Assembly: GCA_021775855.1 (NCBI GenBank) | Contig: JAJFGZ010000059.1 | Span: forward strand, 1,321 to 65,320 | Direction of reading: 5' to 3' | Length of the DNA stretch: 64,000 nt | DNA from: Hyphomicrobiales bacterium | Lineage (GTDB): Bacteria; Pseudomonadota; Alphaproteobacteria; Rhizobiales; NORP267 | In this document: in pieces, positions 1 to 64,000 of the stretch | How the letters are laid out: the number at the start of each line of letters is the position of its first letter | How positions within the stretch are numbered: the stretch's first letter is position 1 | Translations under genes and position numbers: made by a program | The notes under the pieces: generated by a model | What the model was told of the DNA's origin: nothing | The model's database searches: none | Seen by the model: the letters and a program-made list of their open reading frames with translations, nothing else

Positions 1-2
1 CC

Positions 3-353
3 CTGTCGGCTTCGACTTCGGTATCGGCTTTGTTCTCCAGGTTCGATCTGTCGCGCCGGGATTCCTATTTCAACATGTCAGCCAACGACACGGAGATCCG
101 CCAGGTGTCCTTGGACTCTCAGGCGGTTGTGCCGGTATTTGACGCCTCGATTGAGCTCGAGGCGAGGCGGGGGCGCTATTTTGCCAGCGTCGGTTACACC
201 GTATCCGCCTGGCTCGGCGGTGCGCGCGCCATCTCCATCAACGGCTTTGACGATATCAACGACGAGACGTCGAAATACACGATCAGGCGTGACGATCTGA
301 TCACCCATGGTATCTTTGCCCGGTTGGGAATGACGTTCGGTTCGACCGAGTAG
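3..353 (+). CDS. C-terminal fragment of a probable outer-membrane beta-barrel protein (runs off window start)
   Basis: Frame open from base 3; alternating hydrophobic beta-strand pattern (YFASVGYTVSAW, HGIFARLGMTF near C-terminus). Confidence 0.5.
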   Translation: MSASTSVSALFSRFDLSRRDSYFNMSANDTEIRQVSLDSQAVVPVFDASIELEARRGRYFASVGYTVSAWLGGARAISINGFDDINDETSKYTIRRDDLITHGIFARLGMTFGSTE

Positions 354-360
354 GCAGGCT

Positions 361-1683
361 CTAGCTGCGGATGAAGTGCAGGCCACTGAAGCGGCTCCGG
401 AACGCGGTGACATCGCGGGCACATGCATCAGGGTCGTTGGTGGTGATCGCCCGGGCAATCAGCCGTGCGAGTTCGGGCATGTCGTCCGGGGTCATGCCGA
501 TGCGGGCGATTTCAGGGGTCCCGAACCGGAGGCCGTTCATATCGCCCTCTACTGGCTCTTCTGGAAGGCCAATGCCACAGGTCAGGATATTCGATTGGCG
601 CAGTTTCTTGGCGAGCGTCTGGCCGCCATTGGCGGCAGCGGCGCGGGTTGCAAACTGATGTGAAGATGTGAACCCTCTCTCGCAGGAATATACATCAATC
701 CCTTCATCCGAAAACGCTTTTGCCAATGCTGTCGACGTCGAGACCATCATTTTGGCGTAGGCTTCGCCGTATTCCAACCAGTCAAGCAGGGTGACTGCGA
801 GGGCCGCTGACTTGGCCGCATCGAAATTTGCGGTCAGGCCGGGAAACGCAATCGCATCGATCTTCTGCATCAGGTCCGCGTCGTTGCCAACGATCAGTCC
901 GCCGGGCGGGCCGCCAAGGCTTTTATAGGTGCTCATGTTCATCACATGGGCGCCTTCATCAAGCGGGTTTGGCCATGCCCCGCCTGCGATAATCCCGCAC
1001 TGGTGGGCGGCATCGAACATCAGGATCGCGCCCACTTCGTCGGCAATGGCGCGCAGGCCCGCGACCGGGTGGGGGTAGAGGTTGAGGCTGCCACCGATCG
1101 TGATCAGTTTTGGATGGATCTTCAACGCGAGTGCCCGGGTGGCTTCGAGATCCACGGTATAATTTGCGGTGTCGATTGGCGCAGTATGGATATCAACGCC
1201 GTAAAGGCCGGCGGCACCGGCGGCGTGGTGTGTGACGTGCCCGCCAATTTCCGCTGGCGGGACTATGATGGCGTCACCCGGCCCGGTGGTGGCCATGAAG
1301 GTATAGAGATTGGCGAGCGCGCCCGAGCCGACCCGGATTTCGGCAAAATTGGCATTGAAAATGCGTGCGGCAAGTTCTGCGGTAATGACCTCGATCTGCT
1401 CAATGGCCTCGAGACCCATTTCGTATTTGTCACCCGGGTATCCAAGCGACGGCCGAGATCCAAGCCCGGCGCTGAGCATCGCCTCGGCTTTCGGGTTCAT
1501 GACATTGGTGGCCGGGTTCAGGTTGATCCCGGTGTGGTCGTGAATCCGATGGTTTTCGGCGACAAGTTCGTTGATCTGGGCATGGATCTTACTCGGCTCG
1601 GAGATGTCCAGCCCGGCGGCAATATCCTGGATATAGGCTTCGCATTGTGCGGGAACCCAGTCTCTACGGATCTGTCGCGGCAT
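361..1683 (-). CDS. PLP-dependent SHMT-fold enzyme, atypical (alpha-methylserine aldolase-like / GlyA2)
   Basis: DAAH motif and STYKSLGGPPGG PLP-lysine motif (canonical GlyA is TTHKTLRGPRGG); NLNPATN and SRPSLGYPGDKYEMG segments. Confidence 0.8.
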   Translation of the reverse strand: MPRQIRRDWVPAQCEAYIQDIAAGLDISEPSKIHAQINELVAENHRIHDHTGINLNPATNVMNPKAEAMLSAGLGSRPSLGYPGDKYEMGLEAIEQIEVITAELAARIFNANFAEIRVGSGALANLYTFMATTGPGDAIIVPPAEIGGHVTHHAAGAAGLYGVDIHTAPIDTANYTVDLEATRALALKIHPKLITIGGSLNLYPHPVAGLRAIADEVGAILMFDAAHQCGIIAGGAWPNPLDEGAHVMNMSTYKSLGGPPGGLIVGNDADLMQKIDAIAFPGLTANFDAAKSAALAVTLLDWLEYGEAYAKMMVSTSTALAKAFSDEGIDVYSCERGFTSSHQFATRAAAANGGQTLAKKLRQSNILTCGIGLPEEPVEGDMNGLRFGTPEIARIGMTPDDMPELARLIARAITTNDPDACARDVTAFRSRFSGLHFIRS

Positions 1684-1684
1684 A

Positions 1685-2914
1685 TTATGCTGCCCTTAGC
1701 GTTACGGGGAGGTGATCCAGGCCGCGCAGTGAATTGCCAGCGCGCCAGACATGATCGCCGTCCGGCTCAATCGTTTTGACCCTGCGCGCCAGGGCTGTCA
1801 ATAGAACCTCAAGCTCGAGCCGGGCGATCATTTGACCAACGCAACCGTGAACCCCGACGCCGAGCGCCATGTGCCCAGTAGGTTTGCGTAAAATGTCGAA
1901 TGTGTCGGGATCCACCCAATGCCGGGGATCGAGGTTCGCAGAATGCAGTCCGACCGAGATTTTGCGGCCCTCGCCAAGGTCTACTCCCTCAATCTCGACG
2001 TCCTCGGTGGTCGTCCGGAAGAAGGAGTGGATTGGAGATTCGTAGCGCAAAACCTCTTCGAACGCCTGTTTGGCAAGGCTCGGATCAGCCTTCAACAATT
2101 CCCACTGGTCCGGGTGATGGGCGAACGACAGCATGGCATTCCCAATTCCCGTGACCGTAGTATCGATGCCGGCCGAGAGCAGGGAGCGCACCAGCAATGC
2201 GGCTTCGTCGTTTGTCAACTTGCCTTCGTCCGCCGCCCGGTAAATAGCAGCCCCAAACCCGTTGTCTGTAAGGTTTTCGCGTTTGCAGCGCTCGATAATC
2301 CAGGGCACGACCTCCGTGGCGTTGGCGAGCGCCTTTTGTCGGACCCGGTTGTCAGGCCCCAGCGCGTTGAACACCATCGCGCCGTACGTGATGAGATTAT
2401 GGCGGTTATTGACATCGAGCCCGACGGCATCCGGAAAAACCTTGAGCGGAAAGGCTTCGGCGAGATCTGGCACGACGTCGAAAGACCCGGTATCGAGCAG
2501 CCGGTCCACCAGGGTTTCTGCCACCTGCTCCATTATCGGGCGCAAGGAAAGGACACTCTTCGGCGACATGGCGCGCGCCAGGGCGTTGCGCGTCCGGCTG
2601 TGGTCGGGCGGATCAACTTCAAGGATTATGCTCGGCGGGCGCCAGGGTTTTTCCGTCTTGAAATCGGACACCCCAACGCCGCGGGACGAACAAAATCGTT
2701 TCCAATCGCCAAAGACCGAGCGTACCTGCTCGTAACGTCCGATCGCCCAGAAACCGTATTTCTCGATCCATACCACCGGTCCGAGTTCGCGCAGCGTAGC
2801 AAAATAGTCTCGCGGCTCGCGAAGGATGTCTTCGTCATATGGATCGATATCCCAGACCGGGTAGTCGCCGTCGGGCCGCGATGAATTCTTCATTGCCATA
2901 ATCCTGTTTTCCAT
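1685..2914 (-). CDS. Cytochrome P450, CYP199A-like (para-methoxybenzoate O-demethylase type)
   Basis: GVGVHGCVG heme-Cys motif, I-helix LLSAGIDTT, EEVLR ExxR; WRPPSIILEVDPP and VFNALGPDN resemble CYP199A2/A4 as recalled. Confidence 0.88.
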   Translation of the reverse strand: MENRIMAMKNSSRPDGDYPVWDIDPYDEDILREPRDYFATLRELGPVVWIEKYGFWAIGRYEQVRSVFGDWKRFCSSRGVGVSDFKTEKPWRPPSIILEVDPPDHSRTRNALARAMSPKSVLSLRPIMEQVAETLVDRLLDTGSFDVVPDLAEAFPLKVFPDAVGLDVNNRHNLITYGAMVFNALGPDNRVRQKALANATEVVPWIIERCKRENLTDNGFGAAIYRAADEGKLTNDEAALLVRSLLSAGIDTTVTGIGNAMLSFAHHPDQWELLKADPSLAKQAFEEVLRYESPIHSFFRTTTEDVEIEGVDLGEGRKISVGLHSANLDPRHWVDPDTFDILRKPTGHMALGVGVHGCVGQMIARLELEVLLTALARRVKTIEPDGDHVWRAGNSLRGLDHLPVTLRAA

Positions 2915-3019
2915 AAAGCACGAAGATGCCTTGCTTGATCAAGATAACTTCAATAACTTTATAGAATAAACGGATTTTACGAGGGAGACTGGTGTTTATT
3001 CCCGGCGATCCAGCATAAT

Positions 3020-3451
3020 TTACGCGCCTCCGAAGGAAGTATCGACCCACCACTCGGTGGCGTTTGCAATGAAGTTCTGGAATTCGTATTTATTCTGCGG
3101 TTTGGCCAAATATGAGGTCGCGCCGCTTTCGTAGGATCTCAGCAGGGATTCGTCGTCGTCCAAGCCCGTGAGGACAACAACGCGGATCTCCGATAGGCCA
3201 TCGTGTTTGCGGATGGCTTCAAGAAAATCAAACCCGTCCATCCCGGGCATATGGAGATCAAGCAGTATAAGATCGGGCAATTTGTCTTCGGATTGACACT
3301 TGTTCAAGTAAACCAAAGCAGCTGCGGCATCGGAAATCACTTCCAGATGATAGTCAAAGGGCAGGTGGCGTAGCCCACGCCGGACGATGTAGGCGTCTTC
3401 TTCATCGTCCTCGATAAGCAGTATATTCCTTGTTTCACCTGCAGGCACCAT
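3020..3451 (-). CDS. Single-domain response regulator (Rcp1-like)
   Basis: ILLIEDD, LILLDLHMP, VVVLTG, YLAKP receiver motifs. Confidence 0.9.
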   Translation of the reverse strand: MVPAGETRNILLIEDDEEDAYIVRRGLRHLPFDYHLEVISDAAAALVYLNKCQSEDKLPDLILLDLHMPGMDGFDFLEAIRKHDGLSEIRVVVLTGLDDDESLLRSYESGATSYLAKPQNKYEFQNFIANATEWWVDTSFGGA

Positions 3452-3636
3452 CTATATTCCTACCCTAGCGTAAACAGAATCACCTGTTCAGTTTATTTCA
3501 GTTTATATTACCTTTACCCAGCGTTAACTTAAACCAGGAATTTTGCTGACGCGTGAAGCTGGCATGTGGGTCAGCCGATTGCAAGGATTCCAGGGCGGCC
3601 TTTCTGGCCACGCTAATTTGCAAGGTGTGGGCGAGC

Positions 3637-5289
3637 ATGGAAAATCCAGCGCAAAATCTTGCGGCCTATAACCAGGCCCTAGAACGATTGCTGGAGCTAT
3701 TTACCGCGCCTGACTTGTTGATCGAAGATCGCATTCGCAAGGTACAGGAATTCTGCGCCGAGTATCTTGAACTTCCCATCAGTCTAATTGGCCAAATCCG
3801 TGGCGACTTATACGTTCTCAATTATGCGATTGATCCGACAGGATCACGACAAGTTGGCGGCGTTTACAAACTAGACGAAACGATTTGCAATATTGCAATT
3901 TCGTCTGATGAGCCTGTCGTCATAGATTCCGTTCCAGATTCTCCGTTCTACGGCTACTCCAATTGCGCGACAAATTCGATAAATACCTATGTCGGGGCGT
4001 CAATCCGGGTTGGTGGCAGGGTCTGGGGAGCACTCGCGTTTGCCGGGCCCGAAGTGCGAGAGAAAAAATTTGATCCCGCCGATGTGACCCTTGTCAGACT
4101 GGTTGCGAACTGGCTTGGGGGACAGTTCGAGACTGAAGAGAGAACCCAGGGGCTTGTCCAGAGCGAACTACGTTTCAAGCGGTTGTACCGGAAATTGCCG
4201 TTGATAGCGTTTACCCACGACCGCGATATGATTATCAGCGATGTCAGCGATTATATGCTTGATTCTATGGGGTTTACTCGCGAGGAGATGATCGGGCGTA
4301 AAACCGTAGATTTCGTTGCAGAAGAGGTTCGGGCTCGCATCCAAAAGGTTGATCATCCAATCTTTTGGGCAACTGGATTTGCATCCTGCCTGCCACGGTC
4401 ACTCATCACTAAAACCGGCAAAATACTTGAAGTGGAACTGTCCGCCGTCGCGTTCGAGGGGCCTGAAGGGACATTCGATTCAGGCCACGCGGTCATGGTT
4501 GACGTAACCGACAGGAACCGCGCACGCGCAAAACTTGCGCATAAGAATGAGGAGCTCGAGCAAGTCAACGAGCAACTCCGCCACTTTGCCTATATTGCCT
4601 CACATGATTTACAGGAGCCGTTGCGTAAAATTAGAGTGTTTGGCGATCAGCTCAGCGAAGAAACAGGAGACGACCTTAGTACAGAAGGGAAGTTTGCGCT
4701 GGATACAATGGTTTCCGCAGCCGAACGTCTCTCCAATCTCGTCTCCGACGTGCTTGCATTTTCGCGCGTGAGTTACGCGGAATTCGCGGTCCGCGAAGTT
4801 AAAATCAGCGATGTGGTCACCCAGGTCATTGCAATCTTTGAAGAAAAAATTGAAGAAATCGGTGTGGAAATGGATATCGGTAATCTGCCAGTCGTGCAGG
4901 GCGATGCCATTCAAGTCAACCGGCTTTTGATGAATTTAATCGGCAACGCGCTAAAGTATTCGTGCCCGAGTTCGACGCCGAAAATAAGCATTTCGGGGCA
5001 ATATGATCCGGATAAAAATGCCACCGACATCATCGTCTCCGACAATGGTATTGGCTTCCCGGATGCTTATTCCGAGAAAATTTTCCTCCCCTTTCAGCGA
5101 TTAAACCAGCGCAGCATGTATTCCGGGAGCGGGATTGGGTTGGCGGTTGCGCGGACGATTGCAGAAAAACACGGTTGGACGATTTCTGCTCGTAGCGAAC
5201 CCGGTGTTGGTTCCGTTTTCTCTATCCATCTTCCAGGGGTGCAGATGAACGAGGCGACAGAAACCGATGTCAACGAGGCGGTTGCGTAA
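3637..5289 (+). CDS. GAF-PAS sensor histidine kinase
   Basis: GAF (YVGASIRVGGRVWGALAF), PAS (GFTREEMIGR), H-box SHDLQEPLRKI, N-box NLIGNALKY, DNGIG and GSGIGLA; ATG 3637 preferred over GTG 3553. Confidence 0.9.
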   Translation: MENPAQNLAAYNQALERLLELFTAPDLLIEDRIRKVQEFCAEYLELPISLIGQIRGDLYVLNYAIDPTGSRQVGGVYKLDETICNIAISSDEPVVIDSVPDSPFYGYSNCATNSINTYVGASIRVGGRVWGALAFAGPEVREKKFDPADVTLVRLVANWLGGQFETEERTQGLVQSELRFKRLYRKLPLIAFTHDRDMIISDVSDYMLDSMGFTREEMIGRKTVDFVAEEVRARIQKVDHPIFWATGFASCLPRSLITKTGKILEVELSAVAFEGPEGTFDSGHAVMVDVTDRNRARAKLAHKNEELEQVNEQLRHFAYIASHDLQEPLRKIRVFGDQLSEETGDDLSTEGKFALDTMVSAAERLSNLVSDVLAFSRVSYAEFAVREVKISDVVTQVIAIFEEKIEEIGVEMDIGNLPVVQGDAIQVNRLLMNLIGNALKYSCPSSTPKISISGQYDPDKNATDIIVSDNGIGFPDAYSEKIFLPFQRLNQRSMYSGSGIGLAVARTIAEKHGWTISARSEPGVGSVFSIHLPGVQMNEATETDVNEAVA

Positions 5290-5312
5290 CGCCGGGTCTG
5301 AACGACAGATAG

Positions 5313-5801
5313 GTATCCCGGGACTGTCTTCGTATTCTTATCGTCGACGACAGCAAGTTTTTCCGTACGTTACTTCGCACGGTTCTACGTCAATTCAGCA
5401 TACGTGAAATTCACGAAGCTGAAATCGGCAAGGCTGTGTTCAGCATACTGAAAATAACACAAGTTGATTTTGTTTTGCTCGATTGGCGCATGCCGGTTTG
5501 CTCGGGCGCAGAGCTTATGGCTGATTTGACTGATGTGCCTGGACGAAAAAAGGCTGGCGAGGCCGCGGTCATTGTAATTAAGGGGAACGCCTCGCGCCGA
5601 ATGGTGAAAGAAGCCGCCGGGCTGGGTGTAGATGGCATTCTTAGCAAACCGATCGTGCCGAAACTTCTCATGAAGCGTTTGACGGAAGTATTTGAGAGCA
5701 TACCCCTTAAAGACGTCGCGCCTGTTGACGATGTTGTAGATACCAAGCAGGGCTTAAACGAAATATCCGACCTGCAGAACAAATCAGGGTTCGTTATTTA
5801 G
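5313..5801 (+). pseudogene. CheY-like receiver protein lacking a proper start; probable frameshifted pseudogene
   Basis: Receiver N-terminus LRILIVDDSKFFRTLL (from 5328) lies in frame upstream of the first start codon (GTG 5436), with in-frame TAG at 5310; conserved Thr/Ser replaced by Lys (VIVIKG). Confidence 0.6.
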
Positions 5802-6264
5802 CCTTACCGGCCGGTGGCGAAGTGCGTGCAATATTGAACCAGAATTGAACAATTGTGTCGGCTATCACCATCATTCCGTCCAGGGTATCGGCTTTTGATA
5901 TGACGGCGTTGGCGCCATCTCCATAAGCGCGGTCTTTGACGTCTTGTTCCTCGCTTGTTGTTAGCACCACGACGGGAATTATTCGGAATCTCTGGTCAGC
6001 GCGGATGGCACGCAGAAACTCGTGACCATCCATCAGGGGCATATTCAGATCCAGCAAAATCAAGTTCAATTCGGTGAGCCGATCCGCCTCCACCATGTCC
6101 TCAAGATAGGAAATTGCCTCCTGACCATTGTGGACGATATCGATGGAGACATTAAGAGGGGTTTTTGCGATCGAGCGTCGCAGCACATAGATATCCTCAA
6201 GGTCGTCCTCGACCACCAGGATCAGGCCGTCATGGATATCTTCGTGCTCTGGCGTAGTGTTCAC
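5794..6264 (-). CDS. Single-domain response regulator (Rcp1-like)
   Basis: LVVEDD, LILLDLNMPLMDG, IPVVVLTTS, GANAVISK. Confidence 0.9.
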   Translation of the reverse strand: MNTTPEHEDIHDGLILVVEDDLEDIYVLRRSIAKTPLNVSIDIVHNGQEAISYLEDMVEADRLTELNLILLDLNMPLMDGHEFLRAIRADQRFRIIPVVVLTTSEEQDVKDRAYGDGANAVISKADTLDGMMVIADTIVQFWFNIARTSPPAGKAK

Positions 6265-6323
6265 CTTCTCATTTATCTTCTACAAGAAACCCTAGATTGA
6301 AGCCTGCAATTGGTAAGGAACAA

Positions 6324-6731
6324 ATGTCAATGTCCGGTAAGTCCCGCTTTCTTTCACTCGGTTCGTTTTTTGCAATGTCGCTTTTTGCACTGACGGTTGA
6401 AGCCGAAGGCGATATCGCGAAATCGATTTACCTGAACACGGTGTATTGCCAGGGTGTTGCGGAAACATATTCGTCGCGCCTGGGGGATGCTGGCTCGGCC
6501 CACCGCTCAGAGTCGCGCCATGCGCGCCGGATCGCGCGTGCGCTTGAAGTACGGGGCGACGAAATGGCGCGCCGGTTTCAGTATCCTGAACAGGATGGCG
6601 AAGAAGCGCGTACCTTCGGTTCCCGCACAATCGATGGAATGTTGCCAACCGGTGGGGCCTGGATAAATGGCGGTGATGTGCCGATTTCCGCGTTTCAGCA
6701 ATTCCAGCAATGCGTCAGCATCGTTGAATAG
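6324..6731 (+). CDS. Hypothetical secreted protein with two Cys
   Basis: Signal-peptide-like N-terminus (KSRFLSLGSFFAMSLFALTVEA); AAGGA before ATG 6324. Confidence 0.55.
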   Translation: MSMSGKSRFLSLGSFFAMSLFALTVEAEGDIAKSIYLNTVYCQGVAETYSSRLGDAGSAHRSESRHARRIARALEVRGDEMARRFQYPEQDGEEARTFGSRTIDGMLPTGGAWINGGDVPISAFQQFQQCVSIVE

Positions 6732-6746
6732 AGGTTGAAAAATTTT

Positions 6747-7976
6747 CTAGTTGTTGCCCTCATCGGGGACAAAATATTCGGGCGGCAGGTGCCTGAATAT
6801 TCCGGATTTCAAACCGGCAAGGCTGCGCAACATTTCAGTACGTGTGAATTTTATACGCCCAAGAATGGGAAAGCCGATATCCCGGATGGTTCCGGGGAGT
6901 ACATTGCTTGACTGGAAGAAAGGCGTGATCCACCGGCTGGCACGGCAATAGAATTTTGTCTGGTCACTGCGGTTTTGTTCCAGTTGCTGCAGGGCTTCGA
7001 TGACCATTTCATTGTTGGTAAGGCCATGGGCGAGGGCGCTGGCATCAAGCAGGGCCATGTTGGCGCCCTGGCCGAGTTGCGGGCTGGTTACGTGGCAAGC
7101 GTCACCGATAAATACGATGCGGCCTACGGAAAAGCCAAATAGGGTCGTATCGCTGTAGCGGGCCTCGGTCAGGTCGTCGATTGATTGGAATTGCTCAAGT
7201 AGCGGTTCCGTTTCAGGCCAAAGCGTCCATGCATCTTGTCGCCAGGCGTCCAACCCTTCTGTCCTCACGCGATCGAAATCTTTGACCGGAAGGCTCCAGA
7301 AAACGGCGACTTTGGCGGCTCCCTTGCCGCCATTGCCGAGCGGGAGGACTCCCATCATTTTGCGCGACGATTTGTAACGTTGGGTCAAACAATCGGTATC
7401 GAATTCGCGGGCGTCCACCACACCCCAAAAGGCACCATAGGGGTAAGGCTTGTCGTAGTGGATTTCGGCATGGGCCTTGCGGAGTTTGGACCCGGCGCCA
7501 TCGGCCGCAACCGCAATGTCAAAAGGTCCGTATTCGTTGTCGTTTGTGTCAACAAGACTGATCTTGCCGTCGATCTGCTCCTTACCAGTGATAATCTCTG
7601 TGCCGGTGGTGACCGGCACCTTGAGTTTGCGCACTTCTGCGAACAGGAGGTCAAACAGGACGGCGCGGTGGATGCCGATACCGTATAATCCCGGATAAAG
7701 GTCGCGATAGTCGAGATCAAAAACCTCCACCCCGCCATCGGCCACAAGGCCGGTAAGGCGATGGATGCGTTTCCCCCGTTTAAGAGCCTTGCCGGCAAGG
7801 CCGAGTTCCGCCAATACGGCGAGGCCGGTTGGTTGCAATAGCAATCCCGCGCCGAGCGGCTTTGGCTTGTCGAACTTTTCGAACAGCCGTACGTCGTGCC
7901 CAGCACGCGCCAGAAAGATTGCTGCTGTCAGACCGGCTATGCCGCAGCCTGAAATCGCAATTGTCCGCTCGATCAT
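6747..7976 (-). CDS. FAD-dependent monooxygenase (UbiH/salicylate hydroxylase-like)
   Basis: GCGIAG Rossmann motif, ADGAGS, IGDACHVTSPQLGQGANMALLDA; ATGA-type overlap with paaX. Confidence 0.88.
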   Translation of the reverse strand: MIERTIAISGCGIAGLTAAIFLARAGHDVRLFEKFDKPKPLGAGLLLQPTGLAVLAELGLAGKALKRGKRIHRLTGLVADGGVEVFDLDYRDLYPGLYGIGIHRAVLFDLLFAEVRKLKVPVTTGTEIITGKEQIDGKISLVDTNDNEYGPFDIAVAADGAGSKLRKAHAEIHYDKPYPYGAFWGVVDAREFDTDCLTQRYKSSRKMMGVLPLGNGGKGAAKVAVFWSLPVKDFDRVRTEGLDAWRQDAWTLWPETEPLLEQFQSIDDLTEARYSDTTLFGFSVGRIVFIGDACHVTSPQLGQGANMALLDASALAHGLTNNEMVIEALQQLEQNRSDQTKFYCRASRWITPFFQSSNVLPGTIRDIGFPILGRIKFTRTEMLRSLAGLKSGIFRHLPPEYFVPDEGNN

Positions 7977-8929
7977 TTGGTGTGTTTTCCGGGCCCGGCA
8001 AATCGGTTGCTCAATATGGCTTCGCGGGCGGCTTTGCCATGAGGTGTGTCGTCTAAAGTTTTATCGAGATAGGCTTCGGCCGGTCCGACAAGCTGCTTGT
8101 AGATCGCGGCACAGAGATTCCTGGCGGCGATGCCTTTCCAGTCGTGTGGCATCAGGTCCTCTGGCAAATCAGGGTCCTTGAGCAGCACACGGCGGTAATC
8201 GTGGATCATCAGGATACGCAGGCCAAACGCATTGAGGGGGTCAGGCGGGGTATGCAAGACTGAATCAAGGACGGGCGTGAAAACATTGATAAATCTAGTA
8301 TATTCGACATTTAGATCGTCCAGGTTCCAGGCCTCACGGGCAACATTTCGTATGTGCTTGCGGTCAGTGAAATAGGCCGTCTCAGATTCAAACGTCAAGG
8401 TATCGTCGAGGGCGTCGTTGCGCTCCAACAGGCGCTCAATATCTTTTGCGGTACGGGTTGGGTGAGCAAAGAGGTTGGGACTTATCTGACCAAATCCCGA
8501 CCAGACCATTTCGGCGCGGATATCCTGTCGCTCAGGAGCCGGCATAGAGGCCAACAAATGGATGAGCCGCCAGGTGCCATCCCATGCAACGGGTTCGGTG
8601 GCGTAGATGCGTTGCTGGGCTTCGTTGAATTTTTCGTTGCCGGCCTCCGTCAGATAGTAGCGCGCGCGGCGCCCCTGTGAGCGGGATTCAAGCCAACCCT
8701 CGCGCGCCAGCCGGTAGACCCCGGTGCGTACCAGGCGTTCTGATATACCAAATGAGCCGGCAAGTCCGATCAGGCTGCCCAACCAGATATTGCCGCCGCG
8801 CGGAAGCAGCGCATCGCCAAAGATGGTGATGATCGTTGCGTTGGCACGAAGGTCGATTTGGTCGCGAAGACGGTCGACCAAGCTGTCCAATTTACCGGAA
8901 ATCGCCGATTTGGTACCGCCGGCTGTCAT
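7973..8929 (-). CDS. paaX: Phenylacetate degradation repressor PaaX
   Basis: IITIFGDA..PRGG.IWLGSLI, ERLVRTGVYRL, IHDYRRVLLKDPDLP; next to paaK. Confidence 0.93.
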   Translation of the reverse strand: MTAGGTKSAISGKLDSLVDRLRDQIDLRANATIITIFGDALLPRGGNIWLGSLIGLAGSFGISERLVRTGVYRLAREGWLESRSQGRRARYYLTEAGNEKFNEAQQRIYATEPVAWDGTWRLIHLLASMPAPERQDIRAEMVWSGFGQISPNLFAHPTRTAKDIERLLERNDALDDTLTFESETAYFTDRKHIRNVAREAWNLDDLNVEYTRFINVFTPVLDSVLHTPPDPLNAFGLRILMIHDYRRVLLKDPDLPEDLMPHDWKGIAARNLCAAIYKQLVGPAEAYLDKTLDDTPHGKAAREAILSNRFAGPGKHTK

Positions 8930-8966
8930 GTTGTCTTTCGCGCTTTGGCCACCTGCTCCGGATTCC

Positions 8967-10289
8967 CTATTTGCGGTTGTCGACAACCCGTTGGGCCTTG
9001 CCCTCGGAGCGCGCGACTTTGCCGGGTTCGTGGACCTCGACATCGATCGAGATACCGACATTGTCTTTAACAGCTTTTTGCAAATAGGCCGTGCCCTGGT
9101 CCCGGATGTCGGACAGCGCGAGACCGCCGCCGGGATTCATTTCAACATGCGCCCGGAGTTTCTCCATATTGCCGGTCTTGAAGCGCTCCAATTGATAGTG
9201 AGGCGATAGCAAGTCGCTTTTCAGAATCAATTCCTCGATCTGGCTCGGGAAAACATTCACCCCTCGGATGATCATCATGTCGTCGGTGCGCCCGGTGACT
9301 TTTTCCATGCGCCGCATGGTGCGCGCGGTGCCTGGTAAAAGCCGGGTCAGGTCGCGGGTCCGGTAGCGAATGATCGGCAGCGCTTCCTTGGTGAGCGATG
9401 TGAAGACCAATTCGCCGAATTCACCATCGGGCAGAACCTCTCCGGTCTCGGGATTAATGATTTCCGGGTAGAAATGGTCTTCCCAGATATGGAGCCCGTC
9501 TTTTGTCTCGATACATTCCACCGAGACGCCGGGGCCGATAACTTCCGATATGCCGTAAATATCGATGGCGTGCATATCGGCGCGGGTTTCGATTGCCTTG
9601 CGGATTTCCTCGGTCCAGGGTTCGGCGCCGTAGATGCCGATTTCAAGACTTGTCTCGCGGGGGTCGATCCCCTGGCGGGCCATCTCATCCAGAATATTCA
9701 ACATATAGGACGGGGTGACCATGATGATTTTGGGTTCAAAATCCTTGATCAACTGGACCTGCCTGGCAGTCATGCCGCCGGACATGGGAACCACCATGCA
9801 CCCCAGCGCCTCGGCGCCGTAATGCGCACCGAGGCCGCCGGTAAACAAGCCATAGCCGTAGGTCACATGGAGCCGGTCGCCCGGTCGCCCGCCGGACGCG
9901 CGGATCGAGCGGGCCATCACGCTGGACCAGGTGTCGATATCATTGCGGGTATAACCAACCACGGTTGGTTGTCCGGTCGTGCCGGAGGAGGCGTGGATGC
10001 GCACGACCTGATCTTCGGGTACGGCGAACATCTTGAACGGATAGGAGGCACGCAAGTCTTCCTTGGTCGTGAACGGAAACCTGGCAAGATCCGACATGGA
10101 TTTCAGATCGTCGGGGTGAACGCCGGCGTCATCGAACTTCTTTCTGTAGCGCTCGACATTCGCATAAACATGCGCCAACGACCATTTCAGGCGCTCAAGT
10201 TGCAGGGCTACGATCTCGTCCCGGCTTGCCGTCTCAATTGGATCGAGTGAATTCGGGTCCGGTTTAAAATCTGCGGCGGGTCTGGTCAT
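8967..10289 (-). CDS. paaK: Phenylacetate-CoA ligase
   Basis: IHASSGTTGQPTVVGYT, YGYGLFTGGLGAHYG, DIYGISEVIGPGV. Confidence 0.96.
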   Translation of the reverse strand: MTRPAADFKPDPNSLDPIETASRDEIVALQLERLKWSLAHVYANVERYRKKFDDAGVHPDDLKSMSDLARFPFTTKEDLRASYPFKMFAVPEDQVVRIHASSGTTGQPTVVGYTRNDIDTWSSVMARSIRASGGRPGDRLHVTYGYGLFTGGLGAHYGAEALGCMVVPMSGGMTARQVQLIKDFEPKIIMVTPSYMLNILDEMARQGIDPRETSLEIGIYGAEPWTEEIRKAIETRADMHAIDIYGISEVIGPGVSVECIETKDGLHIWEDHFYPEIINPETGEVLPDGEFGELVFTSLTKEALPIIRYRTRDLTRLLPGTARTMRRMEKVTGRTDDMMIIRGVNVFPSQIEELILKSDLLSPHYQLERFKTGNMEKLRAHVEMNPGGGLALSDIRDQGTAYLQKAVKDNVGISIDVEVHEPGKVARSEGKAQRVVDNRK

Positions 10290-10336
10290 CGGTTCGTCCT
10301 CTCTGCGATATTCAAGTGATTTCCGGGCCCGCTTGA

Positions 10337-10795
10337 TTAAAACAATGTTCCACGAACGGTGCGTGTCTTGCCACGAAATTCGGCAATTTTCTCACCCTCG
10401 GCCGATTTGACTGCAACGTCATAAATAGCGTTCCGCCCGGCTTTCCATATTTCGCGGGCGTGCGCCGTTAGATGCACACCGATTTTTCCGGGCGCTGTAA
10501 ACGTGATGCTGCAATCCTGGGCAAGGGCCACACGGTTGTAGCTGTTGCTGGCAAAGGCCATGGCTGAATCGGCGAGGGAGAAAATATAGCCGCCGTGGCA
10601 AAGATTGTGGCCATTGACCATGGTGTCCCGGACGGTCATGGACATGGTTGCGGTTCCCGGTCCAACATCGACGACAACGATGCCAAGCGAGCGCGACGCT
10701 TCATCCTTGGCGGACATGACTTTTGCGCATTGTTTGGCAATTTCATCGGGCGTCATTCCAATGTCTGTACTGTTCAATTCGCTATCGTCGTTCAT
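10337..10795 (-). CDS. paaI: Hydroxyphenylacetyl-CoA thioesterase
   Basis: NGHNLCHGGYIFSLADSAMAFASNS hotdog motif; paa context. Confidence 0.93.
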   Translation of the reverse strand: MNDDSELNSTDIGMTPDEIAKQCAKVMSAKDEASRSLGIVVVDVGPGTATMSMTVRDTMVNGHNLCHGGYIFSLADSAMAFASNSYNRVALAQDCSITFTAPGKIGVHLTAHAREIWKAGRNAIYDVAVKSAEGEKIAEFRGKTRTVRGTLF

Positions 10796-10859
10796 TTTGT
10801 TGCCTGCCCGCTGGACATGACCGTGGTTTCAAGGTCACGTAATGGAAACTCGATAAAAG

Positions 10860-10899
10860 TGATACATATATTTGCAGGTTGCTGCAATAATCGGTATCA
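10860..10899. promoter_or_regulatory. Putative PaaX operator between divergent paaI and paaG
   Basis: GATACA(10861)-N26-GGTATC, one mismatch to the GATACA-N26-TGTATC operator recalled for Pseudomonas PaaX. Confidence 0.7.
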
Positions 10900-10937
10900 T
10901 TTTAATCCGGGGAAACAATACCAGGCGGAGAGAAATT

Positions 10938-11729
10938 TTGGGTGACGCACCGATCAAGTTGGACATAGAAAATGGCGTGGCCCTGGTGACGCTGAACCGT
11001 CCAGAAGCACTGAACTCGTTCACGGCAGATATGCACCGCGCTCTTGCCACTGCGCTCGACAACGTTGAAGCGGACAAGTCGGTGCGGGCTCTGGTGATTA
11101 CTGGTGCTGGCAGGGGATTTTGCGCGGGGCAGGATCTGAACGAGCGCCAGCGGTCCCCTAACGACCCACCGCCCGACCTCGGGGAGACGCTTGACAAATA
11201 TTATAACCCGTTGGTGCGCCGCCTTTATAGTTTCCCGCTCCCGACTATTGCCGCCGTCAACGGTGTTGCGGCGGGGGCAGGCGCGAATTTTGCGCTCAGC
11301 TGCGATCTGTTATTTGCGGCGCGCAGCGCCAAATTCATTCAGGCATTCTCGAAAATCGGGTTGTCGCCCGATGCCGGCGGGACCTGGTTCCTGCCGCGCC
11401 TTATTGGCCGCTCCAAGGCACTCGGCCTGGCGTTAACCGCCGAACCCCTGATGGCAGAAGACGCCGAACGGATTGGCCTTATCTGGAAAGTCGTGGATGA
11501 CGACGCGCTGATGGACATTGTCATGAAAATCGCCCGGCAATTCGCCGCCGGTCCCACAGCAGGGTTTCGCAAAATCAAGGAAAATCTTGCCAAGGGCGGG
11601 GCCAACAGTCTTGACGCGCAACTCGATCTCGAGCGTGACAGCCAGCGCGAACTGGGCCTTACCCACGACTATATGGAAGGCACCACGGCGTTTCTTGAAA
11701 AACGCAAACCCGTATTCAAAGGGGAATAG
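10938..11729 (+). CDS. paaG: 2-(1,2-epoxy-1,2-dihydrophenyl)acetyl-CoA isomerase
   Basis: Crotonase fold GRGFCAGQDL, VNGVAAGAGAN, PDAGGTWFLPRL; TTG 10938 after GGAG. Confidence 0.92.
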   Translation: MGDAPIKLDIENGVALVTLNRPEALNSFTADMHRALATALDNVEADKSVRALVITGAGRGFCAGQDLNERQRSPNDPPPDLGETLDKYYNPLVRRLYSFPLPTIAAVNGVAAGAGANFALSCDLLFAARSAKFIQAFSKIGLSPDAGGTWFLPRLIGRSKALGLALTAEPLMAEDAERIGLIWKVVDDDALMDIVMKIARQFAAGPTAGFRKIKENLAKGGANSLDAQLDLERDSQRELGLTHDYMEGTTAFLEKRKPVFKGE

Positions 11730-11742
11730 ACCGCACTACATG

Positions 11743-11787
11743 ATATGATACAAAAAATATTGATCTATATCAAATTTTGTGTCATAT
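11743..11787. promoter_or_regulatory. Putative PaaX operator upstream of paaA
   Basis: Inverted repeat ATATGATACAAAA...TTTTGTGTCATAT (GATACA-N25-TGTGTC). Confidence 0.65.
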
Positions 11788-11857
11788 AAGTTTCGACTTT
11801 CCTCATCGGGAAGGGTCGGTGCATAGCACCGTGCGCGGGAAACAGGGCAAATAGACC

Positions 11858-12823
11858 ATGACAGACGAGGCCAGAATCGCGGAGCTGGAGAAGCAGTTCG
11901 ACGATTATGTGGAAGCCGACAACAAGGCTGAACCCAAGGACTGGATGCCGGAGAAGTACCGCAAGACGCTTATCCGGCAAATCTCTCAGCATGCTCATTC
12001 GGAAATTATCGGCATGCAGCCCGAGGGCAATTGGCTGACCCGGGCGCCGAGCCTGAAACGCAAGGCGATTTTATTGGCCAAGGTGCAGGACGAAGCCGGG
12101 CACGGGCTCTATCTTTATTCCGCCGCCGAGACGCTCGGGCGCTCGCGCGACCAGCTCGAAGACGATTTGCATCAGGGCAAAGCAAAATACTCATCGATTT
12201 TCAATTACCCGACGCTGACCTGGGCGGATGTAGGGGCGATCGGATGGCTGGTCGATTCCGCCGCGATCCTGAACCAGATCCCGCTCTGCCGGTGTTCTTA
12301 TGGTCCATACGCGCGGGCCATGATCCGGATCTGCAAGGAAGAGAGCTTTCACCAGCGTCAGGGTTACGAGATCATGCTGGTGCTGAACCGGGGGACTGAC
12401 GCCCAAAAGCAGATGGCGCAGGACGCCCTGAACCGCTGGTGGTGGCCGTCGGTGCAGATGTTTGGTCCGCCCGATGAGGCTTCGCCGAATTCGTCGCACA
12501 CGATGAAATGGCGGATCAAACGGTTTTCCAACGATGAATTACGCCAGCGCTTTATAGACCAGGCGGTACCCCAGGCAGATGTGCTCGGGCTGAAAATTCC
12601 TGACCCCGATCTCAAATGGAACGACGACCGGCAGGCTTACGATTTCGGCGCGCCGGACTGGGACGAATTTTTTGCCGTCGTCAAAGGCAAGGGCCCCATG
12701 AATAAGGCCCGGCTGGACCACAAGGTTCGCGTTTGGGATGACGGCGGCTGGGCGCGCGAAGCCGCCATGGCGCATGCGGAAAAAGAATCCGCCCGCCGCG
12801 CGTCTCAAAAATCCGCCGCATAG
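11858..12823 (+). CDS. paaA: 1,2-phenylacetyl-CoA epoxidase subunit A
   Basis: [37 protein letters not shown] di-iron motifs. Confidence 0.97.
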
Positions 12824-12833
12824 GGAGAGACCG

Positions 12834-13121
12834 ATGACCGCAAAAGAATGGCCGCTTTACGAGGTCTTTATCCGTTCCGGGCAGGGGCTTGCCCACCGCC
12901 ATGTGGGGAGCCTGCACGCAGCCGACGCCACTATGGCGCTGGAAAATGCCCGCGATGTTTATACGCGCCGAAACGAGGGACTTAGCATCTGGGTTGTGCC
13001 ATCAAAAGACGTCACGGCGTCAGCGCCGGAAGAAAAGGGCGAGATGTTCACGCCCGCCGACGACAAGATTTACCGCCACCCGACCTTTTACAATCTTCCC
13101 GATGATGTGAAGGGATTGTAG
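12834..13121 (+). CDS. paaB: 1,2-phenylacetyl-CoA epoxidase subunit B
   Basis: WPLYEVFIR, HVGSLHAAD, ARDVYTRRNEG, YRHPTFY. Confidence 0.96.
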   Translation: MTAKEWPLYEVFIRSGQGLAHRHVGSLHAADATMALENARDVYTRRNEGLSIWVVPSKDVTASAPEEKGEMFTPADDKIYRHPTFYNLPDDVKGL

Positions 13122-13124
13122 TCC

Positions 13125-13919
13125 GTGCCTATGAAGGATTCAGATAAAAAACAAGGTAAATCAGTGGTTAACGACGATGTGTTGACCTATTGCCTGCGCC
13201 TTGGCGACAACGCGATGGTGACTTCTCAACGGCTCAGTGAGTGGGTGCGCAATTCCCCCACCATCGAGCTGGATATCGCCTTTGCTAACATCGCTCTCGA
13301 TCATGTGGGGCAGGCGCGGATGCTTTATAGTTATGCGGGTGAACTGGAGGGCAAGGGCCGCGACGAAGATAGTATGGCGTTCCTGCGCGACGAGCGTGAA
13401 TTCGGCAATGTTCTGCTGGCAGAATTGCCGAACGGGGATTTCGCCAAATCCGTGCTGCGGCTGTTTTTCTATTCCGCCTGGGTGTTACCGCTTTACGAAG
13501 GATTGAACCAATCAAATGACGAACGGCTGGCGGCGATCGCGGGGAAAGCAGTCCTCGAAGTGCGCTATCAGTTAAAGCATTCAGCCGAATGGGTGGTCCG
13601 TCTCGGCGACGGTACGGAGGAAAGCCATAAGCGGATTTCGGACGCGTTGATCGAACTCTGGCAATTTGTTGGGGAATTATTTGAAGCCGACGAGGTCGAG
13701 AACCGGCTGGCGGATGCCGGGATCGGTGTTGATCCCACCAGCCTGAAGGGTGCCTGGGACAATACCATCAACGATGTCTTTGCCCGCGCCAACCTGACCC
13801 GGCCAGACGACGACTGGCACCTGACCGGCGGGCGGAGCGGCCAGCATACCGAGCATATGGGATATCTGCTTGCCGAGATGCAGGTCCTGCAACGCACCTA
13901 TCCCGGATGCGAGTGGTAG
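13125..13919 (+). CDS. paaC: 1,2-phenylacetyl-CoA epoxidase subunit C
   Basis: LRLGDN..V.SQRL.EW, ELPNGDFA, HTEHMGYLLAEMQ.LQRTYPG.EW. Confidence 0.95.
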   Translation: MPMKDSDKKQGKSVVNDDVLTYCLRLGDNAMVTSQRLSEWVRNSPTIELDIAFANIALDHVGQARMLYSYAGELEGKGRDEDSMAFLRDEREFGNVLLAELPNGDFAKSVLRLFFYSAWVLPLYEGLNQSNDERLAAIAGKAVLEVRYQLKHSAEWVVRLGDGTEESHKRISDALIELWQFVGELFEADEVENRLADAGIGVDPTSLKGAWDNTINDVFARANLTRPDDDWHLTGGRSGQHTEHMGYLLAEMQVLQRTYPGCEW

Positions 13920-13925
13920 GGCGGC

Positions 13926-14441
13926 GTGGACACGGCGACGGATATCAGCATTGAAAATGCACACGATGTGGAGCGCATCCACGATATCCTTAGCCAAGTA
14001 CCCGACCCGGAAATCCCCGTCCTCAGCGTCGTTGATCTTGGAATCGTCCGCGATGTCCGGGTGAAAGGTGGCTGCGTCGAGGTTGACGTTACGCCGACCT
14101 ATTCCGGCTGCCCGGCGACCGATGTTATCGCCCACGATATTGAAACCGCGCTCACAAAAGGCGGCTATTCAAACGCAACAGTGAACCGGGTTTTGAGCCC
14201 GCCCTGGACGACCGATCTGATCAGTTCCGGGGGCCGCGACAAACTGAAAGCCTATGGCATCGCACCGCCGGTTGGCGGGCGCAGCGTCACGGCGCTGTTT
14301 GGCGACGATCCCGAAGTTCCATGCCCGCGCTGCGAGAGCAAGGATACCGAACTGGTCAGCCCGTTCGGCTCGACCCCCTGCAAGGCGCACTACAAATGCC
14401 GGTCCTGTGCGGAACCTTTCGATTATTTCAAATGCCTTTGA
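13926..14441 (+). CDS. paaD: 1,2-phenylacetyl-CoA epoxidase subunit D
   Basis: VPDPEIPVLSVVDLGIVR, TPTYSGCPA, CPRC, FGSTPCKA..C..C.EPFDYFKC. Confidence 0.95.
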   Translation: MDTATDISIENAHDVERIHDILSQVPDPEIPVLSVVDLGIVRDVRVKGGCVEVDVTPTYSGCPATDVIAHDIETALTKGGYSNATVNRVLSPPWTTDLISSGGRDKLKAYGIAPPVGGRSVTALFGDDPEVPCPRCESKDTELVSPFGSTPCKAHYKCRSCAEPFDYFKCL

Positions 14442-14461
14442 GAATAAGGACTAACTGACCG

Positions 14462-15526
14462 ATGTCCCAGTTTCATGCGCTCAGGGTTGCCTCTGTTGAT
14501 AAAGTCACCGACGCGGCCGTCACCATCCGGTTCGACGTGCCGGGCGAATTGCGCGATACCTTTGGCTTTATCCAGGGCCAGTATTTGACGGTCCGCGCCG
14601 ATATCAACGGGGAAGACGTGCGGCGCTCCTATTCGATCTGTTCGGGCGTCGATGACGGTGAGCTACGGGTGGCCGTCAAGCGGGTGCCGGACGGGCGTTT
14701 TTCGAACTACGCAAACGAAAATATCCATCCCGGCGACATGCTCCAGGTCATGCCGCCGAAGGGGAATTTCCACACACCGCTAGACGCCAGCGCAAGCAAA
14801 AACTATGTAGGCTTTGCGGGCGGCAGCGGGATCACGCCGTTTCTGGCGATCATCCGCACCATTCTGGCGCGCGAACCGCACAGCACTTTCACGCTGTTTT
14901 ACGGTAACCGCACGGTTGCCGATATTATGTTCCGGGAAGACTTGTCCGATCTGAAGGACCTGCATCTGGATCGCTTCCGGCTGATCCATATTCTCTCCGA
15001 CGAGCGCCCCGACCTCGATCTGTTCCACGGCCTGATGACACCTGAGAAAGTCACCGAGCTAATGGCGAGTTTCGTCGATATAGGGGAGACCGACTATTTC
15101 TATATCTGCGGGCCGGGGCCCATGACAGACTCCGTTCGCGGGGTTCTGGACAAGGCAGGCATCCCAGCAGAGAAACAGAAATACGAACTGTTTGGTTCGC
15201 CGTTGCCCCAGGCCGGGCCAAAAACGTTCACCGATCCGGATGGCAAATCCTCCGACGTCACGGTGATCATCAACGGCAACCGCACGGACTTCAAACACCC
15301 GGCGCAGGGTCAGAGCATTCTCGACGGCGCGTTGGCACGCAATCTCGATCTGCCGTTCGCCTGCAAGGGCGGCGTGTGCTGCACCTGCCGGGCCAAGCTC
15401 ATTGAGGGCGAGATCGCCATGGATGTGAGCTTCGGGCTGGAGCCCGACGAGATCAAGGCGGGCTATATTCTGACCTGCCAGTCGCACCCGGTGAGCGAGA
15501 AAGTCGTCATCGATTACGACGCATGA
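14462..15526 (+). CDS. paaE: 1,2-phenylacetyl-CoA epoxidase reductase subunit E
   Basis: RRSYSICS, GGSGITP, ICGPGPM, C-terminal 2Fe-2S CKGGVCCTC. Confidence 0.95.
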   Translation: MSQFHALRVASVDKVTDAAVTIRFDVPGELRDTFGFIQGQYLTVRADINGEDVRRSYSICSGVDDGELRVAVKRVPDGRFSNYANENIHPGDMLQVMPPKGNFHTPLDASASKNYVGFAGGSGITPFLAIIRTILAREPHSTFTLFYGNRTVADIMFREDLSDLKDLHLDRFRLIHILSDERPDLDLFHGLMTPEKVTELMASFVDIGETDYFYICGPGPMTDSVRGVLDKAGIPAEKQKYELFGSPLPQAGPKTFTDPDGKSSDVTVIINGNRTDFKHPAQGQSILDGALARNLDLPFACKGGVCCTCRAKLIEGEIAMDVSFGLEPDEIKAGYILTCQSHPVSEKVVIDYDA

Positions 15527-15595
15527 CGTATCCGGCGTTGCGCTTCGCCACCAAATATCCGAAAACAGACAAAACACCAAACAGGATGATTTCTC

Positions 15596-16798
15596 ATGGC
15601 TGACGCCTTTATCTGTGATGCGATCCGGACCCCGATTGGCCGCTATGGCGGTGGGCTATCTTCGGTTCGCGCCGACGATTTGGGGGCAATCCCCATCAAA
15701 GCGCTTGTGGAGCGCAACGGCAATGTGGACTGGGACAAAGTCGACGACGTGCTCTATGGCTGCGCCAATCAGGCCGGCGAAGATAACCGCAACGTCGCCC
15801 GCATGGCGTTGCTTCTGGCCGGCTTGCCGGAAACCATTCCGGGGGCCACCGTCAACCGCCTATGCGGCTCTGGCATGGAGGCCATCGGGTCTGCGGCGCG
15901 GGCCATTCGTGCGGATGAGGCTTCGCTCGCGATTGGCGGCGGGGTCGAGAGCATGTCGCGCGCGCCCTTCGTCATGGGCAAGGCGACGGCGGCCTTTTCG
16001 CGCCAGACGGAAGTATACGACACCACGATCGGATGGCGCTTCGTCAACAAGCTGATGAAGAAGCAATACGGCATCGATTCCATGCCGGAAACAGCGGAGA
16101 ATGTTGCCGAGGATTGGCAGATCAGCCGCGAGGATCAGGACAAATTCGCGCTCCGCTCGCAGGAAAAGGCGGCGGCAGCGCAGGCCAACGGGCGGCTCGC
16201 AAAAGAAATCACGCCGGTCTCGATCCCCCAGCGCAAAGGCGACCCGGTCGTTGTTGAGGCTGACGAGCATCCGCGCCTTTCCAGCCTTGAGAAACTTGCC
16301 GCGCTCGGCACCCCGTTCCGCGACGGCGGGACAGTCACAGCTGGTAACGCATCCGGCGTAAACGATGGCGCGTGCGCGGCACTGATTGCCAGCGAAGACG
16401 CGGCCAAAGAGCACGGGCTTGAACCCCACGCCCGCATCCTCGGCATGGCGTCGGCAGGCCTGATGCCCCGCGTGATGGGCTACGGCCCGGTGCCGGCGAC
16501 CAGGAAGCTGCTGGAGCGCCTCGGCCTGAAAATTGAAAATATGGATGTGATCGAACTCAACGAAGCGTTCGCCTCGCAAGGCCTCGCCGTGGTGCGCGAT
16601 CTCGGGCTTGCCGACGACGACCCCAGGGTCAACCCCAACGGCGGTGCCATCGCCCTCGGCCACCCCCTCGGCATGTCCGGCGCCCGTCTTGTTATGACCG
16701 CCACGCAGGAACTCCAGAATACCGGCGGCCGCTACGGCTTGTGCACGATGTGTATCGGCGTGGGGCAGGGCATCGCGATGGTGATCGAGCGGGTTTGA
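15596..16798 (+). CDS. paaJ: 3-oxoadipyl-CoA/3-oxo-5,6-dehydrosuberyl-CoA thiolase (PaaJ/PcaF)
   Basis: [27 protein letters not shown] thiolase motifs; paa context. Confidence 0.92.
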
Positions 16799-16821
16799 CG
16801 GGGAAGGCTAATCCGCAGTTG

Positions 16822-16948
16822 GCGGTCATGCTGTGTAACCAGCGCTAACTTCCACTTTGTGCCAAAAATAGTCATTCATGGAATTTGTAGCGAACGGCAA
16901 CTCGGAGCCCTTTTTGACGAATTCTGCGGAGAGTTCGAATGGTAGCTA
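16822..16948. repeat. Degenerate ~46 bp hairpin-repeat array, left flank of VOC/HxlR cassette
   Basis: GTCATTC-N14-GAACGGC and related half-sites at 16824, 16871, 16918. Confidence 0.5.
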
Positions 16949-16967
16949 TATGGCTATATGGAATGAG

Positions 16968-17345
16968 TCATGCCGTCCCGGTTAAATCTTCTGCAAGCAT
17001 GAGAGCATTACCATCGGGATCAAAAAAAGTTGCTGTTTTGACCATGCCCTCGACCACGTCAGTTTCGCCATCAAATCTCACATTGGCCTGTTCCAGCTTC
17101 TGCCTTGCGGCATCTAAGTCAGCGATCCCAAAAACAGGAACACAGTTGCCGGGTGCGGGCTTTGTATGCTCGCCAAGGCCAATTGTTACTCCGACTGTAT
17201 TCGTTTGAAGTTCCGACCAACCTGCGTCGTCCGCGTGGTAGATTGTCTCAAACCCCAGGATACCTCCATACCACTCGGCGCTTGCGTGCCGGTCATTGAC
17301 CGATAATGCGATAGTGATGGTCTCATCCAGCGAAATAAGTGACAT
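16968..17345 (-). CDS. VOC/glyoxalase family protein
   Basis: LSVND...SAEWYGGILGF and ATFFDPDGNALML VOC motifs. Confidence 0.88.
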   Translation of the reverse strand: MSLISLDETITIALSVNDRHASAEWYGGILGFETIYHADDAGWSELQTNTVGVTIGLGEHTKPAPGNCVPVFGIADLDAARQKLEQANVRFDGETDVVEGMVKTATFFDPDGNALMLAEDLTGTA

Positions 17346-17363
17346 GGTCTTCCCTTTCGATTA

Positions 17364-17384
17364 AAAATATACTAACTATATTTT
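17364..17384. promoter_or_regulatory. Inverted-repeat operator between VOC and HxlR-type genes
   Basis: Perfect AAAATATA-N5-TATATTTT directly before the regulator ATG. Confidence 0.6.
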
Positions 17385-17927
17385 ATGTACATTAAATCGT
17401 TTGTCAACATCACCTCAAGGGCTTGGGCGTTAGCCATTTTATCGAACTTGCATGCAGGTATCCCTGGACGGCAGGCAGCACTTTTGTCCGCAACTGGTGC
17501 GAGTAGAACCGCTTTCGCGCAAAGTTTGGATCATCTGATTAAGATGGGTTTGCTGGAACGAAACCCTGGCTACGGCCATCCGCTGCGTCCAGAATTTAGG
17601 CTTACGCAGTTCGGCATTACTGCGGCTGCAATTGCCAGCAAAATTCAAGATGTATCTACCGATGAAGATCAGGACTTGCTTCGTCGGTCATGGACGTTAC
17701 CGGTGCTGACGTCACTGCACACACCAAGTCAATTTAATGAAATCAAGCGAAAACTGCAGACAATTACAGATCGCGCTTTGTCGCAATCGTTGAAATCGAT
17801 GGAAGTCCGAAACTGGGTGTGCCGCAGCGTTGACGGGTCCGCTCGCCCACCCAGGTCGATCTACAGGGCTGTTAACGCTGGCGACGTGATAAGTAAAATA
17901 ACGGCACCTGAAATTAGCTTTGTGTAG
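17385..17927 (+). CDS. Tandem winged-helix (HxlR-like) transcriptional regulator
   Basis: Two wHTH halves (RAWALAIL...GHPLRPEFRLT; RSWTLPVL...QFNEIKRKLQTITDRALSQSLK...PPRSIY). Confidence 0.82.
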   Translation: MYIKSFVNITSRAWALAILSNLHAGIPGRQAALLSATGASRTAFAQSLDHLIKMGLLERNPGYGHPLRPEFRLTQFGITAAAIASKIQDVSTDEDQDLLRRSWTLPVLTSLHTPSQFNEIKRKLQTITDRALSQSLKSMEVRNWVCRSVDGSARPPRSIYRAVNAGDVISKITAPEISFV

Positions 17928-18035
17928 CAAAACCAGCCGTTCGTTTAGACGTAGTGAACGGCAGAAACGTCCGCACTGGCGCCGTTCCACATGAGCGATG
18001 TGAATGGCTGCTTCGGGTCAAATTGAGACCTTTCT
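17910..18035. repeat. ~45-46 bp hairpin-repeat array, right flank of VOC/HxlR cassette
   Basis: GCCGTTC(17936)-N13-GAACGGC, GCCGTTC(17981)-N14-GAATGGC, GACCTTT(18027). Confidence 0.55.
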
Positions 18036-18109
18036 CGCTACCAATGTGAGAAGTCCCAATTCCACAGTAGAACACTCAGCGCGCGTACAAAAAGCGAGCG
18101 AGCTCTCCC

Positions 18110-18319
18110 TCAAAACGCCTTGAAACATATAATTGTGTGGGTGTTCCCGATGCCCTCGAAACCCTCAATGTTCTCAGACACGACATAGCCGATATCGGTT
18201 TCGTCGTCGACGTAGAATTTTACCAGCAGGTCATAGTCACCGGCGGTTGAATAAATTTCGGAGGCGATTTCGGCGTCGGCGATCTGGTTTGCGGCGTCGT
18301 AGCATTTGCCGAATTTGCA
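18110..18319 (-). pseudogene. 5'-truncated duplicate of the Lrp/AsnC ligand-binding gene at 19689-19925
   Basis: Translates CKFGKCYDAANQIADAEIASEIYSTAGDYDLLVKFYVDDETDIGYVVSENIEGFEGIGNTHTIICFKAF*; first 9 codons and start are missing. Confidence 0.85.
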
Positions 18320-18447
18320 AGCCCAGCGAACACCACAACGCGCTCCGTAAAATTTGGAAAGATTCAGTTTGGAATTTCCGGTAGGTTACGCTGTACTGGA
18401 CATAGTCAGCCTTTGGTCAGGCCCGCTCAAGTTAAGGATTGGGACCG

Positions 18448-19671
18448 ATGTCAGAGCTTCCAGATCAAGCCAATGTCGTCATCATCGGTGGCGGTGTCAT
18501 TGGCGCGAGTGTTGCCTGGCACCTCACCCAGCTTGGCTGCGAAGGCGTGTTGATCCTGGAGCGTGGGCAACTGGGTTGCGGGACCACCTGGCATTCGGCC
18601 GGCAACATCCTGCGCATGAGTTCTGACCCGAGAGAGGTTGAACTTTACACCTATGGCGTGGAATTGCTCTCATCCCTCCAGGAACGTCGCGATATTGGCT
18701 GGAAAAAATGCGGCCGTGTGATGATCGCGCGAACAGAGAAGAGGGTTGCCGAGTTCGATGCGATTGCAAGAACCTTGCAGGCGTGCGGCGTCCCGGTTGA
18801 TCGAATACAGGCAGACGCAGTCCACGATAAAGTTCCCGTTTTGCGTACAGACGATATCGTCGGTGCTTTATGGAGCCCGGATGACGGGCGGGTCAATCCG
18901 ACTGATCTGGTCGATGCCCTCGTCCGCGAGGCCAAAAACCGCGGCGCCCGGGTTTGCGAGGGTGTGGCTGTCGACCAGGTGTTGACCTCCAACGGGCAGG
19001 TCACGGGGATTTCCACCGATCGCGGGGATATTAGATGCGAGGCCGTTGTCAATTGCGCCGGTCTTTGGGCCCGGGATCTGGGTCTGCGCAACGACATCGA
19101 TATCCCTGTATACCCGGTCGAGCATTTTTACGTGTTGACCGATGTGGTCGAGGGCGTTGCCCCTGACATGCCGACATTTCGCGATCCCGACGGTCTGATC
19201 TATGGACGTGAAGAAACAGGCGGGCTGTTGTTTGGATGCTTTGACCGAAATGCAATTCCCGTCCGGCCTTCGGATCTGCCTGAACCCTTTGTCTTCTCGC
19301 TCCTGAACGAGAACTGGGATCAGTTCATGCCCTATATGGAAGAGGGACTACATCGCATTCCGGCACTAAAACACACGGGTATTCGGACCCTGTTGAACGG
19401 ACCGGAGGCTTTTACACCCGACACCGAGCCGGTGTTTGGCGAGGCACCGGGCCTGAAAAATTATTTCGTGCTGGCGGGTATGAGTTCAGCAGGTATCAGC
19501 CGATCCGCCGGGATGGGCCGGGCGCTTGCTAATTTGATTGTTGAGGGTGACGCGGGTTGTGATACGAGCAATTTCGACATCAGCCGATTTGGCCAGGAGA
19601 GCAATGACGAGGCCTATCTGCGTAAATGCGTCCGCGATGCGCCCAGTCGGCACTTCAATTTGGAGCATTGA
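18448..19671 (+). CDS. FAD-dependent oxidoreductase (dimethylglycine/sarcosine dehydrogenase N-terminal type, no GcvT domain)
   Basis: IIGGGVIG, GCGTTWHSAG, DGRVNPTDL, NGPEAFTPD. Confidence 0.88.
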   Translation: MSELPDQANVVIIGGGVIGASVAWHLTQLGCEGVLILERGQLGCGTTWHSAGNILRMSSDPREVELYTYGVELLSSLQERRDIGWKKCGRVMIARTEKRVAEFDAIARTLQACGVPVDRIQADAVHDKVPVLRTDDIVGALWSPDDGRVNPTDLVDALVREAKNRGARVCEGVAVDQVLTSNGQVTGISTDRGDIRCEAVVNCAGLWARDLGLRNDIDIPVYPVEHFYVLTDVVEGVAPDMPTFRDPDGLIYGREETGGLLFGCFDRNAIPVRPSDLPEPFVFSLLNENWDQFMPYMEEGLHRIPALKHTGIRTLLNGPEAFTPDTEPVFGEAPGLKNYFVLAGMSSAGISRSAGMGRALANLIVEGDAGCDTSNFDISRFGQESNDEAYLRKCVRDAPSRHFNLEH

Positions 19672-19688
19672 ATTTCCAATCCGTCCCC

Positions 19689-19925
19689 TCAAAACGCCTT
19701 GAAACAAATAATTGTGTGGGTGTTCTCGATGCCCTTGAAGCCCTGGATGTTCTCAGACACGAAATGGCCGATATCGGTTTCGTCGTCGACGTAGAACTTC
19801 ACCAGAAGATCATAGTCGCCGGCGGTTGAATATATCTCGGAGGCGATTTCGGCGTCGGCGATCTGGTTTGCCACGTCGTAGCATTTGCCGAGTTTGCATT
19901 TGAACTGGACGAAAAACGGAACCAT
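19689..19925 (-). CDS. Lrp/AsnC ligand-binding-domain protein
   Basis: EIYSTAGDYDLLVKF and GIENTHTII motifs; 78 aa, no HTH. Confidence 0.85.
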   Translation of the reverse strand: MVPFFVQFKCKLGKCYDVANQIADAEIASEIYSTAGDYDLLVKFYVDDETDIGHFVSENIQGFKGIENTHTIICFKAF

Positions 19926-20120
19926 TGGGCTTTCCTGTCGCGGTTATTGTTTGGCGGTCTTATCGCTATGATAATCGATGATGGTCGTCAATTTCTATAG
20001 CCATTCCGTCATTGCCGAAATGGTTATAGGTCGATTTCGCTCGCGGCTATTCCGCGTTTTCAAAGCGGGCCTGCGCGAGCACCGCGTGCGGGGGTTCGAT
20101 CCGTGCCGGGCAGGGCTTGC

Positions 20121-21011
20121 TTAGCTCTCGTCGCGGGCGATCACCGCCATGTCCGCGAATTGCTTGGTCATTTTGCTGTCCGGGTCGGACAACGCCTCGA
20201 TGACCGTGAAGTGGTTCTTGCCCTTGGCGGAATGATATTTTGTCTGCAGCCCGGATTTTTTCCAGCGTTTCACCAATTGCTTGCTCTGCCAGTGGAATGC
20301 CTCGCTCTCATCGCCACCAACCCATGCCTGCAACGTGCCGCTTGTTGGGGCGTCCCCCAGCAATGGGCTCCATGCAGTTGCCGTCTCCACGGTCATGCCC
20401 ACCTTGTCGTTGATGCTGGTTGCCACCAGATCGCGCAAATCGAACAGGCCGGAAATCGGCAAGCCATTGGTCACCAGATTTGATGGTGCGCCCGACGCGG
20501 CGAAGTCACGGGCCATCATGGCACCGGTTAAATGTCCGCCCGCTGAGTGTCCGCCAACAGCGATGCGGCGCCCGTAATTGCGCCAGATCCAGGTGCATGC
20601 AGCAGCCATCTGATCGGTGATCGCGCCGACATTGGTATCCGGGCAGAGGTCGTAGGACGGCATAAACAACGCAACCCCTCGCTGGTTCAGTCCGTTCGCC
20701 ATATGGCTGAAACTTTTCCGGTCCTGGGCCTGCCAATAACCGCCATGGATAAAGACAGCGATGGGGCAATTCTGCCGATCGGTATTGGTCGGCCAGAAAA
20801 TATCGAGCAGGGTCCGGACAGAGCCGCCGGCATGAGATTCCAGATAGGCGATATCGAGAGCGCATTCCGCGGTCTCCCGGTAGGCGGCGGCCTCGCCGAT
20901 CCATTTCTCGCCGATCTTGGGATAGTCCGGCACCGCCGCGCGGGCGTTGTAGGCCTTTTCACAAAGATCTGCGAAATCAGATTCGTCTGCTTTTCCAGCT
21001 ACCGTATACAT
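20121..21011 (-). CDS. Alpha/beta hydrolase (arylformamidase/kynurenine formamidase-like)
   Basis: FIHGGYWQ, GHSAGGHL, ISGLFDL, NHF. Confidence 0.88.
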   Translation of the reverse strand: MYTVAGKADESDFADLCEKAYNARAAVPDYPKIGEKWIGEAAAYRETAECALDIAYLESHAGGSVRTLLDIFWPTNTDRQNCPIAVFIHGGYWQAQDRKSFSHMANGLNQRGVALFMPSYDLCPDTNVGAITDQMAAACTWIWRNYGRRIAVGGHSAGGHLTGAMMARDFAASGAPSNLVTNGLPISGLFDLRDLVATSINDKVGMTVETATAWSPLLGDAPTSGTLQAWVGGDESEAFHWQSKQLVKRWKKSGLQTKYHSAKGKNHFTVIEALSDPDSKMTKQFADMAVIARDES

Positions 21012-21099
21012 GAGGTCCCCCGTTGACTGCCCCGGATTCTAACCCATGCCTGGATTGCTGCCTAGATTGTCATGCTGCGAAAATTCCTGTAGCAAGAGG

Positions 21100-21197
21100 C
21101 ATCTCGTTGGGGTGCCCGAAATGATCCGGGCTGAGAGGTGCGTCGTGTCAACCCATTGAACCTGATCCGGATTGTACCGGCGGAGGAAACTGAGATG
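21100..21197 (+). ncRNA. TPP riboswitch
   Basis: GGGGTGCCC...GGGCTGAGA...ACCCATTGAACCTGATCCGGATTGTACCGGCGGAGGAA consensus directly upstream of thiM. Confidence 0.93.
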
Positions 21198-21980
21198 GAT
21201 GGCCCTACAAAAGAAACAATAATTCAGGACGTGTTAGGCGAGCAGGGGGACGTCATTGCCCGGCTGCGCGAACTAAATCCCAAGGTCCATTGTGTCACCA
21301 ATCTCGCTGCCAATAATTTTACGGCCAATGTTATGCTGGCGCTTGGCGCGGTCCCCAGCCTGACATCGTCGCCGGAAGAAATACCGGATTTTGTTGCCCG
21401 CGCTGACGCGTTGCTGATCAATCTCGGGACACTCGATTCTGAGCGCAAGGATGCCATTAAAACCGGCGTTGAAGTAGCCACTGAATATGGCAAGCCCTGG
21501 GTGCTGGATGCAACTTACGCCAATGCGTCGACTGTCAGGCTTGAATTTGCCGCTTATCTGCTCGGGCTGCGGCCTCAGGTTATCAGGGCCAACCAGGTGG
21601 AAATCGCTTCGCTTTGTCAGGCACTTGAAGCTGACAATGCAGCCCGCGCACTCGCATTGGCGACCGGGAGCTGCGTCGCCGCGACGGGCGAAACCGATAT
21701 TGTGACTGACGGTGTTCTGGATTTCCATGTCGATGGAGGCGACGCCATCATGACCCAGGTGACGGCTGTTGGGTGCGTGACCAGCGCGATCATAACCGCC
21801 ATGCTGACGGTCGAACCAGACCCCGTCAAAGCCGCGCTTGTAGGCCTGATCATTGCAAGCAGCGCGGGCGAGATAGCGGCCAAGCGTGCCCGTGGTCCCG
21901 GATCGTTTCAGGTCGAATTTCTGGACGCCCTTTATGCATTGGATGACACCACACTTCGCCAAAGGAAACGCGTGTCGTGA
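21195..21980 (+). CDS. thiM: Hydroxyethylthiazole kinase
   Basis: VHCVTN, ANVMLALGAVP, INLGTL, KPWVLD, VTAVGC, GPGSFQVEFLDALY. Confidence 0.92.
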   Translation: MDGPTKETIIQDVLGEQGDVIARLRELNPKVHCVTNLAANNFTANVMLALGAVPSLTSSPEEIPDFVARADALLINLGTLDSERKDAIKTGVEVATEYGKPWVLDATYANASTVRLEFAAYLLGLRPQVIRANQVEIASLCQALEADNAARALALATGSCVAATGETDIVTDGVLDFHVDGGDAIMTQVTAVGCVTSAIITAMLTVEPDPVKAALVGLIIASSAGEIAAKRARGPGSFQVEFLDALYALDDTTLRQRKRVS

Positions 21981-22642
21981 AAAAACCGGATATACGGCTT
22001 TACGGATTGATCGACCCGGACAATTCAGGCGGGCATGACCTTCTGTGGCTTACCGAGGGCATCGCCAGGGGCGGTGTTACGATGATTCAGTTACGCGATA
22101 AGAAAAGCGAAACGGCAGACTTTATTCGCCTTGCCAAGGATATCAAGGCCATCCTCAATCCGCTTCACGTGCCATTGCTAATCAACGACCGGGTCGACGT
22201 CGCGTTTGCCGCCGGTGCCGACGGTGTGCATCTCGGGCAGAACGATCTGGATCCAGAAAGCGCCCGCCGGATCCTTGGCCGAGATGCGATTATCGGGCTG
22301 ACCGTCCGGGACCAGGCCGAGGCCGATGCCGCGCCGCTGGACATAATCGACTATGTCGGGCTTGGCGGCGTATTCGACACGGCGAGCAAGGTCAACCAAG
22401 CGCCGCCGATTGGTCTTGAGGGCCTGCAATCTTTGTCTGAATCTCTCAGGGCGCGGAGGCCCGGTCTGACGATTTGTGCCATTGCCGGGATTTCAATTGG
22501 AAATACGCCGAGCGTTCTCGACGCCGGGGCTGACGGCGTGGCAGTAATTTCGGCGCTGTCCGGCGTCGCGGATCCGACCGGGGCGGCTCGCGATTTCAGG
22601 GCGGCGATCGATACCGCGCTTACGGTCAGGGGGGCGGCATGA
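21977..22642 (+). CDS. thiE: Thiamine-phosphate synthase
   Basis: QLRDK, LINDRVDVA..GADGVHLGQND, GADGVAVISA. Confidence 0.94.
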   Translation: MKKPDIRLYGLIDPDNSGGHDLLWLTEGIARGGVTMIQLRDKKSETADFIRLAKDIKAILNPLHVPLLINDRVDVAFAAGADGVHLGQNDLDPESARRILGRDAIIGLTVRDQAEADAAPLDIIDYVGLGGVFDTASKVNQAPPIGLEGLQSLSESLRARRPGLTICAIAGISIGNTPSVLDAGADGVAVISALSGVADPTGAARDFRAAIDTALTVRGAA

Positions 22643-23505
22643 CCGCGATCGCCGTTACCATTGCGGGGTCCGATTCATCCGGTGGCGCCGGGATCCAGGC
22701 AGATTTGAAAACCTTCTCCGCGCTCAATGTTTATGGCGCGAGCGTCATCACCTCGCTGACCGCGCAAAATACGCATGGTGTGCAGGGCGTCCATGACGTA
22801 CCGCCAGAATTTGTCGAACAGCAAATGGAATCGGTTTTTTCCGATCTCGCCGTCAGCGCTGTGAAAATCGGCATGATCGGGTTTGCGGAAACCGCCGAGA
22901 TCGTGGCTGAAAATCTGGATCGCTTCGATCAACGCCGGGTCGTGCTTGATCCAGTCATGATCGCGACCAGCGGTGACCCGTTGATCGATGAAGATGCGAT
23001 TGCCGCAGTGCGCGATATCCTGATCCCGCGGGCCATGCTGATCACCCCGAACCTGGCGGAAGCAGCCAGTCTGCTGGAAACCGGGATTGCGGAAACGGTA
23101 GAGGAAATGGCCGAGCAGGCAGAGGCGTTGTTTGATTATGGGCCGCAGGCCGTGCTGATAAAAGGCGGCCACCAGATCAACGCCGAAGAGGCGGTCGATA
23201 TTTATTTCGACGGCTCCGAACCCGCCCGGCTGAGCGCCGATCTGATATCGACTGAGAATACCCATGGCACAGGGTGTACGCTCTCGTCAGCAATTGCCGC
23301 GGCGCTCGCCCATGATTTTACCCTGCCCAAGGCGCTGGCCCATGCCAAGGCGTATATCACCGAAGCGATTCGTCACGCCGACGAGATCATTGTCGGGTCT
23401 GGTTCCGGCCCGGTTCACCATTTCCATGCGGTTTGGGGATACCTTCCGGTGCTCGGCGAGCCCGCGTCAAAATCCGTGGAATCGGCCGACGACACCGAGG
23501 AATAA
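22639..23505 (+). CDS. thiD: Hydroxymethylpyrimidine/phosphomethylpyrimidine kinase
   Basis: TIAGSDSSGGAGIQADLKTF, DPVM, ITPNL.EA, THGTGCTLS. Confidence 0.95.
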   Translation: MTAIAVTIAGSDSSGGAGIQADLKTFSALNVYGASVITSLTAQNTHGVQGVHDVPPEFVEQQMESVFSDLAVSAVKIGMIGFAETAEIVAENLDRFDQRRVVLDPVMIATSGDPLIDEDAIAAVRDILIPRAMLITPNLAEAASLLETGIAETVEEMAEQAEALFDYGPQAVLIKGGHQINAEEAVDIYFDGSEPARLSADLISTENTHGTGCTLSSAIAAALAHDFTLPKALAHAKAYITEAIRHADEIIVGSGSGPVHHFHAVWGYLPVLGEPASKSVESADDTEE

Positions 23506-23547
23506 GAATATTCCCGGCAAAAGGTGAAAAGACTGATCAGTCGTTAT

Positions 23548-24282
23548 TTAAATCCGAATGGTTGATCGCGGCGCGGTCACCGGGCTCTGTTTCGGCTGGC
23601 CGTTCTGGGTCCAGTGGATACCGCATTCTTTTTTACCAGTCCCACGCCAGCGTCCGGCACGGACATCTTCACCGGGTTGAACTGGGGTTGTGCACGGCAG
23701 ACATCCGATCGACGGATAGCCCATCTCGACCAGTGGGTGACGGGGCAGGGCGTGTTGCTCGAAATAGCGATCCACGTCCGGGCGGCTCCATCCGGCAAGG
23801 GGGTTGACCTTGAGCCGCCAGTCGACCTCTTCCAGCATTGCGATGCTTGCACGGGTCTCGCCGTGCATCTGTTTGCGGCCGGTGATCAGCGCCTGATAGC
23901 CGCGCAAGGCACGTTCCAGAGGTTCGATCTTGCGGATATGGCAGCAGGCATCAGGATCGCTCGCGTTGAGGTTCTCGTCGGGATCATAGGTCCCGATAAC
24001 GGCTTCATCAGGTTGGATGGACACCACATTTTTTAGGCCAAGCGTTTCCGTTAGTTGATCCCTGTAGGCGAGGGTCTCGGGAAACAGACGACCTGTATCG
24101 ACCATGATGACTGGGGTTTCGGGATCAATGCGTGCAACCATATGGGCAAGAATCGCGGCCTCTGCGCCAAACGAAGAGACAAGCGCGATCCGACCCGGGA
24201 AGACTTTGCGGATCATAATTTTGAGAAGTTTTTCTCCTTCAAGATGGCCAAAGTCTGCGATGGCTTTTCGGTATCCGTTCAT
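23548..24282 (-). CDS. cysH: APS/PAPS reductase (4Fe-4S type)
   Basis: SSFGAE, CCHIRK, SIGCLPCT, RAGRW, ECGIH. Confidence 0.93.
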   Translation of the reverse strand: MNGYRKAIADFGHLEGEKLLKIMIRKVFPGRIALVSSFGAEAAILAHMVARIDPETPVIMVDTGRLFPETLAYRDQLTETLGLKNVVSIQPDEAVIGTYDPDENLNASDPDACCHIRKIEPLERALRGYQALITGRKQMHGETRASIAMLEEVDWRLKVNPLAGWSRPDVDRYFEQHALPRHPLVEMGYPSIGCLPCTTPVQPGEDVRAGRWRGTGKKECGIHWTQNGQPKQSPVTAPRSTIRI

Positions 24283-24794
24283 GAACCAGCATACCTCCGC
24301 TTGTTAAAAATCTCGGCTGGAGCAAATCCCTGCCGTGCGACAAAGTCTGGCTGGTACGTAAGCGACATGGCGGTTGCCGTGCGTTGCCAAATATCCAGGG
24401 GTTGGTAGTCCGAGCGGATTTCAAAGGCGTCGAACCCGACCTGACGCATGAAAGCGACCTGATCGGCGAGCACATCGCCGGTTGCGCGGAGTTCCCCGGT
24501 AAAACCCAATTGTGTGCGGATGACGCGGGCAAGCGAATAGGCGCGCCCGTCGGTATAGGCCGCAAATTCCAGTGCGATGACTTGAAGGCCGCTGACAAAC
24601 GGCGTCAAGGTAGCAGGATCGGAATCTACCGGAAAACGCACGCCCAACCGCCCGGTGTCTGCAGCGAGCAGGGCGTAATCCTGCCGCAACCGATCCCAGG
24701 ATACAATCACCGACGCGCCTTCAGGAAAGGACGCCCCGTCTTCCAGATCGAGGAAGGAATCGTCCTCGATTATTCCGCCTTTAAGCAGTGGCAT
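24279..24794 (-). CDS. DUF934 family protein
   Basis: ALEFAAYTDGRAYSLAR, GELRATGDVLADQ, GFDAF; follows sulfite reductase. Confidence 0.88.
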   Translation of the reverse strand: MPLLKGGIIEDDSFLDLEDGASFPEGASVIVSWDRLRQDYALLAADTGRLGVRFPVDSDPATLTPFVSGLQVIALEFAAYTDGRAYSLARVIRTQLGFTGELRATGDVLADQVAFMRQVGFDAFEIRSDYQPLDIWQRTATAMSLTYQPDFVARQGFAPAEIFNKRRYAGS

Positions 24795-26427
24795 AGAGCG
24801 CCTCCTTGAATGGGTCCGCGCCAACCCGGCGATAGGTATCCAGAAACCGTTCGTCGCCGGTCCTGATCGATTGGTAGGTATCTACTAGTGTCTCAACCGC
24901 TCCATCGATTTTGTCGTAGGAAAATCCCGGCCCGAGGATCTCCCCGATAGAGGCGTTCTCGTCGCCCGATCCGCCAAGAGTGATCTGGTAATATTCCTTG
25001 CCCGCCTTATCGAGCCCAAGGATACCGATATGGCCTACGTGATGGTGGCCGCAGGCATTGATGCAGCCGGAGATTTTGATTTTCAACGGACCCACGTCGT
25101 TCTCGCGGGCTTCCAGCCGCTTCGAGATGTTCTGCGCAACAGGGATCGAACGGGCCGTCGCCAACGAACAATAATCCAAGCCGGGGCAAGCGATGATATC
25201 GCTCGCAAGCCCGGCATTGGCGGTGCCGAGACCGGCATCCGCAAGGGCTTTGTAAAGATGGTGCAGGTCCGCCTTTCGCACATGAGGCAGCACGATATTC
25301 TGTTCATGGGTCGTGCGGATTTCATCATGGCTGTAGAGCGTGGCCAGGTTGGCAATCAGGTGCATCTGATCGGACGTGGCGTCGCCGGGGATGCCGCCGA
25401 TGGGTTTCAGCGAGATGGTGACAATGGTATGGCCGGGGACTTTGTGATCTACACTATTGTTCTGAATCCAACGGGCAAACGCCTGATTTTCCGCCAAGTC
25501 GGATTGTAGCGTCCCTTCATCTGCGCTTTCCTCAAGCGGGGGCGGCGCAAAGAAAGCCCGGATCCGGTCAAGTTCGCTGCGCACATTGTCTGGATCGATA
25601 TGGTCGATCTTGGCGAATTCGGCATCGACCTGACGGGTCAGCTCCTCGAGCCCGAGTGCCTGGAGCAGGATTTTGATCCGCGCCTTGTATTTGTTGTCGC
25701 GCCGGCCGTGGCGGTTATAGACGCGCATTAGGGCTTCAAGATACCCGAGCAGATCGCCAAGCGGCAGCCAGTCCCGGATAACGGATGCGATCAGCGGCGT
25801 ACGGCCGAGCCCACCACCGACCCATACCCGGACGCCCGCTTCTCCGGCGTCATTCTCGCAAAGCTGCAAGCCCACATCGTGCACCTTGATGGCGGCACGG
25901 TCGCCTTCGGATGCCGTGATCGCGACCTTGAATTTGCGCGGCAGGAATGAGAATTCCGGGTGAAGTGACGACCATTGGCGGATCAATTCAGCGACCGCGC
26001 GCGGGTCCTCGGCTTCTCCCGCGATGGCGCCCGCATACGGGTCCGTGGTGACGTTGCGGATGCAGTTTCCCGAGGTCTGGATGGCGTGCATCTCGACGGA
26101 TGCCAGTTCCTCGAGGATATCGGGAATGTTGCTCAACCCCATCCAGTTCAGCTGGATATTCTGGCGGGTTGTGAAATGGCCATAAGAGCGGTCAAACCGG
26201 TCTGCTATATCGGCGAGTTTGTGCATCTGGGCCCCCGACAGGGTCCCGTACGGGATCGCAATCCGCAGCATATAGGCGTGGAGCTGGAGATAGACGCCGT
26301 TCATCAGGCGCAAAGGGCGGAACTGTTCTTCGCTCAATTCGCCCTTGAGCCGCCGCGCGATCTGGTCGCGGAACTGGTTGGTACGTTCGCTGACAAACCG
26401 AGCGTCAAAATTGTCATATCTGTACAA
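24781..26427 (-). CDS. cysI: Sulfite/nitrite reductase hemoprotein
   Basis: HFTTRQNIQ, TSGNCIRNV, LPRKFK, ACPGLDYCSLA, SGCINACGHH; TTG 26427 after GGGAG. Confidence 0.93.
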   Translation of the reverse strand: MYRYDNFDARFVSERTNQFRDQIARRLKGELSEEQFRPLRLMNGVYLQLHAYMLRIAIPYGTLSGAQMHKLADIADRFDRSYGHFTTRQNIQLNWMGLSNIPDILEELASVEMHAIQTSGNCIRNVTTDPYAGAIAGEAEDPRAVAELIRQWSSLHPEFSFLPRKFKVAITASEGDRAAIKVHDVGLQLCENDAGEAGVRVWVGGGLGRTPLIASVIRDWLPLGDLLGYLEALMRVYNRHGRRDNKYKARIKILLQALGLEELTRQVDAEFAKIDHIDPDNVRSELDRIRAFFAPPPLEESADEGTLQSDLAENQAFARWIQNNSVDHKVPGHTIVTISLKPIGGIPGDATSDQMHLIANLATLYSHDEIRTTHEQNIVLPHVRKADLHHLYKALADAGLGTANAGLASDIIACPGLDYCSLATARSIPVAQNISKRLEARENDVGPLKIKISGCINACGHHHVGHIGILGLDKAGKEYYQITLGGSGDENASIGEILGPGFSYDKIDGAVETLVDTYQSIRTGDERFLDTYRRVGADPFKEALYATA

Positions 26428-26758
26428 TTTCTTCTCCCGTGTATGCGTAAGTATCCGGTTTCCAGGTGCCGCTCTGATAGCCAAGGTCCAGGCGAACCGT
26501 TGGGCCCAGTGTACGCATGCGCTCCCGCGTCTTGATTGGGATGTTCGTGTTTTCGTTTGCTTCCACCTCGACAAGGTAGGGTTCAATCACAAGGCTTGCG
26601 GCCTTTGCCGCGCTCCCCGACTGGTCGAGGCGGGTTTTGTCTTCAGGCGAGGACGCGCGAACGGCATGGTTGGCGTTCGAGACCCAGATGCCGTTTTCAC
26701 CAAGGAATACAACATGGCCTTCGGCTAGATGATTTGCGGTCAGGATGTGGGTGGTCAT
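26414..26758 (-). CDS. DUF2849 family protein
   Basis: ILTANHL.EG.VVFL, VIEPYLVEV, RERMRTLGPTV; cys context. Confidence 0.88.
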   Translation of the reverse strand: MTTHILTANHLAEGHVVFLGENGIWVSNANHAVRASSPEDKTRLDQSGSAAKAASLVIEPYLVEVEANENTNIPIKTRERMRTLGPTVRLDLGYQSGTWKPDTYAYTGEEIVQI

Positions 26759-27906
26759 TTGGAGTTCCCGGAGTTCGAATGTTGGTCAATAATGACGGGA
26801 GGGGCGATGTATGCCGGCGGGCACCCGTGCATATCGTACTCGGTACGGGGAATGGTGCGCCGGTCCGCCTGTGGGAGCGAGGCGGACGCGGCGCAGGCCA
26901 TGTCGGCGGAGATTCCGGGAATCAGAGTAACCTCGATCCCGGCTTGCTCGAGGGCAGCAAGGTCTTCGCCGACATGGTCATTGTCACACGGATCCCTATT
27001 CACGAGACGGACGACAACGTTGCCGGCACAGGCTTCGCGAATGAGGATCCCGGTAATTTCGTTGTGCTGGATCAGCGGTTTGCCCAGATCGATGAAGCGT
27101 GCGTCGCGGCGGGCGCCATCGAGAATCGCTTTGTGCACACGCTGGTCGTGGACAACCACATCGGCATTCTGGAGCAGGCGGTGGGCCTTCAGGGTGAGAA
27201 GTTCGGGGTCACCGGACCCGGCGCCGACCAGCCAGACGTGGCCATTTGCCGCTTTTGGTTGCCCCTGCGCTTTTTGCGTATGGCTGGCAAGAAGGGTCAT
27301 TGCCTCGATCTTCGCCGCTTCCGTTTCGTCGGCTAGTAACTTTCTGCCAGGCGGCCCGCTGAGAAATTGCCGCCAGAATGACCGCCGGGCATTGCGGGGC
27401 AGGGCGTTGGCGACGGTCTTGCGCCAGGCACCAGCAAACCGCGCCGTCGCACCAAGCCGGGCCGGCAATTCACGATCAATTTTTGCCTGGACGTCGCGTG
27501 CCAGTAGAGGGGCATTGCCTTCGGTACCTATCGCTACAACAAGCGGGTCGCGGTCGACAATGGCCGGCATCAGGAAATCACACAGGTCTTGCTGATCAAT
27601 GGCATTGACCAGGATACCCTCCGCACGAGCCATCTCCGAGATCTGCCGGTCGGACGCGGGATCACCTGAAGCGGCAAAAACATAATCTACGCCGAGCATG
27701 TCGACTGGCTCGGGTGCTCGGGCGATGACCTCAACATCCTGCTCCAGAGCCAAACCGGCAAGCTCCTCTGTGATCGTCTTTCCTACCAGCTTAATTCTGG
27801 CTTCCGATTTGGCCAGAAGACGCAACCGGGTCAGAGCCTGATGGCCGCCGCCGGTGATCAGGATGGTTTTGCCTCTAAGGTCAATAAAGAGTGGAAAATA
27901 TTTCAT
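26755..27906 (-). CDS. cysG: Siroheme synthase-like protein with degenerate, truncated methyltransferase domain
   Basis: YFPLFIDL, NAIDQQDLCDFLMPAIVDR, VWLVGAGSGDPELLTLKA; 383 aa; RLVNRDP instead of RLKGGDP. Confidence 0.8.
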   Translation of the reverse strand: MKYFPLFIDLRGKTILITGGGHQALTRLRLLAKSEARIKLVGKTITEELAGLALEQDVEVIARAPEPVDMLGVDYVFAASGDPASDRQISEMARAEGILVNAIDQQDLCDFLMPAIVDRDPLVVAIGTEGNAPLLARDVQAKIDRELPARLGATARFAGAWRKTVANALPRNARRSFWRQFLSGPPGRKLLADETEAAKIEAMTLLASHTQKAQGQPKAANGHVWLVGAGSGDPELLTLKAHRLLQNADVVVHDQRVHKAILDGARRDARFIDLGKPLIQHNEITGILIREACAGNVVVRLVNRDPCDNDHVGEDLAALEQAGIEVTLIPGISADMACAASASLPQADRRTIPRTEYDMHGCPPAYIAPPVIIDQHSNSGNSK

Positions 27907-28102
27907 AATTACCGGGTCTGTCTGTTATTCGTCCATTGGTTCTGTAATCAGAACGATTGGGGTGGGACTTTCCCTCACTCAAAAACTGAGGAAATTGGCC
28001 AATAAAACCATGTTGTGAAAATGTTCTTCAGGTTGTATCATCCTATACACGCCATTTGGTAAATAAAAAGTACGTTCGTACTATATAACATACGATTGAA
28101 AA

Positions 28103-28705
28103 ATGTCAAAGAAACCTCAGGACCTTTCTGGCGCCAGCGTTGTTTCCGGCCAGCTCGGCCAAACCATCCAGCGGCTGCGGAAGGCTTACAATCTATCGCT
28201 TGGGGAATTGTCGGAACAATCCGGCGTAGCGAAATCGATCATTTCCTCGATCGAGCGCAACGAGACCAACCCCACCCTGTCGACCATCTGGCGGCTCAGT
28301 CAGGCGCTGGATACGACTATAGACAAGGTTCTGGCCGAGACTGACAACGCACCGTTTATTGAACACGTTTTACCCAAGGCGATCCCGGTCCTCACCTCCG
28401 AAGACGGCAAATGTACGTTGACGATTGTCGGTTGGATCGAAACCGTGGATTGGGTGCAGTGGTACGACTTTTTTGCAGCGCCCGACGGGGTGCTGGAATC
28501 GGAGGGTCACCAGCGCGGATCGGTCGAACATCTAAGCGTCCTGGAAGGCGAGCTTGAAGTCGAGGTTGATGGCGAAGTGCGGCGCGCCCGGGCTGGCGAG
28601 ATTTTGCGTTACCGGTGCGACCGCGAACACGTCATCCGCAATCTTGGGCCAGAGCCGGCGCGGGCGACAATGGTGTTAATCGTGCAGGCAAGCGTTATGT
28701 CCTGA
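28103..28705 (+). CDS. XRE-family HTH + cupin regulator (SutR-like)
   Basis: LSLGELSEQSGVAKSIISSIERNETNPTLSTIW HTH; cupin H..GSVEHLSVLEG; divergent from cys operon. Confidence 0.9.
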   Translation: MSKKPQDLSGASVVSGQLGQTIQRLRKAYNLSLGELSEQSGVAKSIISSIERNETNPTLSTIWRLSQALDTTIDKVLAETDNAPFIEHVLPKAIPVLTSEDGKCTLTIVGWIETVDWVQWYDFFAAPDGVLESEGHQRGSVEHLSVLEGELEVEVDGEVRRARAGEILRYRCDREHVIRNLGPEPARATMVLIVQASVMS

Positions 28706-28830
28706 GCGGAATCGGTTGATTCCCGGACGCACAAAAATGACGCCCTTCGGTCTGGTAATTACCGCTAAAATTCCCTAGTCATAATCATCCGGATTCTCAT
28801 ATCCCTCACCGAATCGATCAGGCGCGCTCA

Positions 28831-31128
28831 TTGGCCGGAGAAGTTGACAAGACGAGACGCGGTCGCCAAATCGGTTTTGGCCTCGAGAAGATCGGGCTTG
28901 TCTGCGCGCACTGGCCACGCATAGCGGCACTTTTAATTGTTATCGCTTTTGCGATCGGCGTGTTCGGCGCCCTGAAAGTCGAGAACGACAATCAGTTGAG
29001 TGCGCTGTTCCGGTCCGACCGGATTGAATTTCAAAAATTTGACGCCGTCAGGCAATTGTTTCGCGAAAGCGAAAACGATGTCGCGATCATGCTTGAGGCG
29101 GATGACGTTCTCACAAGGGAGCACCTCCAGGCGGCACTTGATACCTATCTGGACGTTTTCCTTCTGGACGGTGTTGCAAGTGTTTTCTCGTTATTCACAT
29201 TACGCGAACCGCCTGACGCAGAGGGCAATTCCGACCCGATATTTCCCTCGCCTTTGCCACGTGGCGACGAGTATCAGGATCTACGTAATCTGATCGAAGA
29301 CCATCCCCTGATTATGGGCCGCACCGTATCGCAGGACAAAACGCTGATCCTGATTATTGCAGCACTGGATTCGGATCCTGATATGGGGCTGCACGAGTTG
29401 GTAACGTCGATCCGGGAAACGGCGGAGGGTATTGCCGAACCCGCCGGGATGACCGTGTATATGGCCGGGGTGCCGGCGCTGCGCGATCAAGTCAACACGG
29501 CGCGCGATCAGGATCGCATCGTATTCAATATCGCGGGTTTTGTCCTCGGTATTTTGATCTGCGCGATCTTTCTGCGCAGCGTGCGGTATACGGCCCTGGC
29601 GGCCATTCCACCGATGATCGCGGTAGCGCTTTCACTCGGAGTTTTGGGGTATACAGGCTTTCCCCTGAACGCCCTTTCCAACGTGTTGCCGGCTTTGGTT
29701 ATGGTGCTCTGTTTCTCGGATTCATTGCATATGGCGTTTGCTGTCCGGGACGGCATTTCGCAGGGCATGACCGGGCCCGAGGCCGCTGCGTATTCTGTCC
29801 GCCGCGTCGGCCCGGCATGTGTACTGACATCGCTAACGACAGCCGTCGCCCTAATGGCCGTGACCGTCACATCATCTGAACTGATTTCGTCGTTCGGTAT
29901 ATCCGCATCCATCGGCGCAGTTATGGCATTCATATCCGTGATCACCGTGGTGCCGACAATTGCGGCATTGTTTATCAAACCGTCGACCGACGGTGTGCGG
30001 GTTGCCGTACCCCTGGTCGATGGATTGTCCCGGAATTGCGAGCGGCTTGGATTAGTTGTAGCCGGTCGTCCGAAAATTTTTGCCAGTTTGGGGGTAATAC
30101 TTGTAGCGCTTGGGCTATGGGCTTCATTCCTGCTCCAGCCCTACTACCGGATTTCCAGCTACCTGCCGGACAATGACGCGATTTATAACGGGGTTGACCG
30201 GATGGATCGCTATTTCGGGGGTGCCGTCGACATACTTGCCGTCGTTCGCTGGGAGGGACAGGGCGAGGAGCGGATGCAGGAAGTGGTGGCTGCTGTGCGC
30301 GATGTGCACAACGCAATGGATGGGCATCCAGATATCACCAACGCGTGGTCGATCGAGGCCATCCGGCTCTGGCTGACGGATAGCGCGTCGACCGGCGGTG
30401 TTACTGAATTGGCTAAATTTATTGCCAGTCTGCCACCGCACTGGCTCGATCGTTTGCTGGCGCCGGGCGGTAATGCGGCGCTCGTCGCCGGCCGGGTGCC
30501 CGATCTCGAAGCGAGGGGGTACCGCCGGATCGCCGATGAACTTGAACAATTGACGGCGGAGGCCATACGTCCCTATTCGGGAATGACTGTCGAAATTACC
30601 GGGATCAGCGCCCTTTCGGCTCGCGAAAGTGGTCCCATGATCCGCCAGCTGGGGTACGGTTTGATATCCGCAGTTGTCGTTATTATCCTGCTTCTGGGGT
30701 TCAGCTTCCGGTCGGTCAAAGCGGCTGCCTACAGTTTTATTCCGAACCTGTTGCCCGTGGTGCTGGGAACCGGGTGTTTGTGGCTGGCAGGCGTCGGTCT
30801 GCGCTACGAAACTGTTATTGCACTCACCGTGGCGTTCGGTATCGCGGTCGACGATACCGTTCATTTTCTCTATCATCTAGGACGCGACGGGTGGCATAAC
30901 TCTAATCAACGCGAGGCGGTTATCGGGACTTTGCGCGAAATCGGCCCGATCCTGGTATTAACGACGTTGGTCCTGGCGGTCGGGTTTTCGGTTACGCTTT
31001 CAAGTGCGTTGCCACAGCTCAGGGCCTTCGGCTTAGTGTCGATTGCAGTCTTATTCTTCGCGCTTTTAGCGGATATGCTTTTTCTTCCAGGTTTACTATT
31101 ATGGAAAAACAAGCGGCAGGCTAAATAG
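28831..31128 (+). CDS. MMPL/RND family transporter
   Basis: Two repeats of TM-periplasmic-5TM; ACVLTSLTTA, FGIAVDDTVHF, ILVLTT. Confidence 0.9.
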   Translation: MAGEVDKTRRGRQIGFGLEKIGLVCAHWPRIAALLIVIAFAIGVFGALKVENDNQLSALFRSDRIEFQKFDAVRQLFRESENDVAIMLEADDVLTREHLQAALDTYLDVFLLDGVASVFSLFTLREPPDAEGNSDPIFPSPLPRGDEYQDLRNLIEDHPLIMGRTVSQDKTLILIIAALDSDPDMGLHELVTSIRETAEGIAEPAGMTVYMAGVPALRDQVNTARDQDRIVFNIAGFVLGILICAIFLRSVRYTALAAIPPMIAVALSLGVLGYTGFPLNALSNVLPALVMVLCFSDSLHMAFAVRDGISQGMTGPEAAAYSVRRVGPACVLTSLTTAVALMAVTVTSSELISSFGISASIGAVMAFISVITVVPTIAALFIKPSTDGVRVAVPLVDGLSRNCERLGLVVAGRPKIFASLGVILVALGLWASFLLQPYYRISSYLPDNDAIYNGVDRMDRYFGGAVDILAVVRWEGQGEERMQEVVAAVRDVHNAMDGHPDITNAWSIEAIRLWLTDSASTGGVTELAKFIASLPPHWLDRLLAPGGNAALVAGRVPDLEARGYRRIADELEQLTAEAIRPYSGMTVEITGISALSARESGPMIRQLGYGLISAVVVIILLLGFSFRSVKAAAYSFIPNLLPVVLGTGCLWLAGVGLRYETVIALTVAFGIAVDDTVHFLYHLGRDGWHNSNQREAVIGTLREIGPILVLTTLVLAVGFSVTLSSALPQLRAFGLVSIAVLFFALLADMLFLPGLLLWKNKRQAK

Positions 31129-31141
31129 AAAGGGAACGGCA

Positions 31142-31684
31142 ATGCTGCAGACATTTTCCCCAGGGTTGAAGGCGATAGGCCTATCGGGAGCGCTGGCAAC
31201 GGCACTCTTGTTTGGAATGCCAGTATATTCCTATGCCGCTGAATTACCAGCCACGCTGGCCTCGCTGGTGGGCTCGTGGCGCGGCGGCGGGACCGCACGG
31301 GCCCGCTCTGGCGGTGATAATGAGGACGTCAGTTGCAAGGCCAGATACTCGAATATCGAGGCCGACGAAGCCATTAAGGTTGAAGTCACCTGCGCTGCAT
31401 TGAACGCGAAGGGGACCATGGTCGGGTTTATCCAATATGGCGGCAATTCCGCTGATATTGATGGCAACTGGTACCAGAGCTGGAGCACGTCTGAAGGCGA
31501 AGAACACGGGACTTTTGCCGGTACGCTGACAACCAATAGTGTCAATCTGAATGTTTCTGCCGCTGGCACGTTGCGGGCGCGTTTGACTATGAGCGTCAGG
31601 GGTGAAAACGAGCACAATGTCAGCGTGACTGGAATTGTTGACGGTCAGGAAGAGCAAGGTATGGACGTCACATTCCGTCGATGA
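31142..31684 (+). CDS. Secreted hypothetical protein (beta-rich, LVGSWRGGG, two Cys)
   Basis: Signal-peptide-like N-terminus; 13 bp after the MMPL gene. Confidence 0.7.
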   Translation: MLQTFSPGLKAIGLSGALATALLFGMPVYSYAAELPATLASLVGSWRGGGTARARSGGDNEDVSCKARYSNIEADEAIKVEVTCAALNAKGTMVGFIQYGGNSADIDGNWYQSWSTSEGEEHGTFAGTLTTNSVNLNVSAAGTLRARLTMSVRGENEHNVSVTGIVDGQEEQGMDVTFRR

Positions 31685-31724
31685 TTCAAAGACTTGGGGC
31701 TTCTTTTCAATTGGAAATATAAGC

Positions 31725-32906
31725 ATGCTTCGGACTGTTGGTCTCGACCGGCTTGGCGATGAGAACGCGTTTGCGGTTCTTGCCCGGGCGGGCGAATTGC
31801 AGGCGCAGGGCCGGGATATTATCAATCTTGGTATCGGCCAGCCTGATTTCCGTACGCCGGATCATATTGTCGAGGCCGCGATCAAAGCCCTCAAAGACGG
31901 CCATCACGGCTATACCCCGGCGCTGGGGATCGCGCCGCTCCGGGACGCCGTGGCCGAGGATATCCACAATCGCCTGGGGGTGAGTATCGATCCGGAAAAC
32001 GTCATGATCGTCCCGGGCGGCAAGGTCACGATGTTCTTCGCGATTTCCATGTTTGGGGAACCGGGCGCGGAAATTATCTGTCCCGACCCGGCATTTCCGA
32101 TTTACCGCTCGATGATCGACTATACGGGCGCCAAGGCCGTTGTTCTGCCGATCCGTGAACAGGCGGGTTTCGGGTTTCTGGCGGACGAATTACTGGCTCT
32201 CATCACGCCTCAAACCCGACTGATCATTGTCAACAGCCCCGCAAACCCTACCGGCGGTGTGACGCCCAAATCCGAGACCGAAAAGCTCGTTGCGGGTCTT
32301 GCCGATCGGCCAGACATTGCGATCCTCTCGGACGAGATTTACGGACAAATGACTTATGACGGGGAACAGCATGCAAGCTTCCTGAATTACCCGGAAATCC
32401 GCGACCGGCTGATTTTGCTGGATGGCTGGAGCAAAACCTACGCGATGACCGGGTGGCGGCTGGGATACGGCGTCTGGCCTGATGCGCTGATTGACGGCGC
32501 CCGCAAGATGGCGGTCAACGCGCATTCCTGCGTCAACGCGGCGGCGCAATATGCCGGGATTGCCGCGTTGCAGGGGCCACAGGACGCGGTCCACGACATG
32601 ATTGCCGAATTCGACCGGCGACGGATCGGGATAGTCGAAGGCCTGAACAAGATAACCGGTGTGAGTTGTGTGCGGCCCAAAGGGGCTTTTTATGCTTTCC
32701 CGAATATTTCGGACACAGGCTGGTCGTCCAGGGAACTGGCAAGCGCGTTGCTTGAGACCGCCGGGGTTGCGACCATATCAGGCACTGATTTTGGCGCATA
32801 CGGGGAAGGGTATATCCGCTTCTCCTACGCCAACAGCCTTGAGAATATTCTCGCGGCCGTTGACCGGTTTGGCGCGTTCCTTGATGACAATCCGAAGTCA
32901 GTGTGA
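31725..32906 (+). CDS. Class I/II PLP aminotransferase (aspartate aminotransferase family)
   Basis: LGIGQPDF, NSPANPTG, SDEIY, GWSKTYAMTGWRLGY, PKGAFYAF. Confidence 0.93.
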   Translation: MLRTVGLDRLGDENAFAVLARAGELQAQGRDIINLGIGQPDFRTPDHIVEAAIKALKDGHHGYTPALGIAPLRDAVAEDIHNRLGVSIDPENVMIVPGGKVTMFFAISMFGEPGAEIICPDPAFPIYRSMIDYTGAKAVVLPIREQAGFGFLADELLALITPQTRLIIVNSPANPTGGVTPKSETEKLVAGLADRPDIAILSDEIYGQMTYDGEQHASFLNYPEIRDRLILLDGWSKTYAMTGWRLGYGVWPDALIDGARKMAVNAHSCVNAAAQYAGIAALQGPQDAVHDMIAEFDRRRIGIVEGLNKITGVSCVRPKGAFYAFPNISDTGWSSRELASALLETAGVATISGTDFGAYGEGYIRFSYANSLENILAAVDRFGAFLDDNPKSV

Positions 32907-32931
32907 ACCAGCCGCTTTTGGCTTGCCCTCA

Positions 32932-34014
32932 CTATTGCGCGTATTCCTCCACCGCTTTCTGATCCCAATCCATGCCAAGGCCCGGTCCGGTTGGCGTCAG
33001 CTCGCCATCAATGATTTGTGGGGGATTGCTGACGACCGCGCTCGCGACATCGAGGTATTCCAGGTAATGGGCGTTTGCGGTCACAGCCAACACATGGGCA
33101 CTGGCCTCGACGAAGATATGGCTGGAGACCGGTAATGACGCGCTTTTGGCCTGCGCGACCGCCTGATTCCACCCCGTGATCCCGCCGATCTTCATAAGGT
33201 CGGGCATGGCATAATCGCTGGCACCCGCCGCGATCGCACGGGAAGCGTCTTCCGGAAACCACCAGTTTTCTCCGGTCTGTATCGCGACGTTGCAGTTTGA
33301 GCGAACCTGAGCATGGCCTGCAAGGTCTTCCGCCGGCACCGGCTCTTCGACCCATTCGAGGTCGAATTCGGCGAGGCGGTTGATGCGCCGGATCGCCTCG
33401 GGAACGGTGAGCGACTGATTGTAATCGATCATCAGCCGCAGATCGTTGCCGATGACATTGCGCACGGCGGCCAGGGTATCAATATCCAACTGCAAATCAC
33501 CGGCGCCGACTTTGATTTTGACGGCGTTGAAGCCCTGCTCAAGAGTATTTTCAAGCAGTGCCAAATCCTTCACCGGATCGATCACACCGAGACTGTCGTA
33601 CGCTGGGAGAGGCTTGCATTCGCCACCGAGTAGCTGCGCAACCGGTTGATCAGCCGCGCGACCGAGTGCATCCCAGAACGCCATATCCAGCCCCGAAATT
33701 GCCATGCCAAGAAGTCCCTGTCGGCCCAGCAGGCGGAATGTTGCCTCGAATTCCCGAAAACGCGCAAACGGCGAAACAGATTTGCCTTGCAATAGCGGAG
33801 CAAGGTTCGCGATCAACTGTACCAGCGGGCGCAAGGTCAGGGGGGTGTATCCGAAAATGTAGGAGCGCCCGATAATGCCCTGATCGGTGGTTACATCGAT
33901 CAACACCAGAGGCGCCGCCGGAATGATTCCGGCCGACGTTGTGATCGGGTTCTTCAACGGCGCCGACACGGCTCTAGCGGTTATATCCTTGATTGTGAGT
34001 TCAGTTTTACTCAT
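32932..34014 (-). CDS. Mandelate racemase-like enolase superfamily enzyme
   Basis: KIK, DYNQS, WVEEP, TGENW, MPDLMKIGG, SSH, YLEYL match mandelate racemase catalytic positions. Confidence 0.85.
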   Translation of the reverse strand: MSKTELTIKDITARAVSAPLKNPITTSAGIIPAAPLVLIDVTTDQGIIGRSYIFGYTPLTLRPLVQLIANLAPLLQGKSVSPFARFREFEATFRLLGRQGLLGMAISGLDMAFWDALGRAADQPVAQLLGGECKPLPAYDSLGVIDPVKDLALLENTLEQGFNAVKIKVGAGDLQLDIDTLAAVRNVIGNDLRLMIDYNQSLTVPEAIRRINRLAEFDLEWVEEPVPAEDLAGHAQVRSNCNVAIQTGENWWFPEDASRAIAAGASDYAMPDLMKIGGITGWNQAVAQAKSASLPVSSHIFVEASAHVLAVTANAHYLEYLDVASAVVSNPPQIIDGELTPTGPGLGMDWDQKAVEEYAQ

Positions 34015-34071
34015 TGCAAAGGTCCTTCAAATTTCGAATTTGGCCCAAGCTAGACGACGTTCGGATTTATT

Positions 34072-34091
34072 TATACCCACTAGTCAGTATA
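34072..34091. promoter_or_regulatory. Putative TetR operator
   Basis: Palindrome TATAC-cc-ACTAGT-ca-GTATA between the divergent racemase and tetR genes. Confidence 0.65.
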
Positions 34092-34100
34092 CATTGAGCC

Positions 34101-34688
34101 ATGGCGCGTTCGGGACAAAAGACAAAGGACACGATCCTCACCAAGGCGTACGTCCTTTTCTACAGGGAAGGCTTTGCCCGGGTGAGTATGGATGCCATCG
34201 CGGAGGCGGCGGGGACTACCAAGCGCACGCTTTATTATCATTTTGAAAGCAAAGACGCCCTGGTCGCGGCGGTTCTGGACCACCAGCACATCCACGCCTT
34301 TGCCCGATTCAAGAGCTGGAGCAATCAGGCCTCCAATACACCCGAAAAGGTTCTGGCTGATCTTTTTGGAAACCTTGAAATGTGGGCCAGATCGCCGCGA
34401 TGGCTTGGGTCCGGTTTTACGCGTCTCACAATGGAGTTGGCCGACCTGCCGGGGCATCCGGCGCGCCGAGCGGCCCAGCAACACAAGGCGGCGGTCGAAC
34501 ATTGGCTTGCCGGGGAACTGGCCCGCGTGGGCGTTGACGACCCGGACGAACTGGCACAACAGGTCATGTTGCTTGTTGAAGGTTGCCTGTCATTGATGCT
34601 TATTCATAACGAAACGGGGTACGCCAAAATCGCCGCATCGGCTGCACACCAATTGATCAAAGCTCAAGCCGGTCAACGGCCATCCTGA
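34101..34688 (+). CDS. TetR/AcrR family regulator
   Basis: LFYREGFARVSMDAIAEAAGTTKRTLYYHFESKDAL. Confidence 0.93.
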   Translation: MARSGQKTKDTILTKAYVLFYREGFARVSMDAIAEAAGTTKRTLYYHFESKDALVAAVLDHQHIHAFARFKSWSNQASNTPEKVLADLFGNLEMWARSPRWLGSGFTRLTMELADLPGHPARRAAQQHKAAVEHWLAGELARVGVDDPDELAQQVMLLVEGCLSLMLIHNETGYAKIAASAAHQLIKAQAGQRPS

Positions 34689-34714
34689 TTGTCGGCTTGT
34701 TACGAGGATTTGCC

Positions 34715-35920
34715 ATGCCAGCTAAAATGCAACGCGAGAAGATAACGGCCAGCATTGATGCGCGACGGCGCTATGCCGGACCGGCATTTCTGCAACAGGG
34801 CTTCCGGCCGTTTTTCATGGCGGCCGGCCTGTGGTCGGCTCTGGCTATGGGGCTCTGGCTGTTCGAGTTGCGCTGGGGCGGGATTCTGCCCGGCGAGGTT
34901 TCGCCGGTATTCTGGCACGCCCACGAAATGTTGTTCGGGTACGGCGCTGCTGTCGTGACCGGCTTTTTGCTGACCGCGGTGCCCAACTGGACCGGGCGGT
35001 TGCCGGTGCGCGGCTTGCCTTTGGCGGGACTGGCGCTGTTGTGGCTGGCGGGCCGGGCCGCTTTCAGCATGATGGACCCCGCCTGGCTTGTGGCCACGTC
35101 ATTAATCGAGGGCTCGTACTTTCCTGTCCTGTTTGCATTTCTGATCCGCGAGATCGTGATCGGCAAGAATTGGCGCAATCTCATTGTGGCGGCGCTCGTC
35201 GCCGGATTGGCGGTCGCCAACGGGCTGTACCATTTGGAGCGCGTTGGTTTCTCCAACAGCGCCGATACCGGAATTCGTCTCGGTATTGCGGTCTTTGTCA
35301 TGCTGATCTCGCTGATTGGCGGGCGCATTGTGCCGAGCTTTACAACAAACTGGCTGCGCAAGCAGGGCGTGGAGAAGATGCCGGCGCCGCTTGGGCGGTT
35401 CGACAAGATCGCGATTGTCGGTAGTCTCATAGGTTTGGTCGGCTGGGTGGTGTCACCCGCTGCGGTCTGGTCCGGCGTTCTGATTCTACTGGCGGCAACG
35501 CTCCAGGCCATCCGCTTATCGCGCTGGCAGGGGCACCGCTGTTTTAAGGAGCCACTCATCCTGATGCTGCATATCGGCTATGGGTGGCTGGTGGTGGGTC
35601 TGTATTGCCTCGGTGCTTCCATTCTCTATGACGGCTTTCCGCAGTCCGCCGCCGTGCACGGCCTGACCGCCGGGATGATCGGGTCCATGACCCTGGTGGT
35701 GATGACCCGCGCCAGCCTCGGACATGCTGGCAGAGCGCTGAAAGCCGATTTCACGATCACTGCGATCTTTACGCTGGTCTTTCTGGCGGCATTAACGCGG
35801 GTGCTAGCGCCGGTCATCGCGGACGATTATATGTTCAACCTGATGCTGTCGGGCGGGTTCTGGATTGCCGCATTTGCGCTCTTCGTTGTCCGCTATCTGC
35901 CGCTCTGGGTCAGCAAATAA
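34715..35920 (+). CDS. nnrS: NnrS family membrane protein
   Basis: GFRPFF, WHAHEMLFGY, GFLLTAVPNWTG, IGGRIVPSFT.NWL, MTRASLGHAGR. Confidence 0.93.
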   Translation: MPAKMQREKITASIDARRRYAGPAFLQQGFRPFFMAAGLWSALAMGLWLFELRWGGILPGEVSPVFWHAHEMLFGYGAAVVTGFLLTAVPNWTGRLPVRGLPLAGLALLWLAGRAAFSMMDPAWLVATSLIEGSYFPVLFAFLIREIVIGKNWRNLIVAALVAGLAVANGLYHLERVGFSNSADTGIRLGIAVFVMLISLIGGRIVPSFTTNWLRKQGVEKMPAPLGRFDKIAIVGSLIGLVGWVVSPAAVWSGVLILLAATLQAIRLSRWQGHRCFKEPLILMLHIGYGWLVVGLYCLGASILYDGFPQSAAVHGLTAGMIGSMTLVVMTRASLGHAGRALKADFTITAIFTLVFLAALTRVLAPVIADDYMFNLMLSGGFWIAAFALFVVRYLPLWVSK

Positions 35921-35929
35921 CCGCGGCCA

Positions 35930-36700
35930 CTAGAACGCCCCGTTGAACAATCCGCCATCGATCAGGAAATTCTGTCCGGTAATATATCCGGCATGTTCGC
36001 TGGTGAGGAAGGCGCACAGTTTCCCGAATTCGGCCGGATCGCCGAGCCGTTTTGCCGGCACATTCGCCGCCCGTTCTGCAACGAACTCTTCGATCGATTT
36101 TCCGCTGCTCGCATCGTGCCCGCCGCGTATGCGATCGGTGTTGAATACGCCAGGCAGGATATTGTTGATGGTCACGTTCCTGTTGGCGACCGGGCGGCAG
36201 ATGCCGGCGAGAAAGGCCGTCAATCCGGCACGCGCGCCGCTAGAGAGATCGAGCCCGGTCAAAGGCATTTTGACGGATATGGATGTGATGTTGACGATCC
36301 GCCCGAACCCGCGCTCGGTCATGCCGTCGATCACGGCCTGGATCAACTCGATCGGTGTAATCATGTTCATGGTTACGCCGGCCAACATATCGGCGCGGTC
36401 AAGCTCTCGAAAATCCCTGAACGGCGGGCCGCCGTTGTTGTTGATCAGGATATCAGGGTCCGGGCAGGCGCTGAGTAACGCGGCCTGTCCATCAGGGCTC
36501 GCGAGGTCCGCTGCGACAGGCGTTACCGTCACCGACCATTTATCGCTGATTTCCTGTGCAGTCTGCTTGAGCCTGGTCTCGTCCAGCCCGTTTATGACGA
36601 TATCAACGCCTGCTTCAGCGAGCGCTTCGGCGCAGCCCCGTCCGAGCCCACGGCTCGACGCGCAAACGATGGCCTTACGGCCCCTGATGCCTAAATCCAT
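35930..36700 (-). CDS. SDR family oxidoreductase
   Basis: ASSRGLG, NNGGPP, GRIVNITS, ITGQNFLIDGG; atypical LSSGAR active site. Confidence 0.9.
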   Translation of the reverse strand: MDLGIRGRKAIVCASSRGLGRGCAEALAEAGVDIVINGLDETRLKQTAQEISDKWSVTVTPVAADLASPDGQAALLSACPDPDILINNNGGPPFRDFRELDRADMLAGVTMNMITPIELIQAVIDGMTERGFGRIVNITSISVKMPLTGLDLSSGARAGLTAFLAGICRPVANRNVTINNILPGVFNTDRIRGGHDASSGKSIEEFVAERAANVPAKRLGDPAEFGKLCAFLTSEHAGYITGQNFLIDGGLFNGAF

Positions 36701-36840
36701 CTTAAACTCCCAAATTTGTTTGGCCTAATGTGTCAGCCCTGACAGGTTTGGCAAGGAAAATTGTGTATCGTAATTTCGAACTTCAGGTATATGAATTTCA
36801 TCACGACCCCATTGTGACGGCTGGAAAAGGTCACCCAACC

Positions 36841-37818
36841 ATGCTCCCTGGATTCTCCGACATTGCCGCTGCCCGGCAACGCCTCAATGGCCATGCAATC
36901 CGCACGCCGCTTCTCGAGAATGCAGCGTTGAACGAGCGCGCTGGCGGCAGGGTGTTGATCAAGCCTGAAGTGTTGCAGCGCACCGGATCTTTTAAATTTC
37001 GCGGGGCATATAACCGGATCACGCAAATCCAGGACGAAAATCCGGGAACCCCGATTGTTGCCTTTTCGTCCGGCAACCACGCCCAGGGCGTTGCCGCTGC
37101 CGCGCACATCCACGGCGTCAAGAGTACGATTGTTATGCCGTCTGATGCTCCTGATGCCAAATTGGATCGGACCAGGGCGTATGGCGCGAAGGTGGTGCTG
37201 TATGAGCGAAAGGACGGCGACCGGAACATTATCGCGCAACAGATTGCTCATGAATCTAACGCCGTTATTGTGCCGCCCTACGATGATCCGGGCGTCATTG
37301 CCGGGCAAGGCACAGTCGGGCTCGAAATTCTCGAAGACTGCAAGCGGCTCGAACTCGACCCGGGCGCCGTGTTGGTGCCGTGCTCCGGTGGCGGGTTAGC
37401 AGCCGGGATCGTGTTGTCGGTTCAGGAATTGGCCCCTGATATGTCGGTCTATACAGTGGAGCCGGAAAATTTCGATGACCATGCACGCTCGCTTGCAAGC
37501 GGGAAGATTGAGCGCAACGCCACCCTGTCCGGGTCCATCTGTGACGCCCTGATGTCGTCTCAACCTGGCAAAATTACGTTCGACATAAATGGCACTGGTC
37601 TTGCGGGCGGGCTCGTTGTTACTGACGCCATGGTACTTGAGGCTGTGGCGTTTGCCACGCGCGAACTGAAGCTGGTTGTGGAGCCGGGTGGCGTGGTTGC
37701 ACTTGCGGCACTATTGTCGGGCGTATTTTCGCTTGATGGGAGGCCGGTAGTGATTGTGCTCTCCGGCGGGAATATCGATCCAGATATATTGAAACAGGCG
37801 CTTGCGTTAGCTGAATAG
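36841..37818 (+). CDS. Threonine/serine dehydratase (catabolic, serine racemase-like)
   Basis: LQRTGSFKFRGA, SSGNHAQG, GQGTVGLE, SGGGL, LSGGN. Confidence 0.92.
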   Translation: MLPGFSDIAAARQRLNGHAIRTPLLENAALNERAGGRVLIKPEVLQRTGSFKFRGAYNRITQIQDENPGTPIVAFSSGNHAQGVAAAAHIHGVKSTIVMPSDAPDAKLDRTRAYGAKVVLYERKDGDRNIIAQQIAHESNAVIVPPYDDPGVIAGQGTVGLEILEDCKRLELDPGAVLVPCSGGGLAAGIVLSVQELAPDMSVYTVEPENFDDHARSLASGKIERNATLSGSICDALMSSQPGKITFDINGTGLAGGLVVTDAMVLEAVAFATRELKLVVEPGGVVALAALLSGVFSLDGRPVVIVLSGGNIDPDILKQALALAE

Positions 37819-38835
37819 CGCCATTTTGTGGCTATCGCTTAGATCTGCGATCTCCTCGTCGGGCGCAGCTTCGATTGCACTGGCACCTGTGTCGCCTCCG
37901 GACGCGGAAATATCAGGCAGGTCTGGAGAAACATCGTCGTCGGCAATTGCAGGCATCGTAATTGAAAAATCTTCCGTGTCTGCATCGGTGGTGTCGGTAA
38001 CCGGCGCAGGGACCCCGATGTCGGCCTGTGGTGCCGGGTCGCCAGCATCCTCAAGCTTCGGATCGAAAATCTCGACTTCGTCTTCAACAGCGAACGTTTC
38101 AACATATATTTCGTCGGCCAATACACCGTCGATTTCGTCTTGGTCGGCCGCTTTTGTGTCGATCTGGGGTCCGTTGAGAAGATGGGCATCGGGGCGCGTA
38201 TCTTCAATCAATTCGCCCGGAGCTATTTTGGGCGCATACGTGTCTGACTGACCAGCCGGATTCCAGATATCGGTCATGGCTTCGATGCGCTGATCAATAA
38301 AGGCCAGGATCTTGATGATCTTCTGGGTACGCTGGCCGGTCAAGTCCTGGAATGAGCAGGCGGTGTAGATTTCGGTCGCGAGGTTGTCCAGCGCGGCGCA
38401 GGAACTTTCGTCGATCCCGTTTTCCCTGAGTGTCCAGGCGATTTCCTGAATTTGCTCGGCATGGTTCAAAATATCACCCGTCGCTTTTTCGGCGGTGGTG
38501 ACGATTGCATCAAGCTCGATCGAGGCAGTTGTAATTCTGTCGTCCCCGCCATCCTGCGCACCCATCGCAGCGATTTCCTGCTTGGTGTTAGCGATCGCGC
38601 TGGCAATGTCCATCAATTCGTTTTTTATCCGCGGTGCGTCTGTTGATTCCTCTTGCTGGACAAGCGTGCCGTGGAGTTTCTCGATGGCACCCAACAGCAT
38701 TTCGGTGTCAGCGGTGCGGTTATGCCGGGCATATTCCGTGAGGAACCATCGTCCGCGAGCCGTTTCCATAACGGCTGCCTGGATAGCCTCATAGTCTTCC
38801 GTACAGATCGGAGAAGGAGGTTCTGATTTTACCAT
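37807..38835 (-). CDS. cheZ: Alphaproteobacterial CheZ-like phosphatase
   Basis: METARGRWFL.EYA.HNR, ELDAIV..AE.AT..IL, ACSFQDLTGQR, LLNGPQ, QDEID. Confidence 0.82.
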   Translation of the reverse strand: MVKSEPPSPICTEDYEAIQAAVMETARGRWFLTEYARHNRTADTEMLLGAIEKLHGTLVQQEESTDAPRIKNELMDIASAIANTKQEIAAMGAQDGGDDRITTASIELDAIVTTAEKATGDILNHAEQIQEIAWTLRENGIDESSCAALDNLATEIYTACSFQDLTGQRTQKIIKILAFIDQRIEAMTDIWNPAGQSDTYAPKIAPGELIEDTRPDAHLLNGPQIDTKAADQDEIDGVLADEIYVETFAVEDEVEIFDPKLEDAGDPAPQADIGVPAPVTDTTDADTEDFSITMPAIADDDVSPDLPDISASGGDTGASAIEAAPDEEIADLSDSHKMALFS

Positions 38836-38902
38836 ATCGGCATTCTCGTCTAATGATCCCCTACGGGCGAATCCTTGTGCGCCTATATGACACTATCATT
38901 CG

Positions 38903-38918
38903 TTAGGCTTCCGTTAAC
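38903..38918. promoter_or_regulatory. Putative CtrA box upstream of cheZ-like gene
   Basis: TTAG-N7-TTAAC versus consensus TTAA-N7-TTAAC. Confidence 0.45.
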
Positions 38919-38920
38919 TG

Positions 38921-40117
38921 ATGCGAGAAAATTTGACCGGCCCGGGCAATGACCAGGCAGAATCAACTGGAACCTTTTTTGCCCTGCGGATGAGCCTCGT
39001 TTATGGCGGCATCTTCCTGGTGATCGGGCTTTACATTCCGTTTTTCCCGGTTTGGCTGGATTCCCGTGGATTGTCTCCACAGGAGATTTCACTGGTTTTG
39101 GCGGTATCCCTGTTTGCCAAACTCTTCACCAGCCCCATGATCGCCGCCTTTGCAGATCGGGTCGGCAATCGCCGGATGGTCATGACGGTGCTGGCAGCCG
39201 GTTCGACGCTGACCGCGATGTCGTTGTTCCTCGCCTCCGGATTTTTCACGATTCTGATAATAGTCGGGATTTTGACAATATTCTCGAACCCGCTTTTGCC
39301 GCTAACCGAATCCGTTGCGATGGGTGGGGCTAGGGCGCGTGGCGTTGATTATGGCCGGATCCGGCTTTGGGGGTCGCTGAGCTTTATCGCAGCAAACCTG
39401 ATCGGCGGATATCTGCTTGCGAGGTACGGCGTTGTGGCCGGATTGCCGCTGATTGTCGGGGCCTATCTGTTGACCTTTTTCACAACCCTTGGCTTGCCCG
39501 CGCCCGGGGGCCGGCGCGAGAATACGCTTAATTTCTCGGGTATATTTTCCGGATTTCGGATATTGGCGCGAGCGGATATCCTCGTGTTCCTGCTGCTCGC
39601 GGCCATATTGCAATCCAGTCACGCGGTCTATTATTTGTTCAGCACGCTTGCCTGGACCGCGCAGGGGATGTCGACACTGACAGTTGGTGCCCTGTGGGCC
39701 ATCGGCGTCGTTGCTGAAATCATTCTTTTCAACTGGTCGCGGCCGATTCTGACCAGGCTTGGCACCCACGGTCTGATGACAGTGTCTGCTCTTGCCGTCA
39801 TTCTGCGTTGGGCTCTGACCAGTCTGGAGCCATCGGTAACCTGGCTTTTCCCAATTCAGTTGCTGCATGGCATTACGTTTGGCGCGGCGCATTTAGCAGC
39901 GATCAATTTCATCGCAGACCGGGTCCGCCCCGACCTCGCGGCAACCGCGCAAACGGTCAATTTTGCGATCAGCGGCATATTCATGTCGCTGGTGACAATC
40001 GCAGCGGGGCCAATTTATGCTGCGTTAGGAAGTGACGCCTATCTGGTCATGAGTGGTCTTGGCGGGTTTGTACTGATTTTCCTGGTATTGCAGACTTTGA
40101 CAGGAAAAAGCTCCTAA
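38921..40117 (+). CDS. MFS transporter (HcaT/PPP family)
   Basis: 12 TM; PFFPVWL, DYGRIRLWGS, LWAIGVVAEI, QLLHGITFG. Confidence 0.88.
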   Translation: MRENLTGPGNDQAESTGTFFALRMSLVYGGIFLVIGLYIPFFPVWLDSRGLSPQEISLVLAVSLFAKLFTSPMIAAFADRVGNRRMVMTVLAAGSTLTAMSLFLASGFFTILIIVGILTIFSNPLLPLTESVAMGGARARGVDYGRIRLWGSLSFIAANLIGGYLLARYGVVAGLPLIVGAYLLTFFTTLGLPAPGGRRENTLNFSGIFSGFRILARADILVFLLLAAILQSSHAVYYLFSTLAWTAQGMSTLTVGALWAIGVVAEIILFNWSRPILTRLGTHGLMTVSALAVILRWALTSLEPSVTWLFPIQLLHGITFGAAHLAAINFIADRVRPDLAATAQTVNFAISGIFMSLVTIAAGPIYAALGSDAYLVMSGLGGFVLIFLVLQTLTGKSS

Positions 40118-41094
40118 CCCCATAAATCCGGGCCGGGCGGCTGGATCGAACTGCCGTCGAATTCCAATCCCGGGCTGCGGTCCTGCGCCAGCAGCAGCGG
40201 GCCGTCGAGATCAACGTAGTCGGCTAATCCCGCGATATACATAGCCGGAGCCATGGAAAGCGAAGTGGCGACCATGCACCCGACCATGACGGCTAACCCG
40301 CGTTGCCGCGCTTGGCTGATCATCAGCACGGCTTCGGTCAGGCCACCGGTCTTGTCGAGCTTGACGTTGATGGCGTCATATTTTCCGGAAATCGCACGCA
40401 AGCTTGCCAGCCCATGGACGCTTTCGTCGGCGCAGAGCGGGACCGTGTGAGGGAGACCGAGAAGCATTTCGTCCTGATCCGCGGGCAGGGGCTGTTCGAT
40501 CAGTTCAACCCCGGCAACGGCACAGGCCTCGATCAGGGTTGTAAAATTGTCTGGCGACCAGGATTCATTGGCGTCCACGATCAAGCGCGACCTTGGGGCG
40601 GCGGCACGCACCGCCGCAATCCGTTTCACATCGCCGTCCCCGCCAAGTTTTATCTTTAATAGCGGTCGGCTTGCTGCGCGCGCCGTTGCCGCGGCCATCA
40701 TATCCGGCGTATCCAGGCTGATCGTGTATGCGGTCAGGACCGGGCCAGGCACGGGCACTTCCAGAATATCGCTGGCGGACCGTCCGGTGGATTTTGCTTC
40801 AAGATCGATCAGCGCGCAATCGATGGCATTGCGAGCTGCGCCGGTCGGCATGGCCTGCCTCAAAGCATGCCGGTCCATACCCTTTTCGATCGATTGGGTT
40901 TGGTCGCCAATTGAGCCGATTACACCGCTAACGGTCTCCTCGTATCGGGGATAGGGTACGCATTCCCCACGACCGGTCTTTCCCATTTCGATGATTTTGA
41001 CGACGACAACACGAGCCTCGGCCTTGGTGCCGCGTGCAATGGTGAAACTGCCTGCGATTGGCCAGCTTTCGGTCGCGACTGAAATTGTGCGCAT
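40114..41094 (-). CDS. dgcA: N-acetyl-D-Glu racemase / dipeptide epimerase (enolase superfamily)
   Basis: FTIARG, GECVPYPRY, KIKLGG, DANE, IEQP, CADES, KLDKTGGLT, DLDGP. Confidence 0.82.
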   Translation of the reverse strand: MRTISVATESWPIAGSFTIARGTKAEARVVVVKIIEMGKTGRGECVPYPRYEETVSGVIGSIGDQTQSIEKGMDRHALRQAMPTGAARNAIDCALIDLEAKSTGRSASDILEVPVPGPVLTAYTISLDTPDMMAAATARAASRPLLKIKLGGDGDVKRIAAVRAAAPRSRLIVDANESWSPDNFTTLIEACAVAGVELIEQPLPADQDEMLLGLPHTVPLCADESVHGLASLRAISGKYDAINVKLDKTGGLTEAVLMISQARQRGLAVMVGCMVATSLSMAPAMYIAGLADYVDLDGPLLLAQDRSPGLEFDGSSIQPPGPDLWG

Positions 41095-41134
41095 TTGTTG
41101 ACCTGTGACCTCAAGCCAAACAAAACATTTCGGT

Positions 41135-44100
41135 TTAGTCGAAACGGCCGCTTGCATGAGCGAGCATCAAATAGACCTTGCCGGTATCCGACGTCATGTA
41201 GGTTTGGGTCAGCATGTTGTCGCGGTCCTTGTCTTCGACGTCTTTGATCATGACCTCGAATTCGTCCACGTAGCGGTCGACGGCACTGCGGAACTCATTT
41301 TCGCTGGTGTACTTGCGCCGGATGTCGTCGAAAGTGCGCTGGCCACGAATGTTATATAGACGGCGCGTGAAGACGTTTCGTTCGCCCGACTTGTAGCGGT
41401 TCCAGAGGTCCCCCGGCGCTTCGTGGTCGAGTGCCCGGGCCAGGTCCACAGAAATCGAATTCAGAGATTCCATCGTGTGCAAGCGAAATCGATCATCGCC
41501 GTTGCCCTGGTCGCGCTCGTTCGGGTGCGAATCCTTGTCTCGTTCAGAGGCGCGGGCGAGAAGTTCCTGCATCGACCAGTCGCTACCCTGCTCGCCTGGT
41601 CGTCCGGACTCTTCCGGGAGGGCTGATACAACCCGGCGGGCGGCTTCGAGGCGCGACGAGGTGTTTCCTTGCGCAGGCTGTTGCTGGCGCAGAGGCGGCC
41701 GCGGAGTTGGCTCAGCTGTTTGTATCGGTTGGGCTGGTGCGGCCCGGCTGGTGTCCAGGCCACCACCGTGGCGGGTTACGATTGTAGACAGCTCGTCCAA
41801 GGCTCGGATCTGGTCGGAGACCATGCGCCGCATGGCGTTGGCTTGCTCTTCCGTTTCCCGGGGCAATTCGATCGCGTTGCGTCGCAATTCTTCGCGGGTC
41901 GAATCCAGGTCCTGGGAAATCTGCCGGACGGCATTGTGCATTTCCCGGGTCATGTCCTCGAAACCGGCCCGGGTATCCCCGATCACCTGGGCGATTTCAT
42001 CGCGCATGGTGATATGCTGGGTACGGATGGCGGAGAGGGCGGATTCGTTTTCGGCTCCGGTTGTGGAGTTCATTCGCTCAAATTCGTCGCGGATAGTTTG
42101 CGACGATTGCGCTGCGCTGTCGCCGAGCAAAGCACCGATTTCCCGGGCGCGAGCTTCGGCGGTCGCGAGTGAATCTTCAACGATGCCGGTATAGGTCCGC
42201 ATCATCGTATCCACGTCTTCGGCCTTTTGAGACAGTGACGTTGTCAGGTTCGCAAGGGACTCGTGACGCTCCCGGAGGGCCGTATCCATTCGGCTATTGG
42301 AATCGGAAACGGCTTCAGCTGCTGCACTGAGAGCTTTGCCCTGGTCCTCGAACCGCGACGATAGTTGCGAAATATCCTTTAAAACGATCCCGGATACTTC
42401 CTGCAGGGCCAGAACCTGGGTTTCCATGCGGGCGCTGGTGCTGGCGGTCTCGTTGGTGGCGGATTCGATCGTCGTGCGGAAGGTATCGGCGCGATCGCCA
42501 AGACCCTGCTCGATCGCGGTCAGATGATCACCAGCGGATGCCAGAACGTCCTGCAAATCCTTGTTGGCACCAGAGAGCCGTGAAACAACCTCGGTAAAAT
42601 TCTTGGCGACGCCCTGGTCTGTCGTCATCATGGCTTCGACCACTTGCTCACCATGTTCAACCATTTTGCGAGTCAGCTCGGCACCGGTGGAGGTCAAATG
42701 TTGACTGATATCGCCGGTTTTTGCGGAAATATTCTGTACGATTTCTGCACCTGCTAGGGCGAGACCTTTGGAAGCTTCGCTGCCCTTCTGCTCAATTGCC
42801 CGGGCAACGGCATCGCCGGTCTTGCTGATCGTCGATATGCGGGCGCCAAGGGCTTCAGCGTGGTTGACCAGGGTCTGATCCAACTCGCCGGTTTTTGCAG
42901 TAAGCAACGCGGTCAATTCACTGCTGTTAGACGCGAGCGATGCGGTCAATTCACTGCTGTTGGACGCAAGGGATGCAGTCAATTCACCGCTCTTGGAAGC
43001 AAAGGTTTTGCTGATTTCTTCGGTCTTTGCGCTAAGAGAATTGACCAGCCCGGAACCGCCAGAATCGATCACCTGGCTCATTTCCCCGATGCGCGAAAGA
43101 AGGAGGTTGTTCATCTCACCGGCGCGGTCGGAAAGAGTAGTCCCGACCGATTCAATCTGCCGGGACATGGAGTCTTCGAGCTGGCTGGCCTGGCTCGCGA
43201 AACGATCGGCAACTTCGACCCCGCGTGTCGCCAGGGTATTGTCAATAGAGCCCAGCGATTGGGTGAGGTTGGCATTGATTTCGTTACCACGGCTATTCAG
43301 GTTGTTCAGCAATTCACCTCCCGCGCGGGCCAGGGTGTGGCTGATTTCGGTCGAGCGTTCCCCAAGCACCTCGTTGATCCGCCCGGCCTGGGCGTCAAGC
43401 CGGTTGTTCAATTCTTCAGAATGGGCGCCTAGGGTCTCGCCAACCTTGGCATTGTGCTGCACGAGCATCTCTTGTGCTTTGCCCATCGTGTTGCTCAGTG
43501 CGTTGCCAACTTCGGCGCCGGCGTTGCTAATCGTGCCAACGACTTCGGCTGAATATTGCTGCAGCTGTTGACCCATCTCGGATGTGCGGGCAATCAGGGT
43601 TTCGCTCAATTCGACGTTCCGCGTACCCATTATTTCGGCGATCGCGGTTCCAGCCTGGCTCAGATCTTCAGTCAGCTCCGCTTTGCGGGACTCGAAACTT
43701 TCAAAGATATCGGTCGTTGATTTATCCAGCGTTTCGGAAATTTCGTTTGCTTTACCGGCAAGAGATTCGACAAGGTTGGTGCCTCGCGCCAAAAGAGTTT
43801 CGGACACATTATCGCCGGTTGAAGAAATTGCGGACGTAATTTGGGCTGCGCGCAATTCCATCGTTTCGGTTAGCTGGTCACCGGCGGTGGTGATCGCAGC
43901 CGCAATGCGCTGGGTGACATTATCGATGTCTGTGTTGAACCCTTCGTGGGATGTTGAAATCTGTTCGCGCAGGGCCTGCGAATGGGTCTTGATGGTCTCG
44001 CGCTCTGAGACAAGTTCTTCGACCAGGCCCTTGATACGGATTTCGTTGTCGCCGTAGGCGCGCTCAAGGGCGGAGACTTCGCCATGGACCAGGGCTTCGA

Positions 44101-44827
44101 GCTCCCCGGCGCGTGCGAGCGCACGCTCGACACCATCACCCATCGCGGCAACTTCGCGGCGTACAGCCTGTCCGACAGAAGCGACCGCATCCTTGGCAAC
44201 GCCTTCGGGTTCAGCAAGTCGGGCGGCGACTTCGGTCATTGACTGGGCGACCAGGCGCAATCCCTGCGCACGCCGGACCAGAACGGCCAGTACAAAGAAA
44301 AACAGAATTGGGACGATGACTACCGTCGTCAGTGTCAGCAGAGCAGGCGACGCGAGGTAGTCGCGCAAACTGGATATAGCCGTCATTTCGTCGCGCAATA
44401 TCACCCAGCCATAGGTCAGACCGGAAATCAGCCAGACCGACGAGATCAAAAGAGCCGCCCAATAGGGGGTCTTGGCAGGTTGGCGCTGGAGCGAATAGAT
44501 CATGCTGCCGACCGAGGCGCGGTCGTCATTTGCCGGTCCGCTCCGGGGCAAGGGAGATTCAACATTCGCTCCGGGCTCGTCGGGTACGGAAATGGCGGCC
44601 TGGGTGACGGCTTCGCTCAGGGAGGAAGCTATCGCGGAGTCGAGATCAGTCGAATTACTGGGTAGTTCAACACCAGAATCCCTGGCGTCAGATGTCGTGC
44701 CACTGGTGTTTTCCCTTGCGTCCATCTCGGCCTGCATCTCGACCTGGACTTCGGTAATCGCCGATTCGATCTGATCTTCGGCTAATTCCGTTTCACTCTT
44801 GTCCGACTTTGGTAAATTACGCGCCAT
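41135..44827 (-). CDS. Large apolipoprotein-like coiled-coil membrane protein (growth pole ring GPR/RgsE-like)
   Basis: PANDDR, 2 TM, VGQAVRREV.AMGDGVERALARA.ELE, C-terminal SDTGKVYLMLAHASGRFD. Confidence 0.78.
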   Translation of the reverse strand: MARNLPKSDKSETELAEDQIESAITEVQVEMQAEMDARENTSGTTSDARDSGVELPSNSTDLDSAIASSLSEAVTQAAISVPDEPGANVESPLPRSGPANDDRASVGSMIYSLQRQPAKTPYWAALLISSVWLISGLTYGWVILRDEMTAISSLRDYLASPALLTLTTVVIVPILFFFVLAVLVRRAQGLRLVAQSMTEVAARLAEPEGVAKDAVASVGQAVRREVAAMGDGVERALARAGELEALVHGEVSALERAYGDNEIRIKGLVEELVSERETIKTHSQALREQISTSHEGFNTDIDNVTQRIAAAITTAGDQLTETMELRAAQITSAISSTGDNVSETLLARGTNLVESLAGKANEISETLDKSTTDIFESFESRKAELTEDLSQAGTAIAEIMGTRNVELSETLIARTSEMGQQLQQYSAEVVGTISNAGAEVGNALSNTMGKAQEMLVQHNAKVGETLGAHSEELNNRLDAQAGRINEVLGERSTEISHTLARAGGELLNNLNSRGNEINANLTQSLGSIDNTLATRGVEVADRFASQASQLEDSMSRQIESVGTTLSDRAGEMNNLLLSRIGEMSQVIDSGGSGLVNSLSAKTEEISKTFASKSGELTASLASNSSELTASLASNSSELTALLTAKTGELDQTLVNHAEALGARISTISKTGDAVARAIEQKGSEASKGLALAGAEIVQNISAKTGDISQHLTSTGAELTRKMVEHGEQVVEAMMTTDQGVAKNFTEVVSRLSGANKDLQDVLASAGDHLTAIEQGLGDRADTFRTTIESATNETASTSARMETQVLALQEVSGIVLKDISQLSSRFEDQGKALSAAAEAVSDSNSRMDTALRERHESLANLTTSLSQKAEDVDTMMRTYTGIVEDSLATAEARAREIGALLGDSAAQSSQTIRDEFERMNSTTGAENESALSAIRTQHITMRDEIAQVIGDTRAGFEDMTREMHNAVRQISQDLDSTREELRRNAIELPRETEEQANAMRRMVSDQIRALDELSTIVTRHGGGLDTSRAAPAQPIQTAEPTPRPPLRQQQPAQGNTSSRLEAARRVVSALPEESGRPGEQGSDWSMQELLARASERDKDSHPNERDQGNGDDRFRLHTMESLNSISVDLARALDHEAPGDLWNRYKSGERNVFTRRLYNIRGQRTFDDIRRKYTSENEFRSAVDRYVDEFEVMIKDVEDKDRDNMLTQTYMTSDTGKVYLMLAHASGRFD
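42909..43007. repeat. Three 33 bp tandem repeats (11 aa) inside the GPR-like gene
   Basis: GCGGTCAATTCACTGCTGTT.GACGC... units at 42909, 42942, 42975. Confidence 0.85.
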
Positions 44828-45007
44828 GCTATATTCCCACCGCTGTTTGCATGTTTGTATTCCAAAAAACCGTATTATATCAATCGATTATATGTATAAT
44901 CAAAGGTAAATTCTCCGCAATTCTCGTGTCCGCGCGTTGATCAAGATTGGGCCTGACGCCGGTGCTTGGTATCCTAGTCACGTAAATGACGCAGGAAAAC
45001 CTAATTC

Positions 45008-45079
45008 TGAACAAATCATTAACGGTAGATTGCGGCTGGAATAGGCCTGAACCGGATCAGCCTCTTAACCAGATGTTAT
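45008..45079. promoter_or_regulatory. Two putative CtrA boxes in the GPR-like/Hpt divergent region
   Basis: TGAA-N7-TTAAC (45008) and TTAA-N7-TTAT (45065). Confidence 0.45.
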
Positions 45080-45170
45080 GGCGTTTGTGCGACCCTAAAT
45101 TCGGGTGTAGTGGGACTGCAAACTGTTGCCCCGCTACGGAATGTGTTTGTTCTTTTGTTGGGGTACCAAA

Positions 45171-45566
45171 ATGGTTTCCGCGCGTACCGCATCGGCTCGG
45201 AAAGCCGGTCATTCACCTGATCCTGTCGTTCGTCCCGTGGATCTGGTTCATCTCTCCCATTATACACTTGGTGATACGGAACTTGAGCGTGAAGTGCTGC
45301 AATTGTTCCAGGCACAGTCCAGTATCTATCTGGAACGCCTGAAATCGGCCGCTAAAGCTCAAGACTGGCGTGATGCTGCACACACCATCAAGGGGTCTGC
45401 AAAGGGCATAGGCGCCTGGCGCGTGGCCGAGACCGCTGAGGTCGCTGAACTGGCCCGCTCCTGCCCAAAAGGCAAGGCTGCCGTGAAAGCGCTCAACGAG
45501 CTGGAACAATGCGTTGAAGAAACCAACTCGTTCATCTCCAGCCTACTGTCCCAGGGTTCAGTCTAG
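45171..45566 (+). CDS. Stand-alone Hpt domain protein
   Basis: VDLVHL..YTLGD..LEREVL.LF, AHTIKGSAKGIGAW. Confidence 0.9.
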   Translation: MVSARTASARKAGHSPDPVVRPVDLVHLSHYTLGDTELEREVLQLFQAQSSIYLERLKSAAKAQDWRDAAHTIKGSAKGIGAWRVAETAEVAELARSCPKGKAAVKALNELEQCVEETNSFISSLLSQGSV

Positions 45567-45583
45567 TTCCGGATTGGCTTAAT

Positions 45584-46453
45584 TCAGCCTTGCACACCGG
45601 CTTTGGCGGTGAGCAGGATGTCCGCGAATTCGGCGAAGCCGTCGCCGCCACCACCTTTGGTCACGAATGCGGGACCGGTATTTAGTCTGTCGCGGAATTC
45701 CATGATATTCGCGACCCCGATGCTGAGATCGAAAAATTCAAACATCGGGTCGTCGTTCGGAGAATCGCCGAGAAAAACGATTGTCTCATTGGCAGTATCG
45801 ATATCGATCCTGAATTCTTCGCTCAGCAGAAGCCGGGTCATGGCGAGCTTGTTGTAGTCGCCAAACCAGCCATTGACGTGGATCGAACTGACCTTGGCTT
45901 GGGCGCCATGAGCTTCAAATATCCCGACAATCCCGTCAATATCTGCGGCCGACAGTGGTGCGACATCCTCGCGGAAATCGATTGCCAGATCAGCGTCCCG
46001 ATAGGTTTGGTCGGACGCCAAAGCCGTGCCTGGGATTTTTGCTAAAATTTCGTCACGGATTTTATCGAGCTTTTGCCTGTCGGCAACGCGTTCGGCTTCG
46101 GACTTCCAGAAAGCGCGGATCAGCTTGCCCCTGTCGGTATCGTAGCGGAAATAGAGCGCGCCGTTTTCCCCGACAATCCCGTCGACTGGCCACATCCGCG
46201 CAATATGGTCACACCATCCACCCGGCCGGCCAGTTACAGGGATGACCATGAAACCGGCCCGCTTAAGATTTTCCAGCGCCGAATACGCAACCGCTGGCAG
46301 CCGGCCATCGTGCGTCAGGGTATCGTCGATGTCGGTCAAAACCACCCGCACGGATTGAAGCCGCTCCGCGCCAAGTTGATCTATCGGCTGAAAACGTGCT
46401 GGCATACCGGGTATCGTCTCCGCTATCGAATGGCCGTCACGAGACGAACCCAT
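45584..46453 (-). CDS. HAD-IIB family hydrolase (start may be ATG 46405)
   Basis: TDIDDTLT, VTGRP, GENGA, LGDSPND. Confidence 0.9.
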   Translation of the reverse strand: MGSSRDGHSIAETIPGMPARFQPIDQLGAERLQSVRVVLTDIDDTLTHDGRLPAVAYSALENLKRAGFMVIPVTGRPGGWCDHIARMWPVDGIVGENGALYFRYDTDRGKLIRAFWKSEAERVADRQKLDKIRDEILAKIPGTALASDQTYRDADLAIDFREDVAPLSAADIDGIVGIFEAHGAQAKVSSIHVNGWFGDYNKLAMTRLLLSEEFRIDIDTANETIVFLGDSPNDDPMFEFFDLSIGVANIMEFRDRLNTGPAFVTKGGGGDGFAEFADILLTAKAGVQG

Positions 46454-46589
46454 TTTTCCTGATTTTCCAAGCTAAAATTCCTTGATATCAAATTCTAGTC
46501 TCTGGACTTGGTGGGAAACGAACGATACGACAGTTCGCTTGAAAACTCGTAAGCGGGTTGCACAACTTTTCTTCGCTGGACCTGAATTA

Positions 46590-46910
46590 ATGGCAAAAAT
46601 TACATACGTACAAACCGACGGCAGCAAGCAGACGATTGATGCCGAAAATGATTCCACGGTCATGGAAACCGCGGTTAAAAACCAGGTGGCGGGGATCGAT
46701 GCCGATTGCGGCGGGGCGTGCGCCTGCGCAACCTGCCATGTCTATGTCGCGGATGAGTGGATCAAGATCACCGGCGCGCCGTCTGAAATGGAAGAGGACA
46801 TGCTTGATTTCGCCTACGACATTCGCGATTCAAGCCGACTGTCGTGCCAGCTCAAGGTGAGCGATGAACTTGATGGACTAGTTGTTCATATTCCCGAGCA
46901 ACAGGGATAG
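46590..46910 (+). CDS. 2Fe-2S ferredoxin (adrenodoxin/putidaredoxin type)
   Basis: [12 protein letters not shown] and SRLSCQ. Confidence 0.94.
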
Positions 46911-47990
<1,080 letters not shown>

Positions 47991-48000
47991 TCCGGTCTGC

Positions 48001-50058
48001 TCAGAAATCCTTGCAGAGCCGTAATGCGTCGTAGATCGCGGCGTGGATGTTGCGGGAGGATATGGCGTCACCGATCCGGTACAACCGGAAATTACCGTCC
48101 TCATTTCCAACCAGTTCTTGTGGCTGTCCGTTGATCAGGGCGCGGTAATCTACGGCGCCTTTATTGATCGACGTATCTTTCAGTTCAAAATACAGATCGT
48201 CCAGGGGCAGGGTACCGTGTTCGACCACGATCTGGTCGGCCAGACGGTTCGAATTTTTAACATCGCCATAATCGCTCGATAGCTTGGCCACCAATTTATT
48301 GCCGTCTTGCGCGACCGATCGGACCCGGGTGTTGATGGTGATCCGGGTGCCGCATTCCTGGAAGGCGCGGGCATAGTGGACATGGTTCAGGCCGCCGATT
48401 TCCGGAGCAAAGAAGCGCTCTGGCGTGACGACTTCAAGATCGGACCCGGCGCGGGCGATCATCTCCGCCGTTTGCATACCGGAATGAGCCCCGTTATCGT
48501 CATAGAGGATAACCGTCTCGCCGGGTTTGATGTCGCCGGACAGAATGTCCCAGCTGCTCACAACATGCTCGTTGCCGTTCTTGAGGATATCCGTATTAGG
48601 CAAACCGCCCGTAGCGATGACGACGATGTCGGGACCCGTTCCCTGAACATCGGTGGCTTCGGCAAAGACGTTGTAGCGGAAGTCGACGCCGAGCCTTGCG
48701 CATTCCGCGAGCCGCCAGTCGATAATGCCCGCCATGGCCGACCGCCGGGGGAGCCGCGTGATCAGGTTGATCTGGCCGCCCGCCCGGTCGCCGGCTTCAA
48801 ACACGATCACCTCGTGGCCGCGCTCGGCTGAGACTCTTGCGGCTTCCAGCCCGCCTGGGCCAGCTCCGATGATCGTCACCCGTTTCCGGGGACCGGTTGT
48901 CTTTTCAATAAATTGCGGCATTGAGGCCTCGCGCCCCGTGGCCGCGTTATGGATGCAGGCCGTGTCGCGGCCCTCGTAAATGCGGTCGAGGCAGTAGGTC
49001 GCACCAACGCACGGCCGGATTTCTGTTTCACGGCCCGCCCGGGTTTTGCTGGCGATATGAGGATCGGCGATATGCGCCCGGGTCATCCCGACCATATCCA
49101 GCTTGCCGGACGCAATCGCATGGCGCGCGGTTGCGATATCATCGATCTTGGCGGCATGGAATACCGGGAACTTGGTCTCGGTGCGGATTGCACCCGAAAA
49201 ATCCAGATGGGGCGCAGATGCCATGCCCTGTACGGGGATTACTCCCGTCAACGCAGCGTCAGTGTCGATATGGCCACGGATCACGTTGAGAAAGTCAATT
49301 TGCCCAGTGGCGGTCAGTCGCCGTGCAATTTCCAGTCCGGTTTCAGTGTCGAAGCCTTCATCCCAGGCTTCATCAAGCGCCAGACGGATACCGACAATGA
49401 AATCGGGGCCAACGCGGTCACGCACGGCATTGAGAACGCGGAAGGTGAAGCGCAACCGGTTGTCGAGGCTGCCGCCAAATTCGTCGTCGCGCCGGTTGGT
49501 GGCGGGAGACCAGAATCCGTCCAACAGATGACCATAGGCTTCTATTTCGAGGCCGTCGAGACCGGCAGCCTTCATGCGTTCAGCAGCGCAAGCATAGTCC
49601 GATATAATACGCTCGATATCCCAATCCTCGATCTCCTTCGGGAAGGCCCGGTGGGCGGGTTCGCGTATCGGCGAGGGGGCAACCACAGGGAGCCAGTCAC
49701 CATAGTTCCAACCGGTACGCCGTCCGAGATGCGTGATCTGGATCATCACGGCGGCACCATGCTCGTGACACTGGTCAGTCAGGTCGCGGAGCGCGGGCAC
49801 GATCTCATCACGGTAAGCGTGAAGGTTACCGAACGAGGGCGGTGAATCCTGGGAAACAATCGCGGATCCGGCGGTCATGGTCAGGGCAATGCCGCCCTTC
49901 GCTTTCTCTACATGATAAAGCCGATATCGTTCCCCCGGCAGGCCGTCCTCGGAATAATTTGGTTCGTGGGCCGTAGACATCAGGCGGTTTTTAAGCGTCA
50001 GATGCTTTAGCTGGTAAGGCTGGAATAGCGGATCGGTCTCAGCGGAATATGTAGACAT
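48001..50058 (-). CDS. stcD: NADH:flavin oxidoreductase, N-methylproline demethylase (StcD/HpbA)-like
   Basis: DPLFQPYQLKHLTLKNR, TAHEP, THLGRRT, AHRAFPK.IEDWDI, CVGATYCLDRIY, GAGPGG. Confidence 0.75.
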   Translation of the reverse strand: MSTYSAETDPLFQPYQLKHLTLKNRLMSTAHEPNYSEDGLPGERYRLYHVEKAKGGIALTMTAGSAIVSQDSPPSFGNLHAYRDEIVPALRDLTDQCHEHGAAVMIQITHLGRRTGWNYGDWLPVVAPSPIREPAHRAFPKEIEDWDIERIISDYACAAERMKAAGLDGLEIEAYGHLLDGFWSPATNRRDDEFGGSLDNRLRFTFRVLNAVRDRVGPDFIVGIRLALDEAWDEGFDTETGLEIARRLTATGQIDFLNVIRGHIDTDAALTGVIPVQGMASAPHLDFSGAIRTETKFPVFHAAKIDDIATARHAIASGKLDMVGMTRAHIADPHIASKTRAGRETEIRPCVGATYCLDRIYEGRDTACIHNAATGREASMPQFIEKTTGPRKRVTIIGAGPGGLEAARVSAERGHEVIVFEAGDRAGGQINLITRLPRRSAMAGIIDWRLAECARLGVDFRYNVFAEATDVQGTGPDIVVIATGGLPNTDILKNGNEHVVSSWDILSGDIKPGETVILYDDNGAHSGMQTAEMIARAGSDLEVVTPERFFAPEIGGLNHVHYARAFQECGTRITINTRVRSVAQDGNKLVAKLSSDYGDVKNSNRLADQIVVEHGTLPLDDLYFELKDTSINKGAVDYRALINGQPQELVGNEDGNFRLYRIGDAISSRNIHAAIYDALRLCKDF

Positions 50059-50153
50059 GGAACTTGCTCGAGTTGGATTTGCTCCAATCAGACTAGTTCA
50101 CACCCGCGCTATTGCGCAATCGATTGATCGCCGGAACACGGAGGGTCTTGAAC

Positions 50154-51365
50154 CTATTCGGCTGGGTGACTGATTTCGCCGCGCTGCCAAACAAATTCTC
50201 TGCCGGGTGCGGGGGTTGAGGGCACGAACATGGCCAAAATGAACGATATGACCGCCATGCCTGCGCCGCACAGGAACACGAGCGCCGGGCTCCATAGCCA
50301 GATCAAGCCGAACACGACTGGGATGAAAACGGCCGCGATATGGTTGATCGAGAAGGCCACGCCCGCCGTCGGGGCGATATCGGCCGGGTCGGCGATTTTC
50401 TGGAAGTAGGTTTTCATGGCGATCGCCATGGCGAAGAAAACATGATCAAGAATATACAACGCCATCGCGATCCAGGCATTGTCGACAAAGGCGTAGGCCG
50501 TAAAGATGATCACCAGGCCGATATATTCGACACCGAGTGCGCGGCGCTCTCCCCATCTGCCAATCAGCCAGCCGATCATGGGAGCCAGGAACATGTTCAG
50601 AACCATGTTGGCCAGAAACAGCAGGGACATGGCGGCGACCGATAGGCCGAATTTCTCGACCATGAGGAAACCCGCGAAGACGAAGAATATCTGTCGGCGC
50701 GCGCCGCTCATGAATGTGAGCGCGTAATAAAGCCAATAGCGTTTTCTGAAAACCAGTTTGCGGCGTTGTTCGACTTTGCTCGTGAATTGCGGGAAGACGA
50801 TTATAAGGGCAATCGCGACAACAACTGCCAGCCCGCCGCCTATCAGGTAAATCGTTTCGAACCCGACCCCGGCCATTTCCCAAAGCACGTAGACCATTCC
50901 GTAGCCCAGGACCGCCGCGAATGACCCGATTCCGATGATCTTCCCCATCGAATGAGCGGCCTTGTCTTTTTCGAGCCATTGTAGTGACAGGGACTGGTGC
51001 ACGGTTTCGTAATAATGGAAGCCAGTCGACATAAGTAATGTCGTGATCCAGAAGCCGGTAAATGTCGGGAAAAAGCCTGTCAGCGCGGTGCCAACTCCGA
51101 GAATGATCAGGGCGAGCAGCCCAAAAAACTGTTCCTTGAAGAGCAGAAGCGCGAAAACAATAGTAAAGGCCAGAAAGCCGGGGATTTCACGGATGGATTG
51201 AAGAATTCCCATATCCGCGCCGGAGAAATTCACCGCTTCGACGGCGAAATTGTTGAGCAAAGCGCGCCATACGGAAAACGTCAGATGCATGGTTGCGGCC
51301 ATGATCATCAGAAGTGCGATTGGTGAATTCCAGCCCGTGCTGGGGTGCGCCGCTTTCTTGTTCAT
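50154..51365 (-). CDS. MFS transporter
   Basis: About 12 TM; QSIREIPG, YYALTFMSGARRQIF. Confidence 0.88.
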   Translation of the reverse strand: MNKKAAHPSTGWNSPIALLMIMAATMHLTFSVWRALLNNFAVEAVNFSGADMGILQSIREIPGFLAFTIVFALLLFKEQFFGLLALIILGVGTALTGFFPTFTGFWITTLLMSTGFHYYETVHQSLSLQWLEKDKAAHSMGKIIGIGSFAAVLGYGMVYVLWEMAGVGFETIYLIGGGLAVVVAIALIIVFPQFTSKVEQRRKLVFRKRYWLYYALTFMSGARRQIFFVFAGFLMVEKFGLSVAAMSLLFLANMVLNMFLAPMIGWLIGRWGERRALGVEYIGLVIIFTAYAFVDNAWIAMALYILDHVFFAMAIAMKTYFQKIADPADIAPTAGVAFSINHIAAVFIPVVFGLIWLWSPALVFLCGAGMAVISFILAMFVPSTPAPGREFVWQRGEISHPAE

Positions 51366-51441
51366 GCCATTGGCGTATCAGCCGGATTGGGCGGGCGCAA
51401 ACAGATTTCGTGGTTGACAGAATATGCGGCGTTGCCGGTAC

Positions 51442-52635
51442 TCAGGCGCTTTCCGCAAACCCGTTGAGGCGATTGCGCAGAGGTGTCGGCAGGTTTTCGT
51501 AAATGCTTTTCATACCTGGGCGGATCACTTTTAGATAAACCCCCATATGGGTTACGCCCCGCAGGGTCACTGGCAGAGCATGGTCGCGGACGTCAACTTC
51601 GATATTTGACCATTCGTACTTATAGTGGTCAGCCGGGGCAAGCAGATCGTAGGTCTCGAAACCGCGCGCCATTAGCGCCTGGACAGCCTCTTCCATTAAT
51701 AGTCTGCCCGGGCCGAATTTGCTGAACCATGGATTGTAAGTCCCGATATGAGCATAATAATGCTTTTTCCAGCCGAAACCTATCTCGACGGCAATCGGCT
51801 CGCGGTCAAGGTAGAGAACCGAGACGAGGCATTGGACAGGTTTTGGGCCACCCCGTGCCAATTGCAATACCAGGTCTTCGGCCGAGGCATTTACAAGCGT
51901 GCTGGTATACCCGTATTTCTTCAGCCATGTCTTCTTGAACAATAGTGCCTGTCGGGCGCATTGCTGGGCAACGATGCCAGGTTCAAACATCTCGAATTGC
52001 AGGCTTCCGATTTCTTGAAACCGCCGTCGGTACCGCGCCCGATCTTTTCTGTGTTTTCGTTTTGCAGAGGCGTCCAGGTCTTGCCAATTCTTGAACCGTG
52101 TTAAATCAATCGCGGGGGCCGATTGCGGGGCCGGGAGATTGTAGGCCTGGGCGTCAAGGAATGATGCGATTGCCGCATCGGCCCGCACTTTGCGCAAATA
52201 AAGGAGATCGATATCCGGCTGGGCGAGGAAAACTTTCCACGCTTCCACAATCCAGGCATCGCTTGCCGGATTTTGGGCGACAATGATATCGCCATACTGG
52301 GTCAGCGGGGCTCCCAGCCAGTGGGCTTCGCGAACATTCAGGAACCCAGGTTCAGTTAGCGCCAGGGGCCAGATAAGTACCAGTTGACCATCGTTCCAGC
52401 CTGTCAAAATCGTGATCGACCAAGGCGACTCTGGATCCGTTTTTTGGGCCGAACACCAATTCCAGCACCAGTCAAATGTTTGAAAAAGACTGGTTTTCCT
52501 TGATGCCGCGTTTTCCAAATCACGCCAATTGCGTTCGATATCACTCAGGTCGTCCAGAGACCGGAGAATACGAAATTTGAGTAGGGAGCCAGACGTACCG
52601 GTAGGCAAATCCGTGGGCATAGGGGACTTGCTCAT
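51442..52635 (-). CDS. GNAT family acetyltransferase (CelD/BcsL-like)
   Basis: LFQTFDWC, PLTQYGD, GPGRLL, YDLLAPADHYKYEW. Confidence 0.85.
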   Translation of the reverse strand: MSKSPMPTDLPTGTSGSLLKFRILRSLDDLSDIERNWRDLENAASRKTSLFQTFDWCWNWCSAQKTDPESPWSITILTGWNDGQLVLIWPLALTEPGFLNVREAHWLGAPLTQYGDIIVAQNPASDAWIVEAWKVFLAQPDIDLLYLRKVRADAAIASFLDAQAYNLPAPQSAPAIDLTRFKNWQDLDASAKRKHRKDRARYRRRFQEIGSLQFEMFEPGIVAQQCARQALLFKKTWLKKYGYTSTLVNASAEDLVLQLARGGPKPVQCLVSVLYLDREPIAVEIGFGWKKHYYAHIGTYNPWFSKFGPGRLLMEEAVQALMARGFETYDLLAPADHYKYEWSNIEVDVRDHALPVTLRGVTHMGVYLKVIRPGMKSIYENLPTPLRNRLNGFAESA

Positions 52636-52816
52636 GTGAGGATCACCAGGATGTTCGAATATTATATTCGACGCTAATGGCAGAAGTTTAAGTTTTTACA
52701 AAAGAGAGCGAAAAATTTGAACCAGGTGATGGTGTTCGTTCGGACTTATTTTGTTCTTATTCCGTACCGAGTCATTCAGTACACGGATTAAAAAGTTAAG
52801 ACGAGAAAATTGCGCG

Positions 52817-53989
52817 TTAGCGCACGAGATTGCGCATGGCTTTGTCCAGTCCTTCGATGGTCAGGGGGTACATGCGGTCCTCGAAAACCTGACCGATCAT
52901 TTTGATCGAAGGGGTGTATTGCCAAAATTTTTCAGGCACCGGATTTAACCAGGCACAATTCTCGTAGATCTCCGTTACACGCTGCAGCCAGAGCGCACCG
53001 GGTTCCTGGTTCATATGTTCAACCGCGCCGCCGGGAACGGTGATCTCGTAGGGGCTCATGGAAGCGTCGCCGACAAAGATTACCTTATAGTCCGAGCCAT
53101 ATCTGTGCAGGACATCCCAGGTGCTGGTGGTTTCCGTCCAGCGCCGCCGGTTGTCCTTCCAGACACCTTCATACAGGCAATTGTGGAAGTAGAAATACTC
53201 CATGCTCTTGAATTCCGTGCGGGCAGCAGAAAACAGCTCCTCGCAAATCCTGATATGACCGTCCATCGATCCGCCCACATCGAAGAAGAGCAGGACCTTG
53301 ATCGCGTTGCGTCGCTCGGGGCGAAATTGCAGGTCGAGATAACCGCGATCCGCCGTGTGCTTGATTGTATTGTCCAGATCGAGTTCGTCGAGGGCGCCGT
53401 GGCGGGCGAATTTGCGCAGGCGGCGAAGCGCGACCTTGATATTCCGGGTGCCGAGTTCAACCGTATCGTCGAGATCCTTGTAGTCGCGCTTGTCCCAAAC
53501 CTTGACCGCGCGGCCGTGGCGGCCCTTATCCTGTCCGATGCGAACGCCTTCGGGGTTGTAGCCATACGCGCCGAACGGTGAACGGCCGGCGGTTCCAATC
53601 CATTTGTTGCCGCCCTGGTGACGCTTTTCCTGTTCTTCGAGGCGCTTTTTCAGGGTCTCCATGAGCTTGTCCCAGCCCATTGCCTCCAGCTCGGCTTTTT
53701 CCTCGTCTGACAGATATAGTTCGGCCATCTTGCGCAGCCATTCTTCGGGGATATCCTCGGCGATATCCTCGGGCATCAGGTCGAGCCCTTTGAATACGTG
53801 GCCGAAGACCTTGTCGAAGCGGTCCAGGTTGCGCTCGTCTTTCACCAGCGCCGAGCGGGACAGGTAATAAAAATTCTCGACCCGGCGTTCAGCAACGTCG
53901 CTTTCCAGCGCTTCCATCAGGGTCAAGTATTCCCGCAGCGATACCGGCAGGCGGGCATTCTTCAGTTCCTGGAAAAATTCAACAAACAT
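52817..53989 (-). CDS. VWA domain protein (CoxE-like, MoxR partner)
   Basis: HQGGNKWIGTAG, FDVGGSM MIDAS, YFHNCLYE, VGDASMSPYE, WLNP. Confidence 0.9.
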   Translation of the reverse strand: MFVEFFQELKNARLPVSLREYLTLMEALESDVAERRVENFYYLSRSALVKDERNLDRFDKVFGHVFKGLDLMPEDIAEDIPEEWLRKMAELYLSDEEKAELEAMGWDKLMETLKKRLEEQEKRHQGGNKWIGTAGRSPFGAYGYNPEGVRIGQDKGRHGRAVKVWDKRDYKDLDDTVELGTRNIKVALRRLRKFARHGALDELDLDNTIKHTADRGYLDLQFRPERRNAIKVLLFFDVGGSMDGHIRICEELFSAARTEFKSMEYFYFHNCLYEGVWKDNRRRWTETTSTWDVLHRYGSDYKVIFVGDASMSPYEITVPGGAVEHMNQEPGALWLQRVTEIYENCAWLNPVPEKFWQYTPSIKMIGQVFEDRMYPLTIEGLDKAMRNLVR

Positions 53990-53994
53990 TACGT

Positions 53995-55065
53995 CTATCC
54001 GGATTTTACAACTTCGCTCATCAAGTCCTTGATAGCCGGTGCGGGGAGGTGGCGAAAGGGCATAGGACGGCAAACTTCCAGCGCCGCCATGCCAATCCGT
54101 GATGTGAACAGGCCATTGAGGACACCTTCACCCAGGCGAGCCGATAATTTGGCCGCGACGCTGTGACCGAATACTTGCTGCAAAAGGTTGTCGCCGAGCG
54201 CTATCCCACCCGTCAGAGTGAGGTGGGTCAGGACCATCCGGGCAAGTTTCAGCATGCCGAGGGTACCGGGCCGTCCGCCATAGAGAACCGCGAGCTTGCG
54301 CATTAAGGACAGGTTGGCGACCAGCACGAAGCCGATATCGATCAGGGCAGCCGGGCTGACGGCGGTGACGATGGAGACGCGTTTCGCAGCGCGCGCGATT
54401 TCGGCACGCGCCTGCAAATCCAGGTCTTTCATAAGGATCTGCTCCGCGACCTTCATAAGGTCGTCTGCGTCAAATATATCGGGTTCTGCATCCGCCAAGC
54501 GGGCCAATTGCCATTTACAGTCGTCGCGGCCGCGATAGAGGGCTTTTAACTTAACCAGCACGTCGCGGGCGGCGCGCTCATTCTTGCTGCGTTCGGCCCG
54601 CGCGACCTCATCGCGGATGCGGCCAAGTTTTCGCAAACGGGCAAGCGACGTAATCTCCCGGGTCACAATCGCAATCAGCGCCAGTGCTGCGAGCGATGCC
54701 AGACCGAGAGCCAGCCAGCCCAACCAATCGGCGCGGGAAAACAGGTTTTCCACCAACGAGGCCGCGGCAAGTCCCGCAGCCATGGTGACCAGCGCTCCAA
54801 TGCTCGAGAGCAATATCCCGCCCCATCGGCTGAACCCGCTTGTGAACCGCGCGGTTGCGCCGGGGGTGGACGTTGAAGGGGCGACAGCATTGGTGCCATC
54901 CGTGGTTTCTTCGTTTCCTTTGGTTTTCTTACGGCGCGTCTTATTTGCCGGCTCGGGCTCAACCGCGATCTCCAGATCCAAGTCCAGTGGCGTCGCCTCG
55001 GCAACGCGCAAGGCGGGATCATCGAGATCGAAGCTGGCCGGTTTTCTGCTGGTGCTGCAGGTCAT
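53995..55065 (-). CDS. ycjF: YcjF family membrane protein (TIGR01620)
   Basis: AKRVSIVTAVSP.ALID, LYGGRPG.LG, KLSARLGEGVLNG, CRPMPF. Confidence 0.9.
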   Translation of the reverse strand: MTCSTSRKPASFDLDDPALRVAEATPLDLDLEIAVEPEPANKTRRKKTKGNEETTDGTNAVAPSTSTPGATARFTSGFSRWGGILLSSIGALVTMAAGLAAASLVENLFSRADWLGWLALGLASLAALALIAIVTREITSLARLRKLGRIRDEVARAERSKNERAARDVLVKLKALYRGRDDCKWQLARLADAEPDIFDADDLMKVAEQILMKDLDLQARAEIARAAKRVSIVTAVSPAALIDIGFVLVANLSLMRKLAVLYGGRPGTLGMLKLARMVLTHLTLTGGIALGDNLLQQVFGHSVAAKLSARLGEGVLNGLFTSRIGMAALEVCRPMPFRHLPAPAIKDLMSEVVKSG

Positions 55066-55077
55066 GAAAATTGCTCG

Positions 55078-56535
55078 CTATTGAAGCCGGTCGCCGATGA
55101 GAAAATTGATCGCCCGATCGAGCCGGATATGCGGAAGGATGGCCCTCCCGCCTGGCCCCTTGTTGGGTTTTGGCGGCCGGAAGCGCACGAACCGGACAGG
55201 GTTCTGTCCGGCCTTTGGTGTTGCAGCATCAAACAGGCTTTCTGGATCGTCTGGCAGGTCGCCGGGAAAAATCGCAGTATCCTTCTTACCGTCAAACGCA
55301 CTGCGGCCGATTTTTTCCCCGTCCACCGGGGTGCCGGTCACCAGCCCGAGGTCCATGCCTTCTTGGTGGACGCTCGCCTCGCGTGTTGCGCGGATCCCCG
55401 AGAGCGCAATTGCATCCACGTGCGCGCCGGCGAGTTCGGCGCGTTCCATGGCCTGTTCGGTCAGGCGCATGGCGACGGCTTCAAGTTGGTCATGGTTGTC
55501 ATGGTGCAGGTGATCGGCCTTCGTGGCGGCAATGAGGATGCGCTCGACCCGGTGCGCGAGGATAGAGGACAACCAGTTATTTGCTCCGGTCCGGAAGCAT
55601 TTCAGGATATCGGCCAGCGCCGTTTCCAGGTCCTGCACGGCGTCGGTCCCGGCGTTCAGAGCCGCTAGGGCGTCGACCAGAATGATTTGCCGATCGAGGC
55701 GGGCAAAATGATCACGGAAAAACGGTTTGACGACGACGGATTTATAACTTTCGAAGCGCCGTTCCATCATCCCGGCAAGGGACTCGCGGGGATAGATTGT
55801 CCCCGCTACCAGACTTAACGGTGAAAATGTGAGGGCAGGGGACCCCTCCAGATCACCCGGCATCAGAAATCGCCCTGGCGGCAAGGCGCTAAGAGAGAGG
55901 CGTTCGTTGCGGCAACTCTGCAGATAGGCGGTGAATTGTTCCGCGTGATCCCGGGCGAGGGGCTCGTCGGCCTTGGCCGCGGGGTCGGCCTTTTTCAATA
56001 TTCTGTGCCACGATTTTGCCACCTGGGATCGGGGTGATTTGCGGCTCGCTTCGATCGTCTGCGCTGACCATTCGGCGTAGGTCAAATTGAGCAGCGGCAG
56101 ATCCAGCAGCCATTCGCCGGGGTAATCGACAATGTCAAGGTTGAGTTTGCCACCCCGGACGTTGCGGTCCCAGAAACCGGTCGGCTCAAATTCGATTGTA
56201 AGTCGCAATTGGCTGATGCGCCGGGTGCTTTCGGGCCAGACACGCCGTTTCAGAATGTCCGTGATATGACGCTCATAGTCGAAGCGGGGCACGTCGTCAT
56301 CGGGCTGGGGCCTGAGGTAAGCGCGTTTGAACCGGCCTTCGGTGACCACGTCAAAAAGCGGTAGTTTCCCGCCGGACACAAGGTTGTGGATCAATGAGGT
56401 AATGAAAACCGTTTTGCCCGCGCCCGACAGGCCGGTGACACCAAGCCGGATGGTCGGCTCAAAGGTTTCGCTGGCATAGGTCGCCAATCCCTCGACGGCG
56501 AAGCGAGTTTCGTCCCAGATGTCAGACAATTTCAC
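55078..56535 (-). CDS. ycjX: YcjX family P-loop GTPase/ATPase
   Basis: GLSGAGKT, DYPGEWLLDLPL, ATKADH, PHIRLDRA. Confidence 0.93.
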   Translation of the reverse strand: MKLSDIWDETRFAVEGLATYASETFEPTIRLGVTGLSGAGKTVFITSLIHNLVSGGKLPLFDVVTEGRFKRAYLRPQPDDDVPRFDYERHITDILKRRVWPESTRRISQLRLTIEFEPTGFWDRNVRGGKLNLDIVDYPGEWLLDLPLLNLTYAEWSAQTIEASRKSPRSQVAKSWHRILKKADPAAKADEPLARDHAEQFTAYLQSCRNERLSLSALPPGRFLMPGDLEGSPALTFSPLSLVAGTIYPRESLAGMMERRFESYKSVVVKPFFRDHFARLDRQIILVDALAALNAGTDAVQDLETALADILKCFRTGANNWLSSILAHRVERILIAATKADHLHHDNHDQLEAVAMRLTEQAMERAELAGAHVDAIALSGIRATREASVHQEGMDLGLVTGTPVDGEKIGRSAFDGKKDTAIFPGDLPDDPESLFDAATPKAGQNPVRFVRFRPPKPNKGPGGRAILPHIRLDRAINFLIGDRLQ

Positions 56536-56604
56536 GCAACAGGTCTCCTGCCTCCCAGTTAGGGAGCCTGGAGAAATATGCAAGTTGTGGGGGTGGCTGT
56601 AAAC

Positions 56605-56634
56605 GAAAAGAGCCCGGAGCGCGAAGCCCCGGGC
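56605..56634 (-). terminator. Rho-independent terminator of peptide module 1
   Basis: Minus strand GCCCGGGGC-TTCGC-GCTCCGGGC followed by TCTTTTC. Confidence 0.75.
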
Positions 56635-56652
56635 CGTCAGTTTACTGAACCA

Positions 56653-56829
56653 TTAAAGATTGTTTGTCAGTTGGGCGATTGGCAGCCGGCCATCAATCGA
56701 TCCACCTGTCAGGGAGTTGACGAGCAGGTCGTTGGTGCCGGGAGACACCCGCCCCAATTCAGTGCTGGCAAAGGCTGCCGGCACAGAGAGTGCCAGCAGC
56801 GTTACCGTTGTGAGAAGGAGGTTTCTCAT
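56653..56829 (-). CDS. Small secreted peptide, type B copy 1 (58 aa)
   Basis: MRNLLLTTVTLLALSVPAAFA/STELGRVSPGTNDLLVNSLTGGSIDGRLPIAQLTNNL; paralog at 57544-57720. Confidence 0.75.
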   Translation of the reverse strand: MRNLLLTTVTLLALSVPAAFASTELGRVSPGTNDLLVNSLTGGSIDGRLPIAQLTNNL

Positions 56830-56871
56830 TTTTATCACCCGATTATTAGAGGGTTTTGTGGTTCGACAGAC

Positions 56872-57048
56872 CTAGAAGTTGTGGCCGTCGTTGGTCAGGA
56901 ATGCATCACCAGCGGCAGGAACCGTTGACGTCATCTGATCAGTGATACCAAGGTCTTCGTTGACCTGATATCCGGTTTCGGCCTGTGCCGTGACGATGCC
57001 AGTTCCAAGTGCTGCGATAGCGGCGACTGCCATAAGGGTCTTTTTCAT
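56872..57048 (-). CDS. Small secreted peptide, type A copy 1 (58 aa; absent from ORF track)
   Basis: MKKTLMAVAAIAALGTGIVTAQA/ETGYQVNEDLGITDQMTSTVPAAGDAFLTNDGHNF; AAGGAG RBS; paralog at 57761-57940. Confidence 0.85.
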   Translation of the reverse strand: MKKTLMAVAAIAALGTGIVTAQAETGYQVNEDLGITDQMTSTVPAAGDAFLTNDGHNF

Positions 57049-57320
57049 TTTAAATTCTCCTTATGCCTCTGTTTGGCGAGGCGTTTTAAAAATTCGCGTC
57101 CGGTTGGTTCGCGTCTGGGTTAGAGATAGGGAAACGGAAATCAGAAAAAAGTACCTGTACTGATCATGTGAAACGACGTGAAAAATGCGTGATTTGGCGC
57201 GATGAATTGCGAGTTTCAGAGCACAAAAAAAGTGATCAATTGACGGTTTGTCGTGGGTTTCCGCCGACCCGCTGGTAACGCAGGATCACTTTATTCGTGA
57301 TCACACCGTGTAGGCGATTT
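57049..57320 (-). promoter_or_regulatory. Conserved upstream control region of peptide module 1
   Basis: Homologous to 57941-58215; G(T/C)GA boxes at 57168, 57178, 57189, 57199, 57209, 57232; ATCAC-N7-GTGAT at 57285. Confidence 0.7.
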
Positions 57321-57490
57321 GGAAGGCGACCAGCGCAGCCGGAAAACGGCAGGATTTCTGATATCAGAAATGCGTGAGATCGGTTTTCAAGATCCATGCT
57401 CGCGAATTTGTTCCAGAAAATTCGCGGCATTTGATGTCGACCCGAGATCCCAGCAGGGTCCGACAAGATGTACAAATGTTTTGGGAGCCT

Positions 57491-57528
57491 AAATAAGGAA
57501 AGGGCCCGGGATATAAATCCCGGACCCT
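57491..57528 (-). terminator. Rho-independent terminator of peptide module 2
   Basis: Minus strand AGGGTCCGGGAT-TTAT-ATCCCGGGCCCT followed by TTCCTTATTT. Confidence 0.7.
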
Positions 57529-57543
57529 AGGTACGACGCTCTT

Positions 57544-57720
57544 CTAGAGAGTGTGCGTCAACCGGAGAATTAGCGGACAACCTGCGATCGGGGCGCCAGT
57601 CTGGGAGTTGACTAGGACGCGGTTAGTGATCGGGGTTGCCTGCCCTGTTTCGGTTCCGGCGAATGCTGCTGGCGCGGAGAGCGCCAGCAGGGTTACCAGA
57701 GTGAGGACTAGACTTTTCAT
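57544..57720 (-). CDS. Small secreted peptide, type B copy 2 (58 aa; absent from ORF track)
   Basis: MKSLVLTLVTLLALSAPAAFA/GTETGQATPITNRVLVNSQTGAPIAGCPLILRLTHTL; GGAGG RBS. Confidence 0.75.
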   Translation of the reverse strand: MKSLVLTLVTLLALSAPAAFAGTETGQATPITNRVLVNSQTGAPIAGCPLILRLTHTL

Positions 57721-57760
57721 AATATGTCCTCCGCTGTTTGGGTTGTTCCTGGTGAACGAC

Positions 57761-57940
57761 CTAGTAGTTGTGGCCGTCGTTGGTCAGGAGGTTGTCGGGG
57801 TTGCCAGCGGAAGCAGTGGTTTCCAGCTGGGTCTTGAATGCAACGCTTTCGTTGGCGTTGTAACCGGTCTCGGCTTGTGCCGCGATGATGCCGGTGCCAA
57901 GAGCTGCAATAGCGGCGATTGCTGTGAGGGTCTTTTTCAT
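57761..57940 (-). CDS. Small secreted peptide, type A copy 2 (59 aa)
   Basis: MKKTLTAIAAIAALGTGIIAAQA/ETGYNANESVAFKTQLETTASAGNPDNLLTNDGHNY; AAGGAG RBS. Confidence 0.85.
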   Translation of the reverse strand: MKKTLTAIAAIAALGTGIIAAQAETGYNANESVAFKTQLETTASAGNPDNLLTNDGHNY

Positions 57941-58215
57941 TTTCTTCTCTCCTTTTGCGCCTCGGAAGGGTGAGGCGATCTCCAAATTTCGCGTCCGGTT
58001 GGTCCGCGTCTGGGTTAGAGATAGTCGGGAGAAACAAGGAAAAAAGAGGCTATCCTGTGCATGTGAGACAGTGTGAAAACGACGTGATCGGGCGCGATGA
58101 AAAGCGAGTTTCAGGGCCCTGAAAAAGTGATCATTGGACGGATTGAAGAGCTATTCCGCCGGTTTTCCACTCACTGGGGAATCACAATTTGCGTGATGAC
58201 GCGCTGTTGGCGATC
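57941..58215 (-). promoter_or_regulatory. Conserved upstream control region of peptide module 2
   Basis: G(T/C)GA boxes at 58063, 58073, 58084, 58094, 58104, 58127; ATCAC-N7-GTGAT at 58181. Confidence 0.7.
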
Positions 58216-58225
58216 AGGTTCGCAA

Positions 58226-58993
58226 TCAGGAAAGCGCGGAAAAGTCCGGGTTTCTTTTTTCAATAAACGCCGAGAATGCTTCGCGCGCCTCTGGTGACGT
58301 GAGCTGCTGGCCAAATATTCTGGCCTCTTCGGCTATAATAGCGTCCATCCTGGCTTGTTCGCCCTTCAACATGCGTTTAGCCATACGCACGGCTTTGGGC
58401 GGCTTTGCGGTGAATTTGTCCGCAACCGTTTTGGCTTCCTCGTGGATTTTGCCGGATTTGACGGTTTTGCTGGCGATACCCAGTTCGACAGCGCGGGCGC
58501 CGGAAAATTCCTCTGCCAGCAAGGTCAGCTCGGCTGCCCGCGTATAGCCCAGAAGACGCGGCAGGAGGCGCGTCGAACCGGCTTCCGGTAACAGGGCGAG
58601 ATTGATGAACGGGAATTGCAGGCGCGCATCCTCGGTGACCAGGACATAATCGCAATGCAGCAGCATAGTCGTGCCGACCCCTACGGAGACCCCTTCGATT
58701 GCTGCGACGATGGGAACTGTCGCGCGGGCAATCGCGGAAATAAACTGGAGCGCAGGGGCTGATTCATCGATGGGCGGTTTTGATAGGAAGTCGTTGACAT
58801 CGTTGCCCGAGGTATAATTCCCGCCGGCACCGTGAAACAGGACCACGCGCACATCCAGGTCCTTTTCGGCGGCCGCCAGCGCCTCCGTCATGGCAGAGTA
58901 CATTTTCAGGGTCAGGGCGTTTTTCTTATCCGGACGGTTGAACCGGATATCCAGAATATGCCCGTCGCGGGTGATGATCACATCGTCTGACAT
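58226..58993 (-). CDS. Enoyl-CoA hydratase/isomerase (crotonase) family
   Basis: NRPDKKNALT, YTSGNDV, GVGTTMLLHCD, PEAGS. Confidence 0.92.
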   Translation of the reverse strand: MSDDVIITRDGHILDIRFNRPDKKNALTLKMYSAMTEALAAAEKDLDVRVVLFHGAGGNYTSGNDVNDFLSKPPIDESAPALQFISAIARATVPIVAAIEGVSVGVGTTMLLHCDYVLVTEDARLQFPFINLALLPEAGSTRLLPRLLGYTRAAELTLLAEEFSGARAVELGIASKTVKSGKIHEEAKTVADKFTAKPPKAVRMAKRMLKGEQARMDAIIAEEARIFGQQLTSPEAREAFSAFIEKRNPDFSALS

Positions 58994-59003
58994 GTTGCAT
59001 CCT

Positions 59004-59525
59004 TTATGCTTGGTTGATGGTCTTTGGCGTGGCGAATTCGATCAGGTCTCCGTCCCCTTGACTGATGTCCGACCACTTGCCCACCGCGAACCGGATCACC
59101 GCTAACCCCGAGGTCGGGTATTTTCTTGACAATCTCTCGACGTCATTTGGCCCGCCGCGGCCGGATAGTTCCAGCGCCAATTGGTGGATGGTCGGGTTGT
59201 GCGCCAACAGCATCGCCGATGTGCTGGTATCCGGCAATTCGCGGATGAGATTGAAATAGGCCTGGACACCCCCGCTATAGAGTTCGTCCGAAAAGCGGAT
59301 GTCGATCTTCTGGTCCCAGTTTTGTCTGGCCAGATCGAGGGTTTGCCGGGTTCTGGCGGCGCTGGAACAAAGGACCGTATCCGGTAGATGACCAGACGAG
59401 CGCATGTAACCCCCCATCGCGCTGGCGTCCTTAATGCCGCGCGGGGCCAGAACGCGATCGCGGTCGGGACCTCCTTCAGACGGCCAGTCAGATTTGGAGT
59501 GACGAAATAGATAGAGGTCAACCAT
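59004..59525 (-). CDS. sixA: Histidine phosphatase SixA family
   Basis: LFRHSKS, CSSAARTRQT, LAHNP, YPTSG. Confidence 0.85.
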   Translation of the reverse strand: MVDLYLFRHSKSDWPSEGGPDRDRVLAPRGIKDASAMGGYMRSSGHLPDTVLCSSAARTRQTLDLARQNWDQKIDIRFSDELYSGGVQAYFNLIRELPDTSTSAMLLAHNPTIHQLALELSGRGGPNDVERLSRKYPTSGLAVIRFAVGKWSDISQGDGDLIEFATPKTINQA

Positions 59526-60458
59526 TCAGCTATTCGTTTCTCCATTCCCGATATCGTCGAGGGTAAAGGGCGTTGATTGATACATTTCGTTGATCCAGTT
59601 GCCGAAAAACAAATGGGCCTGGCTGCGCCAGCGATTGACCGGTGTTGCGTGGTTATCGTCCCCGGGGAAATAATTTGCGGGCATCTGGACGGGGTTTTCG
59701 CTATCCCGATCCCGCCAGAATTCTTCGCCGAGCGTGCTGCTGTCATATTCGATATGGTTGAACATATAGAGATAGCGCCGCTGGGGGTCGTGCACCAGGC
59801 AGAGACCGGCTTCGTCGGATTCCATCAGGATTTCCAGACCCTGGTCCTGGGGTAAATCTTCGGAATGGACTTCTGTCCAGCGCGACACGGGGATCGAGAA
59901 ATTATCGCTGAAACCGCGCAAGAACGGCGACGCCGGGTTGCGGTTACGGTGTCGGTAAACGCCAAAGGATTTTTGCGGCAGGGTGTATTTCGGAACACCG
60001 TGAAAATGCTGTATAGCCGCCTGTGCTCCCCAGCAAATACTCATCGTTGAATGGACATTCTCCTGGGACCAGTCGAGAATCCGGGTCATTTCGTCCCAGT
60101 AAGTCACCTCGGAAAAATCATACAATTCGACCGGTGCGCCCGTGATGATCAGGCCGTCGAACTTTTCATCCCGAATTTCCTCCCACGGCCGGTAAAAGGC
60201 CAGCATGTGTTCCTGCGGGGTGTTCTTGGTCAGGTGATTGGTCATCCTGACCAGGGTCATCTCGACCTGAAGCGGTGTCGCACCGATCAGCCGGGCCATT
60301 TGGGTTTCAGTGCGAATCTTGTCCGGCATCAGGTTCAGGAGGGCGATCCGCATCGGCCGGATGTCCTGTCGCGTAGCGGCATCCTCGGTCAAGACCATGA
60401 CGCCTTCTTCGGCGAGGGTTTCGCGGGCAGGCAGATTATTGGGAATTTTGATCGGCAA
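59526..60458 (-). CDS. metA: Homoserine O-acyltransferase (likely acetyltransferase)
   Basis: QDIRP, LNLMP, ITGAPVE (Glu suggests acetyl-CoA), ICWGAQA, HIEYD. Confidence 0.95.
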
Positions 60459-60564
60459 GGCGATGCTCCGGGTTCAAGGATCGAAATCTATGCGTAATTG
60501 AAAATTGCCGCAAGACGGGTTTCGTCATTGCAGTTCCGGCGCCTCGAGGGTAGTTCCTTGAAGA

Positions 60565-61851
60565 ATGAATACCCAATCAGACACTTGGTACGCGGCAACC
60601 GTTGCGGCGAGGACCGTCTATCCCGCATTTGCGGGCCGGGCCGAATTCGACGTTGTTGTTGTTGGCGGCGGGTTTGCGGGGCTGACAATTGCACTCGAAC
60701 TTGCCCGGCGAGGTAAATCGGTCGGGTTATTTGAAGCCCGGGAGATTGCTTGCGGCGCGTCAGGCCGGAATGGCGGGTTTGTTTCAGCCGGGTTTGCTGA
60801 AAGTATCGAAAAAATTGCCGCGCGCGTAGGACCTGAGAACGCACGGTCCCTGATGGGGCTCTCCCTGGAGGGGGTTGAATACGTTCGCTCGGCAATTGCC
60901 GAGTACGGAATGAAGGGGGTGGATCCAGTACCCGGTGGACTGGATGTCCAGCGTTTTGATGACGCACCCGCGATGCAGCAGCGTGTCGAGCGGTCAACAG
61001 AGCAGTTCGGGCGTCCATTGGAATATTGGGATACAGGACAGGTGCGCGAGAAGCTCAAATCCGAGCGGTATTTTCAAGGTGTCTACGACGCCGATGCTTT
61101 TCACATCAATCCATTGAAATATGCGCTTCAACTGGCTGAAGTTACAGAGAAAAAAGGCGTTTCGATCTTTGAAAACAGTCAAGTCGTCTCTGCGCAAAAC
61201 CACGCCGCTGGCTTCGAGATTACTACGTCCCGCGGCACCGCCCGTGCCGGCCAGATTGTGGTTACGGGGAGCGCTTATCTCGGGCGCACGTTCCCGGCTG
61301 TTCGCCGGGCCATCCTGCCAGTTGCGACCCATGTGGTGGTTAGCGCACCGTTTGCCCAAACGCCGGATGACGCAATTAGCTTTGCCGGTGCGGTCTCAGA
61401 CACGAGGCGGGCCGGCGATTACTACCGGCTTTTGCCGGATAGCGGATCGGGGCGGCGTCTCCTGTGGGGCGGAAAGATAACGACCCGCACGGCTCCGCCT
61501 CACAACCTGATTGCTACAACACAGGCTGATATAGCAAATATCTACCCTCAACTCGGTCGCGTCCCGCTGGAGCATGCCTGGTCGGGATTGATGGGGTACG
61601 CGGTCCACAAAATGCCACTTATCGGTGAGATCAGGCCTGGCCTTTGGGTTTGTACCGCTTTCGGCGGTCATGGGCTGAATACAACGGCCATGGGCGGGCT
61701 GGTCGTGGCGCGGGCGATCTGCGGTGAAGATGACCAGGTAAAGTTGCTTGCGCCTTACCACCGGCAGTGGGGTGGTGGTATCTTTGCAAGGATGCTAGTT
61801 CAGGGAGCCTACTGGTTTATGCAGGCCAGGGATCGGCGGGATGAGAACTGA
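60565..61851 (+). CDS. FAD-dependent oxidoreductase (PuuB/OrdL-like)
   Basis: VVGGGFAG, GASGRNGG, LLWGG, AWSGLMG, FGGHG. Confidence 0.9.
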   Translation: MNTQSDTWYAATVAARTVYPAFAGRAEFDVVVVGGGFAGLTIALELARRGKSVGLFEAREIACGASGRNGGFVSAGFAESIEKIAARVGPENARSLMGLSLEGVEYVRSAIAEYGMKGVDPVPGGLDVQRFDDAPAMQQRVERSTEQFGRPLEYWDTGQVREKLKSERYFQGVYDADAFHINPLKYALQLAEVTEKKGVSIFENSQVVSAQNHAAGFEITTSRGTARAGQIVVTGSAYLGRTFPAVRRAILPVATHVVVSAPFAQTPDDAISFAGAVSDTRRAGDYYRLLPDSGSGRRLLWGGKITTRTAPPHNLIATTQADIANIYPQLGRVPLEHAWSGLMGYAVHKMPLIGEIRPGLWVCTAFGGHGLNTTAMGGLVVARAICGEDDQVKLLAPYHRQWGGGIFARMLVQGAYWFMQARDRRDEN

Positions 61852-61955
61852 CAGGGCCCACTGGTAGAGCCTATTGAGGCTGCCGCGCCGGTTTTTGGCC
61901 ATGATTTGGTCACAATTCGACTCCCACTATTTTACACGTGTTTAGAGGGAGGATT

Positions 61956-62915
61956 ATGATGCCTTACAATCTCAAAATTTCGCGAAAATCTCAGCGGGCG
62001 ATCCGTCGGTTTTTGACCGGGTCGGCGATCGCTGCTCTAGCGGTGTCACCAATCACTTTGATGAACTCGCCAGGTTCGGTCGCGCATGGTCAAACGGTTT
62101 TCCAGCGCTCAATTGATAGTATCGATACGGTATCTCGTATTTCTCTGACTAAACTGCTGCATGTAGGTGAAAGGAGCGAAAAATCACATATCACGTATCA
62201 TTCCGATGATGGCGGGGATGGTGAAGATCCGAAAGCAAGGGACGGCGCGGCAACAGATTCGGAAGCTGCTCCGGATGCCGGCGTTGATAAGAGCACCGAT
62301 CCAAAAGATGAGACAGACAAATCAGCGGATGCAGACGGAAACGCAGACTCGGACGCTGAACCAAAGGATGGCGATGGTGATGACAAGGGATCAGCATCTG
62401 ACGTTGAACCGGGTGCAGACGACAGCAAGGGAGCGACTGCTGAAGCTGTGCCAAAAGCTGATGACGAAAAGGACACAACCGCTGAGGCCGCACCACATCC
62501 GGAAAATGGCAAGGGCACGACCACCGATGCCGCGCCAAAGGACGATGACGACAGGGGCGCCGAGAGGGATGCTGCACCAAAGGCTGGCGATGACGGCAAG
62601 GGTGTAGATGCCGACGATGCACCAGCGGCTGAGCATGAGGATAAATCCCCGGCAGATGATGACGCGCCGAAGGCAGATGAAGACAAAGCGCCGGCCGAAG
62701 ATGGCGCGCCAAAGGCTGAGCACGAGGATAAAGACTCAACAGACGATGAAGCTCCAGATGCCGGGCGCGATGACAAGTCGGGTGATACCGGTGAATCTAC
62801 CGAAGAAACTCCCGATGAGGAATCGTCATCGGAGGATACCGGTGGGTCTGTTGACAGTCAGTCCAGCGACGATGGCGCTACCGATGAGAGTGCGGAGGGC
62901 ACAGATTCCGAATAG
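61956..62915 (+). CDS. Secreted, highly acidic low-complexity repeat protein
   Basis: GGAGG RBS; basic N-region plus hydrophobic stretch; D/E/A/K/P-rich ~14-15 aa repeats (DAAPKAxDDK type). Confidence 0.7.
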   Translation: MMPYNLKISRKSQRAIRRFLTGSAIAALAVSPITLMNSPGSVAHGQTVFQRSIDSIDTVSRISLTKLLHVGERSEKSHITYHSDDGGDGEDPKARDGAATDSEAAPDAGVDKSTDPKDETDKSADADGNADSDAEPKDGDGDDKGSASDVEPGADDSKGATAEAVPKADDEKDTTAEAAPHPENGKGTTTDAAPKDDDDRGAERDAAPKAGDDGKGVDADDAPAAEHEDKSPADDDAPKADEDKAPAEDGAPKAEHEDKDSTDDEAPDAGRDDKSGDTGESTEETPDEESSSEDTGGSVDSQSSDDGATDESAEGTDSE

Positions 62916-62962
62916 GGCGTTAACGCCTGACTTTGGTCAGAACCAGGCTGTCCCCGTGAGAG

Positions 62963-63829
62963 TCATTGGTTGTTGTTGCGCCGGTTCATGAATGCCAGGC
63001 GCTCGAAGAGATGAACGTCCTGTTCGTTTTTCAGAAGTGCGCCGTGAAGTGGCGGGATCAGATTGTTGGGATCCCGCTCTCGCAATGTGTTGTCGTCGAT
63101 ATCCTCGTTTAGCAATAGCTTGATCCAATCGAGCAATTCCGATGTCGACGGTTTTTTCTTGATCCCGGGAACGTCGCGAACTTCGTAGAAGACCGACAGG
63201 GCTTCGCGCAACATCCGGTCCTTCAGTTTTGGAAAATGCACATCGACAATGTCGCGCATTGTCTCGTTGTCGGGGAACTTGATGTAGTGGAAAAAGCAGC
63301 GGCGCAGAAATGCATCCGGCAATTCTTTCTCATTGTTGGACGTTATGATAACGATCGGCCGATTGACGGCTTTGATTGTTTCTCCGGTTTCGTAAACGAA
63401 AAATTCCATTCGATCGAGTTCCAGAAGTAGATCGTTGGGAAACTCGATATCGGCCTTGTCGATTTCGTCGATGAGGAGCACGACCCTCTCGTCGGCCGCA
63501 AACGCATCCCACAATTTTCCGCGCTTGATGTAATTGCGGACGTCCTTGACCCGCTCGTCGCCCAACTGGGAATCACGAAGACGGGTCACCGCGTCGTATT
63601 CGTACAGGCCTTGCTGTGCTTTCGTGGTTGACTTGATGTGCCATGTTATCAGTTCGCGACCGAGCGCGCCGGCGATCTCATGGGCCAGCACTGTCTTGCC
63701 GGTTCCCGGTTCGCCTTTGACCAGCAATGGGCGCTCCAGCGTAATGGCGGCATTGACCGCGATGCGCAGATCCTTGGTGGCGATATAATCCTTGGTGCCT
63801 TCAAACTTCATGCCGGTTTCCGTGATCAT
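62963..63829 (-). CDS. MoxR family AAA+ ATPase (CoxD-like)
   Basis: GEPGTGKT, LIDEIDKAD, TSNNEKELPDAFLRRC. Confidence 0.94.
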   Translation of the reverse strand: MITETGMKFEGTKDYIATKDLRIAVNAAITLERPLLVKGEPGTGKTVLAHEIAGALGRELITWHIKSTTKAQQGLYEYDAVTRLRDSQLGDERVKDVRNYIKRGKLWDAFAADERVVLLIDEIDKADIEFPNDLLLELDRMEFFVYETGETIKAVNRPIVIITSNNEKELPDAFLRRCFFHYIKFPDNETMRDIVDVHFPKLKDRMLREALSVFYEVRDVPGIKKKPSTSELLDWIKLLLNEDIDDNTLRERDPNNLIPPLHGALLKNEQDVHLFERLAFMNRRNNNQ

Positions 63830-64000
63830 GTTGTCTCAAAGTCCGCAACCTACAGGCGGTTCGCGGCAATCGCAATACGGTGCAGTTGAAGATCATGGTC
63901 TGGGCAAAAATTGCCGGTGGTCACGCCCTTGTTGCCGGGCTGTGGGCAAATATCTGCTACAAGAAACCTCTAACTATTTGATAAAAAACAGATAAATATC

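What the first reader, a model, noticed from the sequence alone, without database searches (positions are those of the whole stretch)
56605..58215. Tandemly duplicated two-peptide secretion module: candidate undescribed signalling or effector system
Seen: two ~0.89 kb direct copies on the minus strand, each built as [~270 bp conserved upstream region] - peptide A (58/59 aa) - ~40 bp - peptide B (58 aa) - own terminator. All four ORFs have Sec signal peptides ending AxA, and two are below the ORF-track cutoff. The copies have diverged in sequence but keep length, frame, signal peptide and layout, which points to purifying selection. Terminators separate the module from ycjXF, and no modifying enzyme, transporter or receptor is adjacent. 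Inference: a co-expressed pair of ~35-37 aa exported peptides, such as paired signals, a two-component antimicrobial, a subunit plus nucleator of a surface fibre, or a stress-induced periplasmic pair.
Basis: partly seen in the sequence, partly recalled or inferred. Interest (0 to 1): 0.85.

Follow-up and report, generated by a model that had tools for sequence, protein, structure and literature searches.

The report
Duplicated operon for two small exported peptides
Two tandem copies of a small two-gene operon encode four roughly 58-residue exported peptides found only in one genus of Rhizobiales-like bacteria; the genes look real and selected, but nothing yet shows they form a new kind of system.

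Summary
On the minus strand, two cassettes about 890 nt apart each carry a ~285-nt conserved upstream region, peptide A (59/58 aa), a ~40-nt spacer, peptide B (58 aa) and an intrinsic terminator. They lie between an enoyl-CoA hydratase gene and ycjXF.

- **Coding:** dN/dS is 0.1-0.4, changes are most frequent at third codon positions, ribosome-binding sites are present, and all four ORFs have Sec-type signal peptides (AQA|ETG, AFA|G/S).
- **Relationship:** A and B are not detectably homologous to each other.
- **Known families:** neither matches Pfam, NCBIfam, PHROGs, PADLOC or PDB beyond the signal peptide.
- **Distribution:** 22 A-like proteins among 5.8 billion, and 4 B-like representatives among 1.84 billion. 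Full-length copies occur only in the 3 genomes of one genus, always just upstream of ycjX.
- **Copy number varies:** A-B twice here, A-B once, and A-A-B. A solo B paralogue also exists.
- **Regulation:** every cassette has CTTT-N17-(C/A)CTATCT, an RpoH-like promoter with an RpoH2-type -10. A 17-bp palindrome and three phased TCAC repeats lie further upstream. ycjX has its own CTTG-N17 RpoH-like promoter.

Best reading: separately regulated, probably stress-conditional, small envelope peptides. Function is inferred only; no RNA data, fold or A-B complex support was obtained. Interest is modest.

The parts
57941..58225 (-). Copy 1 regulatory region. This is the whole intergenic stretch between the enoyl-CoA hydratase stop codon and A1. 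It contains the palindrome ATCAC-N7-GTGAT (58181-58197), three phased TCAC repeats (58063-58087), an RpoH-like promoter with CTTT at 58046-58043 and ACTATCT at 58025-58019, and a 41-nt block 95% identical between the copies (57984-58024).
   Evidence: It is 70% identical to copy 2, against 48-52% for the other non-coding segments.
57761..57940 (-). A1: a 59-aa preprotein with signal peptide MKKTL...AQA. The mature peptide of 36 aa is acidic and ends in ...LTNDGHNY.
57544..57720 (-). B1: a 58-aa preprotein with a signal peptide ending ...AFA. The mature peptide of 37 aa carries the motif VLVNSQTGAPI.GCP and ends in Leu.
57491..57528 (-). Intrinsic terminator of copy 1: a 12-bp stem with 8 G-C pairs, followed by a T-run.
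57331..57490 (-). Non-duplicated spacer between the two copies. A related organism has unrelated sequence here.
57049..57330 (-). Copy 2 regulatory region. It contains the palindrome (57285-57301), the TCAC repeats (57168-57192), CTTT at 57151-57148, CCTATCT at 57130-57124, and the conserved 41-nt block (57089-57129).
56872..57048 (-). A2: a 58-aa preprotein. The mature peptide ends in ...FLTNDGHNF.
56653..56829 (-). B2: a 58-aa preprotein. The first ATG lies at 56829; the ORF listing entry starts earlier, at a GTG at 56838.
56601..56635 (-). Intrinsic terminator of copy 2.
56557..56584 (-). The RpoH-like promoter of ycjX itself, CTTGCAT-N14-CCTAACT (that is, CTTG-N17-CCTAACT), downstream of the last terminator. 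The same arrangement is found in 3 of 3 genomes of the genus.
53995..56535 (-). ycjX (DUF463; probable GTG start at 56535) and ycjF (DUF697). These are the conserved downstream neighbours and are not shown to be part of the module.

Best explanation
Each cassette is an independent bicistronic operon. A regulated promoter drives one mRNA with a leader of about 70 nt, encoding two unrelated preproteins of about 58 aa, and an intrinsic terminator ends it.

Both products enter the Sec pathway and are cut by signal peptidase I after AQA (A) or AFA (B). This releases peptides of 35-37 aa into the periplasm, and possibly beyond. Mature A is acidic, polar and probably disordered, with a conserved N-terminus (ETG[YF]) and a conserved C-terminus ([ND]GH[NS] followed by an aromatic residue). 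Mature B is near neutral, with a conserved core (L-V-N-S-Q-T-G-A-P) and a C-terminal Leu.

The promoter has an RpoH2-type -10 (CCTATCT), set 17 nt after a weak -35 (CTTT). Further upstream lie a 17-bp palindrome and three TCAC repeats spaced 10-11 nt apart. I therefore infer expression that is conditional on stress or stationary phase and needs an unidentified DNA-binding activator. I also infer that the peptides act in the cell envelope alongside the neighbouring heat-shock-type ycjXF unit.

The tandem copy arose by duplication before the sampled relatives diverged, since A1-type and A2-type orthologue pairs appear to recur on other contigs.

Shown: gene reality, export-type N-termini, unit boundaries, a narrow distribution, and selection on both the coding and the upstream sequence. 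Inferred: cleavage, the sigma factor, the inducing condition and the envelope role.
For: **Coding**
- dN/dS is 0.34 (A1/A2), 0.28 (B1/B2) and 0.10-0.40 between species.
- Differences by codon position are 15/12/23 for A and 13/17/31 for B.
- AGGAG-type ribosome-binding sites are present.

**Export**
- MKKTL, AQA and ETG are invariant in 20 of 20 A sequences.
- A19 and A21 (the A-x-A) are invariant in all 8 B sequences.

**Unit boundaries**
- Each B is followed by a terminator; the same hairpin sequence aligns after B in G004 and G005.
- ycjX has its own CTTG-N17-CC(C/T)A..T site in 3 of 3 genomes.

**Regulation**
- CTTT-N17-(A/C)CTATCT lies 98-106 nt before the ATG in 4 of 4 first-A upstream regions.
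- CTT[GT]-N17-CCTATNT occurs only 8 times on both strands of the 3.14-Mb genome.
- In the same genome, dnaK has CTTG-N17-CCTATAT and groES has CTTGAC...CTTATCT.
- The S. meliloti RpoH2 motif is quoted as CTTGCC-N15-16-CCTATCT in PMC4843759 (passage seen).
- Two rpoH paralogues score above the family cut-off.
- The upstream region is 70% identical between copies, against 48-52% for the other non-coding segments and dS of about 0.8-1.1.
- The palindrome and the triple TCAC repeat are present in 3 of 3 complete upstream regions.

**Context**
- The module sits directly upstream of ycjX in 3 of 3 genomes of the genus.
- E. coli ycjX is reported to have a sigma-32 promoter (PMC3041696, passage seen).
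Against: - No expression data: no run listed for this stretch is on record as RNA.
- The -35 is CTTT, not CTTG, so dependence on RpoH is not established. The promoter could instead be a sigma-70 or other type.
- The upstream motifs occur nowhere else in the genome, so no regulon could be drawn.
- Signal-peptide cleavage was judged by eye only.
- The signal region of A is far more conserved than Sec export requires. It could therefore have a sequence-specific role, for example as an uncleaved membrane anchor.
- The link to ycjXF may be mere ancestry. ycjXF is widespread without A-B: none was found in 13 other ycjX loci from relatives. G005 has a second B copy away from ycjX.
- AlphaFold models are of low confidence (mature parts pLDDT 46-57), so structure gives no help.
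Confidence: 0.5

Rival explanations
1. The peptides are secreted and act between cells, either as a paired signal or as a two-component antimicrobial. Recurrent duplication would tune dose or specificity.
For: - The family is small, exported, lineage-restricted and repeatedly duplicated: A-B twice here, near-identical A-A in G005, an extra B copy in G005, and a solo B3 here.
- The ends of A are conserved and its middle is variable.
- The source is a biofilm metagenome.
Against: - No transporter, immunity gene, receptor kinase or modifying enzyme lies nearby.
- The leaders are Sec-type, not double-glycine.
- Mature A is acidic and lacks the amphipathic, cationic or GxxxG character of pore-forming peptides (read from the sequence).
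- Sec export alone leaves a peptide in the periplasm of a diderm cell.
- There is no sign of diversifying selection: dN/dS for the mature parts is 0.07-0.36.
Confidence: 0.13
2. The N-terminal hydrophobic segment is not cleaved. A, and perhaps B, would then be a single-pass small membrane protein that modulates a membrane partner such as YcjF (DUF697) or a sensor kinase, in the manner of known small membrane regulators.
For: - The signal region of A is unusually invariant: 16 invariant positions within residues 1-26 across 20 sequences.
- Its dS is lower than in the mature part, 0.47 against 1.15 for A1/A2.
- The module is always next to ycjXF in the genus.
Against: - A canonical A-x-A site followed by an acidic or small residue is invariant in both families.
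- The G-x-G and proline-rich c-regions are typical of cleaved signals.
- ycjXF exists widely without A-B.
- The low dS in the 5' part can also reflect constraints on translation initiation or gene conversion.
Confidence: 0.1
3. The mature peptides are ligands for periplasmic PDZ-domain proteases or chaperones. Their conserved free C-termini (aromatic for A, Leu for B) would mimic the tails of unassembled envelope proteins and so tune an envelope-quality-control response during stress.
For: - In otherwise variable short peptides, the best-conserved mature positions are the last 6-8 residues and the terminal residue class.
- The promoter is RpoH-like.
- That PDZ domains recognise C-terminal aromatic or hydrophobic tails is recalled general knowledge, not tested here.
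Against: No partner was identified and no structural or complex support was obtained. The idea rests on motif resemblance alone. A few family members end in L or R instead of F or Y (P0010, P0016, P0026).
Confidence: 0.07
4. The ORFs have no function of their own: they are young orphan genes, or chance ORFs over a regulatory or RNA element.
For: - The distribution is restricted to one genus.
- No fold is predicted.
- G+C dips over the module to 0.475-0.525, against 0.56-0.61 in the flanks.
Against: - dN/dS is well below 1 in every comparison that has enough changes to judge.
- Frame and length (58-59 aa) are kept across paralogues with saturated synonymous sites.
- Ribosome-binding sites are present.
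- Neither Rfam nor alignment folding supports an RNA element.
Confidence: 0.05

Closest known systems
Tandem small envelope stress peptides, for example the E. coli entericidin pair ecnA/ecnB (recalled from memory; not retrieved here)
   Same: Adjacent genes for exported peptides under 60 aa, conditionally expressed and acting in the envelope.
   Different: Entericidins are lipoproteins with a lipobox Cys and are paralogues of each other. A and B have no lipobox, use signal-peptidase-I-type sites, and are not homologous to each other.
Class IIb two-peptide bacteriocins
   Same: Two small peptides encoded side by side in one operon and exported.
   Different: Those peptides have double-glycine leaders, a dedicated ABC exporter, an immunity gene, and cationic amphiphilic sequences. 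None of these is present here (and the sequence itself). The host here is a diderm.
DUF680 (PF05079), small signal-peptide proteins of Pseudomonadota
   Same: About 65 aa with an N-terminal signal. This was the nearest language-model neighbour of A (score 0.84, a lead only).
   Different: There is no HMM match at E <= 10, either for the peptides or for the six-frame genome. The function of DUF680 is itself unknown.
RpoH (sigma-32) regulon units, including ycjXF
   Same: The -10 sequence CCTATCT is identical to the quoted RpoH2 motif, and its spacing is compatible with it (CTTTT[TC]-N15 against N15-16). The adjacent ycjX has a CTTG-N17 site, and E. coli ycjX is reported as sigma-32 dependent.
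   Different: The -35 is CTTT rather than CTTG. Extra upstream operator-like repeats imply another regulator. No transcription data are available.

Membership tests
Sec / signal peptidase I substrates | Positively charged n-region, a hydrophobic h-region of 10-15 residues, and small residues at -3 and -1 (A-x-A) | tested here: met
   Judged by inspection of the alignments. A reads MKKTL...AALGTGII.AQA|ETG in 20 of 20 sequences. B reads M[KRN]...LLAL..P.A.A| in 8 of 8 sequences. No predictor such as SignalP was available.
Bacterial lipoproteins (entericidin-like) | Lipobox L-[AS]-[GA]-C with Cys at +1 | tested here: not met
   None of the four sequences has a Cys at or near the cleavage site.
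Class IIb two-peptide bacteriocins | Double-glycine leader processed by a C39-peptidase ABC exporter encoded nearby | tested here: not met
   The leaders end in AQA or AFA. The neighbours are ECH, a SixA-like gene, a MetA-like gene, DUF463, DUF697 and VWA_CoxE.
Class IIb two-peptide bacteriocins | Adjacent immunity gene; cationic amphiphilic mature peptides | tested here: not met
   There are no further small genes in the cassette. Mature A1 and A2 carry excess D/E, as read from the sequence.
RiPP precursors | Modifying enzyme genes in the same cluster; a leader without a Sec signal | tested here: not met
   No enzyme gene lies within the unit. The N-termini are Sec-type.
DUF680 (PF05079) | Match to the family HMM above its cut-off of 24 bits | tested here: not met
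   The family does not appear among the hits for any of the four peptides at E <= 10. The six-frame genome has no match at E <= 10.
AimP lysogeny pheromone (NF033802) | HMM score of at least 35 bits, next to aimR in a phage | tested here: not met
   Scores are 15.6-17 bits and cover residues 1-23 only, the signal region. PHROGs hits are likewise confined to the signal region.
RpoH-dependent promoters (alphaproteobacterial type) | -35 CTTG(AA/CC), a spacer of 15-16 nt after the hexamer, and -10 CCTAT(A/C)T | tested here: inconclusive
   The -10 and the spacing are met in 4 of 4 (one copy has ACTATCT). The -35 is CTTT in 4 of 4. The reference motif is quoted in PMC4843759. No transcription-start data exist.
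Known cis-regulatory RNAs (Rfam, including ROSE thermometers) | Covariance-model match at the gathering score | tested here: not met
   The best hit scores 16.6 bits against a gathering score of 45. Alignment folding gives no covariation support.

The most novel reading that the evidence does not exclude
A and B are a genus-specific, stress-induced pair of periplasmic peptides that act through their conserved free ends. They would work either as decoy C-terminal ligands for a PDZ protease or chaperone, or as periplasmic partners of the membrane protein YcjF. Either way they would give the poorly understood YcjXF GTPase system an extracytoplasmic input. Under this reading, recurrent duplication sets the dose.
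Probability: 0.08. Interest if true: 0.7.

Novelty: new member of a known kind. Interest (0 to 1): 0.3.

Why it matters
If the peptides are made, they are a clean example of a lineage-specific small-protein operon that standard gene calling often misses, since all four ORFs are under 60 aa. The operon has its own elaborate, selected regulatory region and lies next to the conserved but poorly understood stress pair ycjXF.

It could give a handle on RpoH2-type regulation and on small envelope proteins in uncultured Rhizobiales from biofilms. As it stands, it is an undescribed orphan family of unknown function, which is common in bacterial genomes. It is not evidence for a new class of system.

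Tried and rejected
- **A-B complex:** a prediction on the mature parts, using alignments, scored 0.00 against a mark of 0.32, which is no verdict.
- **Structure:** AlphaFold2 gave mean pLDDT of 64.7 for A and 54.7 for B, and 46-57 for the mature parts. No fold search was therefore run.
- **RNA evidence:** no run listed for this stretch is on record as RNA.
- **Metagenome and genome collection scans:** both the A profile and a degenerate DNA pattern found nothing.
- **DUF680 lead from the ESM Atlas:** rejected. The Atlas gave nothing for B.
- **Weak order-level hits:**
  - For A, 16 genomes matched apart from the genus; their matches cover only query positions within 1-41.
  - The two genus-g12 proteins I read (156-173 aa) share just the signal region.
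  - For B, 28 genomes matched. Most hits cover the signal region only, and two (G022, G060) extend to positions 55-56 at E of 1e-3 to 4e-3. None was inspected.
  - I treat all of these as not family members.
- **Regulon search:** looking for the palindrome, the TCAC repeats, the 41-nt block, and an nhmmer profile of the upstream region found only this locus.
- **Structured 5' leader or RNA thermometer:** no support.
- **Homology between A and B:** hhalign probability 2%, confined to the signal region.
- **Small signal-peptide ORFs upstream of ycjX in other genera:** a crude filter flagged 1 ORF in L016 and 2 in L022. All are Arg-rich and unlike A or B, and tblastn gave nothing better than E = 0.045.
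- **Literature:** three peptide motifs matched 0 papers.
Full report
**Observation**

Reading the minus strand of 56000-59000, the ORF list and the repeat finder confirm the described layout. Four direct-repeat families are spaced 889-895 nt apart and are 75-97% identical.

| Part | Copy 1 | Copy 2 |
|---|---|---|
| Upstream region | 57941-58225 (285 nt, the whole intergenic region after an enoyl-CoA hydratase gene) | 57049-57330 |
| Peptide A | A1 57761-57940 (59 aa) | A2 56872-57048 (58 aa) |
| A-B spacer | 40 nt | 42 nt |
| Peptide B | B1 57544-57720 (58 aa) | B2 56653-56829 (58 aa) |
| Terminator | 57528-57501 (12-bp G+C-rich hairpin plus T-run) | 56635-56611 |

About 160 nt (57331-57490) between the copies is not duplicated.

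Identity between the copies by segment is 70% upstream, 72% for A, 66% for B, 48% for the A-B spacer and 52% after B.

The arrangement is not an assembly artefact. Single contigs in two runs span the whole stretch. In a run from a second study, a roughly 90%-alike relative has the same order: hydratase, A-B, spacer, A-B, ycjX. There the inter-copy spacer is replaced by 220 unrelated letters.

**Are the ORFs genes?**

- dN/dS (Nei-Gojobori) is 0.34 for A1/A2 and 0.28 for B1/B2. It is 0.10-0.40 for comparisons with the two other species of the genus. dS is 0.8-1.4, so silent sites are near saturation while length and frame are kept.
- Differences fall mostly at third codon positions: 15/12/23 for A and 13/17/31 for B.
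- AGGAG-like ribosome-binding sites precede A1, A2 and B1. B2 has GGGTGA.
- All four N-termini have the classical Sec and signal-peptidase-I layout. MKKTL, AQA and ETG are invariant in 20 of 20 A sequences. The A-x-A of B is kept in 8 of 8 sequences. This was judged by eye, because no predictor was available.
- A and B are not detectably homologous: hhalign probability is 2%, confined to the signal region.

**Known families**

None matches.

- Pfam and NCBIfam give only sub-threshold hits. All but two cover the signal region alone: a SepZ hit on A2 residues 5-50 (20.6 bits against a cut-off of 27.3) and a WGxxGxxG hit on A1 residues 1-47 (14.8 against 35).
- PHROGs gives signal-region hits only, and PADLOC gives nothing.
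- PDB sequence profiles match only other proteins' signal peptides.
- Rfam finds nothing near a gathering score.
- The ESM Atlas suggested DUF680 for A at 0.84, a lead only. The DUF680 HMM finds nothing in the peptides or in the six-frame genome at E <= 10.
- Three peptide motifs occur in 0 papers of the library.

**Distribution**

The A family has 20 proteins at E <= 0.01 among 25 candidates. With a profile it has 22 at E <= 0.1 among the 8000 candidates scored, drawn from 5.8 billion sequences. B gave 5 hits. An exhaustive profile search of 1.84 billion representatives gave only 4 at E <= 0.001, one of them marginal.

Six-frame searches gave:

| Scope | Query | Genomes with a match | Full-length copies |
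|---|---|---|---|
| Family | A | 3 of 6 genomes, 1 of 4 genera | the one genus only |
| Order | A | 19 of 401 at E <= 0.01 | G000, G004, G005 only |
| Order | B | 31 of 401 | the same three genomes |
| Class | A | 1 of 401 at E <= 1e-4, the window's own genome | - |

In the order-level A search, the other 16 genomes match only positions within 1-41. Two of them that I read are unrelated 156-173-aa proteins.

In the order-level B search, most of the other 28 genomes match the signal region only. Two hits reach positions 55-56 at E of 1e-3 to 4e-3, and none of the 28 was inspected.

Named genomes with the nearest YcjX (50-56% identity) are Rhizobiales/Hyphomicrobiales: Salaquimonas, Hyphomicrobiaceae MAGs, Xanthobacter and Beijerinckia. 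The DNA occurs in biofilm metagenome runs.

**Context and copy number**

In all 3 genomes of the genus the module sits directly upstream of ycjX (DUF463) and ycjF (DUF697), on the same strand. The number of copies differs:

- A-B twice in this genome.
- A-B once in G004.
- A-A-B at a contig edge in G005. The two A genes differ at 3 of 177 nt.
- A second, identical B fragment at the start of another G005 contig, followed by unrelated genes.
- A solo B paralogue in this genome on another contig (G000:C74:37851-38027). It is also 58 aa, with the same GGGTGA ribosome-binding site. It lies between a divergent TetR gene and DUF1348/PNPOx genes.

So A and B usually, but not strictly, occur together, and their ratio is not fixed.

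ycjX loci in 13 other relatives carry no A- or B-like ORF. No transporter, modifying enzyme, kinase or immunity-like gene lies nearby.

**Regulation**

The upstream region is as conserved as the coding sequence, whereas other non-coding parts are near random. It holds no conserved ORF (and my reading) and gets no RNA-structure support.

Conserved features:

- CTTT-N17-(A/C)CTATCT lies 98-106 nt before the ATG in 4 of 4 first-A upstream regions.
- A 17-bp palindrome, [A/T]TCAC-N7-GTGAT, lies at -246 to -257 in 3 of 3 complete upstream regions.
- Three TCAC repeats spaced 11 and 10 nt apart lie at about -140 in 3 of 3.
- A 41-nt block after the -10 is 95% identical between the copies.

The -10 equals the S. 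meliloti RpoH2 motif, CTTGCC-N15-16-CCTATCT. RpoH1 is CTTGAA-N15-16-CCTATAT. Both are quoted in PMC4843759 from Barnett et al. 2012; I saw the passage but did not read the original.

In this genome, dnaK has CTTG-N17-CCTATAT, groES has CTTGAC...CTTATCT followed by an inverted repeat that I recognise from memory as CIRCE-like, and one hsp20 gene has CTTGAAA...CCTACAT. CTT[GT]-N17-CCTATNT occurs only 8 times in the genome. Two rpoH paralogues pass the family cut-off.

ycjX has its own CTTG-N17-CC(C/T)A..T site after the last terminator in 3 of 3 genomes. This fits the sigma-32 promoter reported for E. coli ycjX (PMC3041696, passages seen). YcjX is described as a Ras-like GTP-binding stress protein in a title I saw only in a reference list.

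The -35 of the A promoters is CTTT rather than CTTG. Together with the upstream repeats, this suggests a weak RpoH-type promoter helped by an activator. That is inference.

**Mechanism**

Most likely, each cassette is a separately regulated bicistronic unit that delivers two unrelated peptides of 35-37 aa to the periplasm under a stress or stationary-phase condition.

- Mature A is acidic and polar. It has conserved ends and a variable middle.
- Mature B has a conserved core and a C-terminal Leu.

What the peptides do there is not shown. The rivals are a secreted signal or antimicrobial, uncleaved small membrane regulators, PDZ-ligand decoys, and functionless orphans. They are weighed in their own sections.

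Three tools gave no help:

- Structure prediction gave low confidence.
- The A-B complex job gave no verdict.
- No RNA run was available.

**Verdict**

This is a real and previously undescribed family of small exported peptides, but one of very narrow distribution. It has an interesting conserved regulatory region and a probable stress link. Nothing shows a new type of system, so interest is modest (0.3).

Supplementary files of the cited papers were not consulted.

Noticed in passing
G000:C74:37851-38027 (+) = L050:1852-2028 (outside the window): A solo third B-like gene of 58 aa, MKIVL...AWA|ATSS...DRNLVNSPTGAP...QIL. It matched the B profile at E = 2.3e-10 and has the same GGGTGA ribosome-binding site as B2. 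It lies between a divergent TetR-family gene and DUF1348 plus PNPOx genes. A 13-nt direct repeat (ACCGATCAGTACA, twice) lies just upstream and may be a TetR operator.
   Followed up: partly
L049:3-143 (G005:C10 start) and L003:130-543 (G005:C23): The sister species has two nearly identical A genes in tandem (3 differences in 177 nt). It also has a second identical B fragment at the start of another contig, followed by a 342-aa protein and a 318-aa protein that I did not scan against any family library, not by ycjX. The module has been duplicated or moved recently there, and the assembly breaks at the repeats.
   Followed up: partly
window 56557-56584 (-): ycjX carries its own CTTG-N17-CCTAACT heat-shock-type promoter-like site, conserved in 3 of 3 genomes of the genus. 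Its probable start codon is the GTG at 56535, not the TTG at 56583 that the ORF list gives.
   Followed up: yes
window 57265-57498: In a related organism from another study (run X5), the spacer between the two cassettes is replaced by 220 unrelated letters while both cassettes are kept. The spacer therefore evolves freely, or is a hotspot for replacement.
   Followed up: no
window 56800-57400 and 57800-58400: G+C dips to 0.475-0.525 over the cassettes, against 0.56-0.61 in the flanking genes.
   Followed up: no
G000:C77, about 24600-24735 (outside the window): The groES upstream region combines an RpoH-like CTTGAC...CTTATCT site with an inverted repeat, TTAGCACTC-N9-GAGTGCTAA. I recognise the latter from memory as CIRCE-like. 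This suggests dual heat-shock control in this organism.
   Followed up: no
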